Source of the DNA: an uncultured Chloroflexia bacterium | Lineage (GTDB): Bacteria; Chloroflexota; Anaerolineae; CG2-30-64-16 | Reading direction: 5' to 3' | Length of the DNA stretch: 64,000 nt | NCBI GenBank assembly: GCA_963810095.1 | Contig: CAWEMM010000012.1 | Location: forward strand, 192,001 to 256,000 | Shown: in pieces, positions 1 to 64,000 of the stretch | How the letters are laid out: every line of letters starts with the position of its first letter | Position numbering within the stretch: the first letter of the stretch is position 1 | Made by a program: the position numbers and the translations under genes | Notes under the pieces: generated by a model | The model's input: only the letters and a program-made list of their open reading frames with translations | What the model was told of the DNA's origin: nothing | Databases searched by the model: none

Positions 1-1241
1 AAAACGTCACGGAGCAGTTCAACCGGGCTGCCGATCTGATGGAGCTCGATCCTGACGTCCGCTCCATCCTGGCCAAGCCCATGAACGAGGTCACCGTCAC
101 CTTCCCGGTTAAGATGGACGACGACCATGTCGAGGTCTTCACCGGCTATCGGGTGCAGCACTCGAACGTGCTCGGCCCATTCAAGGGCGGGCTCCGCTAT
201 CACCCCAACGTCAACATTGACGAGGTGCGCGCGCTGGCCACCTGGATGACCTGGAAGACGGCCATCGCCGACATCCCGATGGGCGGCGCAAAGGGCGGCA
301 TCCAGCTTAACCCGGGCAAGTACTCCAAGGCGGAGCTGGAGCGGATCACACGGCGCTTCACCTTCGCGCTGGGCAACAACATCGGCCCCGACTACGACAT
401 TCCGGCCCCCGACGTGAATACTAACGCTCAGATCATGGCGTGGATGCTTGACACGTACCTGTCGACGGTCCCGCCTGCGGACCGGCACCGCTCGTACCAT
501 GTCGTCACCGGCAAGCCGATCGAACTCGGCGGCAGCGTGGGCCGCGACAAGGCCACGGGCCAGGGCGTCGTATACGCGATGGAGCAATGGGCGGCCGACA
601 ACGACATGGATCTGGGCAAGGCAACCTATTTCGTCCAAGGCTTCGGCAACGTGGGCTCGTGGACCGCCCGGCTGCTGGCGCCAAAGGGCTCAGTTCTGCT
701 CGCCGTTCAAGACCACACGGGGTCGATTGCCCATCCGGACGGCATCGACGCCGAGGATCTGAGCAACTACGTGGCGAAGACTCGGGGCGTTGCGGGCTAT
801 CCCAAAGCTGAGGCGATCGACGCAGAGACCTTCATGAGGACGAAGGCGGACATCTTCGTGCCTGCTGCTCTCGAGGGGCAGATCACGGCGGAGACCGCGC
901 CACTGCTCGACGTGAGGGTCATTTTCGAGGCTGCCAACGGCCCCACCGACCTTGACGGCGACCACATCCTGGCCGAGAAGGGCATTCCTGTGTTGCCCGA
1001 CATCCTGTGCAACTCGGGCGGCGTCATCGTGAGCTACTTCGAATGGCTGCAGAACAAGCGCAGCGAGTTCTGGGATCTCGACGAGGTGGACCTGAAGCTG
1101 TGCAAGCGCATGGTATCCGCCTACGAGCGGGTGCGCGACACCCGCAAGCAGTACGGCGACGTCGACTGGCGCACCGCGGCCTACATGGTCGCGCTCCGGC
1201 GGCTGGCAAGGGTGTATCGCGAGCGCGGGATCTTCCCGTAA
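1..1241 (+). CDS. gdhA: Glu/Leu/Phe/Val dehydrogenase (glutamate dehydrogenase), probably 5'-truncated
   Basis: Motifs GPFKGGLRYHP, GGAKGG, PAPDVNT, GFGNVG, EAANGP, SYFEW. Frame is open upstream of ATG 39 to the window edge (NVTEQFNRAADLM). Confidence 0.92.
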   Translation, partial: NVTEQFNRAADLMELDPDVRSILAKPMNEVTVTFPVKMDDDHVEVFTGYRVQHSNVLGPFKGGLRYHPNVNIDEVRALATWMTWKTAIADIPMGGAKGGIQLNPGKYSKAELERITRRFTFALGNNIGPDYDIPAPDVNTNAQIMAWMLDTYLSTVPPADRHRSYHVVTGKPIELGGSVGRDKATGQGVVYAMEQWAADNDMDLGKATYFVQGFGNVGSWTARLLAPKGSVLLAVQDHTGSIAHPDGIDAEDLSNYVAKTRGVAGYPKAEAIDAETFMRTKADIFVPAALEGQITAETAPLLDVRVIFEAANGPTDLDGDHILAEKGIPVLPDILCNSGGVIVSYFEWLQNKRSEFWDLDEVDLKLCKRMVSAYERVRDTRKQYGDVDWRTAAYMVALRRLARVYRERGIFP

Positions 1242-1254
1242 ACCAAACCGGGCC

Positions 1255-1333
1255 TTCACAGGAAGAACCAAAGAACCAAAAGCGGCACGAAGCAGACCTT
1301 GTGAACGTTTGGTTCGTCGGTCCTTCCTGTGCA
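1255..1333. repeat. Periodic inverted-repeat element, family A copy 1
   Basis: CACAGGAAGAACCAAAGAACCAAA ... TTTGGTTCGTCGGTCCTTCCTGTG imperfect inverted repeat just after the gdhA stop. Confidence 0.75.
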
Positions 1334-1419
1334 GCCCAACCTGAGCCGGCACGGAACTGTGGCGCTTTCGAAGCCGTCGCAAACCTGCTGGCAAAAATCC
1401 AATTATCAGGTATTCTATT

Positions 1420-2811
1420 TTGCATAAGAAACTCTTGATCGGCACGGGCTGCGTCGCCGCGTTCGTCCTCGCAGCCGGCGTCGTCCTGATGACATTCGCT
1501 CTCTATCGCTACGGCGGCGTCGAGGGCGTCACAGACCGGGTCCGAATGCAGCTTGTGAGCGAGCAGCCGCACGACGACTTCGTGCCCACCCCAGACACGG
1601 CCGTCGCGCTGCCAGACCCGGTCCAACTTGCCGCCTCCAGTATCCTGGCGACCGCCACGAGCGCGCCTGTCGCACTCGAAGCGGCAGCGACGCCGGACCG
1701 TGCTGCGGAGCAACTGGCCTCGTTGATGCAGCCGTCCGATGTGCCCGTCCACCGGAGCAGCCGGTCCATCGCGCCAGGGCCGGCGCCAATCGCGTCTGCC
1801 ACCGCGGCCCCTGCCCTGCCAACGGCTTCGCCCACCGCGGCGCCTGTGTTCCCGCCCGCCACACAACTCGAGGGGCTCGCGCACTACTGGCAGACGTGGA
1901 ACAATTGCGGCCCGGCCACGCTGAGCATGAACCTCAGCTATTTCGGGATCAAGATGGGCCAGGACAAGATCGGCCCGGCGCTCAAGCCCGAAAAGGACGA
2001 CAAGAACGTCGCGCCGGAGCAAATGGCCGCGTACGCCCGCAGCCAGGGGCTTAAGGCGCTCGTGCGCGTGCACGGCGACTCGAACCGGCTGAAGGCGCTG
2101 TTGCAGGCGGGTGTGCCGGTGCTCGTCGAAACGTGGTACGAGCCAAAGCCGAACGACGGCATGGGCCACTACCGGTTGATCGTGGGCTATGACGACGCGG
2201 GTGCGGGCGGAGGCTATTGGATTGCCTACGACTCCTACGACTCGCACGGCATCCAGAAGGGCGACCCCTACCGGGGCGTGCACTTCCCCTACGGCAGCTT
2301 CGACAAGCTCTGGAAGGTGTTCGGACGCACCTACATCCCGGTTTACGACGAGAGCCGTGCCGGGGCTGTCGAACAGGTGCTGGGGGCCGACCTGGACGAC
2401 GCGCAGATGTGGCAGCGCGCACTGGCCGGCGACTTGGCCTATGTGAAGGCCAACCCTAAGGACGCGTTTGGTTGGTTCAACGTGGGCACAGACTATCTGA
2501 ACCTCGGCGACAGTAAGGCAGCTGCCCAGGCCTATGACGCCGCGCGGCGCCTTAAGCTGCCCTGGCGCATGTTGTGGTACCAGTTTGGTCCGTTCAAAGC
2601 GTATTACGACCAGGGGCGCTACAAGGAAGTCATCACGCTGGCCGACGCGACGATCAAGACCGCCGTCAACGACGAGGAGCTGTTCTACTGGAAAGGCCTC
2701 GCCCAGCAGGCGCTCGGCGACACGGCCGGCGCCAAAGCCTCGCTCCAGCAGGCCGTCAAGCTTCGCCCGACCTACCAGGATGCGCTCGACGCCCTGGCGC
2801 AGCTGAAATAG
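1420..2811 (+). CDS. Membrane-anchored C39-like cysteine peptidase with C-terminal TPR repeats
   Basis: N-terminal TM, Pro/Ala linker, QTWNNCGPATL (catalytic Cys), GHYRLIVGYDD (His), YDS, TPR-like helices at the C-terminus. Confidence 0.8.
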   Translation: MHKKLLIGTGCVAAFVLAAGVVLMTFALYRYGGVEGVTDRVRMQLVSEQPHDDFVPTPDTAVALPDPVQLAASSILATATSAPVALEAAATPDRAAEQLASLMQPSDVPVHRSSRSIAPGPAPIASATAAPALPTASPTAAPVFPPATQLEGLAHYWQTWNNCGPATLSMNLSYFGIKMGQDKIGPALKPEKDDKNVAPEQMAAYARSQGLKALVRVHGDSNRLKALLQAGVPVLVETWYEPKPNDGMGHYRLIVGYDDAGAGGGYWIAYDSYDSHGIQKGDPYRGVHFPYGSFDKLWKVFGRTYIPVYDESRAGAVEQVLGADLDDAQMWQRALAGDLAYVKANPKDAFGWFNVGTDYLNLGDSKAAAQAYDAARRLKLPWRMLWYQFGPFKAYYDQGRYKEVITLADATIKTAVNDEELFYWKGLAQQALGDTAGAKASLQQAVKLRPTYQDALDALAQLK

Positions 2812-2905
2812 GGCGCTCATTGCGCTGATCGAACTGATTGCGCTGATCGAACCGATCTTTGGGAGATCAGTTCGATCCGTCGGATCAGTTGAATCGGCGT
2901 CCCAT
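2812..2905. repeat. 9-nt-period inverted-repeat element, family B copy 1
   Basis: GCGCTGATC GAACTGATT GCGCTGATC GAACCGATC ... GATCAGTTC GATCCGTCG GATCAGTTG AATCGGCG. Confidence 0.7.
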
Positions 2906-2915
2906 TCTTTACTCC

Positions 2916-4472
2916 ATGACGGAAGCATCTACCCGCCGGCACATTGCCCGCAACGTCCTGCTCGTTGCGGGCTGCTTCGCGCTGGCGGCCGTGGCGGGCC
3001 TCTTCCGCAACGCGGTCATCGCCGCGACCTTCGGCATCGGCTCCGCGCTGGATGCCTATTATGCGGCTTTTAAGCTCCCAGACCTCCTGTTTACAATCGT
3101 AGCGGGCGGTGCGCTGGCAACCGCTTTCATCCCCGTGTTCGCCGACTACGTGGCCGGCGGCGACCGGGCCGGCGCGTGGCGGCTGACGTCCGCGGTCCTC
3201 AACTGGGTCATCGTCCTGATCACGCTGCTGGCTGCAGTGGCCGCGTTTCTGGCGCCCGTCCTCGTGCGCACCGTCATCGCGCCCGGCTTCACCTTGGCCG
3301 AGCAGGCCGAGACGGCGAGCGTCATGCGCATCGTCCTCTTCTCGACGGTCCTGTTCGGCATGTCTGCCGTGCTGGGCAGCGCGCTGAATGGCCTGAAGCA
3401 CTTCCTGCTGCCTGCGCTGGCGCCGGTCGTCTACCCCCTGTGCATCGCAGCGGGCGCGTTGTTCCTGGCACCCACCATGGGCGTGCGCGGCCTTGCCGTG
3501 GGCGCGGTCGTGGGTGCGCTGCTGCACCTGCTGATCAAGGTCCCGGCCCTCATCAAGTACGGCTTCCACTGGTCGCCCCTATTCCGAATGGGCGACGGCT
3601 CCGTGCGGCGAGTCGCAGTACTGATGGGCCCGCGCGTGCTCGACCTCGCCATGTTCCACCTGACCCTGCTCGCGACGACCAACCTGGCTTCCCGGCTTGG
3701 GCCCGGCAGCGTCAGCGCGCTGCAGTGGGGGTGGGATGCCATGCAGCTGCCCGAAACCATCATCGGCACCGCGTTCGGGCTGGTGGCCTTCCCCACCCTG
3801 GCCGAGCTCGCCGCACGCGGCAACCAGGACGGGCTGCGCCGGACGCTGGGCGAGTCGCTGCGCACCGTGCTGGCGTTCGCGGTGCCCGCGGCGGCGGGGC
3901 TCATCCTGCTCGGCCGGCCGCTCATTGCGCTGCTCTACCAACGCGGCAGTTTTGACGCGCAGGCGACAGAGGCTGTCTATGCCGCCCTGCGCATGTACGC
4001 CCTCGGTCTCACCGCCCAGTGCGTGCTCGAGCTGGCCGCCCGCGCCTATTTCGCGCAGAAGGACACCATCACGCCCCTCATCCTGGCAACCGGCTCCGCG
4101 GTGCTGAACATCGCTCTCGGGATCGTCCTGATGCGGCCGATGGGATACACGGGGCTCGCACTCGCCAACTCGGTGGCAGTGACGCTGGAGGTGCTGGCGC
4201 TCCTCTTCATCCTGGGCCGCCGCATGGGCGGGGTCGAGGGGACGGCAAACGGGAAGGCGTTGCTGCGGGTGTTGGCCGCAACAGGCGTAATGTCGGCGGC
4301 AGTGCTGGCCGTGCTGACGCTGGGCGCGCAGGCGGGAATGGGCGGTTTGCTCGGCGTGGCCCTGGCGGCCGCGGTGGGCGCACTGGTCTACGTGGTCGCG
4401 GCGCTCCTCTTTCGCGTGCGGGAACTGGGACGGTTCGTCGGGGCCATCCTGGGCAAGCGCACGTCGGCTTAA
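2916..4472 (+). CDS. murJ: Lipid II flippase MurJ (MviN family)
   Basis: DAYYAAFKLPDLLF..GGAL..AFIPVF, ~14 TM segments, QLPETIIG, RAYFAQKDT.TP. ATG 2916 preferred over the ORF start at 2859, which lies in a repeat. Confidence 0.9.
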   Translation: MTEASTRRHIARNVLLVAGCFALAAVAGLFRNAVIAATFGIGSALDAYYAAFKLPDLLFTIVAGGALATAFIPVFADYVAGGDRAGAWRLTSAVLNWVIVLITLLAAVAAFLAPVLVRTVIAPGFTLAEQAETASVMRIVLFSTVLFGMSAVLGSALNGLKHFLLPALAPVVYPLCIAAGALFLAPTMGVRGLAVGAVVGALLHLLIKVPALIKYGFHWSPLFRMGDGSVRRVAVLMGPRVLDLAMFHLTLLATTNLASRLGPGSVSALQWGWDAMQLPETIIGTAFGLVAFPTLAELAARGNQDGLRRTLGESLRTVLAFAVPAAAGLILLGRPLIALLYQRGSFDAQATEAVYAALRMYALGLTAQCVLELAARAYFAQKDTITPLILATGSAVLNIALGIVLMRPMGYTGLALANSVAVTLEVLALLFILGRRMGGVEGTANGKALLRVLAATGVMSAAVLAVLTLGAQAGMGGLLGVALAAAVGALVYVVAALLFRVRELGRFVGAILGKRTSA

Positions 4473-4887
4473 GTGCAACACAGGGAAATTGTCGGCGGAT
4501 GCATAATGGCGATTTGGCGGGGGCACTCTTGCCCCCGCCGCCCCCCGCCCAGGGGCTGCGCCCCTTGGAACCCCAAAGGCAACACCATGGGTACAGGTTT
4601 GGCCGGTTAAGTGACTATAGGGGCGGATGAGCCAGGCACGGCAGGAACCATGCGTGTACTTTTAACCGACGTTGTGTGAGAAGCGACCGTTGCGCCCCCG
4701 GCACCGCCAAGGGCATAACTGTAGCGAGGCAGCCCGCCCGCGAGGAGCGTGTCCTTTGGGGGTTTCGGGGGCATCGCCCCCGAAGCGGGAGCGGCGGCAG
4801 CCGGGCGGCGGGGGCCAGCCGGCCCTCACCAAAAAGCATGACGCACCTTGCACGGCCATCCGCCAATTTCCCAGTGATTGCACCTAA
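4469..4887. mobile_element. MITE/REPIN-like non-coding element with long imperfect terminal inverted repeats
   Basis: Left TTAAGTGCAACACAGGGAAATTGTCGGCGGATG vs reverse complement of the right end TTAGGTGCAATCACTGGGAAATTGGCGGATG. Inner inverted REP-like hairpins (GGGGCTGCGCCCC / GGGGGCATCGCCCCC). Confidence 0.6.
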
Positions 4888-5086
4888 ACCAATCGCAAAG
4901 TGAAAAGAACACGCTGTAGGGCGAGCTCTAGCTCGACGGTGTACTACGTTCGCAACCCCGTATTGCGACTGCTTTAGTCACTGGCGGGATTTCTGCACTA
5001 GACGAACGTTTGTTGTTCACCCCAAGCGACCATGCTAAACTACGAGAGGCTTCGAATCGTCGCCTGTCCATCCGAGGAGCGTCATT

Positions 5087-5944
5087 ATGAACGTCGTAAA
5101 AAAGGTCGTTGCAGTGCTCGTCATGGTCCTGAGCGTTCTGCTCCTGCTTGTCATGCTTGCGGGCATTGGCGGCGTATGGTGGGGGCAGGGGCAGCTCAAG
5201 GGAGCCGTTACCTCGCTCTCCACCGCGGCCAATACCGCGCTGACAAGCGCCAGCGGCGCAGTAACGCAGGTGGACACGGTCGTGCAGACGAGCCAGGGCC
5301 GCGTCGACGAGGCCGTGACCAACATCACGGCTGCCGGCACGAAGGTCGAGGAAAGCAAAGTGGCCCTCGCGGCCGCAGAGAAACTGCTCGATACTGACCT
5401 CACGTCGGGCCTCCAGCGCGTCACCGAGCGGGTGAGCGACCTTCGGGCCACGATCTCGGTCATCGACCAGACGGTCAGCTTGATGCAGCGCTTGCCAGGG
5501 GGACGTGACAACCAGCTCCTTACAACAGCAGACGCGGTCATCGCGAAGCTTAAGGAGCTCGACCAGGCGGTGCAGGACTTCCGAACCTCTGTCCAGGATG
5601 CGAAGGCGCAGGCCACGGCCGCCGTCGTGGAGAAAGTGACGACCCCGCTCAACCGCGTCAGCGCGCGCCTCGGTGAGGTGAGCACGGACCTGGCGACGCT
5701 CAATCAGCGCATCGCCGAAGAGCAGTCTGCGCTGGCGACGCTCACAGGCCAGGTCTTGACCGGGATCACCCTCGGCGCGATCGTGCTGACGCTCGCGTTC
5801 CTGTGGATGGCGCTCGCCCAACTCGCCCTCTTTGTCCACGCCTGGGGAATCTTCACCGGCCGCGACCCGCTGGCCCGGTGGCACAAGCGCAAGTCGGGTG
5901 CGGATGCGCTCCCGGTCCCTCAGGCAACGGGCGGCGTCGCCTAA
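5087..5944 (+). CDS. Hypothetical membrane protein (two TM, long helical/coiled-coil middle)
   Basis: RBS GAGGAG, N- and C-terminal hydrophobic segments, heptad-like central region. Confidence 0.75.
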   Translation: MNVVKKVVAVLVMVLSVLLLLVMLAGIGGVWWGQGQLKGAVTSLSTAANTALTSASGAVTQVDTVVQTSQGRVDEAVTNITAAGTKVEESKVALAAAEKLLDTDLTSGLQRVTERVSDLRATISVIDQTVSLMQRLPGGRDNQLLTTADAVIAKLKELDQAVQDFRTSVQDAKAQATAAVVEKVTTPLNRVSARLGEVSTDLATLNQRIAEEQSALATLTGQVLTGITLGAIVLTLAFLWMALAQLALFVHAWGIFTGRDPLARWHKRKSGADALPVPQATGGVA

Positions 5945-5980
5945 GCTTCTTTGCACTCAGGGTCTATTCGAGGATTAGCT

Positions 5981-6050
5981 GGGGCCGGTCTCTGACCGTG
6001 TCCCGTCTGGCCCGGGCGCCAGCCAAACTGGCGTACGAGACCGGCCACAG
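5981..6050. repeat. REP-like inverted repeat (GCCGGTCTC...GAGACCGGC)
   Basis: GGCCGGTCTC at ~5983 and GAGACCGGCC at ~6037; a related sequence occurs at ~15140. Confidence 0.5.
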
Positions 6051-6169
6051 CGTTTTCGGATAGACACTCATGCTTTTTGCGGGCCAGACTTCCCGCGGTT
6101 TCAAGCGCGGGAAGTCTGGCCGCGGCGTTGATCTCTATCCCCGACGCTTAGCCCTCGGAGTGACCAATC

Positions 6170-7003
6170 GTGGAAACGCTCGTCGCCGCTCTCGGCAAGA
6201 CCGCCCTCGTCGTGGCGGTCCGCCTGCTCATCCTCGGTATTGCCGCATGGGTGTTTTTCTGGCTCATCGAGCGGGGCCGGCGGCTCTTCGAGCAGCGTAT
6301 CGTGCAGAAGTCCGACGACCCCTCCCGCAAGGCCCGCCTGGCAACCCTGCTCGAGGCATCGGTCCGCACGGCGCAGCTCTTCCTTGTGGTCGTGCTCGGG
6401 CTGATGGTGCTGGCCTCGCTAGGCATCAACATCGGGCCGGTGCTGGCCGCGGCCGGCGTAATGGGTCTGGCAGTTTCCCTCGGCGCGCAGGCATTGATCA
6501 AGGACTTCATCGGGGGCCTGCTGATCCTACTCGAGGACCAGTTCCGGGTGGGCGACGTGATCAGGGTGCAGGATACGGAGGGCACGGTCGAGCGTATCTC
6601 GCTGCGCGCTTGCAACGTGCGCGACCTCCAGGGGCGGCTGTGGGTGGTGCCTAACGGCGATGTCCGGTTCGTCTCGAACGCGACGCGCGACTGGGCCAGG
6701 GCCGTGGTCGACCTGAACCTCGACCTCGGCGCCGACGTGAACAGGGCCGTCTCGGTGCTCCAGGCCGCGCTGCTGGAAGCGGCGGAGGACCCGGCCCTGC
6801 TGGACAAGCTGCTCGAAAAGCCCGTGGTCGAAGGTTACACCGGCATCACCGACTGGGCCGTGCAGGTGCGGCTGAAGGCGATGACCCAAGCGGGTCAACA
6901 GTGGAGTGTCGCCCGAATTCTGCGGGAGGAAGCCTTGGCGGCCTTGCGCGATGCCGGCATCCCCGTCGCCGCCAGGATGGCCGGCCGGGACGGAGCGATT
7001 TGA
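6170..7003 (+). CDS. Small-conductance mechanosensitive channel (MscS family)
   Basis: GLAVSLGAQALIKDFIGG..LLEDQFRVGDVI, G.VE.I.LR, VPNG. Confidence 0.9.
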   Translation: METLVAALGKTALVVAVRLLILGIAAWVFFWLIERGRRLFEQRIVQKSDDPSRKARLATLLEASVRTAQLFLVVVLGLMVLASLGINIGPVLAAAGVMGLAVSLGAQALIKDFIGGLLILLEDQFRVGDVIRVQDTEGTVERISLRACNVRDLQGRLWVVPNGDVRFVSNATRDWARAVVDLNLDLGADVNRAVSVLQAALLEAAEDPALLDKLLEKPVVEGYTGITDWAVQVRLKAMTQAGQQWSVARILREEALAALRDAGIPVAARMAGRDGAI

Positions 7004-7187
7004 GGGCCAGGGGGGCGGACTTGCACGACCGGTGCGTGCTTTCGCCGCCGAGGCCTCAGGGGTGGAGTTCGAGTTTTCTGTAGGGGCCTTGCGCTGAATC
7101 TTGCAGCCCGCCCGACTTACGGGTGGAACTTCCGGTCCTCGTTAATCTTGTGTTACAATCCCCGTCGATTGCTTTGCGGAGTCGCGG

Positions 7188-7460
7188 ATGCCGATCTACG
7201 AGTATGCCTGCCGGGCGTGCGGAGCTGAGTTCGAGCACCTGCACGCATCGATGAAGGAGATCACTGCGCCTGCCTGCCCCGCCTGCACGAGTTCGGATGT
7301 GCAGCGGCGCTTCTCCGCGCCGGCCGTCCGGCTGAGCGGCAAGACATCGGATGCGGGCGGCGAGCAACCCGCCACCGCGCCGAGTAAGCCGGAGGTCTTC
7401 GGGCGGAAAGAGCTTAACGCGGCGCTGAGCAGCCAGGGCAAACAACCTACGGGAGAATAG
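7188..7460 (+). CDS. FmdB-family zinc-ribbon protein
   Basis: MPIYEYACRAC...CPAC..S..VQRRFS signature. Confidence 0.88.
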   Translation: MPIYEYACRACGAEFEHLHASMKEITAPACPACTSSDVQRRFSAPAVRLSGKTSDAGGEQPATAPSKPEVFGRKELNAALSSQGKQPTGE

Positions 7461-7462
7461 GG

Positions 7463-7889
7463 ATGGACGAGGCGCTGGTCAAAAAGCTGCAAGCTTAAGC
7501 CGGGGGTACGCGTCCTCGTGTTGAACCCGCCCGAGGGGTACCTGGCGCGCTTAGCGCCCCTCCCTGCCCGCGCGACGCTCGTAGACCAGGGCCCGGCCGA
7601 CTGGGTCCAGGTGTTCGTGCGTAACAAGGCCGAGGTGGATGTGCTGGCCCCCCAGGCTATCGAGGCCGTGAAACGCGACGGCGTGCTTTGGCTCAGCTAC
7701 ATCAAGGGCGGCGCCAAGGCCGGCACGGACATCAACCGGGATAAGGGCTGGGATGTTGTCTACGCGGCCGGATGGGGCCCAGTCGCGAGCGCGGCGATCG
7801 ACGAGCAGTGGACGGCACTGCGTTTTCGGCCGGAGGCCGACATAGAGCGCAAGAGTGGGTCGCAGTTTGCACAGGATCGGGGCAAGTGA
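7463..7889 (+). CDS. Hypothetical protein (DUF3052-like); 1-nt frameshift near 7490
   Basis: MDEALVKKL / KLKPGVRVLVLNPP joins the ORF at 7518; LWLSYIKG..TDINRD..W...AIDEQWTALRFRP. Confidence 0.6.
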
Positions 7890-8416
7890 GGGTCGGCCGC
7901 CCTTCTGCTGCCGGCATCGCCGGCTTGTTTCTGGTGCTCGGGCTGACCGCGTGTGCGTCCGCTCCGAGTACCGTGACGCCGGGCTACCGCGCCGTCAATC
8001 TCCAGCCCGGAGACAGCATTAAGGTCGACGACGCAACACAGGACGTGACGCTCGAGGTCACCAGCGAGCGCGGCATCGGAAAGGTTGACATCGTTCGGAC
8101 GGGGTCCCCGCCCAAGACCTTGACGATCAATTTCCACCTCAAGGGGTTGGAAGAACTGCGTTGGAGCTGGGGCGACACCACCCTGATCGCACACGTATCC
8201 AGCAACGATGGCGGGGTGCGTGAGGAGGTCATCCAGAACGGCGGCCAGCCGGTGCCGGTCGACAGCACCAGCCCGTATTGGGCGCCGGTCGCGATTGAGG
8301 GCAGCAACCCGAAGATCCCGCTGCAAGATGGCTTCTTTGCCGTGACCGCGCCGCCGGCCTTCCTGCAGGCCGCGCCGCAGCGGTTTAGCCTCCAGTGGAT
8401 CGACTTCTACAGGTGA
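7886..8416 (+). CDS. Putative lipoprotein
   Basis: GTG overlaps the upstream TGA; hydrophobic signal ending in lipobox LTAC; C-terminal WIDFYR. Confidence 0.65.
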   Translation: MRVGRPSAAGIAGLFLVLGLTACASAPSTVTPGYRAVNLQPGDSIKVDDATQDVTLEVTSERGIGKVDIVRTGSPPKTLTINFHLKGLEELRWSWGDTTLIAHVSSNDGGVREEVIQNGGQPVPVDSTSPYWAPVAIEGSNPKIPLQDGFFAVTAPPAFLQAAPQRFSLQWIDFYR

Positions 8417-8450
8417 AACACCTCTACTCGGCCGAGAACTGCTAACACGC

Positions 8451-9701
8451 ATGCGAACTCTTGCCCAAAGACTACGGCATTACGCCTTTGCCCTGTGCGT
8501 CCTGGCGCTTCTGGTGTCGCCGGCGGCGGCCCGCGCCTCGGAACCCGCGGCGAACGCTTTCTTCGATCGCACCGGCCGGGTCCAACGGGCGCCGTTTGCC
8601 ACGCTCAAAGACTTCGATGCTCGGCTCGCATCGCTCACGCCGGGCAAGGCAGCAGATGCTTTCTGGGCCGACATCGTGTCGCTCGGGCAGATGCCGCTGG
8701 TATTCGGCGACACGGCCGTGTTCCTGTACCGGGGGCCTGCCGGCTCGGTCGCATGGCTAGGCGATTTCAACAAGTGGCAGGCCAAGAATGCGCTCCCGGG
8801 TCGCAGGGTTGGGGGCACCGACATCTGGACCGCCCGCCGGACGTTCCCGCTCGACGCGCGCCTTGACTACAAGCTTAGCGTCGACGGCGTGCAGCGTCTC
8901 GACCCGCTCAACCCCCTCGCCCAACAGGATGGTTACGTCAGAAACTCGGTGCTGACGATGCCCCACTATGCACCATCCGCTTGGACCGTGCGACGAAGCG
9001 CAGGCGCGGGCTCCTTGAGCGAGCCGTTTGTCCTGCAAAGCAAGCACCTGGGTTACGCGAAACGCTTCCGCGTTTATACACCCGCGGGCATCAAGCAACT
9101 CGCCGGTCTGCCGGTGCTGTACCTTACCGATGGCCAGGAGTTCGCCGACGAGCGCATGGGCGGGCTGCCCGCCATCCTCGACAACCTGATTGCCGAGGGC
9201 CGGATCGAGCCCGTTCTTGCGGTATTTGTCGACCCGCGCGGCGTAGGCTCGGATGACAACCGGCGCGGCCCCGAACTGCTGACCAACCCACGCTTCCAGT
9301 CCTTCCTCACCCAGGAACTCATCCCCTGGATCGACGCCCGCTACCCGTCTCGTGCGGATGCCGCGAGCCGAGCCATTGCCGGCGTGTCGCTCGGGGGCTT
9401 GCAGGCCACCTATACGGCCATGCGCCAGCCGCAGTGGTTCGGCATGGCCGCCGCGCTCTCTCCCTACTATGCGGCCAAGCCGGCAGTCCTGGCCGAAGTG
9501 GAAAAGAACGCTAAGATCCCCGTCCGCTTCTTCGTCAGCCAAGGCACGTACGACCTGGACGTTGCCAACACCCGCCATCTGCGAGCCGTGCTGGAGACAA
9601 AAGGCGCGGCTTACCGCTACCTCGAGACGAACGACGGACACTCCTGGGGCAACTGGCGTGGCGTGCTCGACGACATGCTCCTCTATTTCTTCGGTCAATA
9701 A
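8451..9701 (+). CDS. Secreted enterochelin-esterase-like alpha/beta hydrolase with N-terminal CBM48/E-set domain
   Basis: Signal peptide, GDFNKW...LDPLNP, VYTPAG, GVSLGG nucleophile motif, DGHSW. Confidence 0.85.
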   Translation: MRTLAQRLRHYAFALCVLALLVSPAAARASEPAANAFFDRTGRVQRAPFATLKDFDARLASLTPGKAADAFWADIVSLGQMPLVFGDTAVFLYRGPAGSVAWLGDFNKWQAKNALPGRRVGGTDIWTARRTFPLDARLDYKLSVDGVQRLDPLNPLAQQDGYVRNSVLTMPHYAPSAWTVRRSAGAGSLSEPFVLQSKHLGYAKRFRVYTPAGIKQLAGLPVLYLTDGQEFADERMGGLPAILDNLIAEGRIEPVLAVFVDPRGVGSDDNRRGPELLTNPRFQSFLTQELIPWIDARYPSRADAASRAIAGVSLGGLQATYTAMRQPQWFGMAAALSPYYAAKPAVLAEVEKNAKIPVRFFVSQGTYDLDVANTRHLRAVLETKGAAYRYLETNDGHSWGNWRGVLDDMLLYFFGQ

Positions 9702-9781
9702 TCCGGCCCCGTGCCCTATTCCTTCGCCATTGACCAGATTGCGCCTCGTGATTATGATGGTTTGCACAAGGAGGAAGGCGT

Positions 9782-11149
9782 ATGGACGCTGGACAGGTGA
9801 TGAGTGCTCGGACCATGCCGGGGCCGACCGGATCGCGTGCAGAAGCGCTGCAGCGTTTCGGCGGGGACCCGTTAACCTATCTCCGCCAGGCGGCGACTGA
9901 CTACGGCGACTACGTGCGGGTGCCACTGGTGCTGGGGCATGCCGCCCTCGTGGTCGATCCCGAGAGCATCGAAGAGGTGCTGGTTCGCAAGAAGCGGAAT
10001 TTCATCAAGGGCCGGGCCACCAAATCGCTCGGCGCGCTGCTGGGTAACGGGCTGCTGGTGAGCGAAGGGGACTTCTGGCGGCGGCAGCGCCGGCTCGCGC
10101 AACCCGCCTTCCACAAGGACCGCATCGCCCGGTACGGAGAGCGCATGGTTGCGCTCGGTAACCGCATGGTGGACGGCTGGCACGATGGCCTCGAGATGGA
10201 TGTGCACGCCGAGATGGGGCACGTAACCCTCGCGATCGTGGCCGATGCGTTGTTTAGCGCCGACGTCTCAGCCGACGCCGGTGCCGTGGGCGAAGGGCTC
10301 GCCACCGCCCTGTGGCACTTCGAGTGGTGGTCGAACAAGGGGTTCCTCGTGCCGCTCTGGCTGCCGCTCAAGCCGAACCGCATGTACAGGGCCGCCCGGC
10401 AACGGTTGGACGTCATCGTGAACCGCCTCATCGCACAGCGGGCTGCTGCCGGCGTGCCAGGCAACGGGGAGCGCCGGGGCGACTTGCTCGACATGCTGCT
10501 GGCCGCCCGCGACGAAGATGGCTCGGCCATGAGCCCCAAGCAACTGCGCGACGAGGTGATGACGCTGCTCCTCGCGGGCCACGAGACCACTGCGAACACG
10601 CTGACCTGGACCACCATGCTGCTTGCCGAACACCCGGAGGTCGAGGCGAAGCTGGTGGCCGAGCTGGGAGAGGTCCTGGGTGGGCGACCGCCTGTCGTGG
10701 CCGACCTGCCCAACTTGAAGTACACCGAGTTGGTGATCAAGGAATCGATGCGCGTCTATCCCACGGTCTGGATGATCGGGTACCAGGCCGTAGCCGACAC
10801 GCCGGTCGGTCCGTACCTCATCAAGAAGGGTACGGCCGTTTTCATGAGCCAGTGGGTGAACCACCACGATGCGCGCTGGTTTCCCGAGCCTTACCGGTTC
10901 CTTCCAGAGCGCTGGCTGGACCCTGCCATGAAATCGCTGCCGACCTTCGCCTACTTCCCGTTCGGCGGCGGCGAGCGCCTGTGCATCGGGCGGTCGTTTG
11001 CCCTGATGGAGGCGCAGCTGCTGCTGGCCACCATGGTGCAGCGCTACCACCTGGACCTGGTGCCTAACCAGACCATCACGCTGGATCCATCGGTCACGCT
11101 GCGGCCTGGCAACGGGCTGCGAGTCGTGGCACGGGCAAGAACATCCTGA
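9782..11149 (+). CDS. Cytochrome P450
   Basis: AGHETT I-helix, KESMR (ExxR), PERW, FGGGERLCIG heme motif. Confidence 0.95.
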   Translation: MDAGQVMSARTMPGPTGSRAEALQRFGGDPLTYLRQAATDYGDYVRVPLVLGHAALVVDPESIEEVLVRKKRNFIKGRATKSLGALLGNGLLVSEGDFWRRQRRLAQPAFHKDRIARYGERMVALGNRMVDGWHDGLEMDVHAEMGHVTLAIVADALFSADVSADAGAVGEGLATALWHFEWWSNKGFLVPLWLPLKPNRMYRAARQRLDVIVNRLIAQRAAAGVPGNGERRGDLLDMLLAARDEDGSAMSPKQLRDEVMTLLLAGHETTANTLTWTTMLLAEHPEVEAKLVAELGEVLGGRPPVVADLPNLKYTELVIKESMRVYPTVWMIGYQAVADTPVGPYLIKKGTAVFMSQWVNHHDARWFPEPYRFLPERWLDPAMKSLPTFAYFPFGGGERLCIGRSFALMEAQLLLATMVQRYHLDLVPNQTITLDPSVTLRPGNGLRVVARARTS

Positions 11150-11169
11150 CGAATCCCGTCATTCAGGAG

Positions 11170-11198
11170 AGGCCGGCCGAGCAAGCGCCGGCCTTTTT
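11170..11198 (+). terminator. Rho-independent terminator
   Basis: AGGCCGGC...GCCGGCCT followed by TTTT, after the P450 gene. Confidence 0.75.
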
Positions 11199-11345
11199 GC
11201 TGCCTTGCGGCCGCGATACTCCTAGATAATAGACTAATCTTCGTATATCATCTGGAACAATTGACAACGCCCCTCCGTTCCACTCCCAGAGTCCCCGCGT
11301 ATCAAGACAGTTACAGTTCCAGAACGGGTCGAAAGGAGTTCAGAG

Positions 11346-13898
11346 ATGCGACGATTGAGTGTACTGGGTTTGCTGACGGTGGTGGTCATGTTGACAGCCA
11401 TGGCGTCGCCGGTTGCGTTCGGCCAGGCGACCACGCCGACGGCCACCGCCTCCGGCTCGGATACCGGCAGCGGCAGTTCGAGCGGTACGGGTTCGACGAC
11501 AACAGGGACGGCCACCCCGCGAGCGGTCGCCACACCGAATGCGGTGAGTGCGCCCGGCCGGACCGGGACGAGTGCCGGCTCCGGCGTGCCGAACGACACT
11601 GCGCCGGGCCGCGTCTTGCGGGAAAACGGTTCCGCCGCAGCCCCCACCATACGCCAGGCTTCCGAGTTGATCGGCGCCCGTGTCTTGAGTTCGGACGGCC
11701 GGCGAATGGGTCGGGTTGACAATTTCCTCGTCGACCCGAACAGCGGCGACGTGTCGTTCGCGTTGGTCGCCACGGGCGGCTTCCTGGGCCTCGGCGAGAA
11801 GCTGGTCGCGGTGCCGGTGACCGCCTTCCAGTACGACCTTTCGGGCGACGATTTCATGCTCGACATGACCGCCCGGACGTTCGAGCTTGCGCCAAGCATG
11901 GCCCGCTACAGCACGTTCAGCGCCAGCGACTTCAGCGCCAGCAGCGACATGCAGACCTTCTGGTCCGGCTATATGGGCGGTGCTTCCGATGGCTCAGGCA
12001 CGGGCTCCGGCGCAACTGGGAGCGGAACAGGCACGGGCTCGACCGGCAGCGGAACGGGCACGGGGACCGGCTCGAGCGGCTCAGGCACGGGAACGAGCAC
12101 GCCAACTGCAGGCGCCGGCTCGACCGGGACCGGCACGGGAGGTTCTTCCAATGACACGCTCAGTACGGCCACGCCGGTCGCTACGTCGGCAGCCGGACTC
12201 GCCGGCACCGCGACGCCGTCGCCGACGTCCGCATCCTCTAGCTCCAGCGGCTCCTCCGGCACGACGGGCACAGGCTCATCTGGCTCGGGTACGGGCACGG
12301 GGTCTGGCAGCTCGTCCACGGGGAGCAGCGCGGGCATCGGCTCGTCTGACACGATCACCGGTACCTCCGGGCCCGCCGCCACGGGCGCCCTGACCGGCAC
12401 GATCGGTTCGGGTCTGGGTACGACCGGGACAATGACCGGCACGACAGGCAGCGAGACGGAGACGACCGGCGCCGGTCTTGCCACGGCAGGCCTCATCCAG
12501 GTGGGCAGCACCTCGAACGCGACGCCCTTCATGAGCAAGGCAAGCCTGGTTCGCATCACCGAGCTCGGCGCGTACACGATGGTTTCCTGCACCACCTCCG
12601 GCACGGGCGCCGGGACCTCCGGGAGCGGAACGGCTTCCGGCACGCCCACGGCCACAGGCTCTACCGGCTCGGGCAACACCTCGACCGGCACGGCGACGCC
12701 CCAGGCCGGGGGGACCAGCAGCGGCATGGCGACAAGCACGCCCATGTCCAACGGCTCGGGAAACACCTCGACGGGCACGGCGACGCCCGAGGCAGCGGGG
12801 ACCGGGAGCAGCACGGCGACAAGCACGCCCATGTCCGGCGGCTCCACCGGCTCCGGCTCAGGGACGGGAACCTCCGGCAGTGACGTGAGCAGCACCGGCA
12901 CGATGACCGGCACGACGAGCAGCGGTTTGGACGGCAAGAGCGCTTCGGCTAAGCCGCTTGGTACGGTCGAAGACGTCCTGATCGACCTCCGATCGGCGAA
13001 GATGCTCTATGCCGTCATCAACGTCGACGGCAGTGGTTTGAGCTTCGGCGGGGGCAGCACCGGCTCGGCCGGTACCGGCACGACCGGCAGCGGCACGGGG
13101 ACGGCGACGAGCACGCCTGCGGCCAGCACGGGCACGTCTGGCACGGGCTCGACTGGCAGCAGCACGGGGACGGCGACGAGCACGCCTGCGGCCAGCACGG
13201 GCACGTCTGGCACGGGCTCGACTGGCAGCAGCACGGGGACGGCGACGAGCACGCCCGCGGCCAGCACGGGCACGTCTGGCACAGGCTCGACTGGCAGCAG
13301 CACGGGGACGGCGACGAGCACGCCTGCGGCCAGCACCGGTTCGACCGGCAGCAGCTCCGGGACGGCGACGAGCACGCCTACGGCGGGCACGGGCACGGCG
13401 GGCACGGGCACGTCTGGCACGGGCTCGAGCACGGCGACGAGCACGCCTGCGGCCAGCACCGGCGCGTCTGGCACAGGCTCGACGGACAGCAGCACTAGCA
13501 CGTCAGGCACAGGCGAGCTGGGCCGATTCGTCGTGGTGCCGTGGCGGGCGCTGACGGCCGACGCGACGGGCACAGTCTTCTGCTTCAGCCTGCCCGCAAC
13601 GGAGCTCGAGCAGGCGCCTTCGACGACCGGCTTTGAAGTTCCCGACACGGCGTCGATCGGGTGGGACACGGACATCAGCAGCTTCTGGAATGAACTGCTG
13701 GGCGCCTCGAGCGGAAGCGACACGAGCGGCACCGGCACGTCTGGTTCCGGTTCGGGCACCCTAGACTCGGGCGCCTCGGGCGGTGGCACAGGGGCCGGAT
13801 CGACGGGTTCCGGATCGACAGGATCGGGTACGGGCACGAGTGGCTCGGGCTCGACCGGTACGCCGACCCCGTTCCCAACCGCGACGAGCGGGGGCTGA
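11346..13898 (+). CDS. Secreted PRC-barrel domain protein with extensive Gly/Ser/Thr-rich low-complexity regions
   Basis: RBS AAGGAG, signal peptide, ASELIGARV...G.V..FLVD...GGFLGLGEKLVAVP PRC motif; second, interrupted PRC barrel. Confidence 0.8.
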   Translation: MRRLSVLGLLTVVVMLTAMASPVAFGQATTPTATASGSDTGSGSSSGTGSTTTGTATPRAVATPNAVSAPGRTGTSAGSGVPNDTAPGRVLRENGSAAAPTIRQASELIGARVLSSDGRRMGRVDNFLVDPNSGDVSFALVATGGFLGLGEKLVAVPVTAFQYDLSGDDFMLDMTARTFELAPSMARYSTFSASDFSASSDMQTFWSGYMGGASDGSGTGSGATGSGTGTGSTGSGTGTGTGSSGSGTGTSTPTAGAGSTGTGTGGSSNDTLSTATPVATSAAGLAGTATPSPTSASSSSSGSSGTTGTGSSGSGTGTGSGSSSTGSSAGIGSSDTITGTSGPAATGALTGTIGSGLGTTGTMTGTTGSETETTGAGLATAGLIQVGSTSNATPFMSKASLVRITELGAYTMVSCTTSGTGAGTSGSGTASGTPTATGSTGSGNTSTGTATPQAGGTSSGMATSTPMSNGSGNTSTGTATPEAAGTGSSTATSTPMSGGSTGSGSGTGTSGSDVSSTGTMTGTTSSGLDGKSASAKPLGTVEDVLIDLRSAKMLYAVINVDGSGLSFGGGSTGSAGTGTTGSGTGTATSTPAASTGTSGTGSTGSSTGTATSTPAASTGTSGTGSTGSSTGTATSTPAASTGTSGTGSTGSSTGTATSTPAASTGSTGSSSGTATSTPTAGTGTAGTGTSGTGSSTATSTPAASTGASGTGSTDSSTSTSGTGELGRFVVVPWRALTADATGTVFCFSLPATELEQAPSTTGFEVPDTASIGWDTDISSFWNELLGASSGSDTSGTGTSGSGSGTLDSGASGGGTGAGSTGSGSTGSGTGTSGSGSTGTPTPFPTATSGG
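13095..13340 (+). repeat. 69-bp in-frame tandem repeat (TGTATSTPAASTGTSGTGSTGSS), ~3.5 copies
   Basis: Near-identical units start at 13095, 13164, 13233 and 13302. Confidence 0.9.
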
Positions 13899-13946
13899 CC
13901 GCGGCCGGGCGGCTACTACCGTCCGGATAAATGCTAACCGGGTTTC

Positions 13947-13978
13947 AAGAGGGGGGCTGGTCACAGCCTCCCTCTTCT
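13947..13978 (+). terminator. Probable terminator hairpin
   Basis: AAGAGGGGGGCTG/CAGCCTCCCTCTT stem after the PRC gene. Confidence 0.5.
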
Positions 13979-14071
13979 CATCCGGGGTCAAGCCGGCATC
14001 CAGTCCCCGTGCATGGAACAGGGCGCGTGATGTGCTAGAATGACGGCCACAGACAAGACCGGAAGGCAGAG

Positions 14072-15064
14072 ATGCAGCGTAATCAAATGGAGAGGGCGCG
14101 CCGGGCCGAGAGCCCTCCACCGGCATGTCTCCTGGTCAGCATGGCGGGGCGGTCGGGCGTGCGCGAAGGTGCGGCCCGGCTGGCCGAAGGCGGCGCGGCA
14201 CTCGACGCGATCGAGGCGGCCATCCGCCTTGTCGAGACTGATCCTGCCGAGCGCAGCGTTGGCACGGGCGGCGCCCCTAACATCCTGGGAGGGATGGAGC
14301 TGGACGCGTCGATTATGGACGGGCGGACGCTGAAGGCCGGTGCGGTGGGCAACCTGCAGGGCTTCATTCATCCGATTTGCGTGGCCCGCCAGGTGCTGGA
14401 GCGACTGCCCCACACCTTCCTGGTGGGCCAGGGCGCGGCGCGGTTCGCCCGGGAGGTCGGGGCAGAGCCCGGCGCAAGCCTGACCGCGGAGAGCGAAGCC
14501 GCCTGGCGCCGCTGGCTCGACGAAAATGTGCCGGCGGGCGTGCGGCAGCAGCTGGCGGACGAATCTGGCGAAGAGACTCCGCTGGCCGAGTGGGTGTGGC
14601 GCACAGTGCGCCGGCCCGAGCAAACCCATGGGACGGTGGTGGTGCTCGCCGCCGACGCCGGGGGCAACCTGGCCGGCGGGGTGAGCACGAGCGGCTGGGA
14701 CTACAAGTACCCGGGCCGCATCGGCGACTCGCCCGTCATCGGCGCAGGGCTCTACGTGGACAACCGGTACGGAGCTGTGGGCTGCGTGGGGCACGGCGAG
14801 CTGGCGGTCCGGGCCGGCGCGGCTCGCTCGGTTGTGCTCTACATGAAGTTGGGCGCGAGCGTGCAGGAAGCGGTCCACGAGGCTGCGGACGACCTCCGTT
14901 ACCTGCAGCGCGACTTCGCCGCCTCTTTCGCCATCCATGCGATCGACCGGGACCGGCAACCCTACGTGCTCATGCTCGGCGACGAACCCGGCATGCGCAC
15001 TTTCTTCTTCTGGACGCCCGGCAGTGAGCCGGCCGAGCGGGATGTGGTCCGAGCCGAGTGGTAG
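14072..15064 (+). CDS. Isoaspartyl peptidase / N(4)-(beta-N-acetylglucosaminyl)-L-asparaginase (Ntn hydrolase); start uncertain
   Basis: SVGTGG.PN..G.MELDASIMDG, HGTV (nucleophile Thr), STSG...K.PGRIGDSP..GAG. Confidence 0.9.
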   Translation: MQRNQMERARRAESPPPACLLVSMAGRSGVREGAARLAEGGAALDAIEAAIRLVETDPAERSVGTGGAPNILGGMELDASIMDGRTLKAGAVGNLQGFIHPICVARQVLERLPHTFLVGQGAARFAREVGAEPGASLTAESEAAWRRWLDENVPAGVRQQLADESGEETPLAEWVWRTVRRPEQTHGTVVVLAADAGGNLAGGVSTSGWDYKYPGRIGDSPVIGAGLYVDNRYGAVGCVGHGELAVRAGAARSVVLYMKLGASVQEAVHEAADDLRYLQRDFAASFAIHAIDRDRQPYVLMLGDEPGMRTFFFWTPGSEPAERDVVRAEW

Positions 15065-15085
15065 GGGGAACGGGAATGCTGTCTC

Positions 15086-15224
15086 TACCACAAAGGACCA
15101 AGACACAAGGGTGCCCTCAGCACTCATCTGAAAGGTTCTGGCCGGTCTCCGTCCGCAGACGGGTTGATCGTGCCCCGGCGAGCGCAGCCAGGTCGTTCCT
15201 GGTGTCTTCGTGACTTTGTGGTGA
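15086..15224. repeat. Family A element copy 2, with nested REP-like insert
   Basis: TACCACAAAGGACCAAGACACAAGG ... CCTGGTGTCTTCGTGACTTTGTGGTGA. Confidence 0.7.
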
Positions 15225-15264
15225 GGTCCTAGCTTTGGTGCAGGGATCGACAGGAGGTGGATAC

Positions 15265-17016
15265 GTGGCGCGACCCCTAAACGACTCGATCTATCTCTAC
15301 GGCTTCCACGACCCGGGCGGGGAGCAGATCATGCTCGACGTCGGAATAACGGGTTGGCTCACCATCACTGAGGACATCGGCCACGATCCCAACGACCGCT
15401 CGGGCCGCGATTATCGAGCGTGGACCGACCGGGGCCTGGGCGTGATCGTGCGCCTCAACAACGGGTACAACCCAGCCGGCACCCTGCCCTTCGAGCGCTA
15501 TTACCCCGACTTTGCCCGGCGCTGCGCAAACTTCGTCGCCGCCTCTCAGGGCGCGCACCTGTGGATCATCGGCAACGAACCGAACCACCCAATCGAGTGG
15601 CCCGGCGCACAGTGGAACTGGGGACCGGGCTGGCCCGCGCCGGTCAGCCCCGATACGCGGGGCGAAGAGATTACTCCGACCCGCTACGCATCCTGCTTCA
15701 GGCAGTGCCGGGCGGCGATCAAGGCGATGAGCGGGCACGGGCAAGACCAGGTGCTGACCGCTCCCGCGGCGCCCTGGAACATCCTCCTGACCTACCCCAC
15801 CAACCCCGACGGGAACTGGATCACCTACTTTGCCGACATCCTCAGGCTGGTGGGGCCGGGCAACCTCGACGGCATCGTCGTCCACACATACACCCATGGC
15901 TCCGCGCCTTCGCTCATCGTCTCAGAGGAGAAGCTGAACGACCCCCGCTTCTCTAGCCTGCACTGGCAGTTTCGCGCATACCAGGACTTTATGAACGCCG
16001 TCCCTGCGGCCATGCGCGCGCTGCCCGTGTATATCACCGAGACGAACCAGGGCGACGAGCCGTGGCTGAACGCGAACAACGGCTGGGTGCGAGCCGCGTA
16101 TGCGGAGATCGACCGGTGGAACAGGTCGGGCAAGCAGGTCATCCGCTCGCTGTTGTTGTATCGCTGGCCCCAGGTGCCGGGCGACCGCTGGGGCATCGAG
16201 GGCAAGGCCGGCGTGATTGAGGACTTCAAGCAGGCACTCGGCCCTCGCTACCAGTGGGCGGCTTACGCTGGGGCTGAAGACCCGCTGGCCGCGCTCGGCC
16301 GCCGTGTCACGGCCCTCGAGCAGGCGGCGGCCGGTCTGAAGCCGCAAATCGACGGCGTGAAGAAGCTGGCGGCCGAGGCGTTGGCGCTCCGCAAGGAGGG
16401 CGAGGCCCTGGCGGGCCAGGCCGCGGCGGCAAAGACCGCCGAACTGCGCGGCCAGTTCGACGCGCTGGCGACCCAGATCAAGGCGCTCGAGGATGCGCTC
16501 AAACCCGCGCCGAGCGGGCCCAAGATCGTCGACAAGACCGGCAAGCTGGCGCACGGTCCGACGCCCTACCCCACCCGCGACCTGAGCGCAACCAAGCGGG
16601 TGGTCTTGCACCACACCGTGACGCCCGACAACATCACCCCCGAGCGCCTCGCGCAGGCCGCAGTGCAGCGCGGGCTGCCGGGCATAACCTATCACTACCT
16701 CATCACGGGCGATGGGACCATCTATGCCACTCAGCCGCTCGACGCCCGTATCAGCCAGACGAACCGCCAGAACGTCAACGCGGACGGCATTGGGATAGCG
16801 CTGGCCGGTAACTTCACGAACACGGTGCCCACTGAAGCCCAGATGCAGAGCGCCGCCGCACTGACCCGCAGTCTGCTCGACCGCTTCAACCTGCCCGTTT
16901 CGTCGGTGGTCGGCGCCCGCGAGGTCGCACAGACGGCCTCGCCCGGTAACCAGTGGCTGTCGGGCGCGAAGTACAAGAACGACTTGGTCGCCCGGATTAA
17001 TGCGCTGGGCAAGTGA
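15265..17016 (+). CDS. GH-A-like TIM barrel + coiled coil + degenerate Amidase_2 (PGRP-like) domain protein
   Basis: RBS AGGAGG then GTG; IIGNEPN, HTY and YITETN; C-terminal VLHHT, YHY, GIALAGNF, GAREV...SPG (Zn ligands altered). Confidence 0.75.
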   Translation: MARPLNDSIYLYGFHDPGGEQIMLDVGITGWLTITEDIGHDPNDRSGRDYRAWTDRGLGVIVRLNNGYNPAGTLPFERYYPDFARRCANFVAASQGAHLWIIGNEPNHPIEWPGAQWNWGPGWPAPVSPDTRGEEITPTRYASCFRQCRAAIKAMSGHGQDQVLTAPAAPWNILLTYPTNPDGNWITYFADILRLVGPGNLDGIVVHTYTHGSAPSLIVSEEKLNDPRFSSLHWQFRAYQDFMNAVPAAMRALPVYITETNQGDEPWLNANNGWVRAAYAEIDRWNRSGKQVIRSLLLYRWPQVPGDRWGIEGKAGVIEDFKQALGPRYQWAAYAGAEDPLAALGRRVTALEQAAAGLKPQIDGVKKLAAEALALRKEGEALAGQAAAAKTAELRGQFDALATQIKALEDALKPAPSGPKIVDKTGKLAHGPTPYPTRDLSATKRVVLHHTVTPDNITPERLAQAAVQRGLPGITYHYLITGDGTIYATQPLDARISQTNRQNVNADGIGIALAGNFTNTVPTEAQMQSAAALTRSLLDRFNLPVSSVVGAREVAQTASPGNQWLSGAKYKNDLVARINALGK

Positions 17017-17020
17017 GACC

Positions 17021-17097
17021 TACAGGAAGAACCGAAGACACAAAGTTGCACAAAGAGAAGCTTAGCGAGACTTCGTGTCTTTGATCCTTCCTGTGAA
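17021..17097. repeat. Family A element copy 3
   Basis: ACAGGAAGAACCGAAGACACAAAG ... CTTCGTGTCTTTGATCCTTCCTGTG. Confidence 0.75.
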
Positions 17098-17213
17098 AGT
17101 CCTGCACCGGCGTGCACGCACCTGAGGAGGCGGGGATATGGATTCTGGCACAGCCGAAGCTGAGGAAATAGAGCGCTTGCGGGCCCTGCTGGCCGGCGCG
17201 ACGACCGGACAGC

Positions 17214-18362
17214 GTGCCGAGGCCGGAGATCGTCGACAAGGTTGACCGGCTGGCGCGCCACCCCACGCTGCCGCCCTACAGCCCGCGCACCCGGCCCATC
17301 TCGATGATCGTCGTGCACCACACGGACACGCCGAAGACGACGACCGTCGAAAAGATCGCCGAATATCACGTCTTCGGCGAGCGCAAGGACGCGAAGGGTA
17401 ACGTGCTCAAGGCGCAGTGGCCGGGCATCGGCTACCACTTCGTGATCGGCGCGGACGGCGTCATCACGCAGGGCCAGCGCGAGGCGACTCGCTCCTATCA
17501 CGTGGGCGGCGACCCGAACGACTACAGCGTCGCGATCAGCTTGATCGGCCGGTTCATGCGCAAGAACTACGACGGCACGGACAGGGCGCCCGAGGACCAG
17601 GTGCCGACCCCCGCGCAGCTCAAGAGCGCGGGGCTGCTGGCGGCCTGGTTGATGCAGGAGTACGGCATCCGGCTCGACCAGGTTAAGGGTCACCGGGACG
17701 TGTGGCCCAAGTCGACCGTCTGCCCGGGCGAGCACTGGAAGACGGGGCTGAACTGGTACTCGACGCTGGTGCAGGAGATCGCGGCGGCGCAAGGTGTCGC
17801 GGGCAGCGGACCGGGGTCTCAGAGGATGCCGCTCTACCTGCTCTTCTGGGACCACGCGCCACAAACCGGTGGCGCTGCCTGGGCCGAGGGCGACTGGCGC
17901 AGCAGCCAGGCCTATATCGCCCGCTTCCGCCCGACCGCCGGCTTCTCCATCGACGACGCGCTGCTCGCCCGGCGGGTCGTCATCGTGGGCGGGCCGCTGG
18001 GCGTGTCGGCGCAGGACGAGGCCCGGCTCAAGACGGCCGGGGTGGAGGTGTACCGGCTGGCCGGCAAGGACGAGGCCGACACGAAGCGCATGCTGGACGA
18101 GTTGGCGCATCAGGGGACCCCGTGGCCCGGTGCGTCGCCGGTGGGACCGGTGCCCCGGGAACTGGGACAAGCAGAGGCTGCCGCGGACGAAGCGATTTTC
18201 CCTGACGAATGGACCATGCCCGACGACTGGACGGGACCGGAAGGGGCCGCCGCCCGGGACCGGGATGCGGCCGCGGCCCAGCCTCCGCCGATCCCCAAGG
18301 TCTTCGTCTCGCCGCCGGGCCAGGAACGACCGGTAACGGACGCCGGAGGCAGCCATGAATAA
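17214..18362 (+). CDS. N-acetylmuramoyl-L-alanine amidase (Amidase_2) with CW_binding_2-like C-terminal module
   Basis: VVHHT, WPGIGYHF, YHV, GHRD...CPG (intact His/His/Cys); VVIVGG...V...RLAGKD..DT. Confidence 0.85.
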   Translation: MPRPEIVDKVDRLARHPTLPPYSPRTRPISMIVVHHTDTPKTTTVEKIAEYHVFGERKDAKGNVLKAQWPGIGYHFVIGADGVITQGQREATRSYHVGGDPNDYSVAISLIGRFMRKNYDGTDRAPEDQVPTPAQLKSAGLLAAWLMQEYGIRLDQVKGHRDVWPKSTVCPGEHWKTGLNWYSTLVQEIAAAQGVAGSGPGSQRMPLYLLFWDHAPQTGGAAWAEGDWRSSQAYIARFRPTAGFSIDDALLARRVVIVGGPLGVSAQDEARLKTAGVEVYRLAGKDEADTKRMLDELAHQGTPWPGASPVGPVPRELGQAEAAADEAIFPDEWTMPDDWTGPEGAAARDRDAAAAQPPPIPKVFVSPPGQERPVTDAGGSHE

Positions 18363-20355
18363 GCTCGGCTTCTACGTGGAGAACACCACCGTGCCCTTCC
18401 TGCGCGACGCGTTCGTGAAGGTGAAGCCGCCCGTGCTGCTCATCCACGCCCAGGACCGCGGGCTGCTGCCGCGAAATCCGCAACACGCTGTCGCCCGACA
18501 CGTTTGTCATCGGCCGCATGTACGTCACGCCGGCCGAGCAGAGCGCGTGGCTCACCGGCGGCGACCCCGAGGGCGCGGGACGGGCCTTTGCCGAGCGCAT
18601 CATCAACTATGACTTCCAACTGGCCAAGGAGAAGGGCACGAACGGCCGGCTGCTGGTCGACGCGTGGATGAGCCTCAACGAGCCCGTCCGCGGTCCGGCC
18701 AGCTTTCCCGACGGGAATCCGGACGCCGAGACGCTGGCGCGCTACGACGCGCTCGACCGTTTCCAGGCCGCGTTCCTCGAACGGCTGCGGGCCGAAGGGC
18801 TGGAGGGCGTGGCCTTCAACTTCGCGGCCGGCAACTTCACCCGCAAGAACGATATCGTGCAGTACTTCCCGCGTACATTGGCCGCCTACACCTACCTGGG
18901 GCTGCATGAGTACGGCTGGCCCAACCTCATGCCGCGCGCCGACACGTCCTCGTCCGCGCTGACCTACCGGACCGTGATGGAAGGCATCCGGGAGCGCTAC
19001 GGGAACAGGCATAAGCTGATCATTACCGAAGCCGGGCTCGCTCGCATGTACCGCTACCCCAACGACCCGGCAGGCGACGTGGGTTGGCTGTACGGGGGAG
19101 AAACGATTTCCGAGGACCAGTACTGGCAGTCGCTGGCATGGTACAACAACCAGATGTTGCAGGACGACTACGTAATGGGAGCCAGCCTGTACCAGGTGGG
19201 GCACGGGGGGCGGTGGGAAACCTTCCGGCACCTGGGCGTGAACAACCAGGGCCAGCCGATCCTGCTGATGGACAAGATCGCCACCCTGAACTCGACCGCC
19301 GCGCCGCCGCCTCCCCCGGCCGAGCCGCCCCCAACGCCTGTTCCGCCGCCCGGCGACGAGCGGGCGAAGCTGCTGGCGCGCGTGCGAAGCCGTGCGGTCC
19401 GCAATGCAAGCTGCGGTTGCGGCGACCGACGCGTTCACGGCGGACCTGGCGAAGGCCCGCGCCGCCCTGGGACAGGCCAGCCAAGGCCTCTCTGCGGCCC
19501 CCACCCCCGAGGCCGTGCAGGCGCTGCTCGACCGCCTCACCGCGCTCGACGCCGCGCTCGCGGCCCTGCCGGCAGGATCGGCCGTAGACCCTGCACAACT
19601 GCGCGGGCAGATCGACGCGTTACGGCAGCAAACCAGCGCCCTGCTGGCCGCGGCGCGCAGCGTGGCCGGCCTGGGTGCGCAGGTCAAGGCGGCACAGGCC
19701 CGGCTGGCGGCATCTGACGCGAAGGCGGCGGAAGCGGCAAGGACGAAACAGGCGTCCAACCAGGTGCTCGGCCAGGCGAACACGCTCGCGGGCGAAATCC
19801 AGCCCGTGCCGCGCGCCCTTCCCGTCGGGCGGGGCCTGGAGGCGGCCGGGGAACCGGACGTGCAGGATGTCTCGGCGGCGCTGGCGGAGATCGTTCCAGA
19901 CCCCGGCCCGGCTCGTCCCTTGAGCGACGTCCGGCGCATCGTGATCCATCATACCGGCATGGCCGCAGATGCGACGCCGGAGGCGATCTTGCGCCGGACA
20001 GCAGGGCAGGGACGCCGCGGACTGCCCTATCACTACCTGGTCGACGGCGACGGGATGGTCTCGCAACTCGCCCCCCTGGATGTGGCGGTGAATCAATCGC
20101 GGCTCGCTGCGGTCGATGCGGATGCGATCGGGGTCACGCTGGGGGGCGACTTCGACCTGGCCGTCCCAACCGAGGCGCAGATGGCCGCTGCAGCCGAGCT
20201 GCTGGCCGGCCTGCTCCGCGATTTCGGGTTGGCCGTGAACGACATCTACGGCCGGAGCGAAACTGGAAGGGGGCGTCACCTCGCCCGGCCTGCAATGGAC
20301 GCAGGGCGTGCGCTGGGGCGACGACCTGAAGGCGCGTGTGGCAGCGATGGCCTAG
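18355..20355 (+). CDS. GH-A-like domain + coiled coil + degenerate Amidase_2 domain protein (frameshifts ~18470, ~19390, ~20265)
   Basis: Joined ORFs 18355, 18518 and 19392 plus a final frame TSPGLQWTQG...AAMA*; SLNEP, GLHEY, IITEAG; VIHHT, YHY, YGRSE..TSPG. Confidence 0.7.
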
Positions 20356-20440
20356 ACTGATCGCAACATGTGGTTGCACATGGCTTTTCCACTTTGCGAC
20401 TAAACGCTCACCCCGCTGCGGCGGACAACGCGGGACAAAA

Positions 20441-20531
20441 TAGGACACTGATTGGACCGATTTGACTGATTATCACGATCTTTTCCCGAAGGACTTGCGG
20501 ATCAGTTCAATCAGTTGCATCAGTGTCCCAT
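20441..20531. repeat. Family B element copy 2
   Basis: GGACACTGATT GGACCGATT TGACTGATT ... GATCAGTTC AATCAGTTG CATCAGTGTCC. Confidence 0.7.
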
Positions 20532-20578
20532 TTCGGATCGGTCCGGGAACGGGGGCAGGCATTCGGAGCTTTCGCGAT

Positions 20579-20606
20579 TTGACACCGCGCCAGACTCCTG
20601 TATAAT
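20579..20606 (+). promoter_or_regulatory. Sigma70-type promoter of the lys operon
   Basis: TTGACA (20579-84), 16-nt spacer, TATAAT (20601-06). Confidence 0.8.
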
Positions 20607-20636
20607 GCCGCCAACGTAACAAGGAATACATTACTC

Positions 20637-20711
20637 ATGATGCAACTGTCCAAGCGCTCCAAGTCCAAGAAGCCTTCCCTCGCCTGGGACGGCCGTTGGC
20701 GCTTGGGGTAG
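20637..20711 (+). CDS. Putative attenuator leader peptide 1 (MMQLSKRSKSKKPSLAWDGRWRLG)
   Basis: AAGGA upstream; 4 Lys codons clustered in KRSKSKK; followed by a terminator. Confidence 0.7.
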   Translation: MMQLSKRSKSKKPSLAWDGRWRLG

Positions 20712-20736
20712 CAGACAGACTGCCCCAGAAGTCCAA

Positions 20737-20779
20737 AAGCCCTGCCAGGCCGAAGTGCCAAAGGCAGGGTTTCTTTTTT
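20737..20779 (+). terminator. Attenuator terminator 1
   Basis: AAGCCCTGCC ... GGCAGGGTTT followed by CTTTTTT. Confidence 0.75.
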
Positions 20780-20832
20780 GTTCTCACCTGGCCGTCGCCA
20801 GGATGAGACCAAAAAGAAAACAGGAGAAACAC

Positions 20833-20898
20833 ATGCAGCTTAAGACAAAGCGCAGCGCGAAGCGGAACACCAGCTTGCCGGACCGGAGGTCTGGATAG
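20833..20898 (+). CDS. Putative attenuator leader peptide 2 (MQLKTKRSAKRNTSLPDRRSG)
   Basis: Strong RBS AGGAG at 20822; 3 Lys and 4 Arg codons; followed by a terminator. Confidence 0.7.
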   Translation: MQLKTKRSAKRNTSLPDRRSG

Positions 20899-20930
20899 GC
20901 CGTCTCCGCGCACCCATGCGTCGTGCATGC

Positions 20931-20969
20931 AGCCCCTTCCGCCCAGCCGGCGGAGGGGGCTTTTTATTT
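20931..20969 (+). terminator. Attenuator terminator 2
   Basis: 13-bp stem AGCCCCTTCCGCC/GGCGGAGGGGGCT followed by TTTTATTT, just upstream of the lysW RBS. Confidence 0.85.
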
Positions 20970-20994
20970 CATCTTTGATAAGGAGAATCCTACG

Positions 20995-21165
20995 ATGGTA
21001 CTCAATGCACTCTGTCCCGAATGTGAAGGCGAAATCGCCCTGCGCGACCCAATCATGGGCGAGATCGTCCCATGCGCCTCGTGTGGCGCCGACCTGGAAG
21101 TGATGTCGCTCGACCCGGTTCAGCTGGAACTGGCGCCGGAAGAGCAGGAGGACTGGGGCGAATGA
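20995..21165 (+). CDS. lysW: Amino-group carrier protein LysW
   Basis: RBS AAGGAG, CPEC...CASC zinc ribbon, C-terminal EDWGE. Confidence 0.95.
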
Positions 21166-22019
21166 CGCGCGTTACCGTGATTGCCTCCCGGATCCGAGTG
21201 GAGGAGAAGCTGCTGCTGCAGGCCCTGGAAGCGGCGGGTGCAGAGGTGAGCCTCGTGAACGACGACGAGATCATCTTCCCCGTCCCGGGTCAGGCGCCCT
21301 TCCAGGCCGACGTGGTGCTCGAACGCTCGCTCAGCGCGGCCCGCGGCATCTATGCCCTGCGCCTGCTGCAAGCGGCGGGCGTGCCCACCGTCAACCGCTA
21401 TGACACCGCCGCGACGTGCTGGGACAAGCTGCTGACCTCCGCGGCCCTGGCCCAGTGCGGCGTGCCCCAGCCCCGCATCCGTGTCGCCTTCACGAGCGAA
21501 TCGGCGCTGCAGGCCATCGAGGAGCTCGGCTACCCGGTCGTGCTCAAGCCGGTGGTCGGCTCGTGGGGGCGCCTGCTTGCCCGCATCAACGACCGGGACG
21601 CCGCGGAAGCCGTGCTGGAGCACAAGGAGACGCTCGGCTCCTACCAGCACAGCATCTTCTACATCCAGGAGTACGTCGCCAAACCGGGTCGCGACATTCG
21701 GGCCTTCGTGGTGGGCGACGACACCATCTCCGCGATCTACCGGGCATCGGGCCACTGGATCACGAACACGGCCCGGGGCGGCGCGGCCAGCAACTGCCCC
21801 GTCACGCCCGAGTTGGACGCGCTGTGCCGGCAGACGGCTCAGGCAGTCGGCGGGGGCGTGCTGGCGATCGACGTGCTGGAGGACCCGGACCGGGGCTTCC
21901 TGGTGAATGAGGTCAACCACACGATGGAGTTCCGTAACAGCATTCATACGACGGGCGTGGATATTCCGGCGGTGGTGGCACGCTACGTGGTTGGCTTGGC
22001 CGGCGTGAGCGAGCGCTAA
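21162..22019 (+). CDS. lysX: Alpha-aminoadipate--LysW ligase (RimK/ATP-grasp)
   Basis: ATGA overlap with lysW; [41 protein letters not shown]. Confidence 0.93.
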
Positions 22020-22115
22020 CACAAAGACGCAAAGACACAAGGACACGAAGGTTCACAAAGAACAGTACCTGAGGTCATCTTTGTGCGCCTTCGGTTCTTT
22101 GTGACTTTGTGTTGA
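22017..22115. repeat. Family A element copy 4
   Basis: TAACACAAAGACGCAAAGACACAAGGACACGAAG ... CTTCGGTTCTTTGTGACTTTGTGTTG. Confidence 0.8.
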
Positions 22116-22127
22116 AGGAGCATTCAC

Positions 22128-23204
22128 ATGACAGAAACTACGTTGGGAACGAGAATGAGTCAGGCAGCAGTGAGCGTGGTTGGCGGGTCGGGCTACGGCG
22201 GCGGCGAGCTGATCCGGCTGCTGCTTGGCCACCCCTGCGTCGACCTGGCGCAGGTCACGTCCGAGTCCCACGCGGGCGAGTTCGTCCACACGCTGCACCC
22301 CAACCTGCGCCCGTCGGGCCGCCGCGAGCCCATCCGCTTCACCAGCCTGGGCGAGTTGGGGCCGTGCGACGTGCTATTCCTGGCCCTCCCCCACGGCGAA
22401 GCGCAGCGCCGCATCGCCCACTTCGCCACCCTCGCCCCCCGCATCGTCGACCTCTCGGCCGACTTCCGCCTCTCCGACCTCGACCTTTACCGGCAGACGT
22501 ATGGCGCAGAGCACCTCGCCCCCCAGTTCGTGCCCGACTTCGCTTATGGCCTGCCCGAGGCCAACCGGGACGCGCTGCGCTCGGCCAGGTACGCCAGCGG
22601 CGTCGGGTGCAATGCGACGGCCGCAAACCTGGCGCTGCTGCCGCTCGTGCGAGCGGGCTTGCTGCGCACCGACCTGCCTGTGATCGTGGACGTGAAGGCC
22701 GGGTCGTCAGAGGGCGGCGCGAGCCACAGCGCGGCGAGCCATCACCCCGAACGGGCCGGTGCGATTCGCTCGTTCGCCCCGACCCGTCACCGCCACGAGG
22801 CGGAGGCCCGGCAGGTGCTCGGCCGGCCCGACGTCTACCTGTCCGTGACGTCCATCGAGCTCGTGCGGGGCGCGCTGGCGACGGCTCACGGCTGGGCCCG
22901 GCCGGGCACGACGGAAAAAGAAGTCTGGCGGGCCTACCGGGCCGCCTACGGCGCCGAGCCGTTCGTCCGCATTGTCCACGACCGCGGGGGCATCTACCGC
23001 CACCCCGAGCCGAAGCTGCTGGCCGGGACGAACCTGGCCGACGTCGGCTGGGAGCTGGACCAGTCGACTGGTCGCATCGTAGCCCTGGCCGCGATCGACA
23101 ACCTCGGCAAGGGCGCGGCCGGTACGGCCGTGCAGTGCATGAACCTGATGCTGGGCTGGGACGAAACCCTCGGCCTGGATGCGTGCGGGCTGCACCCGGT
23201 CTGA
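22128..23204 (+). CDS. lysY: LysW-gamma-aminoadipyl-phosphate reductase (ArgC family)
   Basis: GGSGYGGGE, DLSADFRL, GCNAT, HHPER, IDNLGKGAAG; operon context. Confidence 0.92.
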   Translation: MTETTLGTRMSQAAVSVVGGSGYGGGELIRLLLGHPCVDLAQVTSESHAGEFVHTLHPNLRPSGRREPIRFTSLGELGPCDVLFLALPHGEAQRRIAHFATLAPRIVDLSADFRLSDLDLYRQTYGAEHLAPQFVPDFAYGLPEANRDALRSARYASGVGCNATAANLALLPLVRAGLLRTDLPVIVDVKAGSSEGGASHSAASHHPERAGAIRSFAPTRHRHEAEARQVLGRPDVYLSVTSIELVRGALATAHGWARPGTTEKEVWRAYRAAYGAEPFVRIVHDRGGIYRHPEPKLLAGTNLADVGWELDQSTGRIVALAAIDNLGKGAAGTAVQCMNLMLGWDETLGLDACGLHPV

Positions 23205-23281
23205 TAACAGAAAGACAGAAAGACACGAAGCTTCGCAAGGCCATTTCCGACCTTTAGTGTCTTCGGTGCCTTTGTGGTGAA
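23205..23281. repeat. Family A element copy 5
   Basis: TAACAGAAAGACAGAAAGACACGAAG ... TGTCTTCGGTGCCTTTGTGGTGA. Confidence 0.75.
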
Positions 23282-23292
23282 AGGAAAGTGGA

Positions 23293-24174
23293 ATGAATCC
23301 GATAGTGATCAAGTTGGGCGGCGCGGCCGGGGTGTCCGTTGCCCCAGTGCTGGCTGACGTGGCATTCCTGGTCGCCAACGGACAGCCCGTCATCCTCGTG
23401 CATGGCACGTCGGCCGCGGCCGACGAACTGGCAGGACGGGTCGGTGTGCCAGTGCGACACATCACCTCGCCCTCGGGGCATGTCAGCCGCCATACCGACC
23501 CCGATATGCTGGAGCTGTACGTGATGGCCGCCGCGGGCGGCGTCAACAAGGCGTTGGTCGCCGAGCTGCAGCGGATGGGCTGCAACGCGCTCGGGCTTTC
23601 GGGGGTCGACGGCCGGCTGCTGGTCGCGCGGCGCAAGGACGCGGTGCGATCGGTCGAAGGTGGACGCCAGCGCATCGTCCGGGACGACTACACCGGGCAG
23701 ATCGAAGCGGCAAACGGCGACCTGCTCCGCCTGCTGCTGAGCGGGGGGATGACGCCGGTCGTCGCGCCGCTGGCGCTCGGGCTGGGCGGCGAGCGGCTCA
23801 ACGTCGACGGCGACCGGGCCGCGGCCATGATCGCCGGTGCGGTGGGGGCCGCTGCGCTGGTCATCCTCAGCAACGTGCCCGGCCTTCTGGCCGACTACCC
23901 GAGCGAGGCGAGCCTCGTGCGCCACGTCGCCGCCGAGCACCTGTACACGGTCGAGCACCTGGCGCAGGGACGGATGAAGAAGAAGCTGCTGGCGGCAAAG
24001 GAAGCGCTCGACCGCAATGTGCCCACGGTCGTCCTGGCCGACTCCCGCCGCGCGATGCCGGTCAGGGCCGCGCTGCGAGGCGAAGGGACCGTGATCGGGG
24101 AGCGGGGCGGGTTGGATCACGACGACGGGCTCCCGGCGGAGTTTTTCGCCGTGTCCCAAACGGTGGAGGTCTAG
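23293..24174 (+). CDS. lysZ: LysW-aminoadipate/glutamate kinase (ArgB family)
   Basis: VIKLGG, VHG, SPSG..SR.TD, LNVDGDRAAA, GRMKKK. Confidence 0.92.
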   Translation: MNPIVIKLGGAAGVSVAPVLADVAFLVANGQPVILVHGTSAAADELAGRVGVPVRHITSPSGHVSRHTDPDMLELYVMAAAGGVNKALVAELQRMGCNALGLSGVDGRLLVARRKDAVRSVEGGRQRIVRDDYTGQIEAANGDLLRLLLSGGMTPVVAPLALGLGGERLNVDGDRAAAMIAGAVGAAALVILSNVPGLLADYPSEASLVRHVAAEHLYTVEHLAQGRMKKKLLAAKEALDRNVPTVVLADSRRAMPVRAALRGEGTVIGERGGLDHDDGLPAEFFAVSQTVEV

Positions 24175-24175
24175 C

Positions 24176-25442
24176 ATGGGCGTACTCCTGGGCCTGGCGA
24201 AGACACCCGCTCAAATGGAGCGCCGGCCCTCCCCGGCAGCAGGCGGGGCAGCGGAACGCATCTTCACCGTGGAATCCGCATACACGTCCGGCCTTTACCC
24301 GAAGCGGCAGCTGGCTATCGTGCGGGGCGAAGGCGCGCACGTCTGGGACGCGGACGGGCACGAGTACATCGACTGCGTCGCGGGGCAGGGCTCGGCTAAC
24401 CTGGGCCACTGCCACCCGGCCATCGTTGCTGCCGTAACCGAGCAAGCCGGCCGGCTCATCACCTGCCCCGAGATCTTCTACAACGACGTCCGTGCGGCCC
24501 TGCTCCACCGCCTAAGCCTCGTCGCACCCGCGGGGCTGGACCGGGCGTTCCTCTGCAACTCGGGCACGGAGGCGGTGGAGGCAGCCATCAAGTTCGCCCG
24601 CGCCACCACGGGGCGGCCGGGCATCGTGGCCGCACGCAACGGCTTCCACGGCCGCACGATGGGCAGCCTCTCGGCCACGTGGAAGGAAGACTATCGCCGG
24701 CCGTTCGCACCCTTGGTGCCCTGCTTCTCGCACGTGCCCTTCGGCGACCTCCCGGCACTCGAATCTGCCGTGACGGACGAAACGGCTGCCGTGATCCTCG
24801 AGCCTGTCCAGGGTGAGGGTGGGGTCCACCCGGCAAGTGGCGAGTACCTGCGGGCCGCCGCGCAGCTCTGCCGCGAGCGGGGCGCACTGCTGATCCTGGA
24901 CGAGGTGCAGACAGGCTTCGGCCGCACGGGCAAGCTGTTTGCCTGCGAGCACTTCGGCGTGACGCCCGACCTCTTGGCCGTCGCCAAGTCGATGGCGGGC
25001 GGCCTGCCCATGGGCGCGTGCCTGATTGGGCCTGCGGTCGGCAAGCTGCCGCCCATGAGCCACGGCAGCACGTTCGGCGGCAACCCGCTCACCGCCGCGG
25101 CCGCGCTCGCCGCAATAACCGTTATGACAAGCCCCTACCCTACCCCGACGTCCGCCTACACGCTCGTGCAGCATGCGGGGCAATCGGGTCGCCGGCTGAT
25201 GGAAGGGCTGGCGGCCATCCGCTCGCCGCTGATCCGGGAAGTCCGCGGCCTGGGGCTGATGGTCGGCATCGAGCTTAAGGTGAAGGTCACGCCCGGTGCT
25301 GCAGCGCTTACAAGCGTTGGGAATCCTGGCCCTGCCCGCGGGTCTGACCGTGTTGCGGCTGCTGCCCCCGCTGGTCATCGGCGACGAGGACCTGGCCCGC
25401 GTCGTCGAGGCAGTTGAGGTAGCAACGGATGTCACGGATTAG
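24176..25442 (+). CDS. lysJ: LysW-aminoadipate-semialdehyde aminotransferase (ArgD family); frameshift ~25295
   Basis: NSGTEAVE, FHGRT, EPVQGEGG, DEVQTGFGRTG, AKS, STFGGNP; the other frame gives the canonical VLRLLPPL C-terminus. Confidence 0.9.
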
Positions 25443-25491
25443 CACGGATTTTTCTTCACCATCCTGCTAAGGCGCCAATCCGTGTAATCCG
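25421..25491. repeat. Family B-like element copy 3 (overlaps the lysJ stop)
   Basis: GCAACGGAT GTCACGGAT TAGCACGGATT ... AATCCGTGT AATCCG. Confidence 0.6.
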
Positions 25492-25509
25492 ATGCAAGAG
25501 GAGGTTCTT

Positions 25510-26661
25510 ATGTCCGTGGATCATTATTCCATCATCGATTCCACCCTGCGCGAAGGGGAGCAGTTCATTAATGCATCTTTTTCGACGGAGCAAAAGATCG
25601 CCATCGCCCATGCGCTCGACGAATTCGGCGTCGAGTACCTGGAACTCACGTCTCCCCAGGCGTCGCCGGGCAGCCTGGCCGACCTGCGAACGATTGCCGG
25701 CCTCGGGCTGCGCTCACGCATCCTGACCCACATCCGCTGCCACCGCGACGACGCCGCGGTCGCGCTCGACGCGGGCGTGGACGGCGTGGACGTGGTGATC
25801 GGAACCTCGTCCCGGCTGCGCCAGTTCAGCCACGGCAAGAGCATCGACGAGATCATCGCGATCGCAGGCGAGGTGCTGCCCTGGATCCGTGAGCAGGCGC
25901 CTGGCATCGAACTGCGTTTCAGCACCGAGGACTCGTTCCGCAGCGAGGAGGCCGAGCTGCTGCGGGTCTACCTGGCCGTCGACCGGCTGGGCGTCGTCAA
26001 CCGGCTCGGTATTGCCGACACAGTGGGCATCGCCACGCCCACGCAGGTGGGGCGCTTGGTGGGCACGCTGCGCCGCCTCACCCACTGCGACATCGAGTTC
26101 CACGGCCACAACGACGCGGGCTGCGCCATCGCCAACGCGTTTGCCGCGCTCGAAGCGGGCGCGACTCACATCGACACGACGGTGTTAGGCATTGGCGAGA
26201 GGAATGGGATCACCTCGCTGGGCGGCCTCATCGCCCGCATGGTGACGCTCGACCGGGGCGCGACGGCCGCCAAGTACCGCCTGGAGCGGCTGCGGCAGAT
26301 CGAGCTGCTGGTCGGCGAAATGGTCAACGTCGACATCCCCTTCAACAACTGCATCACCGGATTCAGCGCCTTCACACACAAGGCCGGCATCCATGCCAAG
26401 GCGATCCTCAACGCGCCCGAGACGTACGAGGCGCTCGATCCACACGACTTCGGGCTGACCCGCTACATCTCGATTGCCCACCGGCTGACGGGCTGGAACG
26501 CGGTGCGCGCCCGGGCCGACCAGTTGGGCCTGGCCCTGTCCGACGGCCATGTCAAGGCACTGACTCAGCACATCAAGGTATTGGCCGACGAGCGCGCGCT
26601 GACCCTCGACGACGTCGACAACCTCCTGCGCAACTGGGGCAACGGCAACGGGACGCATTGA
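25510..26661 (+). CDS. lysS: Homocitrate synthase
   Basis: [41 protein letters not shown]. Confidence 0.92.
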
Positions 26662-26716
26662 AACACAAAGACACCAGGACACAACGTTTTCGTTGTGTCT
26701 TTGTGCCTTTGTGTTA
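26661..26716. repeat. Family A element copy 6
   Basis: AACACAAAGACACCAGGACACAACG TTTT CGTTGTGTCTTTGTGCCTTTGTGTT. Confidence 0.8.
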
Positions 26717-26743
26717 CAAGGCGATCCCGCAAGGAGCAGAAAG

Positions 26744-28075
26744 ATGGGAGATACATTTGCGCAGAAGGCGCTGGCGCGGGCGGCCGGGCTGGAGCACGTC
26801 GTGGTGGGCCAGATCGTCGACGCCCGTCCCGACGTGATACTCAGCCACGATAACACCGCCGCCATTGCCCGCCTGTTCGCCACGCTGGGCCAGGCACGCG
26901 TCCTCCACCCCGAGCGGCTGGCGATTGTACTGGATCATGCCGTGCCGCCGCCCACCGCCGAGCATGCGCAGAACCACGCGGACGTGCGGCGTTTCGTCGA
27001 GGAACAGGGGATCGGGCGCCCGGGGGCGGGCCACTTCTACGACGCCGGCCGCGGCATCTGCCACCAGGTCGTCGGCGAGGACGCGCTCGATCCTGCCGGG
27101 CCAGACCATCCTCGGAGCCGACAGTCACACCACGCATCACGGCTGGCTGGGCGCCTTCGGCGCCGGCATCGGGCGCAGCGAGGTGGCCGCGCTGTGGGCC
27201 ACGGGCGAACTCTGGCTGCGGGTGCCCGAGACAATCCGTGTCGAGTTGACCGGCAGCCTGCGGCCCGGACTCACCGCGAAGGACCTGGGGCTGTGGCTGC
27301 TCCGACTGTTAGGGCCGGAGGCGGGCATCTACCGGGCCGTCGAGATCGGCGGGCCGGGCGTGGGCACCCTGTCCGTCGAGAGCCGCATGGTGCATCCCGA
27401 ACCTGCTGGCCGAGTCGGGCGCAAAGAACGCGTACGTGGAACCCGACGCGGCCGTGTTCGGCTGGCTGGCCGGGCGGCTGGCACGGCGCACGGGTGAGCC
27501 GGTGGCAGACTGCCGGCAGCCACATCGAGGCCGGCGCGCTCTACCCTGACCCGGACGCTGCCTACGAACGGAGGCACGTTGTGGACCTGGCCGCGCTCGA
27601 GCCCGTCGTCGCGGTCCCGCACAACCCGGCAAACATCGCGCCGCTCTCTGAGGTCGCCGGCGTGCCCGTCCAGCAGGCATTCATCGGCACCTGCACGAAC
27701 GGGCGGCTGGAAGACCTGGCCGCGGCCGCGGCCGTGCTGCGCGGGCCCGGCGGCCAGGTGCGCCAGGTTGCCCGGGGCACCCGGCTGGTCGTCATTCCCG
27801 CGTCGAGCGAAGTGCTGCAAGCCGCGCTGGCCGCGGGGTACGTGGAGACATTCCTCGCCGCGGGGGCCATGATCGGCGTCCCGGGCTGCGGTCCGTGCAT
27901 GGGCAACCACCTGGGCGTGCCGGCCGCCGGCGAGACCGTGATCAGCACGGCGAACCGCAACTTCAAAGGCCGCATGGGCAACCCGGCTGCGCGGATCTAC
28001 CTGGCCAGCCCCCAGGTCGTCGCCGCCAGCGCGGTCCTCGGCCGGATCGGCGACGTGCACGAGATAATGGACTAA
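26744..28075 (+). CDS. lysT: Homoaconitase large subunit (internal compensating frameshifts ~27090-27520)
   Basis: SHDN, LDH, GICHQ, GADSHT (other frame), [29 protein letters not shown]. Confidence 0.88.
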
Positions 28076-28155
28076 CAGGAAGAACCGAAGATACGAAGCG
28101 CCACAAAGATGACTTAACCGTTGTGAAACCTCGGTGTCTCCGGTTCTTCTTGTGA
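28073..28155. repeat. Family A element copy 7
   Basis: TAACAGGAAGAACCGAAGATACGAAG ... CTCGGTGTCTCCGGTTCTTCTTGTGA. Confidence 0.75.
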
Positions 28156-28177
28156 CTGGTCGACTAGGAGCACGCAA

Positions 28178-28756
28178 ATGGGACGAGCGTGGGTTTACGG
28201 CGATGACGTCAATACGGACGTGATCTTTCCGGGCAAGTACACCTATACGGTGAAAGACGAGACGGAGATGGCGCGGCACGCGCTGGAGGACCTCGACCCG
28301 ACTTTCGCCGGCGGAGTTCAGCCCGGCGACGTGATCGTCGCGGGCCGAAATTGGGGGTGTGGCAGCAGCCGTGAGCAGGCCGTGACGTGCTTGCGTTCTG
28401 CGGGAGTCCGTTTTATAATTGCGCAAAGTTTCGCAAGAATCTATTTCCGCAATGCCGTCAACAACGGCCTCCTCCCCATCGTCTGCCCGGAGGCGGTTGC
28501 GGCCATTCAGCCCGACGAGGCTGTGACCGTCGACCTGGTACGATGCGTGGTACGTTGCGCCAACGGCGCCTCTGCGGCGCAGGGATCTGCACCCCAGAGG
28601 GAGTTCCCTTTCTCTCCACTCTCCCCATCGGTCGCGGCCATTTTCCAGGCGGGCGGGCTTTTGCCCATGCTGCGGGCGCGCGTTTTGCCAGACGAGCGTG
28701 CTCTGCCAGGTGAGCGCGTCTTGCCGGACGCGCCCCTCTCGGAGGTTGCGAAATGA
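28178..28756 (+). CDS. lysU: Homoaconitase small subunit
   Basis: [37 protein letters not shown]. Confidence 0.9.
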
Positions 28757-29865
28757 CTACGATTTGCTTGATTCCCGGTGATGGCGTCGGCCGAGAGGTT
28801 GTTCCTGCGGCCGCGCAAACGGTTGCTATCGTTCTGCCCGGCGTTCGCTTCGTAACGGCACAGGCCGGGTGGGATTGCTTCGTGCGCACCGGCAACGCGC
28901 TCCCGGAAGAAACCCGGCGCGTCGTGGGGGCAGCCGATGCGACCCTCTTCGGCGCCACACAGTCGCCCACCACCGGCGCCGGGAGCGCACGCGACGCGTT
29001 GAACGACGGCACGCCCGCCGTTTACCGCAGCCCCATCCTGGCCCTGCGCAAGACGTTCGACCTCTACGCAAACCTGCGGCCTGCCGCTCCGCTCGTCCCC
29101 AACGGCAAGCCCATCGACCTGCTCATCGTGCGTGAGAATACCGAGGGCCTGTACAGCGGCCGCGAACGGCGGGACGGCGACACGGCCATTGCCGAGCGGG
29201 TCATTACACGGCAGGCCAGCGAGCGCATCGCCCGGGTTGCGTTTGAGCAGGCCCGCCGGCGAGCCGCGCTCCGCTCGTGTGCCGGCCGCTGCGGCAAGGT
29301 CACCATCGTCCACAAGGCTAACGTGCTGAAGATCACCGACGGGCTGTTCCGTGAAAGCTGCCTGGCCGTGGCCCGCCAATACCCCGACGTCGAGGTCGAC
29401 GAGATGCTGGTGGATGCGGCCGCGATGTGGCTCGTGCGCGACCCCTCTCGCTTCGACGTGCTCGTGACCACGAACTTGTTCGGCGACATCCTCTCGGACC
29501 TGGCCGCCGGGCTCGTGGGCGGGTTGGGCATCGCGCCGTCGGCCAACGTAGGTGCGGGCAAGGCCGCGGTGTTCGAGCCGGTGCACGGCAGCGCGCCCGA
29601 CATCGTGGGGCGCGGCGTGGCCAACCCCATCGGCGCGATGCTGAGCGCGGCGATGATGCTCGAACACATCGGCCAGGGCAGCGCGGCCGGCGCCTTGCGC
29701 CAGGCCGTTCGCGCCACGGTCAAGGGCGGCCTGACCACGCCCGACCTTGGCGGCATGGCAACCACGAGCCAGGTCACCGCGGCCGTATGCGATATCCTGC
29801 GCGCGATGGCCGCGCGGGGCGAGATCGGGTACGGCCCGAGCCTGAGCCTGGAGCGGAGCGTTTAG
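28753..29865 (+). CDS. Homoisocitrate dehydrogenase (isocitrate/isopropylmalate dehydrogenase family)
   Basis: [51 protein letters not shown]; operon context. Confidence 0.88.
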
Positions 29866-30003
29866 TGACGGGTTTTTGAGGGCGGCCCCGCCGGACCACC
29901 CTCTGGCACGTAATCCCGGTGTTGGGATGCTGATCAGCGCGGATCTCCCAGCGGTCGACGGTGCGTCGTTCGTTCGCCTTTGACCAGAGAGCGAGGTTCC
30001 CCC

Positions 30004-31107
30004 ATGTCAGCGTCCATCGAAGACACCACTGCCAGCGGCCTGGCGCTGCTGCGCGACCTGCTGGCAGTCCGGTCCCCATCCGGCCAGGAAATGCCGGCGG
30101 TAAACCACCTCGTCAAGTGGCTCGGCGGCCATGGGTTCATGGCCCACCGCGACACTGCGGGCAACGCCATCGGGGTCCTTGAAGCACCCGGGGCCGGCCC
30201 TACCAAAGAACTCATCCTCCTCGGTCACATCGACACGGTGCGCGGCTTCCCCAAGGTAATCGAACGCGACGGCAAGCTCTACGGCCGTGGCGCGGTCGAT
30301 GCAAAGGGCCCGCTGGTCGCGTTCGCCACGGCGGCCGCCGTGCTCGGCCCACAGCCTGGTTGGCGTATCGTCGTTGCCGGCGCCGTGGAAGAGGAGAGCA
30401 CGACCTCGAAGGGCGCCCGCCACCTCGCCCAGCGCCGCAAGCCCGATCTGTGCATCATCGGCGAGCCGACCGGCTGGCAGCGGGTGGCGCTCGGCTACAA
30501 GGGCCGCCTGCTGGCCGACGTCGAATTTCAGCGCATGGTCTCCCATACCGCGGGGCCTGCCGCGGCCGCGCCCGAGCTGGCGTTCGGTTACTGGCGCTGT
30601 GTGCAGGACCTGGTGGACGAGCTGAACACGGGCCGCGAGCGCTCGTGGGAGCAGGTGCAGGCGTCCTTGCGCCACTTCACCTCGGGCGACGACGGCATGC
30701 TGCAGACCGCCGAGATCCGCATGGGCTTTCGCCTGCCGCTGAGCGTGGGGCCGGAAGTGATGAAACGGCTGTTGGTCAGCGCCGACGGCATCGGCACCTT
30801 CCGCTTCAGCGGGGAGGAAGCCGCCTACCGGGCAGAGAAGAACACACCCCTCGTGCGAGCGTTCGTCTCGGCCGTGCGCGCCTACGGCGGCGAGCCCAGT
30901 TTCCTCAACAAGACGGGCACGAGCGACATGAACGTCGTCGGCCCGGCCTGGGGCTGCCCCATCCTGGCTTACGGGCCGGGCGACAGCAGCCTGGACCACA
31001 CGCCCGAGGAACACGTGGAGATCGAGGAGTGGGTCCGCGGCGTGGCGGTGCTGGTCGACGCGCTGCGGAGGCTGACAGGCAGCCCGGTGGGAAGCCAGCA
31101 AGACTGA
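30004..31107 (+). CDS. lysK: [LysW]-lysine/ornithine hydrolase (M20 family)
   Basis: LGHIDTV, GRGAVDAKG, VEEE, GEP, KTGTSDMN, YGPGDSSLDHTP.E. Confidence 0.92.
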   Translation: MSASIEDTTASGLALLRDLLAVRSPSGQEMPAVNHLVKWLGGHGFMAHRDTAGNAIGVLEAPGAGPTKELILLGHIDTVRGFPKVIERDGKLYGRGAVDAKGPLVAFATAAAVLGPQPGWRIVVAGAVEEESTTSKGARHLAQRRKPDLCIIGEPTGWQRVALGYKGRLLADVEFQRMVSHTAGPAAAAPELAFGYWRCVQDLVDELNTGRERSWEQVQASLRHFTSGDDGMLQTAEIRMGFRLPLSVGPEVMKRLLVSADGIGTFRFSGEEAAYRAEKNTPLVRAFVSAVRAYGGEPSFLNKTGTSDMNVVGPAWGCPILAYGPGDSSLDHTPEEHVEIEEWVRGVAVLVDALRRLTGSPVGSQQD

Positions 31108-31337
31108 CAACTAAGGCGGCCGACAGCGGGCTCCACCAGATCTGAAGCGCACGCCGCGGCCGTCGAAGTCCCAAATTAAGGCGATAGCGCAGGCACCCTT
31201 CGACTGGATGCTGCGCCGTTCCGGCGGCCGCGCCGGCATTTCGAATTGCTGCCGCGGCCGCCGGTCCGGAGCAACAATGTCGCCGGCGTGGTATACTTCC
31301 CCCACAAGCATTCATTGCAGCAGGACGAGACGAACTT

Positions 31338-33075
31338 GTGGCCGGAACCTACGCCTACACACCCGCAATCTGGCTGCCCCTTACCGGCGCCGCGCTCGTC
31401 GCCGTGCTGCTCGTGTACTGCTGGCAGCGCCGACAGATGCCAGCGGTCAGGCCGCTCCTCTACGCGTTCGCCTTAACGATCATCTGCCTGCTCGCGGCAG
31501 CTCTGGCAGCCGCGGCAACGAATCCGACAGCCAAGCTCGACTGGTTCCGCGTCAGGCAGGCCTTCCTGGTGCCGGCCGCGACCGCGGGCACCTGCTTCGT
31601 CCTCGAATATGCCTGGCCCGGCCGCTGGCTGACCCGCCGCAACCTTGCGCTGCTCGGCCTCCCGGCGCTATTGGCGGTCCTGCTGACCGTCGTGAACGAC
31701 GCGTGGTTCATGGCGCCCACGCTCGTCAGCGGTCCAGCCGGCCAGGTGCAGTACGTGACGGGCGCAGGAGTAGTCATCTTTACCGCCTATTTCGTCTTGC
31801 TGAGTTCGATCAACCTCGCCGCGTTGCTCTGGTTGTTCGTTCGCTCGCCTCAGCACCGCGGACCTGTAGCCGTGATGCTGCTGGGACAGGTCCTCAGCCG
31901 CACGCTGTTTCTTGTCGACATCGTCAATCAACCGTGGGCGCCCTTTTTCGATCCGCTGGTCGCAGGCATTCTCATCAGCTGCTCGACCTATGCAGTGGCT
32001 GCGTTCGGCTTCCGCATCTTCAACCCGCTGTCCGCCGCACGGCAAGCTGTGTTCCAGCAACTGCCTGCGGCCGCGGTCGTCTTTGATGCCCGGGGCCGCG
32101 TGCTCAGTCTTAACCCGGCCGCCGAAACGATCCTCGGCATCAGCGCAGCCAGCGCGCGCGGCAAGACCTGGCACGACTTGGTGCCCGCCGACGAGCTTCT
32201 GGCCGAGCGGCTGGGTGCCAGCGAACCGTTCCTCAGGGACCCGGCCACCGCCGGCCAACCCGAGAGCCTGCCCGATCTCGCCCTCGGAGACGGCGCAGAC
32301 GCCCGGGAATATGCCCGCGTGCTCTCGCCGCTCAGCGATTTCCGAGGGCTGGTCATAGGCTACCTGCTCGTGCTGCCCGACATGACCGACCTTCACCGGG
32401 CACAGGCCCAAGCGCTCGAGCAGCAGCGTGTCAGGGCGATTCAGGACGAGCGCGAGCGGATGGCACGCGAGCTGCACGACAGCCTGGGGCAGGTGCTGAG
32501 CTATACCAGCCTCCAGGCTGAGACGGCGGCGCAGCTCGCGCTCGGCGGGACAGGGTGAGGTCGCCGCGGGGCAGCTCGCCCGGCTGGGCGAGGTGGTGCG
32601 GGAGGCGCACGCCGACCTGCGCGAGCAGATCCTCAACCTCGCCAGCACCGGCGCGCTCGAGCGTTCCCTCTTCACGGCCGCGCGGCAGTACCTCGACGGG
32701 TTCACCCGGAGCCACGACATTCGCACGCGGCTGGCGGTGGAGCCGGGGCTGGACGACGCCACCTTCCCGCCGGCCGTGCGGCTGCAGCTGTTCCGCATCC
32801 TGCAGGAGGCGCTCTCGAACGCTCGTAAGCACGGCCAGGCCCACCAGGTGCAGGTGAGCTTCACCGCCGGGGAGGGCCGGGTCTGCATGACCGTGGACGA
32901 CGACGGCTGCGGGTTTGATGCGCAGCGGGTGGCGCGCGACCCCGGCGCGCATTTCGGCTTGCAGTTCATGGCCGACCGGGCCGAGGAATTGGGCGGCAGC
33001 CTGCAGGTGACCTCCGCGCCCGGACGCGGGACACGTGTGGCCGTGGAGATGCCACGGAGCAGGAGTTCAGCATGA
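31338..33075 (+). CDS. Sensor histidine kinase (HisKA_7TM + PAS + HisKA_3/HATPase); frameshift ~32550
   Basis: ~7 TM N-terminus, PAS-like LNPAAE, ERERMARELHDSLGQ, QEALSNARKHG, DDGCGF, HFGL. Confidence 0.88.
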
Positions 33076-33796
33076 GGGTGCTCCTGGCCGACGATCACCG
33101 GCTGGTGGTCGAGGGGATCAGCAACTTGCTGGCGGTGAACGGCATCGAGGTCGTGGGCATCGCCAACGACGGCCTGGAGGCGGTCGCGCTAGCCGGAGCT
33201 GCAGCCCGACCTGATCCTGATGGACATCCGGATGCCGAGCTGCGACGGCCTGTCGGCCACCCGGCAGATCAAGGCCGTGCAGCCCGAGATGCAGATCGTC
33301 ATGCTGACCACGTCCGGCGAAAGCCAGGACCTGTTCGAGGCGGTGAAAAGCGGCGCGTGCGGGTACCTGCTCAAGACGATGGGGCGGGACGCGTTCATCG
33401 CCGCGCTCCAGGACGCGGAGCAGGGCATCCCGCCCTTCTCGCCGGGGCTGGCCAGCCAGTTGCTCGACGAATTTGCCCGGCTGGGCCGGGCGGCAGACGC
33501 CGCGCGTCCGGGAAAAGCCGGCGCCGGAGCCCCAGGTTCCTCGTGAGCCCACGGAGGAAGCAGCGCTCACCGAGCGTGCGCTCGCCGAGCGAGCGCTCAC
33601 CGAGCGTACGCTCACGGAGCGCCAAGCCGAGGTTCTGCGGCTCGTGGCCATAGGGCTGACCTACGACGAGGTCGGCGAACAGCTTGGCATCAGCGAGCGG
33701 ACGGTGCGCTACCAGATGACCAAGATCATGGACCGGCTGCACCTGTACAACCGAGCGCAGGTGCTCGCGTACGCCGGGAAACTCGGGCTCAAATAA
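33072..33796 (+). CDS. NarL/LuxR-family response regulator (frameshifts ~33190, ~33545)
   Basis: MRVLLADDH, PDLILMDIRMP, GYLLK, LTERQAEVL...ISERTVRYQ HTH. Confidence 0.88.
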
Positions 33797-33908
33797 ACTC
33801 TTCTCCGTTTGTCCTCCGCAAGAACGACACTTGCGCCCCTCAAACTGGCGTGAGCGGCTGTCGCTAACGACATTCCCAGCGTCCCTCAAACGTGCTACTC
33901 TGCTCATC

Positions 33909-34247
33909 ATGGCAAAGACGCAGCGGGTCCTTGTCTGCGGCAGCAGCGTGGCTCTGGCCGGGATTGAAACCAGCCTGAGCCTGGAGCCCGGCTGTGTCGT
34001 CCTCAGTCACACCTTGCCCATCAGCCGCGAAGAACTGATTTGCCTCACCCCTGACGTAGTACTGTTCGACCTGGATGCCGTCCCACCCTCGTTCGTCTAC
34101 ACCGTTTCCAACGAATTGCCCGGCGCGCTCTTGATCGGGATCGACCTGGAAACGAACCGCGCGCTGCTGTGGACCGAGCACCACGCGGAAGGAATGTCCA
34201 GCCAGGACCTCGCACAAATCATTCGTCACCAAGGAGAATCATCGTGA
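33909..34247 (+). CDS. Small stand-alone degenerate receiver-like protein
   Basis: RVLV...PDVVLFDLD pattern; stop overlaps the downstream GTG. Confidence 0.55.
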   Translation: MAKTQRVLVCGSSVALAGIETSLSLEPGCVVLSHTLPISREELICLTPDVVLFDLDAVPPSFVYTVSNELPGALLIGIDLETNRALLWTEHHAEGMSSQDLAQIIRHQGESS

Positions 34248-35842
34248 AATTCAACAACAGGTCTCTCGTCATCGTCTTTGTCGCGCTAACGGCGCTGCTG
34301 CTGCTCATTGGGACGGTGAGCGCAGGGTCCCCGGCGGCAAAAAGCAACGCCCCGGTGTCGGCTGCGATAACACCCATTCCCACCGTCGCCAAAACCAACC
34401 TGACGGACTATATCGGCTCGCCGGTGAAGGCGCACCCGTTGCCGGTGGCCCACGTGCCGCAGAATCCGTCCCTCGCGCCCAACCCGTTCAACTACGTGCA
34501 CAATGACTCATGGGCCAGCGACGTATACGATATCCCCGGCCCGCTTGGCCGGGCCCCGGTCGTCCAGTCGACGACGCTCGCCGAAGCGCGCCGGAACCCC
34601 TACGGGCCAGTCTTCGCCTGTTCGGGCGACGTGTTTGACAGCCAGGGCCGCCTGATCTTGTCGTGTACCGGGCCCGGAGAGTGGAGCCTGGTCATGGTCG
34701 ACCCGGACACGCTCGAAGTGCTGACCTACCTGTATTTGCCGGCCCCGGCAGACCAGGGCAGTAGCTGGTCCACAGCCTACCTCTACCTTGACAACAAGGA
34801 CCAGATAATCATGCCGGTGGTGGACGGCAACAAGGTCAAGATCCTGGTGGTGCGCACGGTCGAATCCGCGGGGAAGCCGCACTTCGAGTTCGTCGGCGAC
34901 GGGTACGACATCACGAGCTATGTCGCGCAGGGCGACAATATCAACGGGTTGCTGGCTGACTGGCAAGGCCGGATCTGGTTCGTCGTCCGGCAGGCGGCGA
35001 CCGTTGGGGTGCTGGATCCAGTGACAGTTCGGTCCAGACCCTGAAGCTCGAGGGTTCGATCACCAACGGCTTTTCCATGGACCGCGACGCCGCCTTTATA
35101 GACACGACAGCCATGATGTACCGGGTCGAGGCGGGTCTTAACGGCGCACCGCGCATCGTCTGGCATGCGGGGTATGAGAACGTCGGCTACAAGAAGCCCG
35201 GCCAGCTCTCCGCTGGCTCCGGCACGACGCCGACGATTCTTGGCAACGGCAAGTACGTCGCCATCACGGACAACGCCGACCAATTGCACGTGATAGTGTA
35301 TCGGACCGACGCCAAGGAGATGACGGAGAAGGAGCGCGTCGTCTGCGAGGTGCCGGTATTCGAACAGGGCGCCGGGGCGGACGAGAACTCCCTGATCGGC
35401 TCAGGCCTGTCGCTCATCGCCTACAACGCCTACGGCAACGACTTCGACAAACTGTTTGTGCCGCAAAGCCCGCCCCAGCCCCAGAAGAACGAGCCCGGCA
35501 TCGCGCGCGTCGACATCGATCCCAACGGCAAGGGCTGCACGAAGGTTTGGGAGAACGATAGCCTCACGGTGACCGACGAGACCCACAAGCTGTCTACGAA
35601 GACGGGCCTGATCTATGCCATCGGCCGGAAGTGGGACTCGAGTTTCAAGTATTCGAACGGCGATGAACTGGACGTCTACTACTTCACGGCAATCGACTTC
35701 CGCACGGGCATAGGTCGCCTGGGAAAAGCTGCTGGGTAACGGCTACAGCTACGATGGCTTCGAAAACGTGCTCATCGGCCCGAGACGCATCGGGTACATC
35801 TCGCAGTACGGCGGGCTGATCTCGATCAGGGATTCGAAGTAA
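34244..35842 (+). CDS. Secreted putative beta-propeller protein, paralog A (frameshifts)
   Basis: Signal peptide; HND, DWQGRIWF, KPGQLSAGSGTTPT, ITDNAD, GIARVD; pieces in ORFs 34169 and 35077 plus tail. Confidence 0.65.
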
Positions 35843-35855
35843 GGAAGGTTTCACG

Positions 35856-37436
35856 ATGAAGCTCAGCAAACTCTCCGTCATCGTCTTTGTCGCACTGGCA
35901 GCGCTGGCCCTGCTCATGGGGACAGTGAGCGCGGACACGCCGTCCGGTTCCGGGGCGCCCGGCGTCACGCCGATCCCCAACGACGGCTCAACGGACCTGC
36001 CTGCCTACGTCGGCGCACCTTGGAAGGCCCACCCGCTGCCGCCGGCCCTGGCCCCGCAGAACCCGTACTTCGCGGCCAACCCGTTCAGCAACTATCACAA
36101 CGACACGTGGATGAGCGACACCTTCGACATCCCGGGGCCGCTCGGCCGCAACCCGGACATCTTCTCGTCCACCTTCGTCGAGGCGCGCACGAAGCCGGTC
36201 ACCTCGCCGGTGTTCATGTGCGGCACGGTCGCGTTCGACTCGCACGGCCGAATCGCGACGATCTGCCAGAGCTCGGAAGAAGGCGTGGTCATCCTGGCCG
36301 ACGCCGATTCGCTGGCCGTCCTCGCCTCGTTGGTCCTGCCGCCGCTGCCAGAATGTCGAGCAGCGGCTCGGGCGCGGGCTACATGATGCTGGACAACCAG
36401 GATCGCGTGTGGACGCCCCAAGGCAGCCACCTCGTCGCGGTCAGGGAGACCGGCGACGCGGCGCACCCAGGGCTAGCGCTGGACGCGGACTACGACCTGT
36501 CTGCGCTGGTCCCCCCAGGCGACACCATCGGCTCGGTCGTGCCTGACTGGCAGGGCCGCATGTGGTTCGTGGTGCGCGATGCTGGCGTCGCCGGCGTGCT
36601 CGACCCGAAGACGGGCGCGGCCCAGGGCCTGAAACTGGGGGTGGGGGAGCGCATCGCCAACTCGTTCGCAATAGACGGCGTGGATGCGTACGTCGTGACC
36701 ACTGGCAAGCTGTACCGCCTGACGGCAGGCGCGGACAACGTCCCGCGTGTCGTCTGGTCGGCCGGCTATCAAAAACGACTACCCGATCACCCCTAAGCCC
36801 GGGCAGATCTCGACCGGCTCGGGCACGACCCCAACCATCCTGGACCACGGCAAGTACGTCGCGATTGCAGACAACGCCACCCAAGCGCACATCGTCGTCT
36901 ACCGTACCGCCCAGCCGCTCGGCCGTAACCAGGACCGGGTGGTCTGTGAGCAGCCCGTGTTCCAGCCGGGCCTCGGCGTGATCGAGGACTCGCTGGTCGG
37001 CTCGGGCCGCTCGCTGATCGCGTCGAACAACTACGGCTACGTCTTCAACAAGACATACCCTGCCTGAGCCCGCCCACGCAGCCGGGCGTGGCCCGGGTCG
37101 ACGTCGATCCGAACGGCAAGGGCTGCACGAACGTGTGGACGAACTACGACGTCAACCCGGCGTCGTACGGGGCCAAGCTCTCCACTAAGACCGGCCTGGT
37201 CTTCCTCGTCAGCCGGAAGAGCGACATGACGAAGGTAGGACGCCAGGCACCCGTACGGGCTGGACGTCTGGTACTGGACGACCATCGACTTCCGGACGGG
37301 CCGGACCGTGTGGGAGAGGATGGCGGGGACCGGGCCCGGCTTCGACGGCTACTGGCCGCTGGGCTTCATCGGCCCGAACGGCGCCTTCTACGAGGGCGGC
37401 TATATGGGGGTCTTCGCGCTGCGCGACACCAACTGA
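35856..37436 (+). CDS. Secreted putative beta-propeller protein, paralog B (frameshifts)
   Basis: Same motifs as paralog A (HND, DWQGRMWF, KPGQISTGSGTTPT, IADNA); ORFs 35856, 36020, 36747, 37088. Confidence 0.65.
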
Positions 37437-37533
37437 GCCGCGGGGATCCGGCGCCGTATGGCAGACACGAACCCGGCGGCGGCCACGAAGAGCAATGTTC
37501 GCCGACGCATCGCCGGAAGAAAGGTGACTCCTA

Positions 37534-37989
37534 ATGCAAGCTCGTACATGTCTCGGTCTTCTCGTGGTGCTGTTCCTCGCATTGGCTTGTGCGCCCCTGC
37601 CACCTGCTGCAGCGCCCGTCTCGCAGACGTACACTAGCCCGGCCGGCTTCAGCATCCAGTACCCGTCGAGTTGGAAGCAGACTGAGCTTCCGCCGACCGC
37701 GACGGCCCAGGGCGCTCGCCTGGACGGCCCGGAAGGCACAGTGGAACTGTGGTGGGGGACAGGCTTCGGCGGCGCCTGCCCCGAGGGATTCTCCACAGTC
37801 AAGGTGGCGCAAGGGGAGCTGCCCGTGTGCCACATCGTCGGGGCTGACGGCATCAGCCACTGGGAACAGGTGAACAAGGAACTGGCGAAAACCTCGTTCA
37901 GCGGCCGGGCGTACACCAAGGACGCGACACAAGCGAGCGTGGACGCGGTGCTGGCAGTCCTCGCGACGCTGGCGTTTGATGCCCGATAG
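37534..37989 (+). CDS. Putative lipoprotein
   Basis: Signal with LALAC lipobox; GFSIQYP..W PsbP-like start. Confidence 0.65.
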   Translation: MQARTCLGLLVVLFLALACAPLPPAAAPVSQTYTSPAGFSIQYPSSWKQTELPPTATAQGARLDGPEGTVELWWGTGFGGACPEGFSTVKVAQGELPVCHIVGADGISHWEQVNKELAKTSFSGRAYTKDATQASVDAVLAVLATLAFDAR

Positions 37990-38033
37990 CAGGGCCGCGT
38001 TCCAGTTCAAGTAAGCAAACCAGGAGGAAAGCA

Positions 38034-39382
38034 ATGAAACTGCAATCGTTGGGCCGGCTGGCCCTGCTGCCGGCCGCGGTCCTCGGGCTGGCGCTTGTCG
38101 TGATGGTGGTGGCCGCACCCAGTGCGCATGCGCAGTCCGGCGGCTACCTCCAGGTGGCCGTGGGACTTTTCCACACTTGTGCGATTCAGATGGTGGATGA
38201 CAGCGGTGCCGGCCCCGTCCAGTGCTGGGGCGACAACGAGTTCAGGCAGGCGTCGCCCCCGAGCGGCGTGTTCAAGCAGATCACTGCCGGGGATTACCAC
38301 ACCTGCGGGATCAGGGCTGCCGATGACGTCGTGCAGTGCTGGGGATCCAACGTAAAGTTCGATTACTGCGACGTCGAGGGCGGCGGCGAGTGTTACTACG
38401 ACAAGCACATGGCAAGCGACCCCTCCTCCCGGGTTCACGGCTGAGCAGATCAGCGCCGGCGCGGATCACACGTGCGGCGTGGCCCTCGACGGCAGCGTTG
38501 TCTGCTGGGGGCTCAACTCACAAGGCGAAGCAGCAGCCAGTCGACCGGGCAACTATGTGGAGGTCACGGCGGGTGTAGACCACACCTGCGCTGGGCAAGG
38601 CAGATGGCGGCGTCGACTGCTGGGGCAACGACAAGTACAGCAAGACAACGCCGCCGGCCGGGGTTGGCCTTCAAGCAGATCACCGCCGGCGAGAACCACA
38701 CCTGCGGGATCAAGACCGACGGCAACGTCGGTGTGTTGGGGCGGCAACACCTGGGGGCAGGCGCCGGATTACCGGGCCGGACCGGACACCCAGATCAGCG
38801 CGGGCGACCTGTTCAACTGCGCGGTCCGGACGCAACGGCGCGTTGGACTGCTGGGGCTACAACTTCTACGGGCAGGTCAAGCAGGCGCCCCTCGGCGGGT
38901 TCACGCAGGTCGGCGCTGGCGGAGGTCATGCCTGCGCGATCAAGTCGGACGGGACCGTCGCCTGCTGGGGCCGGAATGATCACGGACAAGCCACCCCACC
39001 GATGCCCGGCGCGACCCCGGCGCCCTTCGCTTTCGCTGGCTTCTACCCGCCGCTGGCCCCGGCCACGGGCGAGATGCCGGCACTGAACGTGGTGAAGGCG
39101 GGCAGTACCGTGCCGCTGAAGTTCAGCCTGGGCGGGGACAAGGGCCTGGCAGTGATCGAGCCGGACTCCCCTGCGTCCGGGCCGCTGGACTGCAAGAGCA
39201 TGGATCCCGCCGAGACGCTGGCGCCCGCGAAATCGGCCGGGGGCGAGGGGCTGACCTACGATCCTGCGAGCGGCCAGTACACCTACGTGTGGAAGACGGA
39301 GAAGGCCTGGAAGGGCTGCCGCTACCTGTCGCTGCGGCTCGTCGACGGCACCGAGCACCGGGCCGCGTTCCAGTTCAAGTAG
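38034..39382 (+). CDS. Secreted RCC1/BLIP-II-like repeat protein with C-terminal PxKF domain (frameshifts)
   Basis: Repeated QI.AG..HTC.I..DG...CWG.N..GQ; FAGFYPP...VKAGSTVPLKFSL...YTYVWKT. Confidence 0.75.
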
Positions 39383-39547
39383 CCGCGCGTCAAGGCTGGA
39401 GCCACGCCAGACAATCACGGTCGTCCAGCCGCTAACAGTTCCACGTGTGATATTTCGTAGCTTCTGCTACATTCACCAACAGCGCCCGGGAGTATGCTTC
39501 CGGGCGTTGCCGCGCTCGACGACCGAACGCGAGCTTGAGGAGCAGGA

Positions 39548-40060
39548 GTGGATCAGACATCATTCAATCATAGCGGCGCCGTGCGCGACATGGTCGAGGA
39601 CCTGGCGGGCGACCTGGACCCCACGGGCGTCGAAATCATGCGCCTCGTGCGCATGGTCTGCAACCTTTACGACGCCCGGGTGGACGACGCCTTGCGCTCG
39701 ACTGGACTTTCCGGGCCCCGCTGGGGGCTGCTCCTGCGCATGCTGGCCGAAGAGAAGCGGGGCGGCACGAGGGGCATGTCGCCCACCCATCTCAGCCGGT
39801 GCCAGAACGTTAGCAAAAACGCCATCAGCAGTCTCATTGGCGGGCTCGAAGAACAAGGTCTCGTCGAGCGTGAGCTGGACCAGGCCGACAAGCGGGTCTT
39901 CCGCATCCACCTGACCGATGCCGGGCGCCAGGCCGTGCAGGACACCGCGCCCGACCACGTCGCCTACCTCAACGCCCTCGCGGGCGACTTGGGGGACGAA
40001 GAACGCGGCCAACTGATTGGCCTGCTCGAAAAACTGTACGCATCGCTGACCAGGGCATAA
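39548..40060 (+). CDS. MarR-family transcriptional regulator
   Basis: GLSGPRW.LL, wHTH, LEEQGLVER....DKR...I.LT..G. Confidence 0.9.
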   Translation: MDQTSFNHSGAVRDMVEDLAGDLDPTGVEIMRLVRMVCNLYDARVDDALRSTGLSGPRWGLLLRMLAEEKRGGTRGMSPTHLSRCQNVSKNAISSLIGGLEEQGLVERELDQADKRVFRIHLTDAGRQAVQDTAPDHVAYLNALAGDLGDEERGQLIGLLEKLYASLTRA

Positions 40061-40116
40061 TCCTTCGCGCCTTCGCCAACCCCGAAGGGCTGTGAACTCA
40101 CAAGGAGGCACTTTCC

Positions 40117-42099
40117 TTGCAAACAACCAACACCATGTCGCGCCCCGCGGGACGGGGTCGTGGCGGGGGCGGCGGTCGCACCGGGCGGCCCGATATGAAG
40201 CAATTGAGCCGAGCGATCCGCTATCTGGGCCACTACCGCAAGATCACGCTGCTGGCCTACGCCGCGCTCGTCATCTCGACCCTGGCCCAGCTCGCGGTGC
40301 CCCAACTCGTCCAACGCATCCTCGACACGATCACCAACGGCCTGGTCGCCGAGCGGGTGAACCAGGCGCCGGCAGCCTTCCAGGCGCCTATCCTCAGCGC
40401 GCTCGGCTGGACTCAGGAGATGCTCACACAGTACGGGTCCGGTGCGGTCACGCTGCTGGTCAGCGCGGGGTTGCTCATCGTGCTCTTCGCCGTCACCCGC
40501 GCCTTTTTCGCTTTCGGCCAGGGCTACATGGGCGAGCGGGCATCGCAGAGCGTCGCGTTTGACATGCGCAACGACCTGTTCGCCAAGATCCACCGCCTGT
40601 CGTTTTCCTATCACGACCAGAACCAGACCGGCCAGCTGATGATCCGGGCGACGGACGACGTGGAAAAGGTGCGCCAGTTCATCGGGCAAGGCCTGCTGTT
40701 GGCCGTGCAGGCGTTCCTGCTGCTCACCGGTGCGCTGCTGATCCTCCTGCTCACCAACCCGAAGCTGATGCTCGTCATCCTGCCGGTGCTGCCGCTCGCG
40801 CTGCTCATCTTCATGGCGTTCGGCGCGCTCACCGTGCCGCTTTTCGGCGCACTCCAGCGGAAGCTTTCGACCCTTAACACCATCCTGCAGGAAAACCTGG
40901 CGGGTATCAGGGTAGTCAAGGCCTTCGCCCGGGAGCCCCAGCAGCAGAAGAAGTTTGCCGCTTCCGCCGACGACCTCATGTGGCAGCAGATCAGGGTGGC
41001 GCGTACGTTCTCGTTCATCTTCCCCCTGATCTTCCTGCTGGCCAACGCCGGCCAGGCGGCCATCCTCTACTTCGGCGGCCAGCAGATCATCAACGGCACG
41101 CTCACGTTCGGCGAGTGGCAGAAGTTCAGCCTCTACCTGGTCTACGTGTTCTTCCCGCTCGGCCAGCTCGGCCTGATCATCTCGCAGATGTCTCAAGCAT
41201 CGGCCTCGGCGAACCGCATCTTCGAGATCGTCGACGCCAAGAGCGAGGTCGAGGACAAGCCGGGCGCCCTGACCCTGCCTGCGGTACAGGGCAAGGTGAC
41301 ATTTGACCAGGTCACCTTCCGCTACTTCGGCAGCACGGAACCGGTGCTGAGCGATGTGACGTTCGAGGCCCAACCGGGGCAGACGGTGGCCCTGCTGGGC
41401 GCGACGGGCAGCGGCAAGTCGACCATCATCAACCTGATCCCCCGCTTCTACGACGTAAGCGGCGGGAAGATCACCATCGACGGGTTCGACCTGCGCGACG
41501 TCACCATCGAGTCGCTGCGCAGCCAGATCGGCATCGTGCTGCAGGAAACCACGCTCTTCTCGGGCACCATCCGTGATAACATCGCATTCGGAAAGACCAA
41601 CGCCAGCCAGGAAGAGATCGAAGCGGCTGCCCGGGCCGCAGCCGCACACGACTTCATCACCTCGTTCCCCCTGGGCTACGACACGCCGGTGGGCGAGCGC
41701 GGCACGACCCTGAGCGGCGGCCAGAAGCAGCGGGTGGCCATCGCCCGGGCCCTGCTGCTCAGCCCACGCATCCTGATCCTGGATGACTCGACCTCGGCGG
41801 TCGACTCGGTAACCGAGCACGAAATCCAGCAGGCGCTGGACAAGCTCATGCGGCCCGTCGACGGACCGCCCCGTACATCGTTCGTCATCGCGCAGCGCAT
41901 CAGCACGGTCCGGCGGGCCGACCAGATCCTCGTGCTCGACAAGGGCCGGATTGCCGCCCACGGGACACACGAGGAGCTGATCGAGGACAGCCCGCTCTAT
42001 GCAGAGATTTTCGCTTCACAGCTGGTGGACGACGCCGGGGCGACCGCTGCCGCGGCTGCCGCAGCAGCCGCAGTAGACGCCGGAAAGGAGATCGCCTAA
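40117..42099 (+). CDS. Heterodimeric ABC exporter subunit (TMD+NBD, degenerate Walker B/H-loop)
   Basis: GATGSGKST, LSGGQKQR, ILDDSTS (E->D), IAQR (H->Q). Confidence 0.92.
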   Translation: MQTTNTMSRPAGRGRGGGGGRTGRPDMKQLSRAIRYLGHYRKITLLAYAALVISTLAQLAVPQLVQRILDTITNGLVAERVNQAPAAFQAPILSALGWTQEMLTQYGSGAVTLLVSAGLLIVLFAVTRAFFAFGQGYMGERASQSVAFDMRNDLFAKIHRLSFSYHDQNQTGQLMIRATDDVEKVRQFIGQGLLLAVQAFLLLTGALLILLLTNPKLMLVILPVLPLALLIFMAFGALTVPLFGALQRKLSTLNTILQENLAGIRVVKAFAREPQQQKKFAASADDLMWQQIRVARTFSFIFPLIFLLANAGQAAILYFGGQQIINGTLTFGEWQKFSLYLVYVFFPLGQLGLIISQMSQASASANRIFEIVDAKSEVEDKPGALTLPAVQGKVTFDQVTFRYFGSTEPVLSDVTFEAQPGQTVALLGATGSGKSTIINLIPRFYDVSGGKITIDGFDLRDVTIESLRSQIGIVLQETTLFSGTIRDNIAFGKTNASQEEIEAAARAAAAHDFITSFPLGYDTPVGERGTTLSGGQKQRVAIARALLLSPRILILDDSTSAVDSVTEHEIQQALDKLMRPVDGPPRTSFVIAQRISTVRRADQILVLDKGRIAAHGTHEELIEDSPLYAEIFASQLVDDAGATAAAAAAAAAVDAGKEIA

Positions 42100-44141
42100 T
42101 GTTTGGTCTTGACGGCGGTCGCCGTATGTTCGACCGGGAGACCTCTAAGCCCAAGAATGTCAGCGAGACGCTGGGCCGCCTGGTCAAATACTTCAAACCG
42201 TTCTGGCCCGTGCTGTTGCTCACGGCCCTGCTCATCGTGGGCAACACCTGGACGCAGGTCATCACGCCCCAGCTGACCGGCGAGGCAGTCGACTGTTACC
42301 TGACGCCGGCCACCATCGCTAACCCGAACGCGGGCGCGGCGGGCAACGCGGCCCTGCAGAAGCTCATGGGCACGGCCTCCAGCAGCTCGGCGGCCAACTG
42401 CACGTTGAACTACCCGCAGCTGGGCCTCACACCTCTGCCGCCCACCTCGTCCACGAGCGACTACATTGCGGGGCTGGGGCGCCTGGTGCTGGTGCTGCTG
42501 GGCCTCTATGCGATCGGCGCCGTGATGGGCGCGCTGCAGTTCTACGCCATGTCCTGGTCGGGCCAGCACGTGGTCAAACAGATGCGCGAGGACATCTTCG
42601 CCCAGATTCACCGGCTCTCGCTCAACTACTACGCCGAGCACGAGGCCGGGCAAGTGATGAGCCGGGTCACCAACGACATGGAGACGATCAGCCAGGCGTT
42701 CGGCTTTGCGCTGGTCAGCGTCACCAGCGGCATCCTCCTCATCGCCTGGGTCGCCTTCAACATGCTCAAGCTGAGCGTGCCCTACGCGCTGGTCTCGCTG
42801 GCCGTCGTGCCCATCATGTGGCTGATCACCAACTGGTTCTCGGCCCAGGCCCGTAAGGCGTTCCGCCGCTCACGCAAGGAGATCGGCCGGGTGAACGCCG
42901 ACCTGCAGGAGAGCATCTCGGGCGTGCGCGAGGTCCAGGCGTTCGGGCGCGAGAACGAGAACATCGAGGCGTTCCGCACGTCGAATGCGGCCAACCGTGA
43001 CGCCAACGTGCGCGCGGCCGCCTTCACGCAGGCGCTCGCCCCGGTGCTCGAAGCGCTGGGCTACGTCGCCATCGGCATCACGACGGTGGTCGGCGGGGCG
43101 GTCCTGCTGGGCGGGGGCACGCTGGGCGGCACCGTCATGTCGCTGGGCCTGATCGTCACATTCCTGGGCTACGTGCAGCGCTTCAACCAGCCGGTACAGC
43201 AGATCTCCACGCTGTGGACCAACCTGCAGAGCGCCATCGCCGGCGCCGAGCGCATCTTCGGGCTGCTCGACGACCAGGCAGACATCGTCGATAAACCCGG
43301 TGCGCAGATCATGCCGCCCATTCAGGGCAAGGTCGAGTTCGACTGCGTCGGCGCGGCCTACCGGAAGGGTCAGCCCGTCCTGGGGTGCATCAGCTTCGAC
43401 GCCGAGCCGGGCCAAACGGTCGCCATCGTCGGCCCCACCGGCGCGGGCAAGACGACGATCATCAACCTGATCCCCCGCTTCTACGACGTGACGAACGGCC
43501 AGGTCCGCATCGACGGCATCGACGTGCGCGACGTGAGCGCAGCATCCCTGCGGCGCCAGATCGGCATCGTGCTGCAAGACACGTTCCTCTTCAGCGACAC
43601 GGTGATGAACAACATCCGCTTCGGCCGGCCCGAGGCGACGGACGAGGAAGTCGTCGCCGCGGCCAGGCTTGCCCGGGCCGACGAGTTCGTCCAGCGTCTC
43701 GCCGACGGCTACAACACGGTCTTGGGCGAGCGGGGCAGCGGCTTGAGCCTGGGGCAGCGACAGCTGCTGGCCATCGCCCGGGCCGCGCTGGCCGACCCCC
43801 GCATCCTGATCCTGGACGAGGCAACCTCGAGCGTGGACACCCGCACCGAGCGCCAGATCCAGACCGCGCTCGAGGTGCTCATGGCCGGCCGGACGAGCTT
43901 CGTCATCGCCCACCGGCTCAGCACCATCCGCAATGCCGACCAGGTGCTCGTGCTGCAGGGGGGTGAAATCGTGGAACGTGGGCGACACGAGGAGCTCCTT
44001 GCACAGCGTGGCGCCTACTACGATCTCTACATGCGGCAGTTCAAGGGGCAAGAGCTGATGTTATCGTCGACCGCGTCGACGTCACCCGCTGCCGGCAACG
44101 GGCACGGCCGCGTCTCTGCCTCTCAACCGTCCGGCGCATAG
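42099..44141 (+). CDS. Heterodimeric ABC exporter subunit (TMD+NBD)
   Basis: GPTGAGKTT, LSLGQRQ, ILDEATS, IAHRLST. Confidence 0.92.
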   Translation: MFGLDGGRRMFDRETSKPKNVSETLGRLVKYFKPFWPVLLLTALLIVGNTWTQVITPQLTGEAVDCYLTPATIANPNAGAAGNAALQKLMGTASSSSAANCTLNYPQLGLTPLPPTSSTSDYIAGLGRLVLVLLGLYAIGAVMGALQFYAMSWSGQHVVKQMREDIFAQIHRLSLNYYAEHEAGQVMSRVTNDMETISQAFGFALVSVTSGILLIAWVAFNMLKLSVPYALVSLAVVPIMWLITNWFSAQARKAFRRSRKEIGRVNADLQESISGVREVQAFGRENENIEAFRTSNAANRDANVRAAAFTQALAPVLEALGYVAIGITTVVGGAVLLGGGTLGGTVMSLGLIVTFLGYVQRFNQPVQQISTLWTNLQSAIAGAERIFGLLDDQADIVDKPGAQIMPPIQGKVEFDCVGAAYRKGQPVLGCISFDAEPGQTVAIVGPTGAGKTTIINLIPRFYDVTNGQVRIDGIDVRDVSAASLRRQIGIVLQDTFLFSDTVMNNIRFGRPEATDEEVVAAARLARADEFVQRLADGYNTVLGERGSGLSLGQRQLLAIARAALADPRILILDEATSSVDTRTERQIQTALEVLMAGRTSFVIAHRLSTIRNADQVLVLQGGEIVERGRHEELLAQRGAYYDLYMRQFKGQELMLSSTASTSPAAGNGHGRVSASQPSGA

Positions 44142-44154
44142 CCCGTCTCATGCT

Positions 44155-44193
44155 CCTCGGGGCTGCATCGCTTCCGGCGATGCAGCCCCGAGG
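44155..44193. terminator. Strong hairpin after the ABC operon (no U-tract)
   Basis: CCTCGGGGCTGCATCGC/GCGATGCAGCCCCGAGG perfect stem. Confidence 0.5.
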
Positions 44194-44368
44194 CCTGCTT
44201 CCCGCAGTCCTCTCCCGATCCCCTAATTCTCCCTCGGCCTTGCAGTCCACGCCAGTTTCCCCGGCGACGTCAAATCCGGATTCCTATTGATATTGTCAAT
44301 ACAACATCGCTGCTGCATTCATCGTGGTCATTATGCAATTACTATCATAGTACTAGAGACTCTTTCTA

Positions 44369-44397
44369 TTGACGCTCCTCCTTCTTTGTGATATACC
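44369..44397 (+). promoter_or_regulatory. Possible sigma70 promoter for the large surface-protein gene
   Basis: TTGACG, 17 nt, TATACC with TG extension, in an AT-rich intergenic region. Confidence 0.4.
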
Positions 44398-44550
44398 GTG
44401 CAAAGAATGACAGTGGCCACGGGAGTGGTCAGGCGCACTCCCACTCGGTCCTGTCCGGCTCTATCGTATTGAATTCGCGCATTACTTTCCACGGATACCG
44501 GATGCCGTATCGGCCGGCTGCCCCGCCTGGCAGCCCGTTGAGGAGGACTC

Positions 44551-47500
44551 ATGAGACACCACCGCCGGTTCATCGTCTCCACCACCCCCCGCCCGTTCTG
44601 GGCCCTGCTGCTCGTCGTCGTGCTCCTGTTGAGCGGCGCCTCCGTCGCCCTGGCCGTCATGCCGGCCAGCGAGCCACTGGCGCCCAACGCACCCGAAGTG
44701 GTCCCGTTCCTCTGGACGGACAAGGCGGATTACGCCCCCGAAGAGACCGTCCACTTTGGCGGGGCCTACTTCCTGCCGGGCGCCTACGCGGTGCCCGTCC
44801 TGCGCCCCGACGGCTCGATCGTCACGGGCGACGGCACCTTTACTGCGGGTTACGACTCGGTGCTCGTCCCCCAGGGCGCCAACAGTTTCACCTATGACTA
44901 CATTCTCGACGGCGTGATCGGCCGGTACGAGATGCGGGCCTACGCCGAGGGCGTTCCCGTTCCCGCCAACGCCGCCGATTGGGGCGCCGACGCCAACTAT
45001 GTCGCCGCCGTCACCTTCACTGACGCGGCGAGCCTCACCCTCACCAAGAGCGCTTCGCCGGCCACGTACACGGCGGCGGGGCAGACCATCAGCTACGGCT
45101 ACGTGCTTCTCAACAGCGGTACGACGCTGCTGTCCGGGCCATTCACCGTCGCCGACGATAAGGCGCCCGCTGTAACTTGCCCCGCCGAACCGTCGCTGGC
45201 CTGTGGGCGCCTCCCTCACCTGCTCCGCCAGCTACACGACCAGTGCCGCCGACGTGGCGTTCGGCTACGTCGTGAACAAAGCCACCGCGTCCGGAACGGG
45301 CATCACGTCCAACACGGACACGGAGGTCGTCTCGATTCCGCTAGACAAGTGCACCGTCGATGCAGACGGGGCGAACGACGAGCCCGGCCAGAAGGATCTC
45401 ACCAAGTGGTGCCTCTCAACCACCGCCGTGAATCCCGCCGTGCTCAGCTGGAACTGGGACGAAATCGCCTTGGGCGGCAGCAATACCGGCGACGGCTGTG
45501 CGCTGTACGACACCGACAACGACGGCCTCGCCAACTACTCGCTGTGCGTCTCTTGGCAGGGCAACCGGACGCAGCTGGCCGATAGCCCTCGCCTGTACTC
45601 CTGCACTGACCTGCGCAGCGACCGCTGCACGGGCTCCGTGCTCCAGGCCATCACGAACGGCAGCAGCTGTGCGGTCGACCTCGCCGTGGACGATCCGTTC
45701 GCGGCGGGCGCCGACTACCCGAAGGACGCCAAAGCGGTTTGCTCCATCAACCTGGCAGACGTTGGCGGCGCCTCCGAGGCCGCGCTGCTCGATGTGTGCT
45801 CCTATCCGTCCGAGCAGCCCAACTCTGACCCGTCGGACTGTGTGGCCATCACCCAGGACCGGGGTAACGTGGATGTCTTCAAGGACTTTGTCCCCGACAA
45901 TCCCACAGCCACGACCGGTATCACCATCTCCGGCCCGACGCCGCTGAGCGCCACGCTCACGGGCGACGACTCGACGGGGATCAAGGCAGTGAATATCGGC
46001 TCCTACACCATCAGTGAAGCCCCGGCTTCCGGCTGGACCACGGCGACCTACAATTCGACGTGGGCCTGCACGAAGAACGGCGCGGCCGCCTCAAGCGGCT
46101 CGGGCACCAGCCTGACGATCGACGTTGCAAAGGGCGACATCGTCCTCTGCACCTTCACCAACACGCTCAAGACCGGCTCGCTCCAGGTGTTCAAGGACGT
46201 CTCCCCCGACGCCCCGGCGACGAACTGGGACTTCGCCTGGACCGGCCCGACCAACGGCAGTTGCTCCATTGCCGGCGACGGATCGTGCGCGGCGGCCACC
46301 GTCGAGGCCGGTTCCTACAGCCTCGTCGAGACCGCCGGGTCCGCCACCAGCCTGGCCGACTATGACACCACGTGGGCCTGCACGGTCAACGGCCTGTCCG
46401 GCCCGAGCGGCTCTGGCACGACCATCTCGGGCCTGTCCGTGAATGCCAACGACGCCGTGATCTGCACGTTCACGAACACGCACAAGGTCTACGCCGATCT
46501 CACGGTGAGCAAGACGGCCGCGGCCGCGTTCACCCGCACCTACGCGTGGGACATCACCAAGAACGTCGATGCCAGCCGCGCGAACATCGCCGATGGCGCC
46601 TCCGCCACCTTCAACTACACCGTCGGCGTGACCCACACGAGCACCGATTCGGCGTGGGCGGTCAGCGGTAAGATCACCGTCAGCAACCCGAACGCCTTTG
46701 CCATCGCCGGCGTGGACATCACGGATACGATCGACAACGGCGGCAGCTGCGCGGTGACCGGCGGCACGAACGTCACGGTCCCGGCAAACGGTTCGGCGAC
46801 CGTGGACTACACCTGCACCTTTGCGTCGAATCCGGGCGCGGGCACGAACACGGCCACCGCCACCTGGAACAAGGACACGTACTACACGCTCACCGGCAGC
46901 GCCTCGGGCACGAAGGGGTATGACTTCTCGACCGTCACGCCCCAGATCGTCAACGGCTCGGTCACCGTGACCGACTCGCTCGGCGGCACGCTTGGCAGCG
47001 TCAGCTACACCGACCCGAGCCCGACCGAGTTCAAGTACGCCAAATCCTTCAAGGGCGTGGCCGGCACCTGCACCGACTACGATAACACCGCCACGATCAC
47101 CGAGAACGGCAAGACCGCCAAGCAGTCGGTGACCGTCTGCGTCGGCAAGGACCTGGCCGTCGCCAAGACCGCGGCCGGCACCTTCAACCGCGCCTACCTG
47201 TGGTCCATCGCCAAGGCCGTCGACGTGCCGCAGATCAACATCGCCAACGGCGGCACGGCCACCTTCAACTACACCGTCACCGCCACGCAGACCGGCATCA
47301 GCGACAGCGGCTGGACCCTCTCGGGCAAGATCACCATCACCAATCCCAACGACTGGCAGGCGATCACGGTCGACAGTGACCGACGCCGTGAATAACGGCG
47401 GCGTCTGCACCGTCGCCGGCGGCACGGACGTCGTATCCCGCAGGCAAGTCGCTCGACGTCGACCTACACCTGCACCTACGCGCCGCGCCGACGAGCTACT

Positions 47501-50500
47501 GCGGCACCAACACCGCCACCGCCACCTGGGACAAGGCCACCGCCTTCACGCCGAATGGTTCGGCCACCGGCAGAGCGGCCTTCACCCTGACCCAGGCCGG
47601 CAGCACCAACAAGACCGTCACTGTCACCGACTCGCTCGGCGGCACCCTCGGCACCGTCACCGCCACCGACGCAGCGCCCTTCGCCGCCAAGAGCTTCACC
47701 TACAGCTACGGCTTCAAGGGCGAGCCCGGCACCTGCAAGACCTACGATAACACCGCCACGATCACCGAGACCGGCAAGACCGCCTAGCAGTCGGTCAACG
47801 TCTGCGTCGGCAAGGACCTGACGGTGACCAAGACCGCCGCCGGCACCTTCAACCGGGCCTACCTGTGGTCCATCGACAAGGGCGTCGACCTGGCGACCGA
47901 TCAACATCGCCAACGGGGGCACGCGCCACCTTCAAGTACACAGTCACCGCCACGCAGACCGGCATCGCCGACAGCGGCTGGACCCTGGCGGGCAAGATCA
48001 CGGTCACCAACCCCAACGACTGGGAGGCCATCACGGTCGACGTCGACCGACGCCGTGGATAACGGCGGCGTCTGCACCGTCGCCGGCGGCACGGCCGTCA
48101 GCATCCCGCCGGCGAGTCGCCGACCTCGACTACGCCTGCACCTACGCGGCGGCGCCCACGACCTACAGCGGCACGAACACCGCCACCGCCACCTGGGACA
48201 AGGCCACCGCCTTCACGCCGAATGGTTCGGCCACCGGCAGCGCGGCCTTCACCCTGACCCAGGCCGGCAGCACCAACAAGACCGTCCACGTCACCGACAC
48301 CTTCGCCGGCGACTTGGGCACGGTTACCGCCACCGATGCGGCGCCTTACGCCAACGCCACCTTCACCTACACCGCACCGAGAGCGGCACGGCGGCACCTG
48401 CACCGACTACGCCAACACGGCCGCCCTCACCGAGACGGGGCAAACTGCTTCCAAGACGGTCACCCTCTGCGTCGGCCTCGACCTGACCGTGACCAAGACC
48501 GCGGCCGGCACGTTCGACCGCACCTACTTCTGGAAGATCGACAAGTCGGTCGACGACACGCAGGATCAAGATCGCCCAAGGCGGCACGGCCACCTTCAAC
48601 TACACGGTCAAGCTCGACGCCCGACGGCTACACCGATTCCGGCTGGACGCTCGCAGGCAAGATCACCGTCACGAACCCGAACGACTGGCAGGCCATCAGC
48701 GCCGACGCTGGCCGACAGCTACGATGGCGGCGGCGTCTGCACCGTCGCGGGCGGGACCAAAGTCTCGATCCCCGCGGGCAAGTCCGTGACGCTCGACTAC
48801 TCCTGCGTCTTCGGCACGAAGCCGCTCTACACCGGCATCAACACCGCCACGGCCACCTGGGACAAGGCCGCCGCGTTCACCCCCAACGGCTCCGCCTCGG
48901 GCAAGGCGGACGTAATGCTGGCGCTTGACCAGGAGACCAACCGCACCGTCACCGTCACCGACGACAAGACCACCGGCACGCCCGTCACCCTCGGCACCGC
49001 CGACTGGCTGGCCGGCGAAGAAGACCTTCACCTATGCCCTCGCCAAGCAGGGCGTCGCCGGCACCTGCACCGACTACACCAACACCGCCGCCATCACCGA
49101 AACCGCGCAGTCCGACAAGCAACTCGTCACCGTCTGCGTCGGCAAGGACCTGGTCGTCGCCAAGACCGCGGCCGGCACCTTCGACCGCACCTACTTCTGG
49201 GCCATCGACAAGAGCGTGGACGACACGAGGATCGAGATCGCCCAGGGCGGCACGGCCACCTTCAACTACACGATCAAGCTCACGCCCGGCGGCTACACCG
49301 ACTCGGGCTGGACCCTGGCCGGCAAGATCACCGTCACGAACCCGAACGACTGGCAGGCCATCACCGCTGACGTGGCCGACAGCTACGACGGCGGCGGCGT
49401 CTGCACGGTCGCCGGCGGTACGGCCGTCAGCATCCCCGCGGGCCAGTCCGTGACGCTCGACTACTCCTGCGTCTTCGGCACGAAGCCGCTCTACACGGGC
49501 GTCAACACCGCCACCGCCACCTGGGACAAGGCCGCCGCGTTCACGCCAAGCGGCTCCGCGTCGGGCAAGGCGGACGTCACCCTGACGCTCGACCAGGAAA
49601 CCAACCGCACCGTCACCGTGCTCGACGACAAGACCACCGGCACGCCGGTCACGCTTGGCACCAGCGACTACTACGCCGGGCCGTTCACCTTCACCTACGC
49701 CCTCGCCAAGCAGGGCGTCGCCGGCACCTGCACCGACTACACCAACACGGCCAGCCTGAAGGAGCTGCCCGCCATCACAGACAGCCAGAAGGTCACCGTC
49801 TGCGTCGGCAAGGACCTGGCGGTGACGAAGACCGCGGCCGGCACCTTCAACCGCGCCTACCTGTGGTCCATCGCCAAGGCCGTCGACGTGCCGCAGATCA
49901 ACATCGCCAACGGCGGCACGGCCACCTTCAACTACACCGTCACCGCCACGCAGACCGGCATCGCCGATTCCGGCTGGACCCTGGCGGGCAAGATCACGGT
50001 CACCAACCCCAACGACTGGGAGGCGATCACGGTCGACGTGACCGACGCCGTGAATAACGGCGGCGTCTGCACCGTCGCCGGCGGCACGGCCGTCAGCATC
50101 CCCGCCGGCGGCGCCAAGACCTTCGACTACACCTGCACCTACGCGGCGGCGCCCACCGCCTACAGCGGCGCCAACACCGCCACGGCCACTTGGGACAAGG
50201 CCGCGGCCTTCACGCCGGATGGTTCGGCCACCGGCAGCGCGGCCTTCACCCTGACCCAGGCCGGCAGCACCAACAAGACCGTCACTGTCACCGACTCGCT
50301 CGGCGGCACCCTTGGCACCGTCACCGCCACCGACGCAGCGCCCTTCGCCGCCAAGAGCTTCACCTACAGCTACGGCTTCAAGGGCGAGCCCGGCACCTGC
50401 AAGACCTACGACAACACCGCCACCCTCACCGAGACCGGGCAGACCGCCTCCAAGACCGTCAAGGTCTGCGTCGGCAAGGATCTGACGGTGACGAAGACGG

Positions 50501-52078
50501 CGGTCGCCAGCTACGACCGGCTCTACAAGTGGAAGATCGCCAAGAGCGTGGACAAGACCTCCGCCACGGTCGCGCCCGGTGAGAACGCCGCGTTCAACTA
50601 CACGGTCACGGTCACGCCCGACGGCTTCACCGACAGCGGCTGGAAGCTGAGCGGCAAGATCACGGTGACCAACCCCAACGACTGGGAGGCGATCACTGCC
50701 AACGTGACCGACGCCACGAACGTGGGCGGCGGCGCAGTCTGCACCGTCACCGGCGGCGCTAACGTCTCGATCCCGGCCGGCAAGTCCGTCACCCTCGACT
50801 ACAGCTGCACCTTCACGGGCCAGCCCGCCTACACGGGCACGAACACCGCGACGGTGACGTGGAACAAGGCGACCTACTTCACTCCCGGCGAGACCACGAC
50901 CGGCACGGCGGCTGTGAGCTTCACGGTCGCGAACGAGACCAACAAGACGATCACGGTGGTCGACAACAAGACCGGCGCGACCGACGTGACCCTGGGCACG
51001 GCGAGCTGGCCGGACGGCGTCAAGAGCTTCACCTACACGCTCACGAAGAGCAAGGCATCGGGCACCGGCGCCTGCACGTCGTACACCAACATCGCCAAGA
51101 TCAAGGAGACCGGCCAGACCGCAACGCAGACCGTCCAGGTCTGTGTCATCGCCATCGACCTGGTCAAGCAGATCGGCACCTCGGCCGCCGGCCCGTGGTA
51201 CGACTCCATCAGCCAGATCATGTCCGGCATGAACGTCTGGTACAAGTTCACCGTCACCAACACCGGCGACGTGACCCTGACCAACGTCACCGTCACCGAC
51301 CCGATGTTTGGCGGGCAGGTGTGCGTGGTAGCCAGCCTCGCGCCGGGCGCCAACACCACCTGCAGCAAGGGCCCGGTCCAGGCGGCCTATAACAACAACA
51401 GCCAGGTGTGCAACACGGCCACGGCCAGCGGCAGCTGCGAACGGCAAGACCGCCACCGACACGGACACGGCCTGCTACGTGACCAAGTACTGGGCCTTTA
51501 CGCCGGGCTTCTGGAAGAACCACACGCCCGACGCAAAGAACGGCAACGACGCGTGGCAGTACACCGACTACCTGACCACCAACAAGCTGGGCGAGCCCAA
51601 GGTCTTCCAGGGCGGCTGCCTGAGCGACTATCCGAAGGGCAGCAGCAAGCCCTTCGCCCAGATGACCCTGCTCCAGGCGCTCAGCTTCAAGGGCGGCTCG
51701 ACGGCATCGGGGGCCAAGGAAACGCTGCTGCGGGCCGCAACCGGCGCGCTGCTCAACGCCTCCTTCCTCCAGAAGACGGCCTGCAAGAATGACGCCGGCC
51801 AGTTCATCTGTACGCTCGATCCCGACAAGGGCATCGTCGGGCCGAACGGCGAGATCTACTACCCGCTGACCGTCGCCATGGTCCAGCAGCAGACGAAGAC
51901 GGCCACGTGCGGCACGGCCGACGAGATGCTGGCGCTTGCCAACAAGCTCGACCTCTACAACAATGGCAATCACTACATCAACTGGGCCGACCCGAACCAG
52001 CCGCCCCCCGTCGGCGGCCAGATGGCCCTGAACCTGATGCAGACTCTGGAGCCGATCGACCTGCCGCAGGCGCGCTGA
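44551..52078 (+). CDS. Very large secreted repeat surface protein/adhesin (~2500 aa; many frameshifts and one in-frame TAG)
   Basis: RBS GAGGAGG, signal peptide, DUF11/SpaA-like beta-sandwich domains, seven ~666-bp repeats, C-terminal TPGFWKNH domain; pieces 44551, 45203, 48925, 51479. Confidence 0.75.
46496..51147 (+). repeat. Seven tandem ~666-bp (~222 aa) intragenic repeats
   Basis: Units start (DL.V.KT) at ~46496, 47150, 47815, 48480, 49147, 49813 and 50479. Confidence 0.9.
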
Positions 52079-52087
52079 TCCTCCCGT

Positions 52088-52162
52088 GTGGCAGGGTGGG
52101 AGCGTGCTCCCGCCCTGCCACCCCCTGGCGGGCGATGGGGGCAGCCCCGTCGCCCGTCTTTT
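52088..52162 (+). terminator. Two tandem hairpins, the second with a U-tract
   Basis: GTGGCAGGGTGGGAGC/GCTCCCGCCCTGCCAC and GGCGGGCGATGGGG/CCCCGTCGCCCGTC-TTTT. Confidence 0.6.
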
Positions 52163-52178
52163 ATCGGAGTGCATCCCC

Positions 52179-54696
52179 ATGACGCAACGAACACGAACGT
52201 CGTGCTTCGCGCAGTTTGCCGGCCGGCTGCTGGCCCCACTCCGGCTGGCGGTCGCTCTCGCGCTGGTCGCCCCGCTCGCGCTGGTCCCCGCGCTGGGTCT
52301 GCCTGCCGCGGCCGCGTCTCTGCCGGCCCAGACAACCCCGGCCGAGCCCCGGGTCGGGCCCGGGCCCCTGTTCGTCGAAAACGCCGGCCAGTATGCTCCC
52401 GAAGCCGGCTTTCTCGTGTTAGGCGGCCCGGCCCGCGCCTGGCTCGCCCACGACGGCGCTCTGGCTGACCGTCTACAGCAGGAACGCGCCGTCCGGGCCG
52501 GGCGTCCGTCCGGCAGACCGCCTCCCGGTGCGCGGTGCGAACCTCCGGCTGAGCTGGGAGGGCGCCAACCCCGCGGCAGAGTGGACCGCGAGCCGGCGCT
52601 CCGCCACCCGCGTCTCCTACCTGCTCGGCCGCGACCCGGCCGGCTGGCGCTCAGACGTCCCGGTGTGGGAGGAGGTGACGCTACCGCGACCTGTACGCCG
52701 GCCTCGACCTCGTCATGGGCGGCGACCCCGCGGCCTTCTGGCGCTGGTCCGCGCAGCCGTCGGCCGACCTCGCGGGGGTCCGGCTCCGCGTCGAGGGGGC
52801 CGAGTCCGTGGCCCTCACCGCCGCGGGCCTGGCCATCGAGACGGCCGCGGGCCGCGTCGTGCTCCCCCTGCCCGCACTTGCCGCCGCCCCCTCGGGCCCC
52901 CCAGGCCAACCCGGCCGTCCGCACCGAAGGGGACGCGTTCGTCGTCGATGCACCGTTCTCCTCCCCTGCCGTGCCGGGCGCGGCCGAAGCAGCCTCCGCA
53001 CCTCAGGGAACAGCCGACCTCATCTACAGCACCTTCCTGGGGGGCAGCGGCGCAGAGGACGGCTGGAGCATCGCGGTGGACGGAAACGGCAGCGCCTACG
53101 TGACGGGCGGCACGCCGTCGGCCGACTTCCCTGTCACCGCCGGGGTCTTTGATACGACCTTCGCACAGACCGAGGCCTACGTCGCCAAGCTCAATGCGGC
53201 CGGCAGCGCCCGGGTCTACTGCACCTTCCTGGGCGGCCAGGGCACGGACTGGGGCAATGGGATCACGGTCGACTCGAGCGGCCGGGCCTACGTCACCGGC
53301 GCCACCCTCTCGCGCGACTTCCCCACCAGCACCAACGGCTACGACCGGACGTGCGGCAGCGACGGCGACTGCGACGAATCAGGCGCGGACGGGCCGTTTG
53401 AGGACGCGTTCCTGGCCCGGCTGAACAGCAGCGGCACGGCCGCCGACTATTACGGCACCTACCTGGGCGGCGCGGATTACGACGAGGGGAACGGGGTTGC
53501 GCTCGACGGGTCCGACATGCTGGTGACCGGCATCACCTGGTCCGGCGACTTTATCTCCGGTTCCAAGGGCATGGGCGACGCCTTCGTCGCCAAGCTGACG
53601 GGCAGCGGCACGCTGGGGTACAAGGTCCTGCTGTCGGGCAGCGACGTGGACGCCGGTTTCGACATCGCCTCGGCCGGCGGCAGCGCTTACGTGACCGGCG
53701 AAACGTGGTCCACCGACTTTGGCGGGGGGACGCTCCAGGGCAGCAACGATGCCTTCGTCGCCAAGCTGAACAGCTCGGGCGGCGTGACGTACCGCACGCT
53801 CATGGGGGGGACGGGCGAGGACGCGGGTTACGACCTGGTGGTGGACGGCTCAGGCCAGGCATACGTCACGGGCCGGACCTCGTCGAGCGGCCTGCCGGTC
53901 ACGTCGGGCACGGGCGGCTACGGCGGCGGCGGTCGTGACGCCTTCGTGTGGAAGTTGAACGCCGGCGGCGCCACCGCTCACCTGCAATACCTCGGCGGCA
54001 GCGGGCTGGACGAAGGCCGGGGCATCGGGCTCGACACGTCGGGCGGCGTTAACCTGGCGGGCTTCACCGCGTCGAGCAACTTCCCAGCCGCCGGGTCGCC
54101 CTACGACAGCAGCTTCAACGGCGCCGAAGACGTCTTCGTCGCCCGCCTCGACCTGGCCGGCACGGGCAACCGCCTCGTCTACAGCACCTACCTCGGCGGG
54201 ACCTCTTACGATGAGGGCTACGACGCGGCGCTCGACGGCGCCGGCCGCATCTACGTGACCGGCTTCACGTCGTCCGCCGCGTTCCCCACGACCGAAGGCG
54301 CATACGATCGCACGCTCGACACGAGCGCAGGCCAGGACGCGTTCGTCGCCAAGCTCGAGCACGACGCCGTCCGCCCCACCCAAGCCGCCCGCGGCCCGCA
54401 TCGGCGCAGAGGGCACGACGGCCGTGGTTCGCTGGGATGCGGTCACCCTCGACGTCAACAATAACCCCGTCACCATCAGCAAGTACCAGGTCTGGCCGGG
54501 CGCCACCCCCTACTTCGACCCCGTCCTGCCCGCCCCCGCGGAGACGACCGGGCTCGAATACCGGGACAGCGGCGTGCTCGGCGTGGTCGACGCGCACTAT
54601 TACGTCGTTCGGGCCGTCAGCACCGCGGCCCTCTCGTCCGCCAACTCGAACCGCACCGGCGAGTTTACCTTCAGCCTCACCAAGGGCAGCAATTAA
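52179..54696 (+). CDS. Secreted SBBP (beta-propeller) repeat protein (frameshifts)
   Basis: Signal peptide, FVENAGQ, repeated YSTFLGG..D.G..IAVD..G.AYVTG.T.S.DFP; FN3-like tail YYVVRAV. Confidence 0.8.
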
Positions 54697-54875
54697 CCAG
54701 TCGGGGCGGGCCTGCGTGCCCGCCCTCCCCCGAGCGAGCCAGCCGGCACACGATGCCCTCCTGCCTCTTCAGCGTGCTTCTCACCGCAATATCGGAATGG
54801 TGAGAACCCGATGCTGGCGCGCCCGAACCGCTGCCCACGCGGCCCGTTGCGCCCCACGCATGCACGTTGCCCACG

Positions 54876-54935
54876 AATCCTTTGGGGGTCTCGGGGGCGT
54901 CGCCCCCGCGGGGGCGGCGGGGGCCCGAGGCCCCT
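54876..54935. repeat. REP-like repeat related to the right arm of the 4469-4887 element
   Basis: CCTTTGGGGGTCTCGGGGGCGTCGCCCCCG vs CCTTTGGGGGTTTCGGGGGCATCGCCCCCG at ~4754. Confidence 0.65.
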
Positions 54936-55014
54936 GCCAATAAATCGAAGCGGGTCAGCGCAGCTGCCCGAGGTCCCTGCCAATCAGACAGGAGATCAAG
55001 GAGCAGCCCCCGGC

Positions 55015-55974
55015 TTACTCCCTCGGCTTGGGAGGAGGCGGCACTTCCGGCGGCGGCCCACCCCCCGGCGCCGCGTAGAAGAACGAGCTCCGCTCGCTCC
55101 CCGCCGGCTGCGTCCACCGCTGGTACGGGCTCATCCGCACCACCAGCACCGTCCAGAAGATCTGCGAGCCCGTCAGCCGGCTGGCCTGGTACAGCGAGTC
55201 GAGGTTCACGTCGATCGACGTGCCCGTCGTTGCGGCCGCAAAGCCGCGGGCCGCGGCCGGCGTCTCGTCGCTGTTCCACCACACCACCTCGTACCCGCCC
55301 CCGTCCGGCAGCGGCCCGGTCGGCACCCAGCTGAAATGCACCGTCCCGTTCACATATTCGTTCTGGCCCGGCGACGACGGGGCCGGCGGGCTCACGTACG
55401 CGCTGGGCGGCGGCCCGCTGCCCCCGGCCGGGGGCGGCTGCGGGGGCGGGCGGGTCGGGGTGCGGGTCACCCGGCGCGTAGGCCGGGCCGTGGGCCGGGG
55501 CGTAAAGGTCGCGGTCGGCGGGGCCTTCAGCACGACCACGGGCACGGGCGAAGCCGTCGCGGTCCACGTTGCGGTGGCAGTGGACGTGTTCGTGGGTGTG
55601 GGCGCCGGCGTGCGGGAAGGCGTGGGCGAGGGGGTGGCGCTGGGCGTTGCCGTGACGGTCGCAGTGGGCAGATCCGTTTCCGAAGGCGTCGGGGAAGGTG
55701 CCGCGGTAGACGCCGGCGCCTCCGTTGGCTGTGCCGCGTCCGTCCCCGCCTCGGCCGGCTGGCCCAGCACATTGCTCGCCACTTGGACCGCGGCGGTTGC
55801 GACCGTCGCCGTCGCCTGGACTGTCGGCGTCGCCACCCGCGCACTTGGCGGCGGGGCTTGGTCGCCCTCCGTCATCTGGATCACGAGCCAGGGCGCGAGG
55901 ATACTCGCCAACACCACAAGTGCAGCGATCACAACACCAGGACGAACGGTCGGGGGACCAGTGCGACGGGACAT
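55015..55974 (-). CDS. Membrane-anchored Pro/Thr-rich protein with C-terminal Ig/FN3-like domain
   Basis: TM segment, T/P linker, domain FSW.PTGPLP...YEVVWWN paralogous to 56152-56532. Confidence 0.7.
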   Translation of the reverse strand: MSRRTGPPTVRPGVVIAALVVLASILAPWLVIQMTEGDQAPPPSARVATPTVQATATVATAAVQVASNVLGQPAEAGTDAAQPTEAPASTAAPSPTPSETDLPTATVTATPSATPSPTPSRTPAPTPTNTSTATATWTATASPVPVVVLKAPPTATFTPRPTARPTRRVTRTPTRPPPQPPPAGGSGPPPSAYVSPPAPSSPGQNEYVNGTVHFSWVPTGPLPDGGGYEVVWWNSDETPAAARGFAAATTGTSIDVNLDSLYQASRLTGSQIFWTVLVVRMSPYQRWTQPAGSERSSFFYAAPGGGPPPEVPPPPKPRE

Positions 55975-56100
55975 AGGTGGACCAGACGCCGGAAACAAGA
56001 CTCCAGGGCAAGCGCAGCGACACTATACGTCGTTTGCCGCAGTGCGTCAAGAAAAGTCGTCGTAACTGGGCGTACCTCGCGCGAGGGGAACCCGGCAACT

Positions 56101-56139
56101 GTAGGGGCGAGGCTCCGTCCGCAGACGGAGCCTCGCCCC
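56101..56139. repeat. GTAG-type REP palindrome
   Basis: GTAG overlapping a 16-bp perfect stem GGGGCGAGGCTCCGTC/GACGGAGCCTCGCCCC. Confidence 0.7.
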
Positions 56140-56151
56140 CCCGCCCCACGC

Positions 56152-58661
56152 TCACGGCTTTGGCGGCGGAGGCGGCTCACCGCCCGGCCCCGGCTCGCCC
56201 GAACCCGGCGAATAGTACAGTGCGCTCCGCTCGCTGCCCGAAGGCGACGTCAGCCGCACGTACGGGTTCTCCCGCACGATCAGCACGGTCCAGAAGACCT
56301 CCGAGCCGGTGAACGCGCCCGATTGGTACAGCACCGACAGGTCCGCGCTCAGCGACGTGGCCGTGACCGGCGCGGCAAGGCCGCGCGCCGCGTCCGGCGC
56401 CTCGTTCGGGTTCCACCACACCACTTCGTACGCTGCCCCCGCCGGCAGCGGCCCTGTCGGCGTCCAGCGGAACGTCACCACCCCCTGCACCGCTTGCCCG
56501 TACGCCGGCGCGGCCAGCGCGGGCGGGCTCACGCTCTCGCTCCGCCGGGTGGCCGTCGGTGCGACCCGGGTGGCCGTCGCCCGCCGGGTGGCCGTCGCCC
56601 GGACCGCAGGGCGGCGCGTCGCTGTGGGACGCGCAGTTGAGGGGACGCGGCGTCGGCGTCAGGGTCGAGAGGCGCACGACGATCGGCGTCCGGGTCCGTG
56701 ACGGCGCCAGGCTGGCCGTGGCCGGCACGCTGGGCGTGGGCGACGGGCTGGGCGTGGGCGAGGTGGTTGGCGAAGAAGTTGGCGTAGCCGTCAGGGTTGC
56801 AGTCTTAGTTGACGTGGGCGGCGCAGTGGGGGTAGCAGTGGGCGGTTCGGTGGGGGTGGACGTTGCCGTGGGCGTCTGTTCGCTCGGGACCGCCTCGACG
56901 CTTGCGACGGTCCCTGCCGCCCCCGGTGGGCGTGCGTCGTCCCCCGCCGTCGCACCCGGCGCCGGGCCCAACAGCCGCGTCAGCGTCTCCCCGACGCGCG
57001 TCGCGGCTGCATCGTGCGTGGCCGCATCTTCCGGCGTCGGTGTCGACGGTCTCCGAGAGCAGCGCCAGCGCCGCGGTCGTCGGGGGCAGCCCGCCCGAGT
57101 CGGACGAGGCCGCGCCGTTCCCGGCCGCCCGCAAGGCGACCATGCCCGCCAGCATCAGCAGGAGCAGCAGCAGCACCACCCCGGCCACGATGTACAGCGG
57201 CCGCTTGCTGCGCGGCGCGGTGGGCAGCGCGGGCCGGGGCAGCGCCGAGACGGGCGCCGGGGCCGCACGGCCGCGGCCGCGCTCGCAGTGGCCCCGGCCA
57301 GGGCGGGTGACGCGGGCAGCGGCGCACTCGGCCCCGCCGACGACCGCGCCGGCCGTCGTGACGTCCGCCGGTCGCGGCCGCCGCGCCACAGTCGCGCCGC
57401 GCTACCGGCCCGGCCGCGACGCGACCGCGGCCCCCGCCAGCGTCGCGCCCGCCATCGCCGCGCCGCGCCAACCGGCGCAGCCACAGCCGCTCGCTCCAGC
57501 TTGCGGTCGTCCGACAGCAGCCCGGCCAGCTTGCGATACGCCTGCGACACCGGGCGCCGGCGGTGCGACACCACCATCGGCACGCCCCGGTTGACCGTCT
57601 CGGTCGCCAGCTCCTGGTCGTTCGGGATCGCGAACATCAGGTCGCGCGCCCAGGTAGGCGCCCACGTCGGGCTTCTTCACGCCGCCGGGCAGCCCCTCGC
57701 GGTTGAGCAGCGGCCAGACCTTGCCGGCCGGGTAGTTGCGCAGGTCGAACTGCGCGAGCATGAACTTGGTGTTGCGCATGCCCACCATGTCGGGCAGCAC
57801 GGACATGATCACCCGGTCGGCCCCGTCGAGGAACGCATACGCGGCCTCGTCGAGCGGCAGGCCCAGGTCGACCAGCACCCACGGGAACATGCGCTTCAGC
57901 CACGCCGTGACCTGCTGCACCTGGGGCAGGGTCGGCGGATACTCGAGCGCATCGGGTGGGGGCGCCAGCAGCACCCGCACGCCCGAGTCATGCGTGGCCA
58001 GCACGGAGGAGATCAGGTCGGTGTCGAGCTGGTTGAGCTTGGGCAGCAGGTCGCGGATGTCGCGCTGATTCTTGAGGTTCAGGGCCACGTCGATGCGCAG
58101 GCGCCGCATAGTCCGCGTCGACGATCACGACCGGCTCCCGCGTGATCTCGTGCAGGCAGACCGCGGTGTTGATCGCCATCGTCGTGCGGCCCGTGCCGCC
58201 CTTCGACGCGCAGAAGACGACGACCCGCCCGACCGGCGCTTCCTGTGCCAGCGGGCCGGGGCGCCGCCGCCTGGCGGCCGAGCACCTGGCGCAGCACGGG
58301 GATCAGCTCGTCGCCCTTGACCGGCTTCTGGATGAATGCCCGCGCGCCGGCCAGCACCGCGGCCTGGGCCACGCCGAGCGAGCCCGGCTCGGCCAGCAGG
58401 AGCACCGCGCTCTCGGACAGGCCCTGGACCAGGCGGCGGACCAGGCTCGCCGGGTCTTCCGCAGCCGCCCAGGTCTTCGTCCACCAGCACGACGTGCGGC
58501 GCCAGGCCCTGGGCGCGCGTCAATGCCAGGTCCGGTTGCGAAACCCAGTAGAAACGGTGCTCGCCCGCCCCCTGCAGGGCATCCCCCACTTCCTCGCGCT
58601 GCTGCGCGTGGGGGCTGATCAGGAGGACGCGGAGGGGCTCACCCGAGACGAGGCCCGACAA
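56152..58661 (-). CDS. CpaE/TadZ-like protein (degenerate REC + MinD-type ATPase), probably continuing into TM + Pro/Thr linker + Ig-like domain (frameshifted)
   Basis: LRVLLIS..PHVVLVD, GARAFIQKP, VFCASKGGTGRTT, VVIVDAD, GVRVLLAP, WVLVDLG, IPND; then YIVAGVVLLLLLLML TM. Confidence 0.6.
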
Positions 58662-58848
58662 GAATTACCTCCCACTATGATGGACGCTTGACGGGCACAC
58701 TATACCCCGTCCGTCCCGAACGCGCAAGTGGGGCACGCTACGGTTGTGCTTGGATGCACAAAACTTTGCGAGAGACCGGGGGCGCGCATGCGAGGGTCAC
58801 TGAAACTTAGCCCGCGGGCAGCGTCGACGCATCATGGCGTGCGGGCCC

Positions 58849-59498
58849 TTAGTCCTCGCTCTCATCGCCCAGCGGAAGAACGTCGTGCCGGACCACCTCC
58901 ACCCGCACCCGGTCCCAACTGCCCGGCCACGGTTCAGACTTCGCCAGGACGGGCTTGTCCTCGGCCCACTGCTCGCCGAAGATGCCGATCATCGTGACCG
59001 GCAGCGTGCCGTCGAGGCGTCGGCGGTTCGTCGGGCGCAGGCGAGTAGAACCGCGAGGCGAATACCGTCATGCGCTGCCGGATGAACACGAGCGCGGCGT
59101 GCAGGCTCGCCATCCCGGCGCCTGCAGAGGGCAGGGGTGGGATACCAGTCGTACCAGGCCTGGCACTGCTCGGGCGCGCCCAGGCACGCGATTGTATCCG
59201 CCGCCGTGACCCGGCCCTCTCTCCTGCCCCGCCTCGGCAGCATCCCAGTGCAGGCTCACAAAGGTCAGCTCGCCCCGATACAGGCCGGCAGTGTGGGCGA
59301 TCCCGTGGCGGCGGCAGTCGATGCTGAGGACCTGTTCCTCCTCGTCCCAGCGCCGGCTGAGCTCCTCGGCAGGCGGACCAGGCGAGGCCCGGATCTCGCG
59401 CTCGAGGTCGTTCGGGCTCATGGGCGCTCGCCGGGGCGAGGTCCGAAGAGCGGGCGGAACACGTCGCCCCGCAGCTCTTCGCAGCGTACCGTGCTCAT
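58849..59498 (-). CDS. Hypothetical protein (frameshifted)
   Basis: ATGA-coupled to the upstream gene; fragments 59068-59421 and 58989-59243, tail ...PWPGSWDRVRVE...ED*. Confidence 0.4.
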
Positions 59499-60121
59499 TC
59501 CGGCTCCATGACGTACAGGCCGTAGACGGAGAACGGTGCGTGCTCGGGCACCCGTCTACCGGTCAGCGCCCGGAACTCGAATGCAAGACTGGGGTTGTCG
59601 AACAGGTGGTGCACGTTGAGGCGTCCTGACCAGGCAAGCCGCATCTCGGCCGCTTCCTCCTCCCCATAGCCGCAGTTACTGAGGCCGCTGATCAGGCCGT
59701 CGTCCGCTACGTCGTAGCCGAGCCGCTGCCAGGCGGGGCCCAGGTCCGCAAGGGAACCGCCCTCCTGCTCTGCGCAGCGGGTCACGGCGACCAACGTCCA
59801 CCCTGGCTGCCCGTCGGCGCCGGGAAGGAGAAATGCTCGCAGACGCGTCGAGGTCCTCCCACAGGGGCGCGTGCGGCCCGATCCAGGGGGGCAGGGCGCG
59901 CTGCCGCCCGTCGCCCGCCAGACCGAGGCGCGCCCGCTCTGCCGGCGGCAGCCCGCGCCGTGTCCCAGGTCGAAGACCGAGGGCCAGGCCAGCGGGTCGA
60001 CCGAGAGCGGCGCGGGGCACGTCGGCGCAGCAGGAACAGCGCCCGCCGCTCGGGCCGGCCACAAAGCCGGCACGTGGCGCTCGGGGATGCGGGCGTCGTA
60101 GCCGATGAGGGTTTCGTGCAT
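59495..60121 (-). CDS. Hypothetical protein
   Basis: RBS GGAGG; conserved-looking C-terminus LGYDV..GLSNCGY..LN..HLF..EHAPFSVYGLY; middle probably frameshifted. Confidence 0.6.
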   Translation of the reverse strand: MHETLIGYDARIPERHVPALWPARAAGAVPAAPTCPAPLSVDPLAWPSVFDLGHGAGCRRQSGRASVWRATGGSAPCPPGSGRTRPCGRTSTRLRAFLLPGADGQPGWTLVAVTRCAEQEGGSLADLGPAWQRLGYDVADDGLISGLSNCGYGEEEAAEMRLAWSGRLNVHHLFDNPSLAFEFRALTGRRVPEHAPFSVYGLYVMEPE

Positions 60122-60225
60122 GTCGTAGGTGCCTCCGGGTTGACATGTGCTGTCCATTGCACATCATGACGATTCGGCGGCCGCGCTGGGTCGCGCTGAC
60201 GCTCCTGGCGTTCCAGGGTGGGGTC

Positions 60226-61003
60226 TCACTTCAGCTCCCGCCGGTCCGGGCCGTCGAGCTGCAGTCCGACGCCCATCGCTTGGAGCCGGCTCCAGTTCCG
60301 CGGCCCCAGCCGCTCGGCCAGCGCCGGGGGCCCGAGGTTGGTCGTGAAGACGATCGGCCGGCCCGTGCTGTAGCGCGCGTCGAGGATCTCGTACATGATC
60401 GATTGGTGCCAGTCCATCGACTTGACGTTCGCCGTGCCCACGTCGTCATACACCAGCAGCCAGGGCCGCCCCAGCTCCCGCAGGATGTCGGCCTGCGTCG
60501 TCCCGCCGTTTGAGTCGTACGACTCGCGGATCGAGCCGAACACCTCGTTCTCGGTCGCAAACTTGATCGTGTGCTCCAGGGCCAGCGCTACTCTGCCATC
60601 CCGATCGACAGGTGTGTCTTGCCGCAGCCGCAGCCCGACACCGGAAGCACCCGGTCGCCGAACCTGCGGAGCTGAGGCGGCTCGTGAAGCGGCGACCACA
60701 GCCAGACTGAGCGGCCGCAGCCCTCTGCCCAGCGCGCCACGACCCTTTCCGCCCCAAGCTTGGCCTCGGCCTCGTTTGCGGTCAGGGGGATGTAGCTTTC
60801 CAGCGTCATGTTGGCCCGCCGGCCCTGGTCCAAGCCGTAGGCCGCCAGCGTGTTCTTCACGATTTGCGGGGTGCGTCTGCTCGCGCCACACGCACGCGTT
60901 GCACCCTTCGACAACCCGCCGCTGCTCGTGCGGGATAAACTGCCGGTACCCTTCGTGCTGGCTGGGCCACGTCTGCCCACAGCGGGGACACAGCCAGGCT
61001 CAT
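60226..61003 (-). CDS. DnaC/IstB-like AAA+ helicase loader (frameshifted)
   Basis: N-terminal CPRC..CNAC, G.G.GKTHL Walker A, LLVYDDVG Walker B, ILDARY...TTNL, SRL, GPDRR. Confidence 0.8.
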
Positions 61004-61889
61004 ATACGGGCGACGGCCGCTCCGTTGTTGTAGGCCTCGTGATCGTCCCGCTCCGCTCCTGACCCGCCAGAGTTCGCAACATCTGTTTCTTGGACTGGTT
61101 CCATGCCCGTGATTGCTCCGAGAGTATTGGGGGATGCCATCCCGGTACCAGTCGAGCATACCGGCAATGTTCGTCTTCTTGTTGCCCTGCATAACCCAGG
61201 CGTGCACGCACGTCTGCCCAGCGTTCCGTGTCCACCACCTGCTCGACAATTACGGCTCCGCTGGGTAGCGTCAGGCGTAAGGTGGGCGATCTGTTTGTAC
61301 AGCACGACCCCGGGGTGATCGAGGTTCGGGTCCCGCTTCTTAGGCGTGCTCCCGGCCTTCGCTGCGTCGGTGCCGGCGCGGTCGGTGCAGCCTCGGCTTG
61401 CGGGCCCGCTGCTTCTACGTCAGTAGAGGCAGCATCGGGGGACGGGGACGGGGACGGGACGTCTGTAACATGGGCGTAACATTCGCCGTAACGCGCCTCA
61501 GGTCCATTCTTCTTCGACTGCCGTTTCTCCCGCCACTCGGCCATGCGCTTGTGGCCGTTCTTGCGCTCGCGGAGCACCTTCTCGGCGGGCGGGTTATAGT
61601 CCAGGTAATCATGGATCAGGTATCCTCCCTCGCACGGCTCCCACAACTGGTTCTCCACCAACGCCGCGACGAGCTCGCCAACGTCGACTGGCTGCCAGCC
61701 GTCGGGGCCGAGCCTCGCCAGGCCGCCGAAATTGGCGAGCCGCGGCACCGCGGCCTCTGGAATACGTCCATCCGTCAGGTAGCGGCAGCAGTAGGTCAGG
61801 CCCGCTACATAAAGCCACGCGGCCAGCGGGCCGGCCGTCACGATCTTCGGATGGTCGGCAAACTGGTCGTCAAGCTTCGCCCATGACAT
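61000..61889 (-). CDS. Phage/ICE-type replication initiator (replisome organizer)-like protein (frameshifted C-terminus)
   Basis: MSWAKLDDQFADHPKI...YC...LTDG.IP...IHDYLDYNP; ATGA-coupled to the DnaC-like gene. Confidence 0.7.
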
Positions 61890-62119
61890 GATCGCATCTT
61901 CTCCGTTAGCTCCGGGCGGGCCCCAAAGGCAGACGCCTGCCTTTGGATCGCCCCGCCGCATCCCCGAACGTCCTCTCAACTGCTTCGCACTTGCTGTACA
62001 CCTCAAGTCGACTTAGCCCCGATCCTCCCCTGCTTAAAACGTCACTGGCGCAATAACCTCTGCGGCTGCAGCAAGCTACTTGTGCGCCGGCGGCAGGCTT
62101 GCCATCCAGTATTGTTTGC

Positions 62120-62149
62120 ATCATATGCCGTCCGATCAGATCTTGTCAA
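62120..62149 (-). promoter_or_regulatory. Sigma70-type promoter facing the rep/dnaC-like pair
   Basis: Minus strand TTGACA, 18 nt, TATGAT. Confidence 0.5.
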
Positions 62150-62981
62150 TACAATATCTAGTTCGTCTCAGGGCAATACCTACTACTGCTGCCCCTCTGC
62201 CTTACGCTTAATCGTCGTGTTTAGCGGTCATAGTGCTACATAGCGGTCAATTGTCTGCAGCTTGTAGTGCAGTACATACGTTCCACCCACGCTTTTCGGC
62301 AATCCTCGTTGCATTATCCGTGCCAGCGTACGGCAAAATTTAACGGTTCCAATCGCGTTTCCGGTATCTTTTCCCCCACGACTGTCACGCCTCTGCCCCT
62401 CGGCCAAGCTTCAACTACTCGGAGACGATACATGCGAGCGGCTGGGCAGCCGGCGAGTTGCCGCCAAGGGGTACGCGGGGGCGCCGGGGCTCGGGGTCTC
62501 TGGCATTTGGCCTCCTCGCGCCACATGAGAATATGCTACGACCAACCGGTAGGGCATTGACCGTTCGGCCGGGCGGTTTCCGGCCTGACGGATCGGTCAG
62601 CGTCAACATCATGCATGGCAGCAATGGGCCTGTGACGGGTCCCGCAAGCGATTCCGATGCCGCGTATGCCCCGTGCGCTTTTCACCCGCCACTCGGCGGG
62701 CGCGCAGCCTGTCGAGGAAGATGAGACGAGTGTTGCCGAGGCGAAGGTTGATGAAAGGCCACCGTAGTTTGACAAAGAATTACTCGTATCCTACACTTCC
62801 TTTGGATCGATTGCTAACCGACACTCGGACCCGCGCCCCGTGTCGGCAAGTCTCGGACCTCCCAGCATCGCACGTCTGGCCGGTTTAGCGCCATTTTTCT
62901 GCATCCGAAAGAACGGGGCTTCCGCAGTTCACCATGCCAATGGAAACCGGTGAGAGAGCTAAAGAGCGCGATTTCCACAGA

Positions 62982-64000
62982 ATGCCGAGACGACACTTAC
63001 GTCTGTTCCTCGTGGTGCTGTGTGCCGCTGGTTTAGCTCTGCTGCTGCAACCGATTTCGCGTCCCGGAACTGTAGGTCGCGTGATCGGTGAGAATTTCAT
63101 CGAGTATTGGACGCGACCAGACTGAATCTGGCCAGAACGAATCCTTACGACCCGGCTGCTATGCTCGGTCTCGAGAAGCAGCTAGGTTGGGAGCGGACGA
63201 AGCCGCGAATGATGTGGAACCCGCCACATCTGCTAGCGCTAATGACGCCGATGGCGCTTATCCGGTACAATGAGGCGCTCCTCGTGTGGCGTGTTTTTGT
63301 CGTGATCGGTTCGATTCTCTGCTGCACAGCGCTTTGGTCGTTCTACTCAGGAACCCGGGAGCAGCGCTGGGTTCCATTCTTTTTAGTTGTCGTCTTCCTA
63401 CCTAGCATCGTGGCCGTAGCCTACGGCCAGGTCGGCGTTCTCATTCTCATCGGCGTCGCTGGCTTCCTGCTCAGCGAAGCGCGCCGCCGTGATACTCTTG
63501 CGGGGGCATTCCTTGCCCTTGTGCTCGTGAAGCCGCAGGTGCTGCCCATTTTGTGGCTGTCGCTGCTACTCTTGGGTCGTGCGCGAGCACCGGTGGCGTG
63601 TGGCCCTCGGGGCGACTGCCGCCACGGGGCTTACCACGCTGGTCGCGACAGTGACTAATCCAGCCCTTCTTGGGCAGTATTTCGTTGCTGCAACCAGCGA
63701 TCCCGTTCGCGAGTGGATTACGCCAACGTTCGGCTCACTCCTGCGCCTATTGATCGGCTGGGGTACCTTCTGGCTTCAGTTTGTGCCAGTCGCGATAGGT
63801 GCTTTGTGCTTCCTGATCTATTGGCGGTCAAAGCGGGCGCAGTGGTCCTGGAAGGAAGACATGCCGTCCGTTATCTTCCTCTCACTGCTCTTTAGTCCCT
63901 ATTCCTGGATCCACGATCAAGTCCTGCTACTCGTTCCAATTATCGCCGTTGTCGCTCGTCGTGCTTCGCGGCAGAACATAGCACTTCTTCTGAGTACATA
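62982..64000 (+). CDS. GT-C fold glycosyltransferase family 87 (DUF2029)-like protein, frameshifted and 3'-truncated
   Basis: F..YW, NPYDP, WNPP, GQ, LVKPQ, W.HD motifs with multiple TM segments. Confidence 0.7.

Follow-up and report, generated by a model that had tools for sequence, protein, structure and literature searches.

The window, a 64,000-nt stretch of DNA from a Chloroflexota bacterium, carries on its + strand a lysine operon preceded by a leader with two short, Lys-codon-containing open frames, each followed by a terminator. Reading 5′ to 3′, the elements are ordered as promoter, uORF1, terminator 1, uORF2, terminator 2 and lysW; we refer to each open frame with its terminator and intervening structures as unit 1 and unit 2. 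The consensus promoter, both uORFs and both terminators were all located where the original prediction had placed them, and the start of lysW was corrected by one base, from 20996 to 20995. The features are listed below with their window coordinates.

20579–20606, + strand: sigma-70-type promoter TTGACA-16-TATAAT, a 12/12 consensus match
20637–20711, + strand: uORF1, Lys-rich open frame for a 24-codon leader peptide, MMQLSKRSKSKKPSLAWDGRWRLG
20658–20707, + strand: unit 1 protector (1:2), outer helix 20658–64/20701–07 and inner helix 20672–79/20686–93, from the RNAalifold consensus
20682–20750, + strand: unit 1 antiterminator (2:3), in which 20682–20693 pairs with the terminator 1 5′ arm, 20739–20750
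20739–20779, + strand: terminator 1, stem 20739–46/20763–70 and T-run 20770–79, −17.5 kcal/mol by script
20833–20898, + strand: uORF2, Lys/Arg-codon open frame for a 21-codon leader peptide, MQLKTKRSAKRNTSLPDRRSG
20852–20930, + strand: unit 2 protector, Lys/Arg-codon segment 20852–20866/20905–20930 enclosing the hairpin 20878–83/20889–94 beside the stop codon, from the MFE fold of the window sequence
20931–20971, + strand: terminator 2, stem-loop 20931–20961 with 13 pairs, then TTTTATTTCA, −26.4 kcal/mol
20995–31107, + strand: lysW-first operon of ten genes, assigned with NCBIfam, for the complete aminoadipate/LysW lysine pathway

The operon comprises lysW, lysX, lysY (argC-like), lysZ, lysJ, homocitrate synthase, the large and small subunits of homoaconitase, homoisocitrate dehydrogenase and lysK. 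Scores at or above the curated NCBIfam cut-offs were obtained for LysW (TIGR01206, 71 bits), LysX (TIGR02144, 343), the [LysW]-aminoadipate kinase (NF010659, 324), homocitrate synthase (TIGR02146, 446) and the [LysW]-lysine hydrolase (NF003367, 375), and the remaining genes matched related NCBIfam models. Only 33 nt separate the T-run of terminator 2 from lysW. An internal promoter downstream of terminator 2, which the original prediction had named as an alternative driver of lysW, was not found, the site at 20579–20606 being the sole promoter-like sequence in 20200–21200 (shuffle mean 0.4). The same promoter (TTGACA-16-TATAAT or TAAAAT) lies 5′ of unit 1 in three relatives (L001, L011 and L034) and was seen there by eye in the other relatives; the + strand between the units contained no promoter-like site in the window or in these three loci.

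Conservation of the leader was examined against 80 lysW loci besides the window, none of them from Thermus; all relatives are metagenome-assembled genomes. The window and its 12 closest species-level relatives formed exactly one LysX clade (SH-aLRT 99), and alignment of the lysW upstream regions, proposed earlier as a check, revealed a conserved pair of K-rich uORFs with covarying stems, in the same order, in 12 of these 13 members, the exception being L013, which has lost uORF2. A covariance model of unit 1 recovered the window and 12 loci at 90–128 bits, including L007 from outside the training set, and the model of unit 2 recovered the window and 11 loci at 95–127 bits, including L004, likewise outside training. 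The other 68 loci reached 32 bits at best, and strong matches to the unit models occurred only 5′ of lysW within this one clade. A match of L056 to the unit 2 model was discarded as a false positive, since the matched stretch encodes the C-terminus of a larger ORF. In one relative (L006), the first T-run and the start of uORF2 lie 23 nt apart.

Both frames are maintained in the clade. An in-frame start of uORF1 is present in 13/13 members (ATG in 11, GTG in L004 and L013), and its stop occupies the same alignment column in 11 of 12, as TAG, TAA or TGA; in L001 a 4-nt insertion leads to an earlier stop, and this frameshift gives the peptide a different tail but leaves the RNA conserved in sequence. 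uORF2, missing in L013, has an in-frame start in 12 of 13 and encodes the core K-R-x-K-K-Q ... P-D-x-x-S-G; the L004 copy carries an in-frame 81-nt insertion without a stop. In the relatives the N-terminal part of both peptides varies freely with the frame always open, and the AAG Lys codons are the only codons invariant in both units. In the window these codons lie at 20652–54, 20661–63, 20667–69 and 20670–72 of uORF1 (all of its Lys codons being AAG) and at 20842–44, 20848–50 and 20860–62 of uORF2, which also contains Arg codons at 20851–53 (CGC) and 20863–65 (CGG). Shine-Dalgarno-like sequences precede both frames, AAGGA at 20621–20625 and AGGAG at 20822–20826; several relatives lack such a site 5′ of the uORFs. 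Neither leader peptide matched a family in NCBIfam and Pfam at E up to 10.

The density of Lys codons is unusual for this operon, in which Lys accounts for 1.75% of 3191 codons: by composition, four Lys in seven codons (unit 1) has a P of about 3e-6 and three Lys in seven codons (unit 2) a P of about 2e-4. A detector combining a K-rich uORF with a terminator fired in 17 of the 75 regions upstream of lysW; on their reverse complements it fired in 2 of 75.

These patterns bear on whether the units are read by ribosomes at all. If they were structured RNAs with direct binding either of lysine, in the manner of a riboswitch, or of a regulatory protein, as with PyrR/TRAP, and the frames were a by-product, one could account for the RNA-level sequence conservation 3′ of the Lys codons, for the absence of a Shine-Dalgarno-like site in some relatives and for the fact that AAG is never exchanged for AAA. 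The last point is unremarkable, since AAG makes up 49 of the 56 Lys codons of the operon, and we give this explanation hardly any credence. Start codons are maintained through ATG/GTG exchange and the stop position with three different stop codons, the stretch from the start to the Lys codons is freely variable yet always open, and it is precisely the strand bearing the Lys codons that, when masked, releases the antiterminator described below. Nor was there a match to an Rfam family, the lysine riboswitch and T-box included: the whole window gave 0 matches at the gathering score, region 20300–21100 gave no lysine riboswitch or T-box at E up to 10, and 40 related loci gave nothing usable and no lysine riboswitch match. 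Low-scoring rows for miRNA, sRNA and Phe_leader families were set aside as noise (Phe_leader at 17 bits, on the wrong strand).

The antiterminator of unit 1 is clear and covaries, and the protector overlaps the Lys codons. The original prediction had drawn the 1:2 stem between CCAAGCGC (20650–57) and GCGCTTGG (20699–706); the complementarity of these segments is real, but the conserved register is 20658–64/20701–07 together with the inner helix 20672–79/20686–93. Protector and terminator 1 showed 98% of alignment cells paired, compared with 34–57% when the partners were slid, with compensatory change at five pairs and a covariation score that was reached by 0 of 500 shuffles. Terminator 1 itself, kept in 12/12 relatives with compensatory changes at three of its eight stem pairs, was missed by the promoter/terminator scan because its loop is longer than the scan allows. 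When the Lys-codon region was masked and the transcript ended before the 3′ arm of the terminator, the antiterminator formed in 12/12 folds; 97.5% of its cells were paired against 17–57% when slid, with two compensatory pairs (L019 and L034). A middle helix of this antiterminator (UUGUGC/GCACAA), present in single-sequence folds, was not counted because its alignment register varies among sequences. A strict gap-free helix search on the alignments returned only fragments, missing bulged helices, and was abandoned.

Both units folded better than 200 of 200 shuffles each (z = −3.97 and −4.21). Masking of the Lys codons in full units still left the terminator as the minimum-energy fold in most cases, so the switch model depends on kinetics; equilibrium MFE folding, in which the terminator stays the best fold, was therefore given up as the sole demonstration of a switch and replaced by truncated transcripts and energy differences. 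We moved a ribosome along each unit with an assumed footprint of −15 to +14 around the A site, the footprint and the energy model both being rough. In unit 1, the energy gained by the terminator was lowest in 12/12 sequences with the A site on the second to third Lys codons, the dip having its centre at K-S-K and amounting in the window to −5 or −6 at these codons versus about −18 kcal/mol. By a cruder measure, only 9 of 12 sequences disfavoured the terminator more in the stalled than in the at-stop state, and pairing probabilities in truncated transcripts differed little between the states.

For unit 2, the consensus helices and terminator 2 showed 88% pairing against 31–44% when slid, with five compensatory pairs, among them a hairpin G-C replaced by A-U in four sequences and a G-C in the window where relatives carry A-U. 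Terminator 2 is kept in 12/12 relatives, including L013. The ribosome-position scan revealed a dip of 5–11 kcal/mol in 10 of 11 sequences, each from a relative, which begins at the last Lys codon and extends two codons further; the largest modelled effect in the relatives fell one to two codons past the last Lys codon and not on it. The window's own unit 2 gave no stall-dependent antiterminator: its scan was flat, staying between −25 and −27 kcal/mol wherever the ribosome was placed, and the free, stalled and at-stop states showed no energy difference. In truncated transcripts, the pairing probability of the terminator 2 5′ arm was 0.57–0.89 with the ribosome at the Lys codons versus 0.11–0.35 at the stop in 11/11 sequences, and for the window this was the sole measure in the expected direction (0.57 stalled versus 0.12 at the stop). 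A single unit 2 consensus antiterminator was sought with RNAalifold and rejected, with only three shared pairs (GGC/GCC); the longer pairings differ among sub-lineages, and no single consensus was therefore counted. The suggested comparison of folds with and without the ribosome-covered segment uncovered an antiterminator for unit 1 in 12/12 sequences and a stall-dependent alternative for unit 2 in 10/11, but by the energy measures none for unit 2 of the window.

The behaviour of the window's unit 2 raises the question of whether unit 1 alone regulates the operon, with unit 2 decaying in this genome and terminator 2 acting as a fixed, leaky, lysine-independent damper. The flat scan and the equivalence of the three states would fit such decay, as would two changes in the window uORF2, where CGG (Arg) replaces the latter Lys of the usual KK pair and one additional codon is present. 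L013 has lost uORF2 but kept terminator 2; the clade thus tolerates a second terminator on its own. On the other hand, the window uORF2 retains its start, a strong AGGAG, three AAG codons and a stop at the conserved place, its protector keeps the register found in the relatives and includes one compensatory G-C, and a stall-dependent alternative exists in 10 of 11 unit 2 orthologues. An unregulated 13-bp terminator 33 nt 5′ of an essential biosynthetic operon would also be costly, and we consider regulation by unit 1 alone unlikely.

The additional Arg codon also invites a second signal. LysW-pathway enzymes are bifunctional in some archaea, serving both lysine and arginine/ornithine synthesis, which offers a rationale for arginine sensing, and the original prediction had suggested a gate requiring limitation of both amino acids. 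In such an arrangement, unit 1 would read Lys and unit 2 would read Lys and Arg, or mainly Arg in the window's genome; in unit 2, 10 of 11 aligned sequences do carry a CGC Arg codon behind the first Lys codon, and in the window a second Arg codon (CGG) takes the place of a Lys codon of the relatives. Arg, however, constitutes 8.3% of the operon's codons, with CGC and CGG the commonest Arg codons there, so that only the Lys enrichment is notable. The conserved CGC lies within a GCGC segment that pairs with a downstream GCGC, and its retention is therefore accounted for by RNA structure; unit 1 has no conserved Arg codon. The enzymes point the same way: the kinase scored 324 bits with the Lys-specific model against a cut-off of 223, compared with 167 against 194 and 142 against 241 for the bifunctional models, and the hydrolase passed the [LysW]-lysine hydrolase cut-off. 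No arginine genes were found among the 40 ORFs of the 64-kb window scanned with Pfam. With conserved enrichment confined to Lys, the Lys-and-Arg gate did not find support, and a role of arginine as second signal appears very improbable.

Taken together, the locus is likely to contain two complete classical ribosome-mediated attenuators in series, both reading the supply of charged lysyl-tRNA through AAG codons. The serial arrangement put forward in the original prediction is supported, both units being kept in 12 of the 13 clade members, but the window's unit 2 yielded no stall-dependent antiterminator in the scan. From the observed elements, their conservation and covariation, and their mutually exclusive folds, we infer that the uORFs are translated, that ribosomes stall within them, that the operon responds to lysine and that the effects of the two units multiply. 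The single promoter would produce a leader of roughly 390 nt carrying both attenuators. With plentiful lysine, the ribosome would complete uORF1 and either the protector helices or the ribosome itself would occupy 20682–93, leaving terminator 1 to form and transcription to end near 20779. With scarce lysyl-tRNA, a ribosome stalled at the K-S-K-K codons would cover the 5′ strands of the protector, and the freed 20682–93 would pair with the 5′ arm of terminator 1, allowing RNA polymerase to continue. Read-through transcripts would then face an equivalent test at uORF2 and terminator 2 before reaching lysW, so that the operon output would be roughly the product of two read-through probabilities, which is expected to lower the basal level and to make the lysine response steeper and wider than with one attenuator.

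The two units are probably related to each other, as the original prediction of a duplication held, and as cross-matches between their models suggest; its argument from shared MQL and KRS did not survive, these motifs being coincidental and not retained in relatives. Unit 2 clusters with the solitary Lys leaders known from other Chloroflexota and is their apparent orthologue; unit 1 would be an additional copy, older and diverged, with its origin at the base of the clade. In L007, unit 1 stands alone 5′ of a LysE-family gene and unit 2 lies 5′ of lysW, and the orthologous LysE-family gene of L055 has a single Lys leader in front of it, arrangements which indicate that the units behave as modules. 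A bolder interpretation is that the pair is an evolved two-stage gate and not mere redundancy, built at least twice independently (in the clade and in the Ardenticatenaceae-labelled L062) from portable modules (unit 1 driving the LysE-family transporter in L007), with stage 2 of the window re-tuned, through the change of K-K to K-R and the loss of the Lys-stall antiterminator, to a second input such as arginyl-tRNA or the general translation rate, forming a natural AND gate. This is speculative, and its chances seem slim.

As far as our searches of open-access papers and bioRxiv reach, two complete terminator-type attenuators in series for the same amino acid have not been described. The pair would be an uncommon, duplicated version of a textbook device, kept across a clade. 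It would allow a notion worked out for tandem riboswitches and synthetic tandem attenuators to be probed in a natural system, namely that switches placed in series multiply, tightening the off-state and sharpening the response. It also points to a lysine-leader RNA family in Chloroflexota, absent from Rfam, with single, double and transporter-linked forms; such a family would aid the annotation of these mostly uncultured genomes and flag genes that respond to lysine starvation.

Among the closest mechanistic parallels are the classical trp, his, leu, thr, ilv and pheA attenuators of Proteobacteria, which share a leader ORF rich in codons for the operon's own amino acid and mutually exclusive protector, antiterminator and terminator structures decided by the ribosome. 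All four classical elements were found for unit 1 and, in the relatives, for unit 2. In contrast to the classical leaders, the present one combines two units behind one promoter, serves lysine synthesis by the aminoadipate route in Chloroflexota, and matches no Rfam leader family. A parallel by pathway is the lysine cluster of Thermus thermophilus, for which a 2005 report in J Biol Chem reportedly describes a single Lys-codon leader-peptide attenuator; this leader reportedly precedes the homocitrate synthase end of the cluster and not lysW. It shares with the present leader the aminoadipate/LysW pathway type and a Lys-codon leader peptide before a terminator, but is reportedly a single attenuator where the present leader has two. 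The lysine riboswitch (L-box, Rfam RF00168) has a regulatory task in common with the present leader, turning lysine genes off when lysine is plentiful, often by transcription termination; its mechanism is different, and neither the window nor the 40 related loci matched it.

Serial sensors of one class are known from the tandem TPP riboswitches of Bacillus anthracis and the multiple T-boxes before thrZ in B. subtilis. These likewise place two sensor and terminator units in series, with a multiplied, sharper response expected, but there the sensing is done by an RNA aptamer or a tRNA-binding RNA, whereas here it would be done by the translating ribosome. The pair of SAM and B12 riboswitches of metE is a further tandem example (cited in PMC3641672). 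The original prediction knew of no described tandem leader-peptide attenuator; such an arrangement has in fact been published for the Salmonella mgtCBR leader, and it is the same-amino-acid, terminator-type pair that our searches did not find described. In mgtCBR (Lee and Groisman 2012, PMC3641672), two short translated ORFs act independently of each other, and each determines whether elongation proceeds to the coding region; the authors call these tandem attenuators a singular example. According to that paper, the signals differ between mgtM and mgtP (ATP and proline) and the stem-loops are unlike intrinsic terminators; the operon does not serve the synthesis of the amino acid that its leader senses. 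Compared with this type, characterized by two signals and no intrinsic terminators, the window leader falls outside: it precedes a lysine operon, both of its uORFs carry Lys codons, each is followed by an intrinsic terminator, and the two units resemble paralogues.

The best interpretation of the leader region upstream of lysW in the window is a series of two paralogous leader-peptide attenuators that sense lysine. The layout of the original prediction, in which a promoter is followed by two short leader-peptide ORFs (uORFs), each with its own terminator, and then by lysW, matched the sequence of 20300-21400 and the small-ORF listing, with the following features:

20579-20606, + strand: promoter, perfect sigma-70 type TTGACA-16-TATAAT, the sole promoter-like site in 20200-21200
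20637-20711, + strand: uORF1, MMQLSKRSKSKKPSLAWDGRWRLG, AAGGA ahead of the start, in the small-ORF listing
20739-46 paired with 20763-70, + strand: terminator 1, GC-rich hairpin, then TTTCTTTTTT
20833-20898, + strand: uORF2, MQLKTKRSAKRNTSLPDRRSG, AGGAG ahead of the start, in the small-ORF listing
20931-20961, + strand: terminator 2, 13-pair hairpin, then a T-run
20995, + strand: lysW start, downstream of terminator 2

Only 33 nt separated the second T-run from lysW, the first gene of a ten-gene operon that ends at 31107 and, by NCBIfam, codes for the complete aminoadipate pathway to lysine (LysW, LysX, LysY, LysZ, LysJ, homocitrate synthase, both homoaconitase subunits, homoisocitrate dehydrogenase and LysK). 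Rfam returned no family for the whole window at the gathering score, and none for the leader region even at E up to 10. The product of the unrelated gene immediately 5′ of the leader (19392-20360) has an amidase domain; N-acetylmuramoyl-L-alanine amidase domains occurred in three consecutive + strand ORFs (15235-17013, 17214-18359 and 19392-20357). An inverted repeat at 20438-20533, 45-140 nt 5′ of the promoter, has CTGAT-rich 33-nt arms of 79% complementarity and may serve to bind a regulator or represent a small mobile element; a comparable CTGAT-rich repeat was seen by eye at the equivalent place in L011, one of the loci from other genomes described below.

LysX, chosen as well conserved, served as the query for a scan of species-representative genomes that yielded 80 loci (L-numbers, each with its own coordinates), and lysW adjoined lysX in 74 of them. 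Among the K-containing small ORFs listed in the 700 nt 5′ of lysW, the closest relatives had peptides resembling uORF1 (e.g., MSHSLLSKCSKSKKLSLACRDGDLCLG, MNFLLTVVKCSKSNKPSHAWDGLLRLG) and uORF2 (e.g., MAVHIRLIKRAKKQVISLPDWRSG, MSHLTKRAKKQFLIPPDRRSE), and both terminators were found again with recognisably similar stems. Covariance models from trimmed alignments of unit 1 (uORF1 through terminator 1; model A3) and unit 2 (uORF2 through terminator 2; model A4) were searched over the window and the 80 loci. The unit 1 model gave strong matches in the window and 12 loci (90-128 bits), including L007 from outside the training set, and the unit 2 model in the window and 11 loci (95-127 bits), including L004, likewise outside it; none of the remaining loci exceeded 32 bits with either model. 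The 13 loci with strong matches, labelled Anaerolineae, Caldilineales or Chloroflexota in their records, made up exactly one clade (SH-aLRT 99) in a LysX tree of 81 sequences. The doubled leader is therefore a shared, retained character, common to a group of at least 13 Chloroflexota species, and the predicted arrangement proved real and well conserved, its pair of Lys-containing uORFs recurring upstream of lysW across this clade. In L013 (185-274), the uORF2 part of unit 2 was deleted, with terminator 2 retained 90 nt after terminator 1; this contig is only 3.6 kb long, and an assembly error may lie behind the deletion.

Lysine is rare in the window's organism, with 56 of the 3191 operon codons (49 of them AAG), and by composition four Lys in seven codons have a probability of ~3e-6. 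Arg accounts for 8.3% of operon codons and is common enough that Arg residues in the leader peptides carry no weight. For each unit, none of 200 dinucleotide shuffles folded as well (z = -3.97 and -4.21), and a detector of K-rich uORFs with a hairpin and T-run no more than 90 nt from their end was positive in 17/75 upstream regions versus 2/75 reverse complements.

Several features pointed to translation of the uORFs. The uORF1 start codon was conserved in 13/13 loci, as ATG in 11 and as GTG at the position of the nearest relatives' ATG in L004 and L013. The 6-12 codons from the start to the first Lys codon varied freely in sequence and length, always remaining open, and the stop occupied one alignment column in 11/12 sequences while using TAG, TAA and TGA. 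AAG columns were invariant at four positions in unit 1 (the third being AAC in 4/12) and three in unit 2. A 4-nt insertion in L001 shifted the uORF1 frame and ended the peptide early, leaving the downstream RNA sequence conserved, which argues that the RNA rather than the peptide tail is important. In L004 (467-726), uORF2 carries an in-frame, stop-free 81-nt insertion, which lengthens the leader ORF from 24 to 51 codons; the insertion holds its own hairpin and T-run.

The unit 1 consensus (RNAalifold on the alignment) comprised the terminator and a protector of two helices, one nested in the other; the Lys-codon stretch and the codons that directly follow it supply their 5′ strands. Protector and terminator were paired in 98% of cells, compared with 34-57% when the partners were slid (A3), with compensatory change in five pairs and a covariation score reached by 0/500 shuffles. 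When the mask extended to 12 nt beyond the last Lys codon and the transcript ended before the terminator 3′ arm, the segment CCUGG(GA.GGC or CAGGG) paired with the terminator 5′ arm GCCCUGCCAGG in 12/12 sequences, in agreement with the antiterminator sought by folding with and without the ribosome. As a fixed structure, this antiterminator had 97.5% of cells paired (17-57% slid) and two compensatory pairs, one of them in L019, where the terminator 3′ arm had changed in step. In the window, 20686-93 pairs with either the Lys-codon strand or the terminator, and 20739-46 with either 20686-93 or 20763-70, so that unit 1 as modelled has the classical 1:2, 2:3, 3:4 arrangement. A footprint spanning -15 to +14 of the ribosomal A site was moved along the uORF, and the free-energy gain from pairing of the terminator 3′ arm was smallest in 12/12 sequences when Lys codons two and three occupied the A site (in the window, -5 to -6 kcal/mol versus ~-18 further downstream). 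A coarse three-state test favoured the model in just 9/12, and pairing probabilities differed little between ribosome states. Since masked equilibrium folds usually retained the terminator, switching has to be under kinetic control, as it is in known attenuators. Overall, support for the modelled mechanism is strong in unit 1.

The unit 2 consensus contained a GCGC-GCGC helix, an AAGCAG-CUGCUU helix across the Lys codons, a small hairpin beside the stop codon (G-C to A-U in four sequences) and the terminator, with 88% pairing versus 31-44% slid and five compensatory pairs. The ribosome scan dipped by 5-11 kcal/mol between the last Lys codon and the second codon after it in 10/11 sequences, and in truncated transcripts the pairing probability of the terminator 5′ arm was 0.57-0.89 for a ribosome on the Lys codons, versus 0.11-0.35 for one at the stop (11/11). 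The three-state comparison favoured the model in 10/11. The window's own unit 2 gave a flat scan (-25 to -27 at every ribosome position) and no difference between states in the three-state comparison. In the scan, the predicted stall-dependent alternative was present in 10 of the 11 sequences, all of them relatives; for the window copy, only the pairing probability (0.57 stalled, 0.12 at the stop) went the expected way. The modelled mechanism is supported for unit 2 in relatives and is a candidate one for the window's own copy.

The original prediction had also raised a gate requiring both Lys and Arg limitation. The conserved codon cluster was Lys only in both units, the unit 1 alignment had no conserved Arg codon, and the conserved CGC of unit 2 is explained by its place in the paired GCGC segment; CGC and CGG were the commonest Arg codons in the operon count. 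The kinase and hydrolase reached the Lys-specific NCBIfam cut-offs, with the bifunctional models below theirs. The sole hint favouring Arg sensing was CGG at the relatives' second AAG in the window's unit 2, and such a reading has a low probability. The Lys-AND-Arg gate was thus not supported.

In line with a single transcript, the + strand had no promoter-like site between the units in the window, L001, L011 and L034, and the consensus promoter always lay 5′ of unit 1; in L006, uORF2 started 23 nt past the first T-run. Each covariance model weakly matched the other unit's position over its full length (E 4e-5 to 0.3). In a 33-unit tree, all 13 unit 1 copies formed one clade (100/99), and unit 2 grouped with the single Lys leaders that precede lysW in less closely related Chloroflexota (L025, L027, L033, L038 and L070; peptides ending K-K-P-D-x-x-S-G). 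Matching branching inside both unit clades (e.g., L002 with L004, L005 with L010) fits a duplication that would predate diversification of the clade. Outside it, L062 (Ardenticatenaceae label) has two Lys leaders at 1567-1873, 5′ of lysW (MSFSTPKRKKMSQPATWSG and ...TKKMKKMSPDRGSG...), which fell among the single leaders and had in common a motif absent from the main clade, suggesting a second, independent doubling, although they were not sisters in this tree.

In L007, a LysE-family translocator gene (1123-1746; PF01810) separates unit 1 (uORF at 968-1049, then its terminator) from unit 2 (1799-1920), and lysW follows at 1992. Its ortholog in L055 (47% identity), 2 kb 5′ of lysW, is preceded by a single short Lys leader (MQVFINKQVKRAKKPDHRSG; within 800-1600) with its own consensus-like TTGACA-type promoter and terminator; immediately 5′ of lysW itself, L055 showed no leader. 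These arrangements indicate that one unit suffices to stand before a gene. Induction of an exporter-type LysE-family protein by lysine shortage is counter-intuitive, and the L007 protein may take lysine up or transport some other compound. In L046 and L077 (Acidobacteria, Thermoanaerobaculia labels), a K/R-containing uORF (...RKVRVKGAKRPADTPG) and then a terminator lie ~60-240 nt 5′ of lysW, so Lys leaders may extend beyond Chloroflexota. In L020 and L023, a uORF in which Lys codons are few and Arg codons several (...LKRARRSPKPDTAFG...) and then a terminator lie ~60-215 nt 5′ of lysW; the unit 1 model matched this uORF weakly (E 0.08 and 0.47).

A leader of the Thermus thermophilus lysine cluster was reportedly described in J Biol Chem in 2005. 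Searches of the open-access literature found no leader peptide reported either upstream of lysW or for lysine genes of Chloroflexota, and a prior description is possible because subscription journals lay largely outside the search. The original prediction knew of no described tandem leader-peptide attenuator, which needs qualifying: Salmonella mgtCBR is published (PMC3641672), and the same searches found no other natural tandem of classical attenuators. The mgtCBR leader is described as having two uORFs, which sense ATP and proline, and stem-loops unlike intrinsic terminators, and its authors termed the tandem 'a singular example' (PMC3641672). The leader before lysW is best taken as a doubled form of the textbook device and as part of a lysine-leader family not yet catalogued.
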